From the NCBI GenBank assembly GCA_973895155.1, contig OZ316897.1:3938211-4002210 (forward strand): a DNA stretch of 64,000 nucleotides, in the 5' to 3' direction. The notes under the pieces are model-generated. The model saw only the letters and a program-made list of their open reading frames with translations, was not told the origin of the DNA and ran no database searches. Shown here piece after piece: positions 1 through 64,000 of this stretch (its first letter is position 1; each line of letters starts with the position of its first letter). Made by a program: the position numbers and the translations under genes. The DNA comes from Marsupella aquatica. Its lineage: Eukaryota > Plantae > Marchantiophyta.

Positions 1-1141
1 TCTCATGCCAAATTGGGCTTAGGAGAGAGAATCTAATGAAGGAGAATTGCACCATAATCTAAATTGAATCAAGCATTTCATGCACCAATTTATGCATTCA
101 AGTTTTGGATGTTTGAATTAGAGGTAGAGAATAGAATTGAATGAATGAATAAGGTGAGTCTTTGAAATCTAGTAAATGAGGGAATTGTATTGACTCTTAC
201 AACAAAAACCGATCACCATTGGTGTATAAAGAAGTTGGAGAGAAGAGAAAACATATTTATCTATTGAGAAGAAGGAGAGCCTAAGGAAATTCATTGTAGA
301 ATTTGTGAAATAAAAATCATTTCAGGATTCTGTGTTACCAAAACAGTGAAGAAATTGCTTTAGGATTTCAAATCACATAAAACTAGAATAAATCGCTTGC
401 CTTATTCCTACCGGGAACGAACTTTGGTATTTTTAAGCACTAGCCCCGACTACCCCTTCTTTGAACGTGAATAGCGGAGAGGACAATAAAAATATTATCA
501 AAATATATTCTCTATTCATATTATTTGAAGGTTAATGAAATGATAAAAAACCTATCATTTTAATAAACATATATAATATATCATTCTCTTTCATGTGCAC
601 ATCAATCTTTTTGTATGCACATCCATCTTCTATGCACATATGTTGTGGTGGGGCCATAGTGCCCATATTTTTTGAATATAAATACTTTAAAATTATCATA
701 AAAACTTGCATGTACCAATTGACATACATCATAGTCATGTCACCAGTTTTTCCCATGCACATGATGACCATAGAGTTACGGTCTAGAGGCTTCACTCTAG
801 ACCTAGGCTTTTACAAGTAGACTTCAATTGGCGCTTTTATAGTAAGATAATCATGTACATTCTATGTGATTACACTTACCACATGTGGTCCACTCTCAAA
901 CAATATTTACACATATTCGGATAGGCAATCCATACACTCACATCACACAAAGCTTGTGAAGAAGTCTCCCCACAAATAGCTTTTGATCAGATGTAATCTT
1001 GTTAGCAAACATCTCTAATATTATCAGCAACCTCAGAAAATTGAGAAGCTCTGCAAAATACCAGCCAATATCCCACCACAAGCATTGCTAGTCAATTATC
1101 CAATCATAACCACCAAAGGTTCAGAACGAATCAATCCACAT

Positions 1142-1276
1142 TTGTCTCTCAACTCCCACACAAACAATAATGAAGTTAATAAACAATTGTCTCTCAACTC
1201 CCACACAAACAATAATGAAGTTAATAAACAATTGTCTCTCAACTCCCACACAAACAATAATGAAGTTAATAAACAA
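1142..1276. repeat. Perfect 45-bp tandem repeat, 3 copies
   Basis: The unit TTGTCTCTCAACTCCCACACAAACAATAATGAAGTTAATAAACAA occurs three times. It explains the repetitive ORFs at 1085-1355. Confidence 0.95.
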
Positions 1277-1533
1277 ATTCAAGATCAAGTCAGTCATATT
1301 TTCTCGATGGAGCAGGGCACACATCCATCATGATATGTTCAATCTACATCCATAGTTTTCAGACATTTGGAAGATTATTCATGGACATACCTTGATTTGC
1401 ATAGGAAGATGTTGAAACAAACTACACGTTAATCAAGATAGAAGAGTTTAGCCCTCATCAAGTGAATCATATACTTCTTTCCAATTCATATACTCTTTCC
1501 AATTCAATAACTGAAGTGAAAATACACACATAC

Positions 1534-3491
1534 TTTTTACAGAAAAAGGCCAAATAGAGTACAAAAGAATAAACAAGAGAGGTCCCAAGTGGACAAAACC
1601 AAACACAAAAGAAGTGAGCAAAAGGAAACCCTAAAAACCAAGAAAGAGGAACTAAAAGAAGTGAGCAAAAGTAAACCCCTAAAAACCAAGAAAGAGGAAC
1701 TAAAACTACCGCAAATGGACCGAGGTCCTCATCATACCTAGCAAATGTGGCAACAAGCTAGTGGTCTACATCAAGTGTCGAAACTAGATCGGCAAGTGGG
1801 ACAGGAATGTCCTCTAGGGGGGCTAGCCGTTGCGGAGTCACACTAGCACCCACTGTCAGAGATCGACGATAGATGGCCCGAGCTTGAGCACGCTGTAAGG
1901 TGACTGAAATGCATTGGCAAAAGTGCGTGGTCAAAACAGATAGCGGGGGCCCGGTGGGACCCATCCGGCCGTGAACATCCCGAGAAGCTTGGCGAAGAAG
2001 CCCGTCGAACTGATGATGGAGACGCCCAAATATCTCAAGAGCAAGGGGCAGGAAGCTATCAGATGAAGCTCGTGCAGCATATTTGGCCTCCTTCATTGTT
2101 GCTGCTCGTGATGCTGCTGCCCCTGCCGTTGTTGCCGCTGTCCCAATGATGTCTTGGCGCAATGGGTTTGCCACCACTACATCTGCCAAAGTACGGTGAC
2201 CGTCATGGACCATGGTAAGATCCACCCGTAACCGCTGTGATGGAGGACCAGGTAACTCGAGCACCACCTCCCGCCGTGCGCAGACCAAAGAGCCAGAGAG
2301 AACCTGAGCAATCGCATCTCTCACAGCGTCGTGAACAAAATGGTTTCGCCGCCCAAACTGCATCGAAGAAGATGGACACCTGTGGCATCACAAGGCTTCC
2401 CACAAGTGCAAGTAGGAGGTAAACCAGCAAGAAGTGGGTGGGGCAAGCCCATACGAAGACGCATGGCTGTCGCAAACTCCGCTGAAGACATCCGTAGGTG
2501 AGGAATGACTGGATTGGCCTGAAGCCAGCCTCCTGCGCCCTTCCCTCCGGAAGAAAGAATCCGAGCTCGGTCCGTGTCAGGTGCCTCGGTGAGGATGCTA
2601 GAAAGGGTGAAAGCGTGCATACGCCCAGCAAGGTCTGCCTGAAGACGGACGGGGTCCAAGGATAAAAACTCCTGGAATGAAGGTAACGCATCTCGAACAG
2701 GATCGGGTAATGATGACCGCGCCGTGCGCAAATGAACCTGAAATGGGAGGGAACCCTCCTCGACCTCCATGAGAGATGAAAGTAAAAAAGGTCGATCCTC
2801 AGTAAGGAAATGATCTGCCAACAATGAGAAGGCGGCCGCCCACGCGCCCAAGAAGGCCAAAGGTGCAAGGCGCTCAGTGGAAGTAAGCCCAAAACCACCG
2901 TGAGAAATAGGAAGACTGAGCTGTCGATGAAGCCACGGAGATGAGAGTAAAGTACCTTGCCCTAAAAGAGAGGCCAAAGTCTCACGAATGGAGACATCAA
3001 ACGCTCGGAGGTGTAGATAAAGATCCTCGGTAGGGGGATGTGTCCGAGCCAAATAGGACGCACGAGGGTGGATGCATCTCAACAACAACCCAAATGCTGC
3101 CTGAGAGTCTGCTAACTTAGGGAGCATAGGAGTAGGGGCTAAGGCAGCCTGGAGAGCGTCAGCAATGAAAGATGAGCAAAAGGAGGCGGTACCGACTGGG
3201 GAGCCAAGGACCCGAAGACCATCGGCAGGACGTAAGAACCCAGGGGGAAGCGCAAGATCAGAGGGTAACCCAGCTGGACTCCATGCATGACTCTTCACCG
3301 GCTGAACTCGTAAACCGAGGGCCAACAAATGGGTGGAAAGGGTGGCGAGGGCAGAAGTAACAGCAACAGGTGGACCAATGATGTGGGTGTCATCTGAAAG
3401 GGAGGGGAAGATACACTGGGGGTGGGCCGCGGAGGCTTCTCGTAAAGCAGTAAAATGGGCAATGGCAAAAAGAGGTCCTCCCAAAGGGTTG
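1534..3491 (-). mobile_element. 5'-truncated non-LTR retrotransposon with restriction-like endonuclease (CRE-like clade)
   Basis: ORF 2321-3592 carries RT C-terminal motifs (NPLGGPLF, FPSLSDDTHIIG, GLRVLGSPVG, LPISHGGFGL) and a CTC..D..G.HLLRC zinc knuckle. After a frameshift near 2340, ORF 1758-2363 continues with HDAVRD...RVDL...ADVVVANP...KEAKY...FLPLALEIFG, a PD-(D/E)xK endonuclease. The 3' UTR has a ~47-bp duplication (about 1607-1705). No TSD was found, so the ends are approximate. Confidence 0.8.
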
Positions 3492-6045
3492 CAATTGTTC
3501 ACTTGACCAATTAAAATTACTTTGACAATGTTGTAATGGACAGGATACTTGTACAATGATAGACACATGCCATCAAATGTAAGTGGTAGCAAATCCCGGC
3601 TGGACCCACATACTGGTTTGTATTGTTCTTTCTAGTTTACTTTATGTGAATGGGGCAAGCATGTGTCCAAAAGTGATGTGGGGTCTACTTAGATTTTCTT
3701 GTTAAACCCACCTACCCATTATAGCCACATGTCAACTCACATTCAATTTCCAATCACCTTGATATTAGGATAGTTTTATGGATAGTGCCATAGTCTAGGT
3801 GTGGGTGGAAGCGTATCTGTGTCCCAACCTAGGAGTCTTTATTCTTCCTTTCACCAGATCTCATGGACAGAATATTTAGGCTTTAGATCCAAGGGTCATA
3901 ATGAGCACTCCAAAAGTGCATTTTGTAAGCATAAGTAAAAAAGGGGGGATTGTATATTATAGTGAGTACATTGTTGGACCCAGGGTCCTCACTGCTATAT
4001 TTCTTCCAGCTTATAGTGTTTTCTGAACCAAAACTGAGAATGCTTGAGGAATTTTCCAAAACTTTGGGATAGACAAGTATGTTTTATTTGTTAGGGTGTT
4101 TACTACCCAAAAATGTTGCGCATTGACTCTCTTGGAGTCAGGCCCCCGAGTTTATGGATACAGTACACTTTCCACCACCACTAGTGTTACCCAATAATTA
4201 CTGGTACGAATCCTGGTGAAAGTGATCTTGAAATTAACACTGACTAATTGTTGTCAGTCTTTAAAATAGTCTTTTCTCCATTTGTTTAAAGTTATAGTCA
4301 AAGATGGGTAATCTTGAGTACTCCACAGTAACATTCTTTTGTTGATTTTTCAATATGTTTTCTTCCCACTGTCCCACTCGTGAGTCCAGAGTAACACCAC
4401 TAATTCATGCTTGTGAAAGTAGTGTTAGAACAGAATTGCGAGTTATACTAATTCATGAGTAGAGCCCAAAATTTTCTTCACTAATTGCAATGAATTAGTG
4501 TGGCTGCTTTATGTCCTCCTTCCTGGACATTTACGTCTTCTTGGCCTATGTTTTTCGTTGGTCCCTCGTCTATATTAACGAGGTGTCTATTTCCATTTGC
4601 CCACAATGAATCTTCAAATAGATCACGTGGCTTCTTTACGTTGGCACTCTGTTAGAAAACCGATAAAGGCACACCCTCCCAAAGAAGGCAAAAGCTGAGA
4701 CTGCAAAAGTATGGTTCCTAGATTACTATCTGCAGTAGACACTACCACTGTAGTATCTCGATAGCTAGTCTCTCAAGTGTCTCCACGAGATTGGAACCAC
4801 TCTGAAAGATCTCTCCCTCTACATAGCTGACCTTCTAACTATGCACGTCAAGTGTCTCTTCCCGATTGGAAAAGAATGGAAGTGTCTCCTCCGGATTGGA
4901 ACTCTCCTACAGCATGTACTCTCCCTCGAGAGCTCGAGAGGCATATGATTGTCAAAAAGACGACACAGTCCTCGACGCGGTTCTCGAGATCGGTGATGGT
5001 GGACGGACACTGTAGTTAATTTTCAAGGTCGATGTCGTTTTTGGGCGCGTTCCCCGCCAAAGGAATAAAGGTGGTTGGATTTCTCCAGAATCAACAACTG
5101 ACATATCATTTGCTACTTTTGCATTGAGAGCTCACTGTTGTGATGGATGGAAAGTTGCAATTGAATTGCGTCGATAACGGCCAAAGAAGATTTTATAGAA
5201 TGAATGAGCAGAGTCTGCTTACGCACTTTCAAGCGGACTCGAATATATTACACACGATGGGAGTCATTCAAACATGTAAGGCGGGAAGAGACCTCAAAGC
5301 GAACGACATAAAGTGAATTGAAGCAACTGAATTAGGAGCAACGGGAAAGCAAACTAAGGGGAAGGCCGTAAGAAGAGGTCCAGTGTGACGGAGAAGTTAT
5401 GATTACATCAGAACCAAGCAAACTTCTTTTAAAGGGCGCCAGAGAAGTCCTGAACTAAACTCTGAGCAGTGCTAACGCTGAAAAGAGAAACACAGTAACC
5501 AATTAAAGGCCAGCTGCAGTAGTTGTTCAACTAAGTAAGCCCTCGTAAAACGAACATGGAGACGTGAATTATTGCTTAACCAAGAGCATTTGCTACGAGA
5601 GCATCCTGTCATACGGGCAATCTTAAGAAGATGGTCATAGAAGGTCTCCTCCTTGCAACAGCTAGTTGCATTATTTCGCTCTAGGAAGCCTGGAAAAATA
5701 CCTGAGAATTGTGGTTGCAAAGACTGGGCACCCACCAACGAGAACCCAAAGATTGTGGGTAGTGGAATAAACGTAGAGTGTAAACCATGTAACAAAACAA
5801 TGACTTGCTTTGATTTTTCATTCCGCATTGCTTCTATCAATGACATAATTAAATATGAATGATAGAAGTAGATAATGCCGAATTATGTCATCATAATGAT
5901 AGAAGCAATCCCGAATATTCATTTATAGTATGTCATCTTAATTATGTGCTTCATAATTATGTCCTCTAAAGATTTTTCATTTGCAACATCAAAATGCTTC
6001 GAAAATGAATTGAACAAAGCATGCGGAATGATAGAGGACATAATT

Positions 6046-7094
6046 ATGAAGGACAAGTTTGTGGGGATTGTGTACTTTATAGGCAATGGGTGCTTAGGTG
6101 CCACTTCTGCGTATCGAAGCAATGTCTGAGGAGATTACACGTTTCTTCGAGACATGGTTGCACACCAGAACTTCCAGCAGCAACGTGACCGAGAAGAATT
6201 TACGCCACGAGGTGTTCAAGCATAATTTAAATAGAGTATGTCAGTGAGCACAATGGTATGAAGTCCTCTTACAAGCTGGGACTAAATAGTTTCGCAGACC
6301 TCACTTTGACGGAGTTCAAGAGCCCGTATGTAGGGAAATTGATTACCACCAATTCCGAGCCTCCTTTGGCCGCCATCGATTGGAGGCCAAAGGGGAGCCG
6401 TCACTGCGGTACCTTTGCTAATGACATCCAGTTTTATAGAAGTTTGGTTACGAAGATTACTAACGTTTGGTCATTAGGTGATACATGTTAGGTTGTAGTG
6501 AATTATTGGGCCTGTACAAGTTTGCTATAATTCAGTTATTATTTGTGTAGTTTAGGAGATATTTATGATTTTTGCATGAGATTACCTGCATTTTCTATTG
6601 TTCAGTATTCGAAATAGTTTACACAGAACTTTACACTTTGCCTGGATCATGGAGAACGGAGAGATTGACGATGAAATGGGTCCATCCCTAACAGCTCGAG
6701 ATGACTCCTGCAAGAAGCGAAAGGTTTGAATGCTCTGGAGCTTTTCCTTGCGGACACTTCGAGCGTTTAAAGGCTGAGTTTTTCTTGGTTCAGACAAACA
6801 CGCATGCTCTCTCAATCCCTCTCTCCGTGATTAGAAAAACTGCAGGTGTCTATGTAAACCAGAGCCCTCACTCTCTTGATCAATATACCCCGCTGTGGCC
6901 CTGTTTCTCTGAGTGACCGAAGCTATCTGAATCCGTGAATAGAAAGTAAACAAATTTTAGATGGTGGCATAGCTTGTTTGCAGTTAAAAGCTTATGAAGA
7001 TTCCATAGATGGACGAGAGAAAGTGGCAGCAAACAATCAAAAAGCTTTGCAACTGGCAGTGGCCAATCAGCCCGTGTCTGTTGCAGTTGACGCG
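6046..7094 (+). pseudogene. Papain-family (C1A, RD21/XCP-like) cysteine protease pseudogene
   Basis: Fragments appear in the correct order: I29 propeptide (EEITRFFETWL, EKNLRHEVFKHNL, HNGMKSSYKLGLNSFADLTLTEFKS), mature start (IDWRPKG/AVT), WIMENGEID..TARDDSCK (~6643-6714) and SIDGREKVAANNQKALQLAVANQPVSVAVDA (~7002-7094). It is frameshifted, and the catalytic QGxCGSCWAF and His/Asn segments are not found. Confidence 0.85.
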
Positions 7095-7580
7095 GTCCGA
7101 GATGTGATTGAGAAACTCAATCTCTCATTGCAATGGCCCGTCTGTGTCTCGTGACTTCCTTCATAAATTATACATCCCTGCAGGAAACGTGATCCCCTCT
7201 CGATAATTGTAATTGGAAGGAATTGTGCGCTTACCCGTAAGTGTGCATAAACCCTTCTATAGGGTTTTGCACTTACCTAGTATTCTTTTAGTGCAGCCCT
7301 CGTTACGTTTACAAATCGCGCAAAATGGTATGAAAAACAGGGGAAGAAGGGGAGACCTTGCAATTATCCAGGGTTTTCACTATAGAGAGGTCAATACGAC
7401 CAGGATTGAATGTCGCCAGCTGTTGCCTAGAAGGCATCCATCCTCTTTCTCTTCGAATGGATTAGGTTTCTATCTCATTCTCGGCGTTCTGTGGTGGCCG
7501 CCACTGCATTGCCGCTGGAGCAGCAGCACACGGGCAGTAAAATAGGTGTTAATTCCAAGTTCTAAAACACAATGACATAA

Positions 7581-8030
7581 GCATCCTACAATACCATTAA
7601 AGTGGAAGACACTACCTCGTCCATTTTCTCTCACTAGAGTATACATTCAATTCATTGCAGATACTTCTACCATCGTGCTGGTTAGTCTCCTGGTATGTTA
7701 CAATACTACAAATGTAGCAGTCACTAGCTCGTGCATTGTCTTTCACGAGAGTAGACATGTAATTCATTACAAATATCTTCCACCATCTTGCTGGTTAGTC
7801 TCCTAGTATGCTACAATACCACAATTGTGGCAGTCACTACCTCGTGCATTTTCTCTCACTAGAGTACACATGTGGTTCATTGCAGATAGTTGTACCATCT
7901 TGTTGATTACTCTGCGAGTATGTTTAAATCCCGAAAATGTGGAGGCCACTGTCTCGTCCATTTCTCTCACTAGATATGCAAATTCATTGCAGATAGTTTT
8001 GCCGTCTTGCTGGTGAGTCGTCTCCTGTTG
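7581..8030. repeat. Degenerate ~112-bp tandem repeat, ~4 copies
   Basis: The motif CACTAcCTCGTgCATTtTCTcTCACtAGA recurs at 7610, 7722, 7835 and 7947, each followed by TTCATTgCAgATA...CaTCtTGcTGgT. Confidence 0.85.
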
Positions 8031-8140
8031 CATACCAGCTGGTCTGCCTTGCAATCTAGGACACAGGATAACATCTGTACAATTTTTTGTCACCTGGCCG
8101 TTTCGGTCCCTATGAACATTAAGTTTGATTCTTTTTCTCT

Positions 8141-10452
8141 CTAATATCCGAAGTCCTCGTAAATAGCTTCCCGCCCTCCTAACCATACCAACAAGCTCTT
8201 TCTCAAAGCAGGGTTACAACAGATGTACCACTTGTGAATGTCCCTGTTTGCTGACACGTCCTGATTCACATCCCCTTCATCAATCCTCCTGCTATTTACC
8301 GACAAGCACACTCCTTGAAGCTCCTTCCATAGAGCTTTGTGTTCGTTTTTCACCTTGTTGACAAACCCTGTGACAAACAAACTCGTTGAAGCAGGAAGCT
8401 TGGGATGTCTCGTAAATAAGTCCTTAACAAGCATGAGGTCCTCAGCTCGGAGGGTCCACAGAAGATGTAAGCGTGAGAGATCTAGTCCAGGCAGCTGAGC
8501 TAGGAGAGGCGTGATACCAACACCACCGGCAACAAAAGCAACGCGCTCGCCTCCGTCTCCTTGCTTGATAGTAAATTCTCCGCCAAAACCCCTCAAGGGG
8601 ACTACCAAAGGTTGTCCACAACAATGGCCTTTTAGATTCCGAGTGGACAAGAAATTAGTCACATTGCCAACTCTTCGGACAGTAATCTCGAATTCTCCCT
8701 CAGCAGGACCAGCATCACCACCTGATGGTGAGCGGGAATCGAAGTCAGAAGAAGGTGGTGGGGAGGAGACGGTGAAAGTGCGGACATAGTCGTCATTGAG
8801 ACTCAACGGATCATTGTCACGCATGTGGCTATAACCCCTCTCCAATTCATCCGCAAAACTTAGTGCAACATGCTGCCCGGATTTCCACTTGACCTTCTCG
8901 TTTCCAGGATCTGCAATTCGGAAGCCGTAGCGGGAGATGGTGGGTGTTATGACCTCCTTCCTGATCAATGTTGCTGTCAGGCCGTTGTCCTCATCCACAG
9001 CTGCTCGTTCTGAAGGGAGGTAGCGGGTCAGGGGGTTGTAGGGACTCCTCTCTCCCAGATCACCTTTAAAGCCTAGACCATTCTCCACAAACCGAGCGGC
9101 CTTCAATGTGATTCTGACGGCTAGATTTGATCTGGGGAGCTGCCTGTGGGCATCCTTCCCAGCCAGGATCTCAGCGGTGCCTGTGACGTAGAGAACATCT
9201 CCCGTGTCGAAGTCTGGGAACACAAGGCCTGCTCTGGGGGTTGTCTGCAAGTTTCCTAAGGTCTGGTAGAGCCGATTGCCGGAGTATTCCGGGTAGATGA
9301 GAACGGTCCCCTTCTCTGCCGAATTGGACTCCACCCGGACGAAGCCGGGAGGCCCGCCCCGGTGGTTCGTGTCCATATCTAAATGATGGTGCGATGAGGA
9401 GATGAAGAACATGTCAACTTTGGCGATCAAATTGATTGCCGCCGCTGGAAGGGGTAGCGAATCGGATACTAGTTTGGGTTTTGGAAGTTGTGGAGATATT
9501 CTCTTTTTGTTAAGATATTTTGGACAATTCCCTGTAAGACGAGGAAATTGGTCAGAGATATTCACTGTGATATTGTTCACAATGCTTGAATTCACCAGAT
9601 TGAGAAACAGAAGGCAGAAACAAGTAGGTCTCAATCTGACCATTGAACTTCTTCTAAAAGCCACAACAAGAAGTAAACATGTAGATCGCAGCCTCATACT
9701 GAAGAATCGAACACATGGAATCCAATTTAAAAACAGAAGATAATCATATCATCGATCTCAAAGTCAGTATTGCTTGCTGCTGAAATCTTCTTGACAAAGA
9801 GCACAAAAAACAAGGAGATCCCATACTCATCATTGAAATCCTCTTGAAAACCAGCCTATTTCTGACTCAGCATTCAAATCGTACTGAGACAACGAATAGA
9901 AAACATACAGAACTCTGACTTATAATTCAAATCATATTCTGAAATGGAACATAACAGAACACAGATCTCAAACTCACCCAGGCTTTGCTCGATGTCAACA
10001 GCCAATTGCACCTCCCCCTTCTCTATCTTCCCAGCGACCATCTTACCATACAGCTTTATCCTCTTCCTGTTCTGCAGATGGATGCCCAAACCACCCACCA
10101 TCTTCCCCGTCCCTTCCTCCTCCTGCACAGCAACCCCATTCTCTCGATTCTCCCCAAATAAAGCCTCAGCAACTGGATCAAACGCCGTATCGATCTGCGC
10201 CCTGATCCCTATGATCGACTGGCTGATTGGCCTTGAGAATCCAGGCTCCCCGCCCCACACCGTCGTCCAGGGCCAGTTGTTCTGGTCCAGCGTGCCCAAA
10301 GCTATGAGAGGCGAGATCGTCACTGTGTGGCCCGCTTGAGGGCTGAGGAAGGGCGTCGTTGGGTTGTAGCCCTCCGGCACTTGGAGCAGATGGTGAAGTG
10401 CTTGCTCTCCTTCGTGCCAGGGAAACTCCTCTTCGTCATCAGTGTACGCCAT
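8141..10452 (-). CDS. Pyridoxamine 5'-phosphate oxidase-like FMN-binding plus FNR-type FAD/NAD(P)-binding oxidoreductase, 621 aa, 2 exons (10452-9978, 9531-8141); fungal-like
   Basis: A 446-bp GT-AG intron (9977-9532) joins ORFs 9874-10452 and 8141-9697 in frame and restores QSLG|NCPKYLN. Motifs: WHEGE, GTLD..WPWTTVWGGEPGF, MDTNHRGGPPGFVRV, YPEYSGNRLYQTLGNL, GQHVAL, SHMRDNDPLSLNDDYVRTFTVSS, FVAGGVGITPLLA and C-terminal YEDFGY. Confidence 0.9.
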
Positions 10453-11293
10453 TGTTCGTGCACAACTCTTGTTGCCTTGCTGAGCTCTCTAGGCTTTCCC
10501 TCTGCTCACCCTGTAATCTCTACAAAATGAAATTTGGACTATCAGCAGCTCGAGCAGAATTCAGGATTCCCTCGGACAGAAGACAGCTCCGTTGTTTCTT
10601 TGGGTTCATGGAATTGCACTCCTCTCGATGATTCTAGACTGCCTGGGCATCCAACCGGCCAAATTCTTCGCCTTTGTTAGATAATCAGATTTACTTACGT
10701 TCTGGGGTCTTAAAATGGGTACTATCTCGGCCGATTGCAGTCCGCTTTCCTATCCGAAAGGAAAGGATTGCTTGGTTCATTGAATGTGAGAATCTGCATA
10801 GCCATCAGAATGGTGATGAAAGTCAGGACTGAGTGTTCGTTCTGGGAAAGTGATTATGATACTCGGTCAACTTCCCGCCGCCATTATGTCGTCCATCGTC
10901 AGCAGGTTTTCCTGTCGTCATCAAGATTTGATGATTTGATCATTCGCTGAGGCTGCCAGCTGAGGTCATTTGGTGAGGGACCAAGAAATGTGCTTAATGG
11001 GGCCCAACTTGAAACCTACAATAATCGTGAACAGGTGAGGGATTTGCTTATCAGATACCAAAATGAAATGTGTTACTTGGTACGACCCCTAGTGATCCAT
11101 GTCCTTGAGTGACCTTGAAACAATGTACCTAAAACTTGGGTTCTATCAAGTAAGGCAATTTGTTTTGGGGTCTGATCAAGCAATTTCCTCTTGACCAGGG
11201 TCCTCTTTTGAAAATTGCTTCTTGGGGTTTATCCAGGAGTAGAATCCTATATGTTCTTTTACTACCGGGTAGCCACTACCCCAATGGCTCTAA

Positions 11294-11663
11294 GAGCATC
11301 TCCAAGGCTACCGGGTTGGTCTACTCTAACTCCATGTTGACCAAACCCAATAAGGTTAACAAAAAAGGCAACCCCAATGGTTCTTGTAACACTTTTCACT
11401 TCTGACTTCTGAGTTTTTTGGTGACTGGATTTCTATACGAGCTCCTGTATAGTGCACTGATTGAATTCAGGATTCATTCCTCGGTTCTCCATGATCTAAT
11501 GATATATTAGCATCCAAGGTGTGCATATGCCAGGATATAATTACTAAAACCCACTCTAACTATTGGGCTTGCTTTTTGCCATATCATCCTTGCTATATAT
11601 AGTATACTAAAAATTATATCTAATGTATAAAAATACAAATAGCCTAAACCATTGGAGATGCTT
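11294..11663. mobile_element. Tourist-like (PIF/Harbinger) MITE, 370 bp
   Basis: TIRs GAGCATCTCCAA / TTGGAGATGCTT (1 mismatch) are flanked by TAA on both sides (11291-93, 11664-66). The interior is AT-rich and non-coding. Confidence 0.8.
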
Positions 11664-12371
11664 TAAACACTAAAATATGCATGTGTTCTTCTACTTAGGT
11701 TTGATTATATAATGTTATAATGGAAATTTTTTTGGTTGGATTAACATGACATTTTTACTAGTCATGAGATAGGCCTGATGGTGCCAAAATGCGTGTTTCC
11801 CATCAATGCCCAATTGACCACTCTCCCCAACTCACGCACTCCTTGAAATCCAGTTGTCAATCAGTTACACTATTCGGGACACTATCAAGGATTTTGTGCA
11901 ACTCACAAGCATTGGGCTCATTTGGCAGTAAATAATTATATAGTGAGCCTTGTCAAGCATATCAAGTGAGATGTTCAGGGAGTCAGCAAGTCGGTCTAGC
12001 TAGCAACTGGATTTGAAAGAGAGTCCAGATTCTAGCTCATGAACTGGACATGAAATGTCATGCAGCAAACAACTCTTGGCTTGGACCTTATGATTGTTCA
12101 GTGCTTGCATTTTGGGTGCACAGCTAGCTCATTGATTTCTGCTCAGGCTAACTAAGGTCATCCAAATGTTGAATGTGGATGCTCAGGTAGTCCACCAGGT
12201 CAGGCTCAGCTCCCACCTAAACTGTCTATGTCAATCCTTGCCTCATTAAGCTCCACCTTGCCTCTTCCTGCCTCAAACTAAGCTCATCCCCCAGTTTTTT
12301 AGTTTGTATTTTAAAGAGAGTTTACCAAGAGAATTTAGGATTTGCCACCCTGGCTAATTTTATTACTCCTT

Positions 12372-12562
12372 AAAAATTACCCTGCCATGGGCTATGCTAA
12401 AGCTGGCGAAGGATGAGTCCACTACCAATTACAATTCCATGCCAGGGGCCATGCTAAAGCTGGCGAAGGATGTGTCCACTTCCCATTACAATTCGTTAAA
12501 AATTACCCTGACATAGGCCATGCTAAACCTGGCGAAGGATGACTCCATTACCAAAATTACAA
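12372..12562. repeat. Three imperfect copies of a ~58-71-bp unit
   Basis: The core GGCcATGCTAAAgCTGGCGAAGGATG..TCCA.T.CC.ATTACAA occurs three times. Confidence 0.8.
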
Positions 12563-12758
12563 GACCATGAATCGAATTGTAAAACTATTCGAGCATGAGT
12601 CCCGCTGCAAGGAGTAGCTGCACATGAGTATAGTTCGAAATATTAAAATGAATTGAGCATGGGACAGTCCCGGCATCCCTCTCTCCATTTTTGGACATCA
12701 TAATCCTTGACTTCTGGCTTTCCATCATTGCTTCTGAAGTCCGCCATAATGGCAATCG

Positions 12759-12762
12759 AAAA
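12759..12762 (-). terminator. Putative Pol III terminator (TTTT) shared by the tRNA pair
   Basis: This is the first T4 run on the minus strand, 15 nt past tRNA-Leu(CAA). There is no T run between the two tRNAs. Confidence 0.55.
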
Positions 12763-12777
12763 GCATTTGACTTGGAT

Positions 12778-24800: not shown

Positions 24801-27800
24801 GAGGAAGCCTATTGCATGTTGGAATTGTGGCAAGCCAGGCCACATGAAAAGGGATTGTCAAGTAAAGGTCCCTACTGCCTCTGCTAACGCAGCATCGAGC
24901 TCGCATGAGGTAGATTTACTCGATGATGATGACATATTGTGATGTCAAGGTTATGCTCTCAATGTAGTGTCAAATCCAGGTAGTGATGACTGGATTCTAG
25001 ATAGTGCATGTACTTTTCACATTTGCTCTAGAAGAGATTATTTCTGTTCTTACACGGTTTCCAACGGGTCAGTGTTGATGGGAAATGGAATCCCATGTCA
25101 AGTTGTTGGACTTGGATCTGTAAGATTTCAGATGTTTGATGGTGCTGTAAGAACGTTGAGGAATGTGAGACACATTCCCAGCATGATGAAAAATCTCATT
25201 TCACTTGGAGTTTTAGAAGCAAATGGCCATCAGTGGAGTTCTGCTAATGGTGTCCTTCAGGTTTCAACTGGTACTAAAGTTGTATTGAAGGGAAAGAGAC
25301 ATAGCAATCTATACGTTTTGGAGGGCTGTGTAGTCTGTGATGAAGCAAATGTAACCTTATCTCATGAGGAGACGGCCCGGCTGTGGCACTTCCGTTTGGG
25401 CCACATGAGTGAAAAAGGTTTGGTTATTCTTCAGAAGAAAGGATTACTTTCTAATTTGCAATCTTGTAAGTTGGAATTTTGTGAGCACTGTGTGCTAGGG
25501 AAGCAGCACAGGAAACCCTTCGGAGTTGGAACTCACACCAGTAAGGAGGTACTTGAGTATGTACATAGTGATGTGTGGGGTCTAGCCCCTACTCCCTCAC
25601 ATTCTGGACGATTATACTATATCACGTGCATAGACGATTACTCAAGGTATGTGTGGATATATTTTCTACACAGTAAGTCTGATGTTTTTGCCACTTTTAA
25701 GGAGTGGAAAGCCCAAGTTGAGAATCAGACTGGTAATAAGGTGAGATATCTACGATCGGATAATGGCGGTGAATACAATTCCGGGGAATTTGGAACGTAT
25801 TGTAAGGAGCAGGGGATAACCCGCCATCTCACAACAAGTTATACTCCTCAGCAGAATGGTGTTTCTGAGAGACTCAACCGAACACTATTGGACCGCTCGA
25901 GGAGTATGTTGAGTCAATCATGCTTACCACATGAGTTTTGGGCTGAAGCTGTCAACACTACAGCTTATTTGGTAAATATTTCTCCATCCAGTTCTATTGG
26001 ATTCAAGACGCCATTTGAAATGAGGTACGGGCGTCCAGCAGATTATTCACATTTGAGGATTTTTGGATGTGATGCTTATGTGCTTACACCTTCCCAGCTT
26101 CGATCCAAGCTGGAGTCCAAGTCGAAGAAGTGCATTTTCCTTGGCTATCAGAAAGGTGTGAAGGGTTATAGGTTATGGGATCCAGTAACCTGTAAACTAA
26201 CTGTCAGTAGAGATGTGTCCTTTAATGAATCCAGATCATCAAAGGAGGGGGAGAGTTCTCAGGACTCCCATACTAACAAGGGGAAATCTCCCATCCCGGA
26301 CCCGGTTGAGGGGGAGATTAGTCATGATGTTGTTCATGATAGGAGAGGTGGAGAAGCTCCGGGCTTGGAGCTGGTTCCTGTGATGGAACAAGAGGAGCAG
26401 ATTGTTGCTAGGGTACCTCAAATTCAACCAGCAGCAGCAGCAGATCAGCCTGAGTCATCTACTAGAAGAACTTCCAGTCGTTCTACTAGAGCTCCTACCA
26501 GGTATGATCAATGGGCAGACTCATCTAAGCTAGATGACATTGACATTGCACCTGATGATGATGATATGGCTTTGATCTTGGAAGAAGGAGAGCCTTCTTC
26601 GTACAGTGAGGCTTGTGCTTCAGAGTAGAAGCATGAGTGGAATGCAGCAATGCAGAGGGAGTTGCAATCTTTGAGTGACAACAAGACATGGGAGCTGGTG
26701 GAGCTTCCAAGAGGTCAGCAAGTGGTGGACAGCAAGTGGATTTACAAGTTGAAGGACAGTCCTTCAGAGGGTGGAGATAAGATCTACAAGGCAAGGCTTG
26801 TTGCCAAGGGGTTCACTCAAGAGAAAGGAGTGGACTACAATGAGGTCTTTTCACCGGTGGCTAAGTATTCCACAATTCGGATCTTGTGTCAGCTTGTTGT
26901 GTTTTTTGGTCTGGTAATGGATCAGATGGATGTTGTTACTGCTATTCTCTATGGCAACTTGGAAGAGATGATCTTCATGAGACAGCCAGTAGGATTTATG
27001 AAGAAGGGCCAAGAGAGCTTAGTTTGCAGATTGCTCAAGTCCTTGTATGGATTGAAGCAGTCTCCCAGACAGTGGAACAAGCGGTTTGATGATTTCATGT
27101 TTGCTCAAGGTTTTACAAGGATGGTGTATGATCCTTGTGTGTATACGAAATCAGTCAAGAATGATGTGTTTGGGTTCATCATTCTAGTGATCTATGTGGA
27201 TGACATGCTGATTGTGGCTAAAGATCAATCTGAGGTTGACAGTCTCAAGGCGAAATTGAGTGTTGAATTCAGGATGAAGGATCTTGGTAAGGCCAAGAGG
27301 ATCTTAGGGATGGAGATTTTTAGGAACTCTGAGACTGGACAGTTGTGCTTGAGTCAAGGCCAGTATGCGAGGAAAGTACTTGCACGATTCAACATGGAGA
27401 ACTGTAAGCCAGTGAGTATTCCTTTAGCTTCACATTTCAAGTTATCATCGGCTTTCTCTCCTACGGATGCTGTGGAGAAAGGTCTGATGGCTAAGATTCC
27501 TTATGAGAAGGCAGTAGGCAGTCTAATGTATTTGATGACTTGTACTAGGCCTGACTTGGCCCTAGCGATGGGCAAGGTTAGCAAATTCATGTCAAATCCA
27601 GGGAAGGTACATTGGGAAGCTGTGAAGTGGATTCTCAGGTATCTGAAGGGAACAGAGGACTATGGATTACTATTTGATAACAGATCAAATAGAACGTTAG
27701 TTGGCTATGTAGATTCTGACTATGGAGGCTGTCTGGATACAAGGAGATCTACAACTGGGTTTGTATACACTCTTGGAGGAGGATGTATCAGTTGGAAATC

Positions 27801-28713
27801 TACCTTGCAGAAGTGCATATCTCAGTCTACTACAGAAGTAGAGTATGTTGCAGCAGCAGAAGCTGCAAAGGAAGCAATTTGGTTGGATAAGTTGATCGCG
27901 GAGATGGGTTTAGAGCATGGAAAAATGACTCTAAACTGTGATAGTCAGAGTGCTCTTCACTTGGCTGCTAACCAGGTGATGGATAGCAGGGTGAAGCACA
28001 TTGATATCAGGTACCATTTTATCAGGCAAGCAGTGTCTGATAAAACTTTTGAGCTAGTCAAGATTGATGGAAAGCTCAATCCCGCTGATGTCTTTACCAA
28101 AGTGATTCCTTTGGAGAGTTTCTCAAGACACCGTGTTACTTTGCAGGTTTTGCAGTTGTAGTGCAAGTAGAGTTATTTAGCAATATGTGACTATTTGTAT
28201 ATGGATTACTCATTCCTGTTAGACTACGGCTTAGTTCTAGTTAACCCTTAGTTAACCCTTGTGGTTTTTAGGGGGAGACCTGGTTTGGTGATTGTCTAGA
28301 ACTTCCCGCTGAGGATTCCATATGGTAGCATTTAGTCCAGTCCCCAAGACAAGAGTCAAGGGGGAGTTTGTTAGATATTGCTCTAGTCTTGGGACTCTTG
28401 TGCTAACCACAGTTAGGCTAACTTGGGTTAGGACCTAGCTAAGGTTAGCGGTAGTGCTGTTGTGCATATAGCCAAGGCTGATGCCAGACCCTGGTGGAAC
28501 TTAGGCTCATTGTTACGGAGCTAGTTGAGAAATAGGGAGAGCTTGTGCTGTGGATGCTTGGTATGGCCGGTCGGCCTAGAGTGCAGTAAAGCTCTTGTGT
28601 ATTCCTGTGGACGTAGCCTCATGTGGAGGTGAACCACGTATCTCTTTGTGTCGACTATTGTGCGTTGGATAGCTTCATGGGCTTGCCGTTGCGAATGTCG
28701 TCTATGCTCAACA
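21871..28713 (+). mobile_element. Full-length Ty1/copia (Tork/Tnt1-like) nested in the gypsy RNase H
   Basis: TG...CA LTRs at 21871-22219 and 28369-28713 differ by 7 transitions and one 4-bp indel by eye. TSD CCAAA (21866-70, 28714-18), PBS TGGTATCAGAGC (22222-33) and PPT AAGGGGGAG (28358-66) are present. Confidence 0.97.
23887..28161 (+). pseudogene. Copia gag-pol in a single frame with two in-frame stops (TGA 24940-42, TAG 26626-28)
   Basis: KFEVEKYDG, CWNCGKPGHMKRDC, WILDSACTFH (PR), LWHFRLGH..CEHC, VHSDVWG, LRSDNGGEY and PQQNGVSER (IN), IYVDDMLI (RT), GYVDSDY and KHIDIRYHFIR (RH) all lie in one frame. Confidence 0.92.
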
Positions 28714-28718
28714 CCAAA

Positions 28719-30415
28719 GTGGTAATCCACACAAATAGCTCGTCGGCCGGGTACTTCAGTTCTAAGCCAAGGCTGAACCCCAAGGAAATGCGCTGGCAGA
28801 TGTTCTTGGCGGATTTCGATTTTGAAATCCGCCACGTTCCAGGGAAGACAAATACGGCAGCAGACGCGTTATCGCGTAAGGACCAACATCGTGTCAATGG
28901 GATCACGATGCTCGAATTCGAGTGGCCAAAGGTTCTGGCCGCGGCGTATGGGGATGACAGGTTAGCTAAGGATTGGCAAAGCAATGGGGGTAGCCGGGGC
29001 AAGGGAAGGCACGTATCATTGGGGTTGGATACGACGCATACTGTCCAGTTATGGCGATACAAGCAGAGGCGTGTGTAAATACCAGAGTCTCTAAGGTTAG
29101 AGGTTCTGCAAAAGTACCACGACTCGCCCTGGGGAGGGCACGGAGGACAAGCCGCTACGTATCACAACATGTCGCAAGATGTGTATTGGCCGGACATGAA
29201 GCAATCGGTCCTTCAACACGTGCAAAGTTGTTACTCGTGCCAAAAGAACCCAACGGTCTATAGGGCAAAAGGAGGACTGCTGCAACCCTTACCAGTAGCT
29301 GCGGCTCCATGGGAGTCTATCTCCATGGACTTCATTGTGGGATTACCTGAGTCCCACAACAGTAACTCCATCTTAACAATCGTGGATCGTTTTTCCAAGA
29401 TGGCGTATTTCTTGCCTACTATATGAAGATGGTTTCGGCCCGAGAGGTTGCCGGTCTAGTATTTGACAATGTCTTCCAACAGTGGGGATTGTCATTGCAT
29501 ATCTTGTCCGATCGCGATACCAAGTTCACGGGCCATTTCTGGAAGGCATTGTTCCGGTTATCCGGAACGGACCTGACCAAGGGATCAGCGTATCATCATG
29601 AGACAGATGGCCAAACATAACGGGTTGATGGTATTGTGGAGGACTACTTGCGTCACTTTGTGATAGCCAATCAAAAGGATTGGGCGAAGCATTTAACAAT
29701 GGTCGAGTTTAGGTATAACTCAACCAAGCATTCGGCGATGGGGTTTGCGCCGTTTGTGTTGGCCATAGGGAGGATGCCAAGGGCGCCCTCCTGGTTTATA
29801 AATCCGGAAGCTTGGCGGACAGAAAGCAAGGTTCCTTCGGCGGACGATTTTATTCGAGAGCGGCACCTAGTTGTGGAAGCGGCTACCAAGGGTATGACCC
29901 TTGTCCAAAGTCGGTACAAGGAGCAAGGGGATAAACATCGACGCCAGGTAAGCTTTGAAATTGGGGAGAGCGTTTGGTTGCAGTTGAGACCTGAGCAATA
30001 CCACGGGAACATAAGTAGGAAGCTGGCTCCCAGATATGCGGGGCCCTATTGCATTATACGATGGGCCCACAAGGATAATCCGGTTTCGGTGGTGTTGGAG
30101 ACACCCAAGGAAATGGGCGTGGGCAAAAGCTACCATGTTAGCCGGCTCAAGAAGTTTGTCAAAAACGATGATCCCAACCGGGATCAGGTCTTGCGTCCTG
30201 ACGCCATGCTGGTGGAGGACGCTAAGGAGTTTGAGGTGGAGGCAATTCTGGCCCACCGTTACAAATGCAAGTTGGGAAGGCAAATCTTAGAGTATTTGGT
30301 GAAGTGGGCTGGCTATGATCAGGCCGAGAGTACTTGGGAACCGGAAGAAAATTTGGGTAATGCCTCAGAGATCCTTGGAAGCTATCGTAAGCGAAGCGAC
30401 CTACCCCCATTGTGA
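28719..30415 (+). pseudogene. pol: Gypsy pol 3' part (RNase H end, integrase, chromodomain), disrupted
   Basis: Motifs GKTNTAADALSR, HDSPWGGH, VQSCYSCQ, PWESISMDFI, SDRDTKFT, KLAPRYAGPY and the chromodomain FEVEAILAHR...YLVKWAGYDQAESTWEPEENL. Confidence 0.92.
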
Positions 30416-30843
30416 ATTGGTACAGGCAACTGTAGCTACCTTTGTGAGTTGTATCCTAGTTTCACTCCTCTCGGCCTCTTAAGGATAAAGGCGGATTGCA
30501 TTGGTGCTAGAGGTTGTTGGGCGACCAATTTGCTTTTTGGGAGTGGAAGTTGATGGTGCCCGCCTTACGTGTGTGGGCGGGCTGGTCCAAACCAAAGGGG
30601 AGGACAATGGGTCTGACGAGTTTGGAGTTAGCTTACCCGTTTAGCTAGACTGGCATCCTACTTGGATAATTGGGATAGGTTGGAATTTCCTAAGTTTGGA
30701 ATGTGCATACCAACCTAGTTTGCATCAGCCTTATGGGCAAACCATTTTTTACCTCATAAAATTTTTAAGGCCCAAAGTAGTCTAGGCGTGTTGGAACGTT
30801 TACTGAGGTCACGCGGATGTGACCATTTTTAAGGGGGGGTGCA

Positions 30844-32319
30844 AGTCGCGGAACTCGACTACCTTAACACTTAGCTCCGGCATCGCTGACTCCAACGCCG
30901 AGCTCCCTTATGGTCCAGGCCCGGATAGGCCATTCGGGGAGGACTTAGCATGGGGAGACTTGTGGGGGATGAGACGTGGCACTGGCAAGGCAAGGGGCCA
31001 AGCTGGGAACACACACTAAGGACTTGGACTAGCCTATGGCTGGTCGGGTCAAGGGGAAATGGGCCGGGCTCAAGGATGGTCATCCGGACCGTCGGATGGA
31101 CTTTGAGTTCTGAGGGCTTGGGAGTGAGCTCTTCTTGGGCCCAAGGCCAATGGAGTTGACGTCATTGGCAAGTTGTGGCCCGATCCGGGTTGGGCTGGTC
31201 GGGGGCCCCAAGCGGTGATCAATCCTAAGGGCCTAGGCATGAGCACTAGGTCGGCCCGGTCACAATGGGCTAAGGTACTCCGCTTGCAGATGCCTATCAA
31301 GAAAGTTATGGGCGTTGCCAGTTGGTGGTGCGCCCATTATGCGCGATGGGATCCGGGTTGGGGGCCAAATGTTTAGGGACCAAAGCTGGTCCGAGGGTGG
31401 CAGGTCTCCAGAAGCATATATGAGGGGAGTGGTGTCTCCCTGGGGGCTAAGGCCGAGCTGAAGTCGTGAGCCGCGGCGGTCGCGACACTAAGGGAAACCG
31501 CCAAACAGAAATGGTGATATCTTCCCAACGGGAAGTTTGTTGAAGGACTTCTTCGGTGCGTTGGAAAGCTCTTGAGGAGGGCTACGCTCTCATGAGCTCA
31601 GATGGGTCCGGGGGTGCCTTGGGTTCTCGTGGTTTGCGGGTGTTAGCTTGCCCGCTTGCCAAATCCTGCCAAACAGTAGCCAAGCCGCGTTCAGCCTCCC
31701 AAGGGAGCTTGCGTTGGGGAGGCAAGACCAAGTAGGTAAGGAGGCTGAGTGCCAAGGGTGCTCGGTCCCTAGACCATCAGTGGGGCGAACCGGGAGCGGT
31801 TGTTAGAGTCGGGGCCGTTCTGGTCCCGACGTGTTGAGACAAGCTTGGGACAAGCTTTAGGACAAGCTACGCTACTTGGGCCATGAGCATGTCCTGAGGT
31901 CAGGGCGGTTAGTTGGTGATGGATAGGTACGAGGGGGAACCCGGGCCGCGCCTAAGGAAGGAGCTGTCCTGGACAGACAGTGGGCGTGGGTTCTGGTTCC
32001 GGCTTATGGCATTGATAGGACCTATAGCTGACCTATTTACCAACGTCTGTTGAGCTTGAGTTAGGATGCTAGACTTGGCGAGTTCTAGATCCGGAAGGGT
32101 TACTTACCGAGGTGCTTGGTTGCTTGTGCAGACAGTGAGGACTGTTGAGTAGCGGTCGTGTAGGTGAGCAAGTGTGGCTTCGTATGGGAGGGACCGCTGA
32201 TGGTGCAAGGGGCACTAGAGTGCTTGCTCGAGATATTCCGTGGAGGCGTTCGGGCACCAGGGGCACTTAGGTGCAAGTGCTAGGATTGGTGAGGGTGCTG
32301 GGTGGCGAGGTCCACCACT
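30844..32319 (+). repeat. Gypsy 3' LTR (1476 bp)
   Basis: Matches the 5' LTR apart from scattered substitutions, an 18-bp deletion and a 12-bp duplication. Confidence 0.95.
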
Positions 32320-32384
32320 ACAGATTTCCCTTAAAAAAATAAAAAATAAAAATAATATGATTTATTGTACACACTACATGCAGA

Positions 32385-32620
32385 CTAAGGCCTGGATGGA
32401 CTTCCACTTTGTCTATGAAGCCCATATGGACTGGCAAAGCTTGGATGGACTTGCTCAAATCATTTAAATTTACTTGAATACACTGTGTACAGTTTTGACT
32501 TAAATAGGACCTGTAACTGTCTCCTTACTGTTTGCAGTCGGTTTCAATTACATTACCAAACCTAACTTGACGACTTGACTACCTTCAACCTGAAAGACGT
32601 CATGCCATTACTCAGGACCA
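32385..32620 (+). repeat. Dispersed repeat, second copy at ~44325-44665
   Basis: Both sites share CTGGATGGA..TCCA..TTGTCT...GGACTGGCA.AGC.TGGATGGACTT...GTCTCCTTAC...GTCATGCCATTA.TCAGGA. Confidence 0.6.
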
Positions 32621-33104
32621 CCATGGCATCTCGACTACTTTCTCTCCAAGGTAGTCAGTCTTTCTGGTGTAAAAACAATGTACACAGTCCATGGGGATGG
32701 GCATGGGGATGGGCAGGGACAGTGTGTGGGTCTATCCTAGCTTTAATTTGTTTCCACTATATGTCATATTTTGGACAGAGTATATGCCATATTTGTGATG
32801 TGCAATTACCGTGCAATTACCGGGACCTGTCTTCCACAGCCCTGGCTTCCCAAGAAAATAAGAATAGAGTGAGTGACCATCGCAAAAGCGAGTACCAGTT
32901 ATGTTTTAGAGGGAACACCGAACTGTCAGCTGAAGGACAGAGGCAGCCGACGACCCACCAAGTCAGACGTTTACAACAGCAATCGAAAGTTTCGAAAGAA
33001 GAAGAAGATCAGAGGATTGCAATTCTGTTGTGCTTCAAAATCATTGCCCCACAAACGTCGCCGCCAAGTTGAGCCCTCGCAGTGTAGTGGAGCATGCCAG
33101 AATC

Positions 33105-36100
33105 ATGACGATGGAGACAGAGGCGCAAGCGCCTAAGAAGAAGGTGGAGATGGAGCTCAACGAGCAGGTGGTGAGCAGCATGGCCATCGGTGCTGTTTTC
33201 AAGGACTATGTAAGCTTTTTCATCTTCTAGCGCGCTCTCTCCTTTCTCAAGCTTTTAGCTTTCTGGTTTTTGGGTTTCTGTAAAACGTCGAGTGGAAAAG
33301 TTTGGCGCACAATGACTCGTTTCTGTTGTCATTTGCTGAGGAGTGAAGCTCTGTTGCACTGGACTTTTAATGTTTTGCATCCTTGACAGCGCGGCCTTGG
33401 TTATTGCTGCGAATTGGATAATAGTAATAAGTACGTCTGAAATTTTGTTACGTCCTGACTGGATCATGAAAGCCCCATGCAAAATAATTGCCATTCAACC
33501 TCACCATTACAAGATATTCTCAAACCCTAAGAAATGACTGACGAGCTTTCGTGACATTTTCTCGCTACCAAACCTATGCTGCTATATGTCCCTGGGCGCT
33601 GAATGAGGATTTAAGATTTGGCAGCAAGTTAGTGCTGCCGCGTATTGGGAATTAATTAAGGTCCATTGCAGACCGCCAAAGTGAACTCTCTGGACTTTCA
33701 CCGCACAGACGACTTGTTGGTGACTGCAAGCGACGACGAATCAATCCGGCTCTACGATACAGCTAACGCTTTGTAAGACCCTTTTGTTTCACTACAGCCT
33801 CTGTATGGCACTGCATTATCTGGACTAACAGATTTCTGGGTTTTGAAACCATCATTGTAGAAGCTTGGCCTTACTTAGCTGTCTCACGCAAGGACCGGAA
33901 TATTATCAAGGGCATTCTGGAGTGAAAGGAAAATTCCTTGGATGATCATGCATGGACCCGGGGTCCACTCTTGAGGAATATATATGGGTGTCTCGATTTC
34001 CTTCGGGCTGTATCTATAGTTTTACTTCTAATGTCCATTTCCGCATACAGGGTAGTTCTAAAGTGCAACCCTGAAAAAGTATCTTCGAAGTTCTTCACAG
34101 TATGCATCTTAGGGTAAAAAAGAACTGGAAATAATCTGGATTCGTCTCTTGCCATTTTAGGAACATGGGTCCAGAAGACTTTGAGGTTGTCTTTAGCTGA
34201 ATTAATTCTTATCGATATCGTTAGAGCTCGTTGGTTAGCAGTGAAATCACTTTCAGCACTAAATGGTTCCACGTCGAACAACTCTATGCGTGCTTTCAGG
34301 CTTGTGAAGACAATTCACAGTAAGAAGTATGGTGTAGATCAGATTTGCTTCGCCCATCACCCCAGCTCTGTGGTGTACTCGTCGAAGAACGGCTGGGATG
34401 GTGAGTTACAATCTGAATGCTCTCCGTTTGCACGTGCACATTCATGGTCGGGGTTTGTAAATCCTTTTTCTTGACTTTTGTCGTCCTCCACCTCGGATTG
34501 TCCAGAGTCGTAAACATGGTAGAAACTCAGGCGGGAACTTACTGTTTTGGGTCCAGAATCTCTACGCTACCTTTCTTTGTATGATAACCGGTACTTGCGC
34601 TACTTCAAAGGCCATCGCGACAGGTTAGGCACTACTCTGAAGCATCATCTTTTGCTATTGTCGAATTCAGCCAGACGCTTCGGCCATATTTTCCCGTAAT
34701 GGTAGAGTTGATAAACCCTCCTCTTTGAAGTAATTATTTGTCCTTTCGCTTGCAGGGTCGTATCATTGTGTATGTCCCCAAAGAATGATAGCTTCATGTC
34801 AGGCTCGTTGGACCACACTGTCCGGCTTTGGGATTTGCGAATAAATGTCTGCCAGGTATCCCGGCCCCCTCATTGTGTGGTTGGATCAGCAATTTGTATT
34901 CAAGGAGTCTGTGTTTGAGAGAGAAGCACAGGATTTTGTGCTACCATTCCATTACCTGTCTAAGTAGTACTGTAAGATCATTTCATTTAACCTACCATGC
35001 ACAATACTTGGCGTGCATTCCCTGCGTTCAGATTGGGTGATAACAGGAAAGTAATATTTCCGGTGTGATCGTAGTGCACAAGAGTGGTTAGTTTACATTA
35101 TCATCGTTCCTTAGTTAAGAGTCTACCTTGTGCTTATAAATGGTGATACATCATTTCCAGGGGCTTCTTCGTGTGCGTGGCAGACCATCTGTTGCATACG
35201 ACCAACAGGGTCTCGTCTTTGCCGTAGCTATGGAAGGTGGAGCTGTCAAACTCTTTGATGTTCGTTCCTTCGATAAGGTCTGGCCTCGCACTCAATCTCA
35301 GGCCCCCATGTTTCAATGTCTGCTTTCTGTGCGAGGACTTGGATTGAAGGAGTTGAATCTTATCTTGGCAGGGACCATTTGACACCTTCCTAGTCGGAGG
35401 TGATTACGCTGAGGTTTCCGGCATGAAATTTAGTAACGATGGGAAGTTGATGCTGCTATCCACGACAAGCAACCGAGTTTATGTCCTTGATGCCTACAGT
35501 GGCAATCAGGTAGTCATTCTCTCCAAGGGTTTAATCTGATAGCTTCCAAATTCCCTCTCCTTTTCTAGTATCATCTTCATGAAATTCAATTCTAGCTTCT
35601 TGTCCTCCTGTTTGGGCATGTTGTTCAATCTTCTGATCCTTAGAAGTTCATTTACTGTATAACACCCGTAACACGCGGATAAGCTATCTAGTGTCGGGAA
35701 AGACCAGATCCAATCCGATTACGATTTACGTTTTGTGCGTTCAGTATTTTCATGCTTTCATCCCTTTTCTTAATTTCGATCTAGAAAATTGTATACTATT
35801 AATAAGCACAAAGTAGCTACGGGACTAGTTGGGCTTGTTTTGCGATCGCAAACCCATCGAAAACATGTCAATTCTAATTCTAGATATGGTTTGGGAGCAG
35901 CTTCATTGCTTTAGGCGGGACCCAAGTCCTGATGGACATCCCTTGGAAGCTTCATTCAGCCCAGATGGTCAATTCGCACTTTCAGGTAATTTCTCTACGT
36001 CCCAATTCACGGTAAGTGTGAGACTTGAGTTGCTGAGGCAGTTATTCAGTTATTGAGGTTTGGGATACCAGACTCCGTTTGCCTCTTCTGGATTGAAAGT

Positions 36101-36650
36101 TTGTTTCTATCTTCGTGCCGTATAGTGTCACATCTGGACAAGTCTTGTTCTCCCTGGCAGTACCATTGATATATGGTGGTACGGCAAAAGAAATGGTCTT
36201 AAGTTAGCTTGGGAACCGTCACTATCTCATACAAGTTGAATTGGTATTCCAGGGTCAGGAGATGGTAACTTGTACGCTTGGAGCACTGTCACGGGGTCTC
36301 AAGTAAGTGTGAATGTAGCCCTGTTCCTAACCTTGTCAACCCTGAGGGATTGTATCATGGTTTTCTAGTTTAAGTATATTTGTCCAGGACGTTTGTTTCG
36401 TCGTAATTGTAGATCCAAACGATCGTCTTGCACATGCTACATCTTCAGAGATTCCAAAAGTGGTTAATCTCATCAATTGGTTTCCCAGGTATCCTGCTGG
36501 ACTAATAACAATGGCGTCCCATCAGTGGTAAAATGGGCCCCGCGTCGGCTGATGTTTGCCAGTGCTTCTCAAATTCTGTCCTTCTGGATTCCTGATGCTG
36601 CCAAGTTAGTCTTGCCACCTCCAAGCAATATGGAATCCGGCCCTCTTTGA
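33105..36650 (+). CDS. WDR82: WD40 protein WDR82/Swd2 (COMPASS/Set1 and CPF-associated; Arabidopsis APRF1/S2L-like), 341 aa, 10 exons
   Basis: Exons 33105-33209, 33672-33772, 34300-34400, 34557-34623, 34756-34855, 35161-35277, 35372-35509, 35901-35985, 36253-36302 and 36489-36650 are all GT-AG and in frame (1026 nt). Motifs: [58 protein letters not shown]. Confidence 0.95.
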
Positions 36651-37524
36651 GACATGGTCTATCTGCTTTTCAATTTAAAACAAAACAAAAGCCTGTTATT
36701 CCAACTGTCTGACCGCCAAATGAGTTTGTACAGATATAGCTGTTTCTGGTAGATAGCTTAGACTCTTCTAGATGAGAAAGTAGGATTCTACATGCTGGGA
36801 GTGCATCTCTTTGAGAACAAAGACATACTTCAGTGTAGGCTCAGAGGCGAAGTACTACTGTACATAGCTTTTTTGCAAATTGGAGGTGATTTCCTCCACA
36901 TGTAACACAGATGGATACTGAATTTTTGGGAGATTGTATGCCCAAGTTCGAGGAGTGCCTTTTTAAGATTAGGAATGTTGAGTGCGGAAATGAAGTGCAC
37001 AGAACCATAATTCTTGTTCCAAAATCAAGTGTTGGACAACACTGAATTTATCCTGTCATTGAACGAATGGAAGGGACTTGCTAATGTTAGTATTCACCTT
37101 AAAGGTCACCCACATGAAGCTATGGTGAGGACCATCTAAATTCTGAAAGGTCCACAAGTTGGCATGTCAAGAAAGTGAATTGTCTCTCCATGAAAATTTT
37201 GAAACACAATAAATAATGAGTTGGGTGAGCATTCACTAGTGAAGTACTTGCACACTCCCAGCGCAATTATATGATGGACAATTGGAATCTCTGTACAATG
37301 GTAGAATTACTGGTAAATGGCATTCGGTCACGATGTTACGATTAAAGATGAGTTTATCTACGAGCCACCATTGGAAATGATCTTACCGTGCATCAAATGA
37401 GGCATCACCAAGGCTCTCTTTATTCTAACAAATTTGAAATTGGCTGAGTTTCAGAGTGGTGGGGGATCATGTAGGTCCACTTGGGCCATGAAGTGACAAA
37501 AATGTCTATTTTCATTCAGCTCTG

Positions 37525-40500
37525 GGCTATCCCACTTTCTCGAATATGATAAACCAAGGCTCTGGAATAAACACGCCACATGTTTCTGGGAATTCGGTCA
37601 CGTGAGGAAACATTGACAGCAGATGTATGAGCAGGTAACACCATTTTCCAGGAATTTGCCAACACTGCTTTTGAACTGGGCTGGACATACTACTTCCAGT
37701 TGACAGCCCTAGTCGAAACTGGATCTCGAATCGTTTCTTTTTTGCCTAGAATGACTCTTTCGTGAAATAAAGGAAAAATCCTGGATTCCTGACAACTTGT
37801 GAATTCCTAGCATCAACTACGTAAAACACTTGTAGGTGAATACGGCTTGAAAGCACTTCTTGTACATGCAGATGATATGACTTTAATCCAATTCATTTTC
37901 ATGTTTGAGGGAAAATACCATCGGCTCAGCCAGTTAAACCATAAGTCCCGGAAGCTTTTTGTCGTCAAGTATATATGTAGCTGCCGCACTGTTGTTGTCG
38001 TAGGTGTCCTGAAAGCAGAGCTGTGAGCTCAGCTATGCTCAGCGTATGGTTTTCGGGGACAGTGGTCAACATCTTTCAAGCCCAGCCGGATTTTGGGGGC
38101 TCCCTGGGGCTAGTTCTTCACTGTATAACTCTCCTACAGGGGCTGTCTGCATTGGAAAGGTGGGTCGGGGTCTTGTGAGGGGGCCTCGATCGTCCTCCCC
38201 TTGTACTTGTCCTTGACTGTCTGTGAAGAGTGAGGAGGTGTCCTCCATCGCCGTCTGCTCCCTGGCCAAGGGCGACCAGTCTGGTGGGCGGGTTGAGGTG
38301 TTGGCTGCGTGATCTGTCTGTGTGTCCTTCCTCATATGGACGCGTAGGCGGGTTAAGTGGCTGAGCCTTCATGTGTCCATCCCAGGCTAAGGATTGGCAG
38401 TGAGAGAGGGCGCTTAGGGGCCTTAGTTGCACATGCCCCACGGCAGGGACATTGGCGTTGCTCTGACTGTGTTTCCCGAAGGTGTGGCCTACGCGTTGGA
38501 ATGCCTACTTCTTTTTCTTTTGTGCAACAAACCTTATTTTACCCACTAGAATCCACCATAAATTGAAGATTGATGGATCCGGATTTGCCACATTGCTCGG
38601 ATGTACTTTTGCAACGGAGATGGACTCCAGTGAAACACTAGGAATTATCTTTTGCAGCAGAGATCGACTCCGGTGAAAACTCTTTTCTGTTCATATGGTA
38701 CATATTTACACATATGAGGGATATGAGATGGACCAGTGAAAACATTAGTAAATGTCTTTTTCAAGAGAATTCGACTCCAGTGAATAACTCTTTTTTGTTC
38801 ATACTGTACATCTTACACAGATGAGGGAAATGGGATGGACTCCAGTGCAACACTAGAAAATGTGGCAAGAAACAAGTCAGTCATCTTTGAAAAATTGTTT
38901 AGGTTTGAAATTTGACAATGGTTTATTGGGAAGATCTCTCCAACGGTTTTCAAACAATCCCCTAAAACTAAGGTTCCTTTGATATGAGGGAGAAACTTAA
39001 TGTCAGGGTTAGCTTCTCAGAACCTTTTGGAAAAATCAGAGAGAACATTGAGTGATGGAGTAATCCTTAGAGATTTATTGCTCTCTCAATTCTCCATAAA
39101 ACCTCTTGCAAACCTGCATCTGACAAGTCTAAGAAAAGCCAATACAGTTGGATATCAATAGAGAAATTGAAGGTCAACTTTTGCCAATGAAAACCTTTTG
39201 AAAACAAGAAAGGTGTCAATGAATGAAAATGTAAACGGGGTCACAATCCATGAGGGTTGAATGGTTCATGGGCTGAATCCATAGGACAATTTTCAGTGGC
39301 AACTAGGAATGCAAGCGCAGTTGAAAGCCTCCAGCTCATCCCCGGTGCCAGGCCTTTACCCATTTAGGGTTTCTAGCCATTAGATGTCTGACATGACAGC
39401 CCTTTATGCCATTTGCCATGAAATCCTACACTATTCACCGCTATTAGTGCTATGCAAGAATTAGCATTGGTAAATTTTGTTTAAATTGATACAAAATTAA
39501 TTTTACTTAATTAAGTAAAATTGGTAAATCTTGCTAATTGAGTCCAAGTGATTTTGGGTCCACACTAACTTTTGCCAGTTTTTCAGAATAGTTTTTTTTC
39601 ACTTATCTAAATTTCTAGCAAACTTGGAAATATCTTGAATCCAAAGTAACACTAACTCTTGTGTATTTTTCATTATAGTTTTTTTCCCTCTATTTTTTCA
39701 CTCTTGACACCAGAGTAACACTAATTCATGTGCACAGAAATACCACGTAATGTGCTATATCCCACTTTCTCCAATATGATGAACCAAGGCTCTGCAAGCC
39801 ACTTGTTTCTGGGAAATCGGTCAAATTTGGGTAAACATTGACAGCAGATGTATGATCTAGTAACACCACTTTCCAGGAATTTGCCAACACTGCCTTTGAA
39901 CTGGAATGGACATACTTCTTCCCGTTGACAGCCCTTGTCGAAAGTGGATCTGGCTCTGGATTCTTTTTGTTTTTGCCTTGAATGACTCTTTCCTTATATC
40001 ACAATAAAGGGAAATCCTGGATTCTCTTTTTATGTACTGTCCCGACAGCTTGTGAATTCTTAGCATGAACTATGTAAAGCTCTTGTATGTGAATACGGCT
40101 TGAAAGGACTCCTTGTACATGCCCCAGATGATAGGACTTTAATTGATTTTCATGTTTGAGGGAAAAAGCCCAGATTATGTGATCGTAAGTTCGACATACG
40201 AAGTGACACCAAATTTCTTTGCGAATTTACAATGTGACACCAACTGAATTACACAACTATAGTTGTCTTACCGGAACTCAAGGGGTTTGAACTTTAAATC
40301 ACACAGTTTGAGGTGCTGAAACTGCAATTGGATTAGGCAAAGCAATGCTCAGAGTCAAGCAATATGAATCCAAGCTGGGGAGTGATTGGCCTGGCGATGA
40401 TTGCAAGGCAATGTACGTTTAGCGACGTGTGATTAGAATGCGCCGAACCGACGGAAACTATCGAATAGGAATTGCGTGGCTGGATGGGGCATGTTGACTT

Positions 40501-41105
40501 GCATGTACTGTAACCAGCTCTTTGTCTCTGGGTCGGACGTCGAATTTAATTTGAGTTGTGCAAATTTGACCGCAAGGGAAACTGTAGTGATTGAAATTGA
40601 CTCCCTACAAGAGTGGCAGCTGTAGTGCTGTACTTATTTCCTGCGGATCAGACAGTCAAACCACAAGTGCTGGAAACTAATCTGTGAGGTAAATATTTTT
40701 CTACCATACGACTGATTCTGCAGGTATCCTGAAACCAAAAGTTGGGATCTAAGCTTCCCCTAGTTACAGTCTAAACCAGTCCCTCCATCTGCGTAGGGGC
40801 TCTCGTAGATGGTCGACATAATATAATTGATATCAAATTCAGTTGTACAAGTTCGGCCGAAAGTGGTAATTTGAACCCAGCCCCTACAAGAGTTTCCTCT
40901 GGAGTAGAATTTATCATCGGCTTTCCTCTGGAGTAGGATTAGTCATCGGCTCGGACAGTAAAGGCATAAGTCCCAGAAACTTTTTACTGTCAAGTATAGA
41001 TGGTGCTGCCACAATGCTGTTCTAGTGTTCTCAGTAGGTGTCCTGAAAGCATAGCTGCGAGCTTGGCTTTGCTCAGGGCATGATCTTCGGGAACAGTGGA
41101 GACAA
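37525..41105. repeat. Diverged local duplication: 37525-38065 versus 39755-40165 plus 40943-41100
   Basis: Collinear matches include TATCCCACTTT..AATATGAT.AACCAAGGCTCTG, CCAGGAATTTGCCAACACTGC, GTGAATACGGCTTGAAAG and TAGGTGTCCTGAAAGCA. The second copy has ~770 bp of extra sequence. Confidence 0.75.
38617..38860. repeat. ~108-bp tandem repeat, ~2.3 copies
   Basis: GATGGACTCCAGTGAAACACTAG...TCGACTCC.GTGAA.AACTCTTTT.TGTTCATA..GTACAT..TACACA.ATGAGGG is repeated. Confidence 0.75.
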
Positions 41106-41475
41106 GTCCCTCCGACCCTCCTTCAGTCCTTCTGCTTGTGCTGCAGGAGTGAGGGGGCCCACCCTCACGAAATTCACCGCCAGGGGCTGATTGCATGCAT
41201 GGATTTGAGAGTACGACGACTCTCTACACTGTACTCGTAAGGACCGTTCCCGAGTGGTCCCTCAGTCCCTCGATGGCGGCCATCAATTGAGTCAATGGAC
41301 AGGGCCCCAACCCTCCCATGCAATGACACGTTTCCTGACCGTCCGATGCTGTATCATGTGTTTCCACGCGTTGATGAAGGGCTTCGACGCCTGTCCATCC
41401 GCACGCAGTGTTCCCGTGGGCTTAAGAATAATAATAATGGAATGCTGTACCACTACAGTCCGGAAGTGTCCGGAG

Positions 41476-41830
41476 ACGATGAATTGAATATATACCGATT
41501 CGTAAACTGAAGAGGTGGTTTTGTGTTTTGGAAAACGTTTTTACACTGATTGGTTACCACCAACATTTTCATGCAATTGTTTTTGTTTTGTGTTATGGTT
41601 GTCATTCCGTATCACTGTTTTGTCAAGAAAGGGTCACCAGTCGTACCTAATGATACAACGATGAGAATATACCTATTCGTAAACTCAAGAGCTGGTTGTC
41701 TTGGATTACGTTTTTACGTTGATTAGTTTTACACCAAACATTTTCATGCAATGTTTTTTTGTTTTGTGTTATGGTTGTCATGTGGAATCACTTTTTTGTC
41801 AAGAAAGAGTCACCAGTCCGAACCTAATCA
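41476..41830. repeat. ~180-bp tandem duplication
   Basis: ATTCGTAAACT.AAGAG.TGGTT...CATTTTCATGCAAT...TTTTGTGTTATGGTTGTCAT...TGTCAAGAAAG.GTCACCAGTC occurs twice. Confidence 0.8.
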
Positions 41831-43282
41831 ACCAAGTTTTCCCATACATACAATCTCTTATAAAACTAATGTCGAAATTGCACTAAAATGGTCACTATGT
41901 TGGGGGATAGGTCTGATGCATGACTAACTATTCTTGTGTTGTCAGTCCAAACATTTTTGTAATGTTTTAGTTGTTGGGGACTAAAATGATATTTTCTATG
42001 GAGTCCTCTTGTATGGTACTAAGGTTACTTGTGGGTAACAATCATCAGTTCTTGCTGCTATTCTCATAATCTTGTGTTCCATACTCAGACAACCTTTATC
42101 TGAAAAGCAAATTATGCACAATATTTGGTATCTGGGCAGGGTTCTAGCCTATAACCCTTTTTCCGGAATAATGAGTGGTTGCGTCACAGCCTAGTAACCC
42201 CCACCCAGACCCCGACCCAGACCTCAGTTATCTTCTGCGCAAACCATGCAACCCCATGGACTTTGACAACATTTAAGTCTTCCCGCATCAATGTCCTTCT
42301 GGTTTCTGTAAGGTTTTCTATAGCAAAGTTTGACCTTCAATACTTCCCTGATGCCCAACAGGATTTGCTTTGCTGGTGCTAGTTAGAAGAGGCTTGGAAT
42401 GATCCTTACAATGAGAATGACCTTTCACCTCCATGTATAAGAGACCTTTAATTAGAGCTTTCACCCTGGTTCCTCTGAAGATAACAAACAGCCTTAACAA
42501 TTGCCTCCTTTGTCTTGCTTTGTTAATAGTACGTGTTTACCAACCCTGGTACGTAAACCCCTCTTCTGAATCTTCCTTTGTGCCCATCTTTATATTTTCA
42601 TTGAAGCTTATGGACCATAAGCCCCTGGCCATTCTGGACTACGGATTCTGATTTGAATTTCTACTTACTGGTGCATGTCAGGGCCAACTCCTCCCAAAGC
42701 ATAGATTTTCATACTCATATGCACAATAACCAATTCTCAGTATAGGCTGAGTCCCCTTAGAGGACACTCATGTCCCCCTTTGCACATTTAGTGATGTGTA
42801 CCATTAGATCATCACATTATTGCAGTGATAAATTTTGAATTTATATTTGCGATCTTCGTTGAGTTTTCTGCTCTTTTCTTGTAGACCTCTTTTGCTTTTA
42901 ATTTATTGTCCCGTTTATTGTGCTTTGTTCGGACCCTAAATTGGTCCATTCCTTTTAATTATTTTTCCTGATATCTAAGACTAGATTTCAAAATTCCACA
43001 GCTTCGATATGCCCCACCAACTCCATTGAGAATCATACAGGAAGTAGGAAGGTAGGTGCTTTTTGGAGCGGAAGAAGACGCTTTACCTCGGTTTTAGGAA
43101 AAATCCTGTACCGAGTCACCTACAGTACTCTACAAGGCTCCTAGCATAATAATGCTACATTTACAAGAATTATAACCATCAATTGAGTAGGTTTTCTGGG
43201 GACGCTACTGATTGGTATCTTATGAGAATTACCTTACTAGGCTCTCAAACTTGTTGTTTTACATCGGGGGGGGTATGTTGTG

Positions 43283-43520
43283 GGAATAGAGCTGGTTTGA
43301 GATGCCCTAGTATGTTAAGGGTAAGATAATTTAAAACATACCTGAGGAAATAGGATGCATAAGTCCTAGACGAATCTCATGATAGAGTAAGAACCTACAG
43401 GGGAAGAGCTGGTTTGAGACGCCATATTATATTCAGGGTTAAAAAAATTAAAACATACCTTAGGAATTAGGATGCATAGTTGCATACGTCCTAGAAGAAT
43501 CTCATGATTAGAGTAAGAGA
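43283..43520. repeat. ~118-bp tandem duplication
   Basis: AGAGCTGGTTTGAGA.GCC...AAAACATACCT.AGGAA.TAGGATGCATA...GTCCTAGA.GAATCTCATGAT.AGAGTAAGA occurs twice. Confidence 0.8.
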
Positions 43521-44504
43521 TTGTCATCTCTCTGACATCTTGGGCCATGTGATTCATATCATTTGAGTGCACCTTAGAGTGGCGTCCGATGCAAGAAAGC
43601 AACAAGGTCCCACTGCAGTACCGCTCTGCTCACCTCACATTTCCAACCAACTTTAAGGTATCTCAGCCCTCAAGTCTGAACATCCCCGTCAATCCAAGTT
43701 TAGAGCTATTTTTTTAGCATTTTATGGCCCATTTTTTAATCTAAAATTGAACGACTGCAATAAAGATTCACCAATCAACGCCATTTGTAGTACCAAGAGT
43801 GGATGCTAATTGCATGGTGGTGTACTGGTGTGGGGTTTGAGAGTAGTCGCCCATACAAGGAATCAAGACTGAGCCGTTCGTGATGACAAGGCATGGGTGC
43901 AAGATAATCAATATTCAATATTCAATATCTCAATTCCTTAGGTGTTATCAGTGGAGTATAAAGTCTAGCCCATATGTAAAAGTTAGCCCGCTTTTCCGAG
44001 TTTCTTTGTGGGGGATGCGAGGAAGAGGGGAGGAAGAGGGGAGGAAACCCCACCCTAGAATAACCTTTTGGAGGGAAGAGGACGAGGAAAGGGGCAGGGA
44101 ATCCCTCCTTCGACCAATTTCAGCCTTTTTTAGTTGCATGGGAAAAAGGAAAGTGAAAAACTTAGTCTAATTACAGATCACCACTTTGCATGCAGCAATA
44201 GCCCAAGTTTTGAGGGACTATTATTGACCACAATTTCATGGAAACAATATTAAGTTAATACACTTTAATCCCTCAAATGTTTTTCACTCTTGTTATTTTT
44301 GTACTCTTTTTCTTCAAAAAATGAAGACTGGATGGAACTCCATATTGTCTGGGAAACCCCGATGGACTGGCACAGCCCTGGATGGACTTCTCCAATGACT
44401 GAAATATGACCTAAAAACAGTCTCCTTACCATTTTAAGCTTCAGTTATATTATTGATTGGGTGCCCTGGGTAGCTTGACGACCTTGAACCTCAAAGGCAT
44501 CAAG

Positions 44505-44633
44505 AGAGGCATGGCTCTGTGATAGTTCACTTGGGTTGAGACTCATAGATTTAGGGTTCAAATGTTGTGACTGAGTGTTCTATTTCTATGGGTTTTCACA
44601 AATTTTGCCTTAAAAAAATAATTTAAATAAAAA
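44505..44633 (+). mobile_element. tRNA-derived SINE-like element (uninterrupted copy)
   Basis: GGCTCTGTGATAGTTCACTTGGG (A box), GGGTTCAAAT (B box) and an A-rich tail are present. It is homologous to the split copy at 16695-16814 plus 32325-32355. Confidence 0.65.
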
Positions 44634-47433
44634 CCTTCAAGAAGTCATGCCATTAGTCAGGAACATTGCTTTTCAGTTAGTTTGATTTTTCAAATGTTGG
44701 GTGAAATAGTGATTATAATATTTGACCATCTTTGTGTTCATTGGAAATGGATTAAATGATTTCAAAGTTTGTCCAGCAATAGATTGGACATAGGAGAACC
44801 ACGCTAGAAAACTTTCAACTCAAACAGAAATAGAGAAGTTGTTCAAAGTTATGTCAAAAATAGTTGACAACTTTGACTATCTTGTCGAGTAAGTTGTCAA
44901 GATCTCACGGGGGTTTTGAAATGTGTTGCATACTCGGAAAGTTCATGATGACTCAGCAATTTTCTTGAGCTATAGGCTTGAATCTGTGATATGGGAGCAA
45001 TGGATTTCAAATGTATCCAGTTCATAGTCTGTAACTTTTTGCCCTAAAGATTGGTCATATGAATGCTATGACCACTAGTGACTCTAGAGGCTAATGAAAA
45101 AACTACATTTTACAGAACTTTGTGAAAAAACTAGGATCATTCAATTATGATCAAAAGCGAAGCTTTGAGACCCCCTATTAGCGAGTTCATCGAGGTCTCA
45201 CAGGACGAGACAGTGGGATTACCAAGGCACGAAGTCCATTGACACGTTTGCGCTTGAGCCCCGACACATTCAAGTCACAAGGCAAGTTGTCAAGTTGGTG
45301 TATGGCTGTGACTCGTCACCAAATCGAGCCCTTGCTGTAGACGTGTAAGCTCTGGGTAAGTCTAGTCTGGATCACGGCAGCGGACCCAAAGGGTAGAAAG
45401 TTGTTGAACTGGTAGAGAACAATCGAGTACATAGCACTATAGCAGGAACATGGAATAATAATAGATGCGTTCATGCCTCACCAGTGGGGCCGTCACGAAA
45501 CAGCGCGGACAGTCTTGTCACTGTTGCACTGTCTTTTACTCCTGCTACAGAACAAGCATTCGGAGAACGAAACAAAATGATTCTGTTGCTACACTGTTCC
45601 GTCACCTGGTGGGCTGGTGCGTTTCTCTTTGCACTCTCGATCTAATCGAGAGTCACGTCACGAATGTTTTTTCCGTTGTTGCGAATGGGAATGAACGTTC
45701 AAACCTCGCTTGCCAGTCGTTCTGAGTTACTGTATTTGTGAAGTGGTAAAGCAACAAAATAATGCCGGAAGGAAAGCGCAGAATCGTGAGGTTAAAGGGG
45801 ATCCCAGTATCTGCGGATCCCACAGATGGAAACGAATTGAACAGCATCGATTGTTTGTCAGCGGTTCGATCGATGACTTTTGGTATGATCTTATCGCAAG
45901 GGCAATCTCTTGAGCGGAGTCTGGGTTGAATTAACTCAACATGATGGTGAAAATTGCTGCTGTTTTGCTGCAAAGTACAAGCTGAGCGTGGAAAGTGTCA
46001 GAATTACTGAGCTGCCAAAGCTCAGCTTTCACATTATTTTGATGACCGACTACTTTACCGCAGAAATACAAACGAGAGCGGCATGAGTGCAAAACAGCAA
46101 GTACTAGCCCTCGAACCAATTCTACCAGTTCCATTGACACTGTGAAACCCCCCCGGCAGTAAATCAGGAATCTGTTTCCTTATCGTTTCGTCGCATGCTG
46201 ATCGGCAGAACTATACTGAACTGTTCAGTAGAGCTTAACAGATAGAAAAGGGATTGGAATGGAGGGTCAAGAAGAGAGTATTATGGAACCAAAGCTGGGC
46301 ACGGATTGGAAGGAGCGGCAGAGCCTGTTATCGTATCCTCATCCGGTCTTCGTCCCCGATTTCCCTTTCCGCGGCGGGATGTGGGCACCGAAATTGTCGA
46401 AGGGATGCCTCGTCCAAGTCTAGTGTCAACACGGGAAAGCAGAAGCGTTACTTATCACACAGGTAGTGGCCGGGTGCTTGGAGGCGACAGGGTGTAAATG
46501 AGATGGAGGTGTGCATGGCTCCAAGTTATGGAAGGCTGCCTCTAAATTACTATTTCTCTCGAGTCATTTGTTCAACTCTCGAGATTCCTCCAGAGTTGTA
46601 ACCGGACTTTCGGCCTGATAATAATTATTCCTTAGTGTCTGATTTGTGTGCAATACTCCTCGTTTTGCCGTGAATACTGTACTTTCGAATTCTGAATCAT
46701 TCCATTCGAGAATGATGTATAACTAAAGAATAGCAAACAGTACGGAGAAATCCTACTCTATTTGTCGCACTGATCTTGGTGGTCATACCCAACCATTTAC
46801 ATGGACAAGAGTGACAGTCTCTCCCGTACTCAAATCTTGGCCAGGATTGAAATCAGGAGACGATTTCTTCTACACTGACAGCGATGTGATTAGTACAGGA
46901 TTCAGGCATTGATCAAAGGAAGGCTGCAGACCTGCCACACACTGAGGAGGCGGGATCGGGATCGATGCCACATCCTCTGTTGCTGTCTTGTTGCCTTGAA
47001 AGATTTTCGATGCCAAAACTCTATGCCTTCGACGGAAGGGCCATAATGCCAAAAAGCCTCCCAAAGTCATTATACTTCGGAAATTTCCCATACACAAACA
47101 GGAGAATGTGACTAGCAATCAGCCATGACAAACACTTGTCGAACTCCTTAGCTTGTTCCATTGCGAGCATGGAATGACCCGCGATACGCAAGATAACAAT
47201 CTGTCAAGAAGTGACTAGAATCATAGCAAATAAGACAGAGCACTAGTTCAGTGTTTACAACCCCACAAGATGTCACGAGTTTATTCTCGATTTTAGAGTA
47301 CCGATATGGATACATGTCAGGTGCTGCATTACACATAATTTGAATTACATGTAGATGATGTGAAAGAAAATTATGTACATACTGACGTATTTCAAAACAC
47401 CTGTTAGATCAAGGGTTGAACATTCTATACGCG

Positions 47434-47435
<2 letters not shown>

Positions 47436-47466
<31 letters not shown>
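47436..47466. repeat. (CT)n microsatellite downstream of the TPR gene
   Basis: About 15 TC units. Confidence 0.95.
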
Positions 47467-47469
<3 letters not shown>

Positions 47470-47791
47470 GCTCTCCCTCTCTCGAATCGACTTCGTCTGA
47501 AGAGAGGATTGAGAAGCTGTAGTGTCTTCGGAACCAGCGTGCCCATGGAGGCCAGGGCAAGGTTCATGAATATACATGCACGCAAACCCATGATTGAGCA
47601 ATACACGGGCAGGTTTGGTGTTGGGCGGACTAATCTAAACCCACACAAAAATGCCCCTCTGATTAAACATTCCCGTCGCATCATCACTGTCAACTCTTCA
47701 AAAAAACCATCAAGATTTTCTCCCCTGGCTCTTCGGCACACTCCTTCCGTGATCTAAACACAAAGTTCTTCGATCCGTCGGCGCAAATAAG

Positions 47792-50224
47792 TTATAATGC
47801 AGGCTGAAGGTGGCCAGATAAATCCTCGTCGTCGTCACCGTGCCATAAAAAATGGGCATAGCTTCCGGTGTGATATGGGTTTGTAGGATCTATGGAAATT
47901 GCTTCGCGGTATGCTTTCTCCGCCCTTCGACGATCCTTGAGCCCCAACCATAGAAAACTTGCCCACCGTGCCAGAATGTCTCCGTCTTCGCAATCCACTC
48001 TCAAAGCTCGATGGAAAAATGCTTCAGCTCTGGAAAATGAAGGCAATGGAGACAATCTCAGCTAACAGATTCATACGTCATGCGGGTAATCACATGCAAT
48101 TAAGCTCACTAGAAGGAGATGACAGGGACCCAATTATATTATGGGATAGTACAGAGCACTCAGAGTGCGATCACTGCATGTTGAGTAAAACCCTACTACT
48201 TTTGACTCACGACACAAACATCAAAACTCTGAACACACATACCTGACGTTATCGTGGCGTACAGCATAAAGGAACTGAGCGCAATTTGCAAGCAGCATGG
48301 GATTAGAAGGCTCGGCTGTGATAGCGTGCTGGTACTCGAGATCTGTTCGGTCAAAGCAGGCATAGGCGTCCGACTCCATCTTCGTCGCCACAGGCGCCAC
48401 TAGTATCCTCAACGTCTCCTGATCCAACTGAACGTGGTGATAAGGTACTCCGGGTTTCAATTCCAATTCGCGCACTGTTTGCTCCAAGAGACCCCGGTAC
48501 GAGCGAAGCTGTCCATTGCTTCGGAGCTCCCCCTCGGTCGGCGGTTGCCCTGGACCTGTCCAAGCTCTACTCGAACTCTTGTCATCGCTCACGCCCGGTG
48601 ACTTCGGAGAAAATAGTGCTCCTAGAGATTCTCTCGGCAAAGTCCCGCGGCCTCCCGAGCCGAAATCCGCGGAGTCAAAATCCTTCTCAGAGAACATGGC
48701 ATTTCTTCCAGACCCTGCTCCAGAATGGTAGGAATCGCCGTCCTCTCCACCTGCAACGATAATTGATCCCCGGCCGACTCCCCCTGGCCCGTAGTTTCCA
48801 AAGCCATGTCCGGAAGAATCACTGGGGATGGGAGAAGGTTGGACAGATCGGTCAAATCGAACAAACGACAATCCCCTCCACCTATCGGTTGCTTTAGCAC
48901 CGCCACCCCTCTCGACCTGGGTTTGCAATGTCGACACGAGTTCCGTGGGAGGATCCGGCGCCATAACAGCGCCCATGGCAACGCTACTTCCAAGAGAAAA
49001 CACTGTGAAGTTGACTAGGAGGATCATCACGGAGACCATTAACGTCGGCGTGCAAGAAAATACTTGCTGAAAAAGCCACACGAATGAAGCATGCATCTCC
49101 CTGTTGACCATCGACATAAGATGCTGGACATTCATATCTGAAACCAGAGTTTGGCGCAATTGAAGAGTGTAACTCTGCAGCTCCCGAATCATGAAAACCA
49201 TAGAATTGAACGCCTTGTTTATAGCACAGACTCCTTCCCTTCCTCCCGCAGCCTGTGAACTATTTCTCTTGCGCAAATTCCGTAGAGAGTCTGGAATTGA
49301 TGTGCATTGCCCTGAAGCTCCGATACCTAGAGGTACCTTTGCTGCCCTGCTGTCAAGGCTGTGCACTCGCATTGAATCATCGTCTCCGAAGCTGCACACC
49401 TTCGCCGTCTTGCGCTTCAACGACGCAGGCCTCGAGATGCTGTTCACTCCGTCCAGATGCTGATCCACGAAGCTCAAATCCACTCTGTTGGACGTTCCTG
49501 CTCCTCCTCGAGGATGATGGTCGCTTCTGTCCATAAACTGCCTGTCTTTGACAAAACTAGGGGCCGTCACATCCACAGCTGATGACGCTTCGGCACCTGC
49601 GGTAGAAGCAGTACCCGACTCGTTTTCTCTCGTCCTACCTTGAGACTCATATCGAGCTGACTCGCTTCTCGACCACCCTGCTCTGCCGCTCTCCTGTAAA
49701 GAAGGGTTGATAGGTTGAGCAACATCTACATCTAACCGCTCAAAACCTTGGTAGGATTGCTCCGAGGTCTCACAAAAGTCCTGATCCGGTCTCCTCCATC
49801 TATCTCCAGGGAAGTCATCGAAGCGAGTGGCACTCGGCATCAGCCCCCCGGCCTCGGATTTCCATCGAAACAAGCCCGACGTACAACCCTGTTCGGGAAA
49901 TCCTAGGCACGACCTCAAAGACTCTGTCCGTCTTAGATTTGAGGAAGAGGCCCCCCCCCTCAGGCCTTTCTCAAAGCTCCGCGAACCCAGGCTAGGAAAC
50001 CCGGGTGGAGGAGCCCCTCCATCTGCACTCGCTCTATGGGAAGCTTGCTGCCTCCGAGATGACGACCCGCGGGAGCTGGAATCAGATGAATCTGAAGAAC
50101 GACGTGCACAAGGATTTCGCTGACCATCAACCACAGCATCAATCAACAGACAAGGACGCGAGACGGGTCGGGGAGAAGACCCTGAGAGAAGTTGCCATTG
50201 AGCCGGTAGAGCCTCCAAACCCAT
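47792..50224 (-). CDS. Plant TPR-like superfamily protein (At1g07280/At2g29670-like), 739 aa, 2 exons (50224-48243, 48029-47792)
   Basis: The conserved block KAFNSMVFMIRELQSYTL...EMHASFVWLFQQVFSCTPTLMVSVMILLVNFTVFS is present. C-terminal TPRs (YQHAITAEPSNPMLLANCAQFLY, AEAFFHRAL, AEKAYREAISIDPTN...YAHFLW) are joined by a GT-AG intron at 48242-48030. Confidence 0.9.
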
Positions 50225-50806
50225 ACTCTAGCTTTTCCGACTCAAGTCCGATTGTAGTTGCGAAAGAGAAGCCAATGTGGCTTCAACGCCCACGTCACCC
50301 GGTCATTCCAGAAAGAACTTCGTCAAAATTTCCTTACAAATTTGCAACACGACATGAATTCAATATAGGGCTCTCCTCTCGAGAGATGTCGTTACACAAG
50401 ATCATGAGCAGAATCCATCTTCAGGTAAAGCAACTGAATCCCATTCCTCCTCAGCAGCACTGGAGAAGGGGGTCCGGGCTGGTGTCCTCCGAGCTTCGAT
50501 CTCGCTCTTTTCGCCTATGAACTCCTAACACTGCGCAGTGACTTCTCAGCCCCTGCTATTCGTAACAAGGACAGCGTACCAATTCCACCTCCTGCTCTAC
50601 GAATTTTCTGTAGTACAAACGTAGTGACAACGTTTTCGCCTCTCGCGCTCTGAAAACCGCCGTCCCAGAAACCCGACCTCCCGAAATGTCAAGAAGCACT
50701 GTCCAGTGAAGTCACCGAATAAAAAACCCCCAATCTCGCACTCGCCCACTCACTCAACTCACTCACCAGCTCGCCTGACCTCGGGCAGAGATATCGAACC
50801 AGCACG

Positions 50807-50824
50807 ATATATATCCCACGTGGC
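50807..50824 (-). promoter_or_regulatory. Candidate core promoter of the TPR gene: G-box/ABRE (CACGTGGC) abutting a TATA-like ATATATAT
   Basis: ATATATATCCCACGTGGC lies ~590 bp upstream of the ATG. Motif match only. Confidence 0.35.
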
Positions 50825-52996
50825 TGACCACGCTCCCCTAGCGCAGCACGCACAGAAATCCACAACACCTAATATTTCTCAAGGATGTTGCATCCCTCTC
50901 CTTCGAAAAGAAGTGCAACGAAAAACCTGACGATTGATTCCTCGCCTCCCGTAGATATTTCCAAGACCCGCAAAAGACGAATCAACGGTACCCCTGATGA
51001 AGGACTCTCCTCCTCACTCTCTCCCGATGATTGCCCCTCCTCCCCGCCTCTGCAGACCAGTAAAACTCTTCAGAGAACAATCTTCTCAGCACGAGATAGC
51101 CTCCTCTCGGGCCCTCACCTCGGACAGTTGGCAGCAACAAGACGCTTCTCGTCGTCGTCGTCTTCTCCGCTTCTGCTTCCCATTACACTAGTCTGTTGGT
51201 AATCTTCTCAAACGCTCTGCCTTTCTACTAGAACTGTAGCTCCGTGGGAGTTCCCTCGTCTGCCGATTAAATTACACGGGGAGAACGGGTCCAGCGACTT
51301 CACCAGCCCGGCCTTTGGTGGTATTGGCCCATTGGCTCTCGAGTCCCATGACGTTCGCCCACCCGCTTGAATGCCTCCCCTCCGTCCGTTTGTGTCTGGC
51401 CCGCGGAGTCATGAGTCGCACTGTTCACCTCCGCGGCGCTAGTCCGTTCTGTCCCTCCGTTCTGTCCCTCCGTTCAGATGTCCTGCTCCGCTGGGTCCTT
51501 CGGTTTCCCACCGCCCGATGCCGCTTGCCCCGCGCGCTTTCACTGCCGTCCGTCCGTCCCTCTTGTCCCTTGCGGGTGACGATGCCCCCGTAGGCCCGTA
51601 CCCTCGCCCCACTCCTGCCTCCCTCGCGGTCTGATAGAACCTGAGCCCTCACCCCCAGAATTCGCTTTTCCCAGTCGCTCCCGTCTGACATCGGTGCCCA
51701 TGTTTTCTCCGTCCGTTCCATCCGCGACTCGAGGTGGCCACCTTACACCTCAAATCTCTCCCGGAAGCTCGATTCCCGTGGTCGGATTCTTCTGCTGTAC
51801 ACTGCCTTGGGTTTCATGGTACTGTAATGTACAGGGCCGTAAGTCTGTACGTATGGGCGTGCGGGAATGATCGTGTGTCAAGGAAATGTAAATCATACGG
51901 ACCGGGGACGACAAAATGCATGGGTATGGGGTGCCTGGGCCGATGCGGATGGAAGGGATTAGCGGGCAAGTGTAGTTTTTACTTTGTGCCACATCTGCCT
52001 TTTGCAACGTGGTCGCCTCCCAAGCCCCTCTTGCTTTACACTTTCAACGTGTCATCCTCTGCTGGAATTCGTCGTTCCTGGCCGTATTAAGCGCTTGCAC
52101 CCTGCATGGAATAATTCTTACTGATGACGATATGGTGCATAAATTAAGTAGGTGGTGATGGCATACTTTTTCCTTTCCAAGCTTTACAGTTTACTCCTGA
52201 GTAACGCTGTTGCCGTTCTGCTCGACTCTCACCGAGAAACTAGTGGGCCCATTTCTTTGTAAGGACCAAACAAAGCACAATAGAGTAACAGGAAAATAGC
52301 TCCACAGAGGACACACAAAACGGAACAAACACCAAAGACGCGGGGAGATAAATGCACTCCACAGTAAACAATGATAGGTGCAAAACCCCAACAATGGTGT
52401 CATTTAGTGTGGTTCGCTAATGGCACACTTCAAGTGTAATAACGACGTTTGCCAGTGGGACGTGAACTTATTTATTAGGGCGTCTCAAAGCTGGCCCGTA
52501 ACCAAAAGTTATGGGCCAGCCAAGCAGCCCATAACGACACTTGCGGGCATCACTTATGGGACCGGATAATTAGCCGGTCCCTTGGTTTGACCCGCCCCTT
52601 AAGGAGCTACTTACGATGCCTTACCCGCTCAAAGTAGGAGTTAAGTATCCCTTCCCTCTCGGACAGTACTTGGCCGTAAGGCGCTGAAATGTGCCACGAC
52701 AGTCCTGAACCCAGGTGCTCCTCATAAGTGTCCCGTCATTTCCCAGCAAAGCTATCGCCATAGTTTCTGTTGTTCAAATTTCAAATGCACCTCTTCCCCA
52801 CCAAAGCGATTATCCGGAGCTTCATTTAGCTTCAACGTCGGGCTCCATGGCGATGGTCAATGTAGCTCTGTCTCCAGAACATATAGGTGAGACTCATCCA
52901 GATATCAGAGAAATTGTTATTCGATTGTACGTGCAGACCGCTAGAGAAGGTGTAGAGAAATCGACAGAAGCTGCTCCTCCCAATTCGTGTACAACC

Positions 52997-54428
52997 ATGG
53001 CACAATCAGGCAGCCAAGGTCATGTGAGAGCAAGGAGTTCATTCCAACCTCCACGGGCTAACTCCAGCAATGCCCCCTGTATAGGTGATAAATTCAGGCT
53101 GAAGAATCATGACTACGAATGCATCGTTTCATACTTGGAAAAATTTCCAAGCAATTACAGGTGGAGGAAGGAAGACTCGAGTGGGTGGAAAGTATCAAAG
53201 CAAGACAACACTCTTCAAATCCATGCTTGCTGCAATGCAACATCATGGCTTTCCTAAGGAGATCACTGCACCGAATTTGACAAAGAGATTCTAGAGGTAT
53301 GTGAGGCGGTACAAAGAGGCAAGAGAGGTGAAAATGCAATCAGGTGGAGGGCTGAATGAAGACAAGTTGGAAGCAGGGATTACATTGGAGAGCAAACTAA
53401 ACCGAGAACTAAACCGATTGTGCCCACACTTTGAAAGAATGCATGCAATCTTTGGGGAGCGACCGAATGTGGCACCACCAGTGGAAGGGGACTGTGGAGT
53501 TGAGGATTCCGACCTTGTCTTTCCTGACACCAATGCTGAATCAGATTCTGAGTCAGCATTTGGTAATGAGAATGCGGGTGAGAATGATAATCCCAATGTT
53601 TACCATGTCCCTTCCAACACTACCATCGTTCTTGAAGGTACTGGTCATTTACCTTATTGATTGTTGTACTTCAATTTCTTCAATTACAGAACAACAGAAT
53701 GTTCATTTGCTCACATTTGTCATTTCTCTCTGTTGTAGACACACCAATGCCAACACCTGGGCAATCAATCCATAATGCTCCTCAGGTGAGGCCAACACCA
53801 GAGACTTGCAAATGTAAACTATGGCAATTCTTTCTGGACCGAATTAGAGAAAATGGCACAAATTGGTAAGCATGTACATAACTGCACATGTGCAGCATGT
53901 ACAGAGTCTTGCCCAGTTGAAGTTGGTGAAAATCGACCAATGCAGGGTCCACCATGTACTCCAACTGAGTTCAACACCCCAGCCAAGTCTGTTTCAGAGG
54001 CCATGCCTCCTCCAACAGGGAAGAAGCCTGCAAAAACACCACTGGCTAGACAGAAGGATTTGCACAACACTTCCAAGACAAACTTTGTTGCCATATATGC
54101 AGACATGAACAACATGAAGGCAGACTAGCGAAAGGAATTAATTCAAAGTCGAGATCGATGGAAGACCCAAGAGCTAGCAGATCGGAGAGAGGTCAGGGTG
54201 GACGCTGCATTGCAGGCTGCAGCACAGAAGAAACTTGATCATAAGCACCAGTTTGCTATTGAAGCACAAGCTGCCAAAAATGCACGAAAGAGACTTCGAT
54301 CAGACCAAGAGCATGCACAGGAGATGGCACGGCAAGCACAAAGAGCTGCTCTTTTGACTACTCTACTCGGTAGTAACAAGACTCCTGCCAAAATAAAGGA
54401 GTTACTGCCCCTGGTGAAAGAGGACTAG
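52997..54428 (+). pseudogene. Harbinger Myb/SANT-like DNA-binding accessory protein, disrupted
   Basis: Reads YECIVSYLE/NFQAITGGG...NLTKRF*RYVRRYKEA...SGGG...KLNRLCPHFERMHAIFGERPNVAPP, then an acidic linker and a coiled-coil C-terminus. Lesions are a frameshift near 53140 and TAGs at 53292 and 54126. A GT-AG intron lies at 53638-53738. Confidence 0.7.
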
Positions 54429-54753
54429 TTTTGGTTCCAAGCAATTTAGACTTCCATTCATGTTGCATGTGTAGTAGGTGCCAAACTGTACAAGCATGAG
54501 TGTAAAAGACCAAAATCCATATTATTAATAAAGGTGGTACATGTTGTTATACATTCGTGGTCGAATGTCGCCCTCAATTTTCACTGTCAAATGCCTTGTA
54601 AACTATGGAATCTCAGAATTGCGACATAGCGACATCGCGACATCGTAGATACTTGAAATCTTGGAATGATGATATCATGACATCGCGACATGATTCATCT
54701 GCGACATTTGTACTGACAAAAAGTGAATTGAGAAACCTCTCCTCAAATGGCAA

Positions 54754-57076
54754 CTATGCGGATAACTTATTCTTTTGCACTATGGGATTAGGCTGAGGTG
54801 GTGGTTCTCTCGTAATGGAATTACGAGACACAGCTTCCAAAATTGCTTCCCTCACATCAGTATGATGTGTTGAAAAAGGGAGAGACTTCAACTTAACTCC
54901 ATAACTAATCAACGGCAAATGTCGACGTACGAACATGTACTAAACCCGAGTGGCCTCCATAGCAGCTCCTATGACATCCCAATTTGTGAAACTAGTATAG
55001 TAAACTTTCGGAAATCTCTTCAAGTATGCATCTGTATCAACCAAGTCCAGCTCCATGCCATGAAACATTGCCATAGTTCTAGTGAAAAAATTGATGTAAC
55101 TTCTTATCTATGTCGTGGAGATGTCATCCCACTTCTGCTGACACACATGCCGAGGGGTGAAGGGCACAATGGTGTTCACAGGATCCCTTGGGAGATGCCC
55201 AACTGGATTTGTCCTATTCATCTGATTCAAGAAGTTCATCATGAACCTCAAAGAATATATACAGGCAAGTTCCCAAAGAAAGAGCAAAGGCGCTCATTGT
55301 CCTCCACTTGTAGGTCCCCGTACAAGACCATCACTGCTAGTGTGGGTCAGAAATGTTCATCTTCTTGCCAGAACTCATCAAATTGAGCTAACTCAATCTG
55401 AAAAGGTGCCAGTACTGGGAGGTTGAATATGAATTGACATTCACCTTTCTTCAACTTGTAAAACCTTCAGAACTCATTGATTGGGCTATTCATAGTCGAC
55501 ACCAGCGCACATAAATTTGCAAATCTCTTCAGTTGTTGTACTGGAGTCACCGATTCCACTCGAATGGTTGGTGTGAAGGTTGTTTGTGTAGCTTCATCCA
55601 CCATTTCCCTAAACTGCTTCCTCTGCATTGGGGGCTTAGCTGGAATTGAACTAAAATCAAATTTTAACAGAGCCACAGTATTGGGTTCTTGCCCAATGGG
55701 GACCTGTGTAACAGGGAGCTGCACAATTGGCTCCAACACAGGCTCCATCACATCCGTGTCAGTTGCAACAGGCAATGTGGGAGGACTATTTCCAATAGGT
55801 GAATAGTCAAACATAGGACTGAATCCCTCACTCAAATCCTCAGCTCCTTCCCTATGAGCATCGCTAATGATGGTCCTGGGCTGTGCAATGGAGTTTGAGC
55901 TTTTGAAGGAGGAAGTAAATCAAACAGCATATCCAAAATTTTCTCCCGTGGACAACTAAGAATGTACATGGCCTGTTGCACAATGTCGGTATTAATCCTA
56001 GCCTCACATGCCTCATTGGCACTCATTGGAGTCCCTCCCAGGCCACATGGAGAGGCATCTGGTATCTGTAAATCTCGGCCTTCGAAGTCATCAGTGTCTG
56101 CCTCTGCATCGTAGTGGCCTCCAATGCTCATATTGTCATTGTCCACATTCTGTTCAACGTCCATTGGGTGCAGACCATTGTCAGCCTCCACTTCAAGTCC
56201 AGCTACATCGCTGTCGGATTCTGCATGACTGTCGGGTTCTGCATCGCTCTCGTGTTCTGCATTGCTCTCAGGTTCTGCATCGCTCTCGGGTTCTGCATCG
56301 CTCTCGGGTTTTGCATCGCTCAGGAGTTCTGCATTGCTCTTGGGTTCTGCATCACTCTCGGGTTCTGAATCGCTGTCAGATTGTGATTGCCAATTGTCTG
56401 GCACCTGAATCCCGATGTGCTCTATTAACTGCTTCCTCACCCGTTTCTCAGAATCCAATAAGCAGTTCCCGTACCAATACAATTGTGCTAGGTAGTTTTG
56501 CAAGTATGTTGGTTTCCCCAAGGCCAGATGCTTCAGCTGATCAAAAATTACATTCCTAAGCAACAGAGCCCAATTTATGGTGCTCATCCCCTTCCAAGCT
56601 GCTATTATAGTATTTGCCAGGCTGACAGGTGCCATAGACAACTTCCTTGGATGGAAAATTGGGACTAGAAATTGCATCAGAAGGCGGCAGTCGTGGTCGA
56701 TGCATTGGTTGACCTTCCAACCACAACTCGTTTTCCTTCCCCCACCAAAATACGAGTCAGACAAGGTATTGTGTTTAGAGTAAAGGCCTTCACCTTCCCA
56801 AGGGCATTGAAAAGCATCAGCTACGAAGTGGAGACTCCATTCCTGTGGTTTGCCTCTAACACCGTCGGTCGCATGGGACCTCCTCGGCCTTGGAACTAAC
56901 ATTTCGTCAACGTAAGAGATAGATAGCACGCCCCAAGGAATGAACATCAATGTCGTCAATTTCATTTTCCCCAACATTCCATGCAACTTCTTCACATCCT
57001 GTAGCGACGTTGGGAGCTCCGCCAAAACCTTTTTAGGTACTGCAACGACGTTCGGCTCCTCATGCACAGTCACCAT
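54754..57076 (-). pseudogene. Additional Harbinger-borne gene of unknown function (TE-associated domain, acidic 6-aa repeat, C-terminal domain), disrupted
   Basis: ORF 55832-57076 (414 aa) continues by frameshift into 55467-55835. It then runs through isolated TGA/TAG stops and one more shift down to 54754 (manual translation). Confidence 0.6.
56214..56375. repeat. 18-bp coding minisatellite, 9 copies (SDAEPE-like)
   Basis: Variants of TCGGGTTCTGCATCGCTC occur 9 times. Confidence 0.9.
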
Positions 57077-57538
57077 TGCGGCTTAAAAAAAAGTCAATTC
57101 TCAATGTTGGGCAGCTGCGCATTGCGGTATGAAGGCATTTCAATACCACATTTGGCTGTGCGGAGGTTTAAGCAAAACGTGCCCAAAGTTCAAAGCAAGG
57201 TTTAGGGTATCGGGTACGTATGCGCGTTGGTGGGAAATATACCTTATGAAATAAACACTTGTCGTACAATACTGTTAATTGAGTTGGTATACCGCCACTC
57301 AATATTGAAAATGAGCCTCTCTGTATCACTGCACAGGCCAATATGAAAATGCAAATGTACGTGCCTAATAACAATGAAATAAAATGTGAGACAGTGGGGA
57401 AGGTGAAAAACAAATACCGGAATGGGTATTAGAAGAAACATTTCATAGAATTATCTTTGGTTCCTCCCACATCCATAATTATTAGTAGGAGGCTGCCACA
57501 ATTAATTTAAATACACTAGTTTTAGTGTTCTCAGCGAA

Positions 57539-59140
57539 TTAACGCATTGTATCTGATACTCGATGGAGGCATCCTCCTGGCTGTCTATGGAAATGTAATG
57601 CATGCGTCATGACAGTTGATTGCAATCCGAGTCTACGCCGTGCTGCAGCTGCACTACTGCGATTGTTCCGGTAATGAAGCAAGTTCGGTGCATCATTATC
57701 AGAATCATTTTGTTCCTCCACTTCTAACTCCCCATCTTCATCTGTCCACAAATCATTTCTGCTAATAACAAAATTGTGTAATTTTGCACACATTAGTATC
57801 CAACGTACGAGCCACACACAATCTTTGTTCTCCTTCAGTTGAATCTGCATTTCCTTCAACGAATGCCAACGTGACTTCAGTACCCCAATGCAATGCTCAT
57901 TTGTTACCCTGGCAGTTGCAACACACATGTTGAATTCCTCCTTCTCCTGGCTGCTCTCAGACCATTTGTAGGAGCAAACCAAATGCTCCATTATCTGGTA
58001 TCCGCTGTCTCCAAGCAAGTACTGAGTTCTTCCAAAAAGGTGTCCATCATTTTGTTTGCGGTAGAGTGCTGATCTTTTATAACAAGTGAGATCTGAACAA
58101 GATCCAGGCATACCTGCATGATGCAAGTAGAGTGCAATCAGTGATCATCACATGAAGGTCTTTTCACATCCAACTTTATGATATTGCGACATGGCAAAAT
58201 CATGTTATCGCGACATCGCGACATCATAGCGAAGAACATGCTTCATTATTATCCTTCTTGATAGTTTGGTAGTCAGACACGACGACATCACAAAAGAAAG
58301 GAGAAGGACATGCTTACCAGTGTACATGTATAGGATCTTGCGTCTGTGATCACAAACAACTTGGGCATTTAGCGAGTACCTTGACTTCCTGTCAAAATAA
58401 CATTCTCCACCAGTTTTGGGTCTTTGAGACAAAGGGATTAACGTTCCATCTATCAGCCCAACGCAGCCAGGAAATCCTCTTTTGATAAACTCGTCTGAAA
58501 TCCTTTGACGCTCTGCTCTCTTAGGCCATTTCAAGTATTCCTTCAGGGCACACTCTAAAGCGGTCATTGAGCGGGTTGTGAAATTGCAAAGTGTCCCATT
58601 ACTTACTCCCCATGTAGGAATGAGACGGGAAAGGCATGCACTATTACCATCATGACCTAGCCGATCAAGAGCCACTGCAAGCTGCCAAGCAACAAGTGCC
58701 TGTGGATTGTTTGATTCGCTTTGAAAAATGGGGTGCTCCTCAATGAGGTCAACAAGTGCATAGAACGATTCCCTGTCCATTCGAGTCATTTGCCGAAACT
58801 CACGAGGAAGCATACAATCAAAAAATTGGGTTACATATTCTTTTGACTTGTTGAAGAAGATTCTATCATTCAAAAATCTAGTGTTGTCCATGACAGCATA
58901 CAATTCAAACAACTCTTCAGGATTCCCCTCCAATTCTAACATGTCCCCACAATCATCAGAATCATCAGAAGAGTCCAGGTCTATATTTGAATCTGAATCA
59001 GTGAGCTGTACATTATCGCTGCTCATACAATCAGCACTTGAGTAAATTCCATCATCATCAGAGCTTTCAAGTGCAATGTTCAGCTTCAGTGTTTCCCTCA
59101 CAGCAGTGAGAGCCTTCTGACGTTCCGATATTCGAGGCAT
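57539..59140 (-). CDS. Harbinger/HARBI1-type DDE transposase, 465 aa, 2 exons (59140-58318, 58113-57539), apparently intact
   Basis: Motifs FRQMTRMDRESFYAL, QLAVALDRLG, FPGCVGLIDGTLI, YSLNAQVVCD, G|MPGSCSD, YLLGDSGY and FN...ARVTNEHCIGVLKSRW. A GT-AG intron at 58317-58114 keeps the frame. Confidence 0.93.
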
Positions 59141-59330
59141 GATGGCACTGAACAGAATTACAACATCATCAGGAACCAAAACAAGTGTGGAGACCACTCA
59201 CAATATTGCTAAAAGGGTTGTGCATCCATAATCTTCTTTGGTCAGAATTGTGCTCAAATAAAATCATCAGAAACCATGGCCATTGCCTATTGAAAGATTG
59301 GATTACAATACAGAACCAAAATTGTTTGGC

Positions 59331-59978
59331 TCACTCATCATCACTATCTAGATTATGGAATTTCAAAGTCCTCACTAAATCATCTAATACTTCTGTGATC
59401 TGCTTGGCTGTTTTTTTCCCCTTCTGTGATGACGTGCTGGCCTTCCTGGGGGAGACAGCAGATAGTCGGTGTGTAGGATAGTGAGGAGAAGGGGGAATAG
59501 ATTGGAGCACTGTGTCCACAAAGGACATGTGCAAGACCTTCACCGCATATTCATTTACAGATAGAGTGATTTCCACTCGATGCAATTTTTGGGTGACACC
59601 AAGGACAGTGCGTGTCTGCTCCAACTCACTTAACAGTGCAAGGTCATGTGGAGTGGAATCCAACATGGTGGAGGCTACTTCCCATATCTGTGGACACATA
59701 GGGGTAACTGGCGCATGTATTGCATCGCAAAGAACTACATGGAATCGAAAGGTAGGCTTTCCAGGGAGACTGTGGTTACATTTGGGCCCAAACTCGAGGG
59801 ACTTCAGGCACAGTTGCCCGGATGTGAACCTGTGAGGACACGCAGAATATACAAATTTCCTAGGATGGGGATTTGGGGCCTCAAAGTTCACTAGCCATGC
59901 CAGAGCAGGAGAGAAATTTCTACACTCTCCAGCTGATCTACTTTCATCCACTTCAGCGAGAGACGTCCACCCAACCAT
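59331..59978 (-). CDS. Putative RPA70 C-terminal-like zinc-ribbon OB-fold protein, 215 aa
   Basis: FVYSACP-x8-CLKSL-x5-CNH-x6-TFRFHVVLCD resembles the RPA1 DBD-C pattern F.Y.ACP..C.KK....C..C.....RY.L...I.D. The start context is ACCATGG, and a plausible GT-AG leader intron lies at 60110-59987. Confidence 0.6.
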   Translation of the reverse strand: MVGWTSLAEVDESRSAGECRNFSPALAWLVNFEAPNPHPRKFVYSACPHRFTSGQLCLKSLEFGPKCNHSLPGKPTFRFHVVLCDAIHAPVTPMCPQIWEVASTMLDSTPHDLALLSELEQTRTVLGVTQKLHRVEITLSVNEYAVKVLHMSFVDTVLQSIPPSPHYPTHRLSAVSPRKASTSSQKGKKTAKQITEVLDDLVRTLKFHNLDSDDE

Positions 59979-62615
59979 GGTCGCTTCTACAATTCATTCC
60001 GGGATGAGGCACTATGTCATACACAATATGTAGAACCTCGTGGCACTTTCATGAAACTAAATCACAAACTTGTCCATCCTAGATCATGGGTGAATGCTGA
60101 GAGTACGTACCTAGCTGAGTTTGCACTGATCGTTTGATGTTGAACTCGTCCCGGTACGCGATCTCGATTTCTCTACAAAACCACCACCAAAATTCAGGGA
60201 GCACAGTCACAGCATGCGAGGGAGAGTAATAATTACTTGATTATTCATGTTACGCACCAAAGAATTGAAGGTCTATCGCTATGGTGAACTTACATGATAC
60301 CTGAGGGCCTGGGGAGACCTTCATTCACGACCTTGTTGGGAGACTTCGTTTCTCGTAATGGATGACGGGGACAATTCTGAAGGTGTGGCTTTTGGTGCGT
60401 CATGTTCAAACTGTACTGCGACAAAAGAGGTGTACAGTATTGGCGCCCACGTTAAGGGACATGTGTTAAAGTTAAGTGTTAATGCTACTGCCCGGGGCCA
60501 ATACTTACGGGACCCGATTTGGGGCTCCCGTAATAGTTACGGCCAGACCCGTAACTACTTCATTACGGGTGGACGTTAACAAGCTACGGGCCAGCTTTGA
60601 GATGCCCTATTAGTTGGCTTTCTTATTAGTTGGCTTTCATGGGGTTTCACTTTATTGGATCTCTCCTGCTAGTGTAATTTTTTAAGGTTGTTTCTTTTTG
60701 TCCAGTGTGGCGAGTCATCACCTTCTGTAAACGAAAAGATGCTAGGTATACTCATATCACTTTCCTATTTTCTGACCATCCGATCTTTGTGGATTAAGTA
60801 TTGCCATTTGATTCTGGCTAACTGGGTCTGTGGTAGGTGAGAAATTGGGTAATGGAAGACAGAAATCCTAGCGAATTAGTGCCACTGAGAAAAAAGTTAT
60901 CTCCTGCCCTTGGGATATTTTTCCTGTAGTTTGACCCTTTTTTGGTTCTTTGGCAGACACTCTGCTATACATCTTCAGTCTTTTTTCTTGTACTGGGAAT
61001 GTTTATATCTTACAAGGGAGATAGAAGAGCACATCGCCCAGGAGCAAATAAGTGTCTCAATAAAACATTGAGAACTCCCCAAAAAGTATGGAGGATGTGC
61101 CAACATAGAAGGACCACATAGATCCAGAACGCACTAAAACCAAACGGTCACACAGATGAGAGCGAAGCCCAGGAACTGGTGGAGTCGCTGCTTAAGATTT
61201 TGATTTCTGATATTTTGTAGGAATTTCTAGAAGCAACCAGGGGAGAGGGAAAGACCTAGACCAGCCTACTTTTTAAATGCAAACTTTTGCCAAAGTCCTC
61301 CCTTCTAAAAAGTATTGGCCACTTTTGGTGGGAGTTAGCCAAGGCATTCTTCTTGGATTGGCCAGTTTGCACCTAGCTATAGACCACAATAGTTAGAATC
61401 TGGAGGTTATCCAAATTTAGGGAAGTCCAACTATCAGAAATATACATATCACAGAGCTAAAATACAAAAAAGCCAAATGGGGAGACAGAGTCCCAAAGGC
61501 AAAGCAACCCAGTAAAGGGAGGGAAAAGGAAAGGGCAAAGGCCCCAAAACGACCAAAGTACAACAAGCCAAGGAGTCCCCCACGACAACCAACTAATTAA
61601 CTAACCTATGAACAGCCCGATAAGGAATAAACTCAGCACCTTCTCCTTTACACAAGGTGACATTTCCTGGCAAAAAAGAAAAACCCTTAAAATCGCATTG
61701 CTCATAATAAATGAGTTTTTGAGGGACTTTTGCTTGAATTCTATTGTGGGGGATTCTCCTCTTCCATTTTCACTCCTCCATTCTGAGCTATTTTCTCAGA
61801 TTGAGGTTGTAGTTTTCCTCAGATTGAGGTTGTAAACCTGCAAAGGTCAACAAGTTCAAGAAGTTTGGGGTGTTGCTACAGCCTACTGAGTGTATCCACA
61901 TGGAGGGTAAGCATTTTATGAGAGCTCTTGGTGAGTGGAGGTTTAGGATCAATGCTTCCAATGAATGACCTGGAATATATGTTGACTAGCCTGACTGCCC
62001 AAACTTTGCTAAGACCCTATATTGGTGAGGGAGGAGACCCACTAAAGGGGGAGAAAAGAAGGGAGAAACCTGAAGCAGACAAACTAGCCAGAATAACCCA
62101 AGACACCCCACAACTACAAACTGAATCCCTAAGGAGGAGCAAACTGAAAAGGCTGGTAAAACTCCTGTAGTACGAGCAAACTTGCATGTGGGTGGCCAGT
62201 AGGTTTCTGGCTATGAACTTCACACATGACAGGAAAGTATTCACTCAGAATGTTGTGGAGAAACCCCTTGGTCGATCAGGCAGGGTTTATCACATACAAA
62301 GTAGAGAACCAAAGGCAAGAGCTGGAAACATTCAGGCCTCATGAGATCCTGCACTATGAAATGAGAAAAAACAAACATCTGCAGGTTCACACAAAGGGAC
62401 AAGAGAACATAGAGATTCTTGCAGGCTTCACAAGTAGTATTGGAGGAGAGTTTGAGGAACTTCTAAATCTATTTCTTGCGGACAGTTTTGGGATTATGAA
62501 AGGAGCCAATTTGAGGGCTGCATAAATGCAAGTTGGCGTTAACCACAATAGTAGTGTCTACATACCTCTGGACCCTAAAACCAACAGCCTGTTGGCCCTA
62601 AGAACAACAGTGAAC

Positions 62616-63093
62616 CCTGAGCCCTCTAGAGTGCTCCACACACCCACTTTCATTTCATGCTAATAATAATACTCCTGAGCCCTCTATAGTGCTCCACACA
62701 CCCAGTTACATTTCATGCTACTAATAATACTTTGTCATACCTGCCAAACTATCAGGCTATAGCTGTCTTGTTCAAAAAGTATACGTGAGCCTCATAATGC
62801 TACAGACACCCACCATCTTTTGATGCTAATAATAATACTTTGTCATACCTGCCATACTATCAGACTGTAGCTGTCTTGTTCAAAAAAGTATACATGAGCC
62901 TCTATAATGCTAGAGACACCTACCATCTTTCGATGCTAATAATAATACTTTGTCATACCTGCCAAACTATCATCCTGTAGCTGTCTTGTCGATGGAGTAA
63001 AACATGCAAACTATCAGACTTTAGCTGTCTTGTTGAAAGAGTAACAACATGCAAGTTATCACCCTATAGATGTCTTGTTGACAGAGTAACAAC
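62616..63093. repeat. Compound tandem repeat (58-bp, ~108-bp and ~45-bp units sharing sub-motifs)
   Basis: GAGCC.CT.TA.TGCT..A.ACACC, ATGCTAATAATAATACT, TTGTCATACCTGCCA.ACTATCA and TAGCTGTCTTGT recur. Confidence 0.85.
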
Positions 63094-64000
63094 TCCAGGA
63101 GATTGAAGACCTCGTCGAGACCAAAGTAAAAAGAGTTACAGCTAGGGAGCTCGAGAGCGTATGTGGCTGACATGCTGGTGTCAAAATATCTTATGACAGT
63201 AAACCCAGTAAAGGGCCAATAGGGTACGCCCACATAGAAACACTGCACTTTAACTATTCCGGAAAAGAGCAAGAGGGCCCACTTTCTCAGTAAGGTTCGG
63301 TTTTGAGCCAATCTCTAATCGACACAGTTAGAATCTATCGAGAACTGAAGGAAGCCTGGAAGCGTCGAGGTTTCCAACGTTTCAAGAGCCAATCATGGCC
63401 CAGCTCTCGATTCGCAAATCTCCGTTTACAGGAGAAGAACGATTCACTCGGATCGGTTTTTTTTGCTCTTTTTGGGCCTTTTCCAGTGTGACCGGTGTCT
63501 TCCACCGGAAGTCCCGAAACAAGGCCCTGGCCTCGTATTCGAAGGTCCAACACATTGGATACAGTTATCTCGAGATGGGGGCCAATTTATTGAAAAGGGC
63601 CAAACAAAATACAATAAAGTAAAAGCAAAAATAGGTACACAAGTTGACGAACACTAAAGTGATTGTTGTTCGAATACAAAGCCCTGTCTAACATGAGCGC
63701 TGGCCTTGTGCCTAATCTGAGCCTTGGGCTTCTGTTCAAATGTCAAAGCTCTTACGAGTACTTAAATTTTCTAAATGTATAAAAATTAAAAAAATAAAGC
63801 CCAAATAGACTGGGGGTTTATAATAAAGCCCAGATAGACCAGGATGTATTTCCAAATCACGTGTTATGGGCTCTTGGCCATTTGCAATCGGTTTTATCTT
63901 CTTGACCGGGTGGTAAGTCACTCCTAATGTACGAATTACTTGGGGGTCCTTCAAAAATTGAAACGTCCTTCCCCATAGTGATCATTTGCACCTCATATTC

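Follow-up and report, generated by a model that had tools for sequence, protein, structure and literature searches.

The window analysed here, a 64,000-nt stretch of DNA from Marsupella aquatica, carries on its minus strand (10452-8141) an intact two-exon gene with a product of 621 amino acids. ORF calling and the sequence itself gave coordinates and a reading frame exactly as an earlier sequence-only reading had claimed them, with a CDS totalling 1866 nt (621 codons plus stop; Table 1). All four motifs quoted in that reading are found in the window protein. One of them, QSLG/NCPKYLN, spans the splice junction and is created by joining the exons after the first base of a Gly codon. The splice is backed by a related contig (L002) whose ORF of 624 aa has no intron, and also by an intron at the same site in two liverwort-type genomic loci (L001 and L003). 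The two exons were searched separately (window:9979-10452:- and window:8144-9529:-), and for properties of the whole protein the intronless P0002 was used, which is an 81-84% identical relative and not the window protein itself.

Table 1. Features of the gene and its surroundings, in window coordinates
Feature	Position	Strand	Description
Papain-like I29/C1 fragments	about 6100-7150		
112-nt tandem repeat	7587-8019		the 3' flank of the gene runs into it
3' flank (probable 3' UTR)	7916..8140	-	conserved with Calypogeia fissa; blastn L001 10997-12743 vs window 9654-7916, 81%
Exon 2	8141..9531	-	462 codons after the split Gly codon, plus stop at 8141-8143
Exon 2 product	8141..9531	-	predicted second, FMN-type split barrel and FNR-like FAD/NAD(P)H module
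Intron	9532..9977	-	446 nt, phase-1 spliceosomal, GTGAGT...TTACAG, 37% GC; in the Gly codon of QSLG/NCPKY
Exon 1	9978..10452	-	475 nt; ATG at 10452; 158 full codons plus first base of the Gly codon; from ORF and sequence
Exon 1 product	9978..10452	-	predicted first, divergent split-barrel domain; residues 1-170 of the ortholog model form a beta-barrel
5' flank (UTR or core promoter)	10453..10594	-	conserved with C. fissa; blastn L001 9842-10548 vs window 10594-9931, 77%
Two tRNA-Leu genes	12777-12952		
TPR-like exon	48221-50224		nearest Atlas clusters all Streptophyta; lead-level evidence

The host of the gene is a leafy liverwort and not an angiosperm. The remark of the sequence-only reading that no angiosperm ortholog is known is therefore true but uses the wrong yardstick. 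As that reading had placed it, the gene lies between the papain-like fragments and the tRNA genes, both of which were located in the window, and the plant TPR gene that it had noted in the same stretch has a counterpart, at the level of a lead, in a Streptophyta-type TPR-like exon. Ty3/Gypsy and Copia elements occur in the window, and the surroundings of the gene are rich in transposable elements (TEs) and LTRs. No terminal inverted repeats were found bracketing the gene, so no transposon carrier was seen. Base composition was also considered as a mark of foreign origin and set aside as uninformative, since GC3 is about 0.5-0.68 in the gene, in a host ORF and in the fungal orthologs alike.

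A word-index search with exon 2 returned three liverwort-type sequences ahead of all others. The best match comes from Calypogeia fissa (P0001, 84% identity) and lies on a 17.2-Mb contig. It is followed by P0002 (81% identity), a Logan contig from run SRR6371231 with an uninterrupted ORF of 624 amino acids, and by P0003 (76% identity), a Logan contig from run SRR33208280. Exon 1 is 87% identical to C. fissa. At the DNA level the window and the C. fissa locus share about 2.9 kb, comprising the two exons and the intron together with 142 nt of 5' flank and at least 225 nt of 3' flank; the intron DNA aligns at 70-74%, and intron and UTRs taken together at 70-81%. The contig L002 has no intron and otherwise aligns through both exons, as a spliced transcript would, and no poly(A) tail was found on it, while L003 is a genomic locus whose intron, at the same site, is about 658 nt long. 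Sister species, in which the sequence-only reading had suggested looking for the gene, thus do hold orthologs, among them one on a chromosome-scale contig with plant neighbours.

Among the four liverwort-type copies, Nei-Gojobori estimates for exon 2 gave a dN/dS of 0.14-0.22 at a dS of 0.44-1.04. The two window exons were also aligned, each as its own fragment, with 72 fungal homologs; the window protein agrees with them at 77 of 77 positions that do not vary in fungi and at 99 of 108 that are nearly invariant. The substitution pattern points to a gene that is maintained under purifying selection in liverworts. It bears on the alternative that the transferred gene has by now fallen silent or begun to decay in this genome, as the TE-rich DNA and the fragmented papain-like gene alongside might suggest. 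Against this, the frame of 621 codons is intact and its splice sites canonical, dN/dS is 0.15-0.22 when measured against the three other copies, every family-invariant residue is retained, and a relative supplies the spliced, transcript-like contig. We therefore consider a relic unlikely.

After the three liverwort-type sequences, all named matches among the best 120 of 3163 belong to Pezizomycotina, the remainder being unnamed metagenome proteins. Exon 2 is 65% identical to Trichoglossum hirsutum (P0004) and 64% to Geoglossum umbratile; the next matches, at 52-58%, come from Leotiomycetes, Lecanoromycetes, Coniocybomycetes, Candelariomycetes and Eurotiomycetes. Exon 1 agrees with this, being 64% identical to Trichoglossum. 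When 1.84 billion cluster representatives were searched exhaustively with HMMER, 225 clusters matched at E <= 1e-30. Thirty of these were looked up for names, some of them being without an organism name, and those named included Sordariomycetes, Pezizomycetes, Taphrinomycotina, Mucoromycota, Mortierellomycota, chytrids, an amoebozoan (Ceratiomyxa) and an oomycete (Pythium); there were no plants among the 30. The clusters neighbouring the family in the Atlas belong to Ascomycota, Basidiomycota and Pseudomonadota, with no plant. The sequence-only reading had described the family as bacterial and fungal, a view that the distant members in Amoebozoa and in an oomycete contradict.

The phylogeny was inferred with IQ-TREE (LG+C20+F+G4, PMSF) from 58 rows and 440 columns homologous to exon 2, and support is given as ultrafast bootstrap/SH-aLRT. 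The four liverwort-type rows form one clade (100/100), which together with the Geoglossomycetes and one metagenome sequence (P0008) makes up a clade of eight rows (100/99); a sister relationship of the liverworts to the Geoglossomycetes alone is weaker (81/47). This larger clade lies inside the Pezizomycotina under nodes supported at 99/98 and 97/93, with the Pezizomycetes, the Mucoromycota and the chytrid group outside it, and the tree otherwise follows fungal classes. Nesting within the Pezizomycotina, which the sequence-only reading had named as the sign of a transfer, is accordingly what the tree displays, near the Geoglossomycetes. Constraining the 48 Pezizomycotina rows to exclude the liverworts was rejected modestly (delta lnL 26, p-AU 0.037), with six unnamed metagenome rows counted as Pezizomycotina by their position after the tree had been seen.

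This result is relevant to the proposal that the gene was inherited vertically from an ancient ancestor and lost in all plant lineages but some liverworts. The family is wider than fungi, with distant members in Amoebozoa, an oomycete and bacteria, and an AU rejection at this p-value is all that the constraint test sets against vertical descent. The gradient of identity is hard to reconcile with it, however, as the liverwort proteins share 64-65% with Geoglossomycetes but about 43% with Pezizomycetes and 37-44% with chytrid and Mucoromycota members. In addition, the liverwort clade sits several well-supported nodes deep in a tree that tracks fungal classes, and no other plant sequence was seen above 488 bits in 5.8 billion clusters (best 120 of 3163 matches). 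Vertical inheritance is in our estimation very improbable.

The intron offers a marker that is independent of the tree. In the Trichoglossum ortholog (L004) a phase-1 intron of 69 nt occupies the same Gly codon (...GAG CAG AGT CTT G/gtatgg...(69 nt)...tttag/GC AAT TGC CCG AAA TAC), and because it interrupts the frame the ortholog is annotated there as two adjacent genes. In Stipitochalara (L005) an intron of about 52 nt shares codon and phase. The comparison of intron position with fungal orthologs, which the sequence-only reading had raised, has thus returned identity in both. A further 46 of the best 120 matches are short ORF calls from metagenomes, most of which start just upstream of GNCPKY or a few residues after it; this is the outcome to be expected of a prokaryote-style gene caller, and the intron is therefore widespread in the fungal family. 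Since codon and phase are the same in fungi and liverworts, it was fungal genomic DNA that moved, and not bacterial DNA or cDNA.

At this site the liverwort introns measure 446 nt in the window, 618 nt in L001 and about 658 nt in L003. The AT-rich intron of the window had been described as far longer than is typical of ascomycetes, which stands in view of the fungal 52-69 nt; judged by position and phase, it is not a plant-gained intron but the donor's fungal intron, kept and enlarged about seven times. A degenerate periodicity of about 53 nt, seen in the window's intron and in that of L003, is a weak signal, and hints at growth by tandem duplication.

That the gene is physically integrated in a plant chromosome, and does not stem from contamination, is indicated by its genomic context. 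The C. fissa ortholog lies 6.5 Mb inside its contig, adjoined by genes for oleosin, Aha1 and COG3; the window contributes plant-type neighbours, and the enlarged intron is common to the liverwort loci. Outside the gene, comparison of the C. fissa locus ±10 kb with the 64-kb window by blastn and six-frame tblastn showed no synteny, which implies that the surroundings were rearranged or that the gene changed its place. Contaminating fungal DNA, or a chimeric join in the assembly, would explain the high protein similarity to fungi, and fungal reads are to be expected from leafy liverworts of the C. fissa type, which harbour ascomycetes in their rhizoids (PMC7062687). Yet no sampled fungus exceeds 65% identity, as opposed to 84% for C. 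fissa, and the introns of 446-658 nt, set against 52-69 nt in fungi, can be aligned between two independent liverwort assemblies. Moreover, the C. fissa copy is deeply embedded beside an oleosin gene, and only the gene itself, with no co-transferred fungal flanking DNA, is common to the window and fungal loci. Contamination thus seems extremely unlikely. Transfer in the reverse direction, from liverwort to fungus, or from a third donor to both, is hardly credible either: an unrooted tree alone gives no direction and P0008, of unassigned origin, falls in the same clade, but the family occurs in most fungal classes in a species-tree-like pattern, was absent from other plants in the searches above, and widely carries a short intron at the same site in its fungal members.

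Turning to the protein, all Pfam and NCBIfam matches remain under the curated cut-offs. PF01243 scores 19.9 bits on exon 2 of the window and 20.1-27.9 bits on the orthologs, below the gathering threshold of 28.1. TIGR04025 reaches 43.8 bits on exon 2 (E 1.5e-11, partial cover of the profile) against a cut-off of 170, so that the protein is related to this family but not a member. FNR-type equivalogs score about 20 bits and FAD_binding_6 19.2 as compared with 21.1 bits, again below the cut-offs. At E <= 0.01, PF10590 was found neither in the window exons nor in the orthologs. As true PNP oxidases are recognized by PF01243 together with a C-terminal PF10590 (PMC4556617), the protein is not to be named a PNP oxidase (PdxH/Pdx3).

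Structure prediction was more informative. The AlphaFold2 models of the ortholog P0002 have a pLDDT of 86.4 at full length and of 93.5 for residues 1-335; the N-terminal half was folded separately because fold searches with the whole model are dominated by the FNR module. A sequence search of this half against the PDB gave no match, and here the fold search alone was informative. In the P0002 model the C-terminal ~275 residues form the FNR module (Z 19.7 to 4eh1, 19.6 to 4wqm and 17.5 to 1gvh), and residues 190-320 a split barrel (2htd: Z 9.8, rmsd 2.5, 119 aligned; HupZ 7kpz: Z 9.7). This second barrel superposes on the split-barrel proteins 2htd and 7kpz with an rmsd of 2.3-2.5 Å, and Foldseek assigns it a probability of 1.0 to many PNPOx-like proteins. 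The part encoded by exon 1, residues 1-170, folds into another barrel that is weakly homologous to the second (hhalign E 1.3e-4, 53% probability), and the intron position separates the two. The fusion of a PNPOx-like domain with an FNR module named in the sequence-only reading thus holds for the FNR module and a split barrel, but two barrels precede the module instead of one.

By the predicted fold of P0002 the protein would belong to the split-barrel (PNPOx-like) proteins. For the FNR-like module, the modelled fold is accompanied by the RxxT/S flavin motif and the GGxGxTP nucleotide motif, and binding of FAD and NAD(P)H is predicted. RTFTVSS, AGGVGITP and the terminal ...EDFGY with its C-terminal aromatic residues occur in the window protein and do not vary within the family. 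PNPOx-like proteins form homodimers whose flavin is bound where the two subunits meet, and the tandem barrels would make up a single-chain pseudo-dimer. As the model suggests, the protein probably works as a two-flavin reductase that is self-contained and driven by NAD(P)H. A cytosolic location is expected; no obvious N-terminal targeting sequence was noticed. As far as the literature was searched, no characterised member of the family was found.

Taken together, it is highly probable that this is a functional nuclear liverwort gene for a two-flavin reductase, acquired as genomic DNA from a Pezizomycotina ascomycete near the Geoglossomycetes. Matches, tree, intron site, sister-species orthologs and purifying selection all bear out the fungus-to-plant transfer that the sequence-only reading had proposed. 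On this explanation the gene would have passed as genomic DNA from a filamentous Pezizomycotina ascomycete, the donor being closest to the sampled Geoglossomycetes, at a time before the four liverwort-type sources separated. The phase-1 intron of the fungus would have come along and would still be spliced, its length having risen from about 50-70 nt to 446-658 nt. As for the protein, it would consist of two tandem FMN-type split barrels, forming the pseudo-dimer, followed by the ferredoxin-NADP-reductase-like FAD/NAD(P)H module, and electrons would run from NAD(P)H through FAD and FMN to a small-molecule acceptor.

Ascomycota live in the rhizoids of C. fissa and related species, and within liverworts associations of this kind are confined to the Jungermanniales (PMC7062687), which offers a plausible contact route for the transfer. 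A more far-reaching scenario may be drawn from this, although we regard it as speculative and rather doubtful: the donor might have been a bryophyte-associated ascomycete near the earth-tongues (Geoglossomycetes), the gene might have reached the ancestor of the ascomycete-hosting Jungermanniales by way of their intracellular rhizoid association, the reductase might act on a fungus-related or oil-body metabolite, and the intron may have been enlarged by tandem copying of ~53 nt. If true, this would provide a datable example of a donor spliceosomal intron adapting to the splicing system of a plant.

The case combines independent markers, namely identical intron position and phase, several liverwort sources, a chromosome-scale plant context and purifying selection. 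It suggests a donor close to a single fungal class and a recipient within an order noted for ascomycete symbioses, and it can serve as a model for DNA transfer between eukaryotes, for the retention and reshaping of foreign introns, and for the role of a widespread fungal two-flavin reductase.

The closest known systems are Pezizomycotina proteins annotated as 'oxidoreductase-like' or 'FAD-binding FR-type domain-containing', such as those of Trichoglossum hirsutum (M1813_007305), Stipitochalara longipes and Hyaloscypha variabilis, none of which is characterised. They agree with the liverwort protein in length (about 590-630 aa), in the order of the three domains, in sequence (57-65% identity, 77 invariant residues) and in the phase-1 intron in the same Gly codon. 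The liverwort gene is set apart by residing in a plant, by an intron 7-10 times the length of theirs, and by a longer loop following RTFTVSS, a trait found in part in Trichoglossum as well. Full-length collinearity, the same domain order and the shared intron site place the liverwort gene, at the level of sequence, in one orthogroup with these Pezizomycotina PNPOx-like/FNR oxidoreductases.

More distant are the bacterial PNPOx-like plus FNR fusions of Pseudomonadota (PF01243, PF00970, PF00175), in which a split barrel is likewise joined to an FNR module, and the FMN-dependent PPOX-type flavoproteins of TIGR04025 (MSMEG_1061/DR2398), to which the NHRGGPPGFVR region aligns, albeit at the sub-threshold score given above. 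In contrast to both, the eukaryotic proteins have an extra N-terminal barrel and are about 100 amino acids longer. The FNR modules of flavohaemoglobin, cytochrome b5 reductase and NOX dehydrogenase (4eh1, 1gvh, 7rom, 8qq5) match the modelled C-terminal module with Z-scores of 17-19.7 and an rmsd of about 2.7-3.0 Å over 208-231 aligned residues. The RxxT/S FAD motif and the GGxGxTP motif of these modules recur in the liverwort protein, whereas identity is 15-20% and the partner is a split barrel, and not a globin, cytochrome or membrane domain.

Transfer from fungi to bryophytes is established, and most catalogued cases rest on BLAST and trees and concern intronless genes. Our literature search found no description of this oxidoreductase family or of its transfer to liverworts. 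Dong et al. (2025, PMC12513842) list 1,809 HGT families for streptophytes and describe HGT in bryophytes as frequent and often lineage-specific, with few introns and LTR-rich regions. The gene presented here resembles the fungus-to-bryophyte transfers catalogued there (PMC12513842) in donor kingdom, recipient group, scarcity of introns and TE-/LTR-rich surroundings; it differs in that a spliceosomal intron of the donor is demonstrably kept and that the donor can be narrowed to the vicinity of one fungal class. It is thus a new and unusually well-marked example of a known phenomenon, whose unusual feature is a donor intron that was kept and has grown.

The acquired flavoenzyme gene changed its neighbourhood after the split of the two liverwort species. 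The orthologous genes of the window and of the Calypogeia fissa locus have no neighbours in common; oleosin, Aha1 and COG3 lie within 10 kb of the C. fissa gene, and none of the three occurs in the 64-kb window. The C. fissa ortholog also carries one unit of the 112-nt repeat on its 3' side. The repeat has thus moved along with the gene.

The enlarged liverwort introns (window 9532-9977, and positions 78-736 of L003, a liverwort-type genomic contig) have a degenerate periodic pattern, with a period of about 53 nt. Under permissive TRF settings a period of 53 with 2.2-2.7 copies is recovered, and the autocorrelation peaks at a lag of 53, about 3 SD over the mean. As the unit of about 53 nt is close in size to the fungal intron (52-69 nt), this pattern suggests that the liverwort introns may have grown by tandem duplication.

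The other elements of the window are compiled in the table. The papain-like fragments include an I29 propeptide motif and a NQPVSVAVDA-type C1 segment, and belong either to a pseudogene or to an intron-rich gene. For the 667-codon exon, the nearest protein-atlas clusters are all Streptophyta TPR-like proteins (score 0.93), and the exon itself has no Pfam match.

Further elements of the window
Feature	Position	Strand	Details
Papain-like protease fragments	6098-7154	+	short ORFs in differing frames
112-nt tandem repeat	7587-8019		directly 3' of the flavoenzyme gene; 3.9 copies, 77% matches
57-69-nt repeat	12360-12554		three copies, ahead of the tRNA-Leu pair
Two tandem tRNA-Leu genes	within 12360-12952		anticodons CAA and AAG, 10 nt apart
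Ty3/Gypsy element ORFs	18400-30400	+	protease-RT, SH3-like domain, chromodomain
Copia element	about 23878-28161		gag, integrase, RVT_2; appears complete; interrupts the Ty3/Gypsy ORFs
Open exon	48221-50224	-	667 codons

On the fungal side, the Trichoglossum hirsutum ortholog (GCA_026026815.1, locus L004, 3476-5392) is annotated as two genes of 167 and 463 aa. This record is a public annotation error, which arose because a 69-nt intron at L004 3960-4028 was overlooked. The three-domain family also has distant members outside the fungi, in Ceratiomyxa, an amoebozoan, and in Pythium insidiosum, an oomycete. Other transfers may have taken place in the course of the family's own evolution.

What the first reader, a model, noticed from the sequence alone, without database searches (positions are those of the whole stretch)
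52477..60608. Four-gene PIF/Harbinger: transposase, Myb-like protein, RPA-like OB-fold and a large unknown ORF inside one TIR pair
Seen: one TIR/TSD-bounded 8.1-kb unit holds a plus-strand Myb-like gene converging on three tandem minus-strand genes (OB-fold-like, transposase, ~770-codon decayed ORF). I see no nested-element boundaries around the two extra genes. Established: canonical PIF/Harbingers encode only a DDE transposase and a Myb/SANT protein. Inference: this may be an undescribed Harbinger lineage with stably carried accessory genes, for example for ssDNA handling or anti-silencing. I do not know of this architecture being described, but cannot verify that.
Basis: partly seen in the sequence, partly recalled or inferred. 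Interest (0 to 1): 0.82.

Follow-up and report, generated by a model that had tools for sequence, protein, structure and literature searches.

The report
Decayed four-gene Pangu transposon, VANC-like cargo
This is a real but mutation-damaged 8.1-kb cut-and-paste transposon of a liverwort-type genome that carries two genes beyond the usual two: a small conserved cysteine/histidine protein, and a large protein whose fold matches only VANC21, the anti-silencing factor of Arabidopsis VANDAL transposons.

Summary
A 24-nt terminal inverted repeat (TIR; 1 mismatch) with ATT on both sides bounds 52477-60608. Removing the element plus one ATT restores a perfect 16-bp tandem repeat. The transposase is a DDE_Tnp_4 enzyme and looks intact, with one GT-AG intron.

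The element belongs to the Pangu group of the PHIS (PIF/Harbinger-ISL2EU-Spy) superfamily, not to canonical PIF/Harbinger.

- **ORF2 ("Myb-like"):** conserved in relatives but broken here. Its Myb assignment is only a weak lead.
- **"RPA-like" ORF:** conserved in the same slot in the closest relative I could fetch (Calypogeia fissa, locus L004), under constraint equal to the transposase. I could not confirm its OB fold, because the AlphaFold2 model failed.
- **Large ORF:**
  - It is a full-length but decayed member of an unnamed family with 225 relatives.
  - Two of these sit as the 3' extra ORF of Ty3/gypsy retrotransposons.
  - L004 has a very distant member in the same slot.
  - Two relatives with both transposase and ORF2 have neither extra gene.

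The small gene therefore looks like a stable trait of this lineage. The VANC-like gene looks like exchangeable cargo shared with retrotransposons.

The scan found the same architecture before on other DNA of this genome (s1-778909). I read that note only after my own result.

The parts
52474..52476 (.). Left target-site duplication, ATT (TATTA if read as 5 bp)
   Evidence: The same triplet lies at 60609-60611, and the reconstructed empty site is a perfect 16-bp tandem repeat.
52477..52500 (+). Left terminal inverted repeat, starting AG
   Evidence: 24 nt, 23/24 complementary to the right end, 0 matches expected by chance.
52709..54425 (+). ORF2, the Pangu second gene ('Myb-like' is only a lead). 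Broken here by a frameshift in an A-run near 53140, a TAG at 53292-53294 where L004 has Gln, and a stop at 54126-54128.
   Evidence: Homologous to uninterrupted or longer ORFs in L004, L005 and L009 (41-60% identity per piece). No Pfam hit. ESM Atlas gives weak leads (0.79-0.81) to Myb_DNA-bind_4/3.
54769..57076 (-). Large accessory gene ('gene C'). The open 414-codon N-terminal part is 55832-57076, holding the VANC21-fold domain and an acidic tandem-peptide region. The C-terminal part is decayed, with in-frame stops near 55467, 55350, 55108 and 54940 and at least 2 frame changes.
57539..59140 (-). DDE_Tnp_4 transposase, apparently intact, 465 codons. Exon 1 is 58317-59140, the GT-AG intron 58113-58316, and exon 2 57539-58112 including the stop.
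   Evidence: PF13359, 6.9e-6 and 6e-18 on the two exons; 56-63% identity to Calypogeia fissa proteins; alignments and splice sites.
59331..59978 (-). Small conserved accessory ORF of 215 codons, open ('RPA70C-like' by pattern only), with conserved Cys47, Cys57, Cys67 and His69.
   Evidence: 49-54% identical to an ORF in the same slot of L004, with the same start and C-terminus; pN 0.283, pS 0.658; third homolog in L010. No Pfam, PDB or Atlas hit. AF2 pLDDT 32.
60505..60569 (.). Right subterminal CCCGTAA/TTACGGG motifs (4 copies; 1 more at 52495-52501)
   Evidence: the motif is found only within about 110 bp of the two ends of the 8.1-kb element.
60585..60608 (-). Right terminal inverted repeat
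60609..60611 (.). Right target-site duplication, ATT

Best explanation
This is a dead copy of a liverwort Pangu-group (PHIS superfamily) cut-and-paste transposon.

Shown:
- It has exact ends and ATT flanks.
- The DDE transposase is intact and contains one intron.
- The second gene (ORF2), normally conserved, is broken here.
- A small Cys/His protein gene lies between the right end and the transposase. The closest relative keeps it in the same place, under the same constraint as the transposase.
- A full-length but decayed gene lies downstream of the transposase. Its family otherwise sits behind pol in Ty3/gypsy retrotransposons. Its N-domain has the fold of the DNA-binding region of VANC21.

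Inferred:
- The transposase and ORF2 carry out excision and insertion at (T)ATT(A).
- The VANC-fold protein binds DNA or chromatin to counter silencing, as VANC does. It has moved between transposon classes as a module.
- The small protein is an accessory DNA-handling factor, possibly binding single-stranded DNA.

This copy can no longer supply ORF2 or the VANC-like protein.
For: - **Ends:**
- **Transposase:**
- **Pangu criteria** (ANT duplication, TIR starting AG or GG, second ORF without a known motif): PMC4482050.
- **Relative L004:** homologous TIR, ATT flanks, and the order small ORF, transposase, gene-C-like ORF, then ORF2 on the opposite strand. A gene-C N-domain HMM built without the window hits the L004 ORF at E 4.7e-8, and hhalign gives E 4e-5.
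- **Constraint on the small ORF:** pN 0.283 against pS 0.658, compared with transposase pN 0.27-0.28.
- **Gene C family:** 225 relatives. P0005 and P0001 lie directly behind RVT/RNaseH/rve genes.
- **VANC parallels:** VANC and MAIN (a plant mobile domain, PMD, protein) share a fold (PMC13547354). VANC proteins have variable tandem-peptide regions and bind dense short motifs (PMC5735166). Gene C has an acidic tandem-peptide region. Its distant relatives in L010 and L004 are flanked by dense 8-mer arrays: 19 found against 0.36 expected, and 7 against 0.61.
Against: - Only one related element (L004) shows all four genes. L005 and L009 carry only transposase plus ORF2, and L006-L008 only a transposase.
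- The window's gene C sits in a 99%-supported clade with retrotransposon-borne genes, while L004's gene is a very long outside branch. The two slot occupants may therefore be independent captures.
- Gene C is badly decayed here, and there are no motif arrays in the window's non-coding DNA.
- The RPA/OB reading has no tool support at all.
- Synonymous sites are saturated, so dN/dS values are rough.
Confidence: 0.55

Rival explanations
1. The large ORF is passive cargo. A Pangu element captured it once from a Ty3/gypsy retrotransposon by recombination or transduplication. It has no role in this element's life cycle and is simply decaying. The gene-C-like ORF in L004 is an unrelated, independent event.
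For: - The closest relatives with known context are retrotransposon-borne.
- The tree places the window gene inside that clade and L004's gene far outside.
- The gene has at least 4 stops and at least 2 frame changes here.
- L005 and L009 lack it.
Against: - The gene is complete from its own start to its C-terminus and collinear with an 808-aa relative.
- It has no pol remnant and no flanking repeats.
- It lies on the transposase strand, in the same slot as in L004.
- Both Tnp-bearing loci with the small ORF have a gene-C-like ORF, and none of the five without it do. L010, which has no Pangu transposase, carries both genes too.
- Its first 414 codons are still open.
Confidence: 0.3
2. The small ORF is not an RPA-type OB-fold protein. 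It is a lineage-specific small zinc-binding protein of unknown fold, for example a regulator or a transposase partner.
For: - No hit in Pfam, PDB sequences, the ESM Atlas or the word search.
- The AF2 model is unusable, at pLDDT 32.
- The conserved ligands are C-x9-C-x9-C-x-H, not the RPA70 spacing as I recall it.
Against: - The residue pattern and the low-confidence strand/helix order resemble RPA70 DNA-binding domain C. This is my own reading, not a test.
- Two earlier notes of this scan (s1-763480, s1-766309) report an RPA70C-like fold for such genes in other copies. These are leads only.
Confidence: 0.35
3. The unit is a composite: other elements inserted into a two-gene Pangu transposon and brought the extra genes with them.
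For: In L010, a distant gene-C-like gene sits in a 3.5-kb unit bounded by inverted motif arrays that interrupts another gene C copy.
Against: - There are no TIRs, direct repeats or duplications around either extra gene in the window.
- The small ORF occupies the identical position in L004.
- There is no gag/pol inside the element.
Confidence: 0.07

Closest known systems
Pangu group of the PHIS superfamily (Han et al. 2015, PMC4482050)
   Same: DDE_Tnp_4-type transposase. A 3-bp ANT duplication (ATT here and in L004). The TIR starts with AG. The second ORF has no recognisable domain. Relatives occur in oomycetes and fungi as well as plants.
   Different: Described Pangu elements average about 3.5 kb with two ORFs. 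This one is 8.1 kb with four genes. I did not test placement in the reference Pangu clade.
Canonical PIF/Harbinger
   Same: The same transposase superfamily, and a two-gene core with a convergent second gene.
   Different: The flanks are ATT, not TWA. ORF2 matches no Myb/SANT Pfam family. There are two extra genes.
VANC21 of Arabidopsis VANDAL21 (MULE) and the PMD fold (MAIN/MAIL1)
   Different: There is no sequence-level similarity to DUF1985 or PMD. The host is a liverwort, whereas VANC is dicot-specific and PMD is described mainly from angiosperms. The carriers are a Pangu transposon and Ty3/gypsy elements, not MULEs. No function was tested.
Extra ORFs of plant Ty3/gypsy retrotransposons (Steinbauerova et al. 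2011, cited in PMC7156037)
   Same: Relatives P0005 and P0001 lie directly downstream of pol, on the same strand, in Ty3/gypsy elements.
   Different: Here the gene lies in a DNA transposon, with no gag, pol or LTR.
RPA70-like genes of plant Helitrons
   Same: Possibly a transposon-borne protein that binds single-stranded DNA through a zinc-containing OB domain.
   Different: The fold is not confirmed here. The transposon moves by cut-and-paste, not rolling circle. The protein is a single small domain, not a multi-domain RPA70.

Membership tests
PHIS superfamily (DDE_Tnp_4 transposase) | Transposase matches the DDE_Tnp_4 catalytic domain | tested here: met
   PF13359 hits both exons (6.9e-6 and 6e-18) and together they cover profile positions 1-158. 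The GLIDGT, GDSGY and NEH motifs are visible.
Pangu group | 3-bp target-site duplication of form ANT | tested here: met
   ATT flanks both ends in the window and in L004. A 5-bp TATTA reading cannot be excluded from these two insertions.
Pangu group | TIR of 11-40 bp starting AG or GG | tested here: met
   The TIR is 24 nt and starts AGGG.
Pangu group | Transposase falls in the Pangu clade of the DDE-domain tree | not tested
Canonical PIF/Harbinger | TWA (TAA/TTA) target-site duplication | tested here: not met
   The three bases flanking the TIR are ATT on both sides.
Canonical PIF/Harbinger | Second gene encodes a Myb/SANT-like DNA-binding protein | tested here: inconclusive
   No Pfam hit for the window exons or for the intact L004/L005 ORFs. 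ESM Atlas gives only 0.79-0.81 leads to Myb_DNA-bind_4/3 and MADF.
RPA70 DNA-binding domain C / Rep_fac-A_C | Sequence match to the family | tested here: not met
   No Pfam hit even at E up to 10. No PDB sequence hit with a single sequence or with 2- and 3-sequence profiles.
RPA70 DNA-binding domain C / Rep_fac-A_C | OB barrel with an inserted zinc ribbon | tested here: inconclusive
   The AF2 model built from 2 sequences has pLDDT 32. Four conserved Cys/His residues are present.
VANC / PMD-fold transposon accessory proteins | Fold of the VANC21 DNA-binding region | tested here: met
VANC / PMD-fold transposon accessory proteins | Sequence membership in DUF1985 or PMD (PF10536) | tested here: not met
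   None of the 56 family members hits these families at E up to 1. VANC21 is not among the 60 best-scoring chains listed at E up to 10 in the profile search of PDB sequences (93 matched).
VANC / PMD-fold transposon accessory proteins | Binds dense short motifs in its own element and removes silencing marks | not testable with these tools
   There are motif arrays next to the distant relatives in L010 and L004 but none in the window element.

The most novel reading that the evidence does not exclude
Liverwort transposons of two unrelated classes, Ty3/gypsy retrotransposons and Pangu DNA transposons, exchange a VANC/PMD-fold DNA-binding module that counters silencing. Such modules would then be far older and more widespread than the dicot VANC system. 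One Pangu lineage has in addition recruited a small, possibly RPA-like, DNA-binding protein as a stable third gene.
Probability: 0.3. Interest if true: 0.8.

Novelty: new variant of a known kind. Interest (0 to 1): 0.62.

Why it matters
PHIS transposons are described as two-gene elements. Sequence-specific anti-silencing by VANC is known only from Arabidopsis-type MULEs.

A VANC-fold gene family shared between retrotransposons and a DNA transposon in liverworts would show that such accessory modules are ancient and move between transposon classes. It would also give a tractable non-angiosperm system for studying how transposons fight silencing.

A conserved small DNA-handling protein in a cut-and-paste element would be a new kind of PHIS cofactor.

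Tried and rejected
- **Word search with the 414-aa ORF:** it found nothing, probably because the acidic repeats swamped the word list. The full HMMER search then found 225 relatives.
- **Word search, ESM Atlas, PDB sequences and Pfam for the small ORF:** all blank.
- **AF2 of the small ORF** with a 2-sequence alignment failed at pLDDT 32. I did not use the model for a fold search.
- **Metagenome scans:** the scan with the small ORF found no relative. The scan with a closer alignment only re-found the L001 contig.
- **Nested-element hypothesis for gene C:** no flanking inverted or direct repeats above shuffled controls, and no gag/pol inside the element.
- **Sequence link of gene C to PMD, DUF1985 or VANC21:** none. 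One family member weakly hits Transposase_32 (E 0.014), which I did not pursue.
- **Element ends in L005-L009:** no TIR of this type found.
- **Spliced models:** I searched the transposase and ORF2 exon by exon, by reference.
Full report
**1. The element is real and its ends are exact**

A 24-nt inverted repeat lies at 52477-52500 and 60585-60608, with 23 of 24 bases complementary. Zero such matches are expected by chance. No second copy or fragment occurs elsewhere in the 64-kb window.

Both ends are flanked by ATT. Removing the element plus one ATT leaves a perfect tandem pair of a 16-bp unit spanning the junction. That is good evidence for the exact boundaries. The flanks can also be read as a 5-bp TATTA duplication with termini one base further in. 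The two insertions I have (window and L004) cannot separate the two readings.

A heptamer, CCCGTAA or its complement, occurs five times in the element. All copies lie within about 110 bp of the ends, as expected for subterminal binding sites.

**2. Transposase and classification**

Two minus-strand ORFs match Pfam DDE_Tnp_4. The first matches the start of the profile and the second the rest. They are joined by a canonical GT-AG intron at 58113-58316. The junction reads YTG|MPGS, exactly as in relatives. The gene runs from the Met at 59140 to the stop at 57539, is 465 codons long and has no internal stop.

The nearest proteins are from the liverworts Calypogeia fissa (56-63% identity) and Riccia. 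More distant ones come from Phytophthora and Mucoromycota.

Han et al. 2015 (PMC4482050) define the Pangu group of the PHIS superfamily by three features:
- ANT duplications;
- TIRs starting AG or GG;
- a second ORF without a known motif.

All three fit here, whereas the TWA duplication of canonical PIF/Harbinger does not. I did not build the transposase tree, because no reference sequences were available.

**3.

The plus-strand pieces between 52709 and 54425 are homologous to ORFs convergent with the transposase in L004, L005 (C. fissa) and L009 (Riccia sorocarpa).

No Pfam family matches the window pieces or the longer ORFs of the relatives. The ESM Atlas gives only weak leads (0.79-0.81) to Myb_DNA-bind_4/3 and MADF.

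Compared with L004, the window copy has three lesions:
- a frameshift in an A-run near 53140;
- a TAG at 53292-53294 where L004 has Gln;
- a stop at 54126-54128.

ORF2 is therefore a pseudogene here.

**4. The small ORF (59331-59978, minus strand)**

It is open for 215 codons. In the C. fissa element L004 a homolog sits in the same place, between the TIR and the transposase on the same strand.
- The two share the start (MVxW) and the C-terminal motif, with 49-54% identity.
- L004 has one frame break near its end.
- Between the two elements pN is 0.283 and pS 0.658, a rough dN/dS of 0.23. The transposase has pN 0.27-0.28 and ORF2 0.26-0.36, with synonymous sites saturated.

The gene has therefore been kept under protein-level constraint as strong as that on the transposase.

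A third, 29%-identical homolog lies in L010. Four residues are invariant across the three: Cys47, Cys57, Cys67 and His69.

- there are no hits in the word search, ESM Atlas, Pfam (even at E up to 10) or PDB sequences with 1-, 2- or 3-sequence queries;
- AlphaFold2 with two sequences gave pLDDT 32.

The resemblance to RPA70 domain C is my reading of the residue pattern. It is also reported by earlier notes of this scan (s1-763480, s1-766309). I treat those as leads only.

**5. The large ORF ("gene C")**

*It belongs to a real family.* The 414-codon ORF (55832-57076) has 225 relatives in the 1.84-billion-protein library, 77 of them below 1e-10. They cover residues of about 10-270, and full-length members have 600-800 residues. 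None has a Pfam domain or a name.

*It is a full-length gene.* The intact 808-aa relative P0002 aligns collinearly to the window from 57052 down to 54769. Its C-terminal third carries in-frame stops near 55467, 55350, 55108 and 54940 and at least two frame changes.

*Its relatives sit in retrotransposons.*
- P0005 lies on a contig with a 123-nt terminal overlap, that is, a repeat assembled as a circle. P0005 follows RVT_1/RNaseH/integrase there and precedes a Ty3 capsid gene.
- P0001 likewise follows RVT_1 and rve.

The family is thus a 3' extra ORF of Ty3/gypsy retrotransposons. Inside the window element there is no gag or pol. No repeat pair flanks gene C.

*Its fold matches only VANC21.* I ran AlphaFold2 on P0002 with a 56-sequence alignment.
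- Residues 10-230 have pLDDT above 95. The rest is mostly disordered apart from long helices.

*It shows VANC-like traits.* An acidic tandem-peptide region follows the domain. VANC proteins have similar variable tandem-peptide regions.

**6. Are the extra genes stable parts of the lineage?**

I fetched six loci around the closest transposase relatives.

| Locus | Species | Content |
|---|---|---|
| L004 | C. fissa | Complete 12.3-kb element with all four gene types |
| L005 | C. fissa | Transposase plus ORF2 only |
| L009 | R. sorocarpa | Transposase plus ORF2 only |
| L006, L007 | C. fissa | Transposase only |
| L008 | R. fluitans | Transposase only |

L004 has the closest transposase (58-64% identity). 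It is bounded by a homologous TIR and ATT flanks. Its order is small ORF, transposase, a 484-codon open frame (a 467-codon ORF from its GTG start), then ORF2 on the opposite strand.
- A gene C N-domain HMM built without the window sequence hits that open frame at E 4.7e-8.
- hhalign gives E 4e-5.
- hhalign gives 94% probability for its 813-aa relative in L010.

In a tree of N-domains, the window gene sits in a 99%-supported clade with the retrotransposon-borne P0001 and P0005. L004's gene is a very long branch outside everything. The careful tree search did not finish, so this is the quick tree.

My reading is as follows. The small ORF is a stable trait of this sub-lineage. The slot downstream of the transposase holds VANC-fold genes that either evolve extremely fast or, more likely, are exchanged with retrotransposons.

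**7. State of this copy**

About nine disabling lesions fall in ORF2 and in the 3' part of gene C. None falls in the 3.3 kb made up of the transposase, the small ORF and the first 414 codons of gene C. Under an even spread about 4.8 would be expected there, giving P of about 0.01. This is a post-hoc estimate of mine. The copy is non-autonomous as it stands.

**8. Relation to earlier notes of this scan**

After reaching the VANC21 result I searched the notes. One follow-up report (s1-778909, other DNA of the same genome) describes a decayed four-gene 9.5-kb Pangu element whose fourth gene matches only VANC21 and whose family is usually found in liverwort Gypsy elements. That agrees with my result and hints at further copies. 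I did not see that DNA, so it is not independent support.

**9. Limits**

- I had no access to other copies in this genome.
- Only one relative shows the full architecture.
- The function of every accessory protein is inferred.
- Spliced genes were searched exon by exon.
- Nothing here looked human, and no step needed referral.

Noticed in passing
L010:11996-12493 and 15513-15774 (C. fissa GCA_965154635.1, contig CBCUJL010000001.1): There are 19 copies of AGCGCTTA (0.36 expected). All lie in the non-coding DNA on both sides of an 813-codon ORF (12654-15095, minus strand) that is a distant gene-C/VANC-fold relative. The layout resembles VANC target-motif arrays. The whole 3.5-kb unit interrupts another gene C copy (P0009, 9872-10798, with its C-terminal part at 15956-17077).
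   Followed up: partly
L004:12178-17266: Seven copies of GGCTTAAG (0.61 expected) are confined to the stretch between the transposase and ORF2 that holds the gene-C-like ORF. GGGGCTTA and related motifs cluster on both sides of that ORF.
   Followed up: partly
L001 (JGI Ga0066793_10001426), whole contig: The 10.85-kb metagenome contig has a 123-nt exact terminal overlap. It is a Ty3/gypsy retrotransposon assembled as a circle, with the order gag, pol, gene C homolog (708 aa), then about 1.7 kb of non-coding DNA.
   Followed up: partly
L010:616-1398: A third homolog of the small Cys/His ORF (260 codons, 29% identity) lies 8.5 kb upstream of a gene C copy on the same strand. No Pangu transposase was detected between them. 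The left end of that unit lies outside the fetched locus.
   Followed up: partly
window 56203-56385: An 18-nt tandem repeat inside gene C encodes an acidic hexapeptide array (SDAEPE-like). It caused a spurious weak Pfam hit to Trypan_PARP.
   Followed up: yes
window 60609-60640: The element inserted into a 2 x 16-bp tandem repeat of host DNA. The repeat becomes perfect once the element and one ATT are removed.
   Followed up: yes
window 20700-21700 and 28700-30060: tblastn matches to Ty3/gypsy reverse transcriptase and integrase show a separate LTR retrotransposon region elsewhere in the window. No gene C homolog is detected there.
   Followed up: no
L005:8875-9913: A 1-kb segment bounded by a 33-nt inverted repeat (94% complementary) lies immediately upstream of the transposase start. 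It may be a small nested element sitting where the small ORF lies in L004.
   Followed up: no
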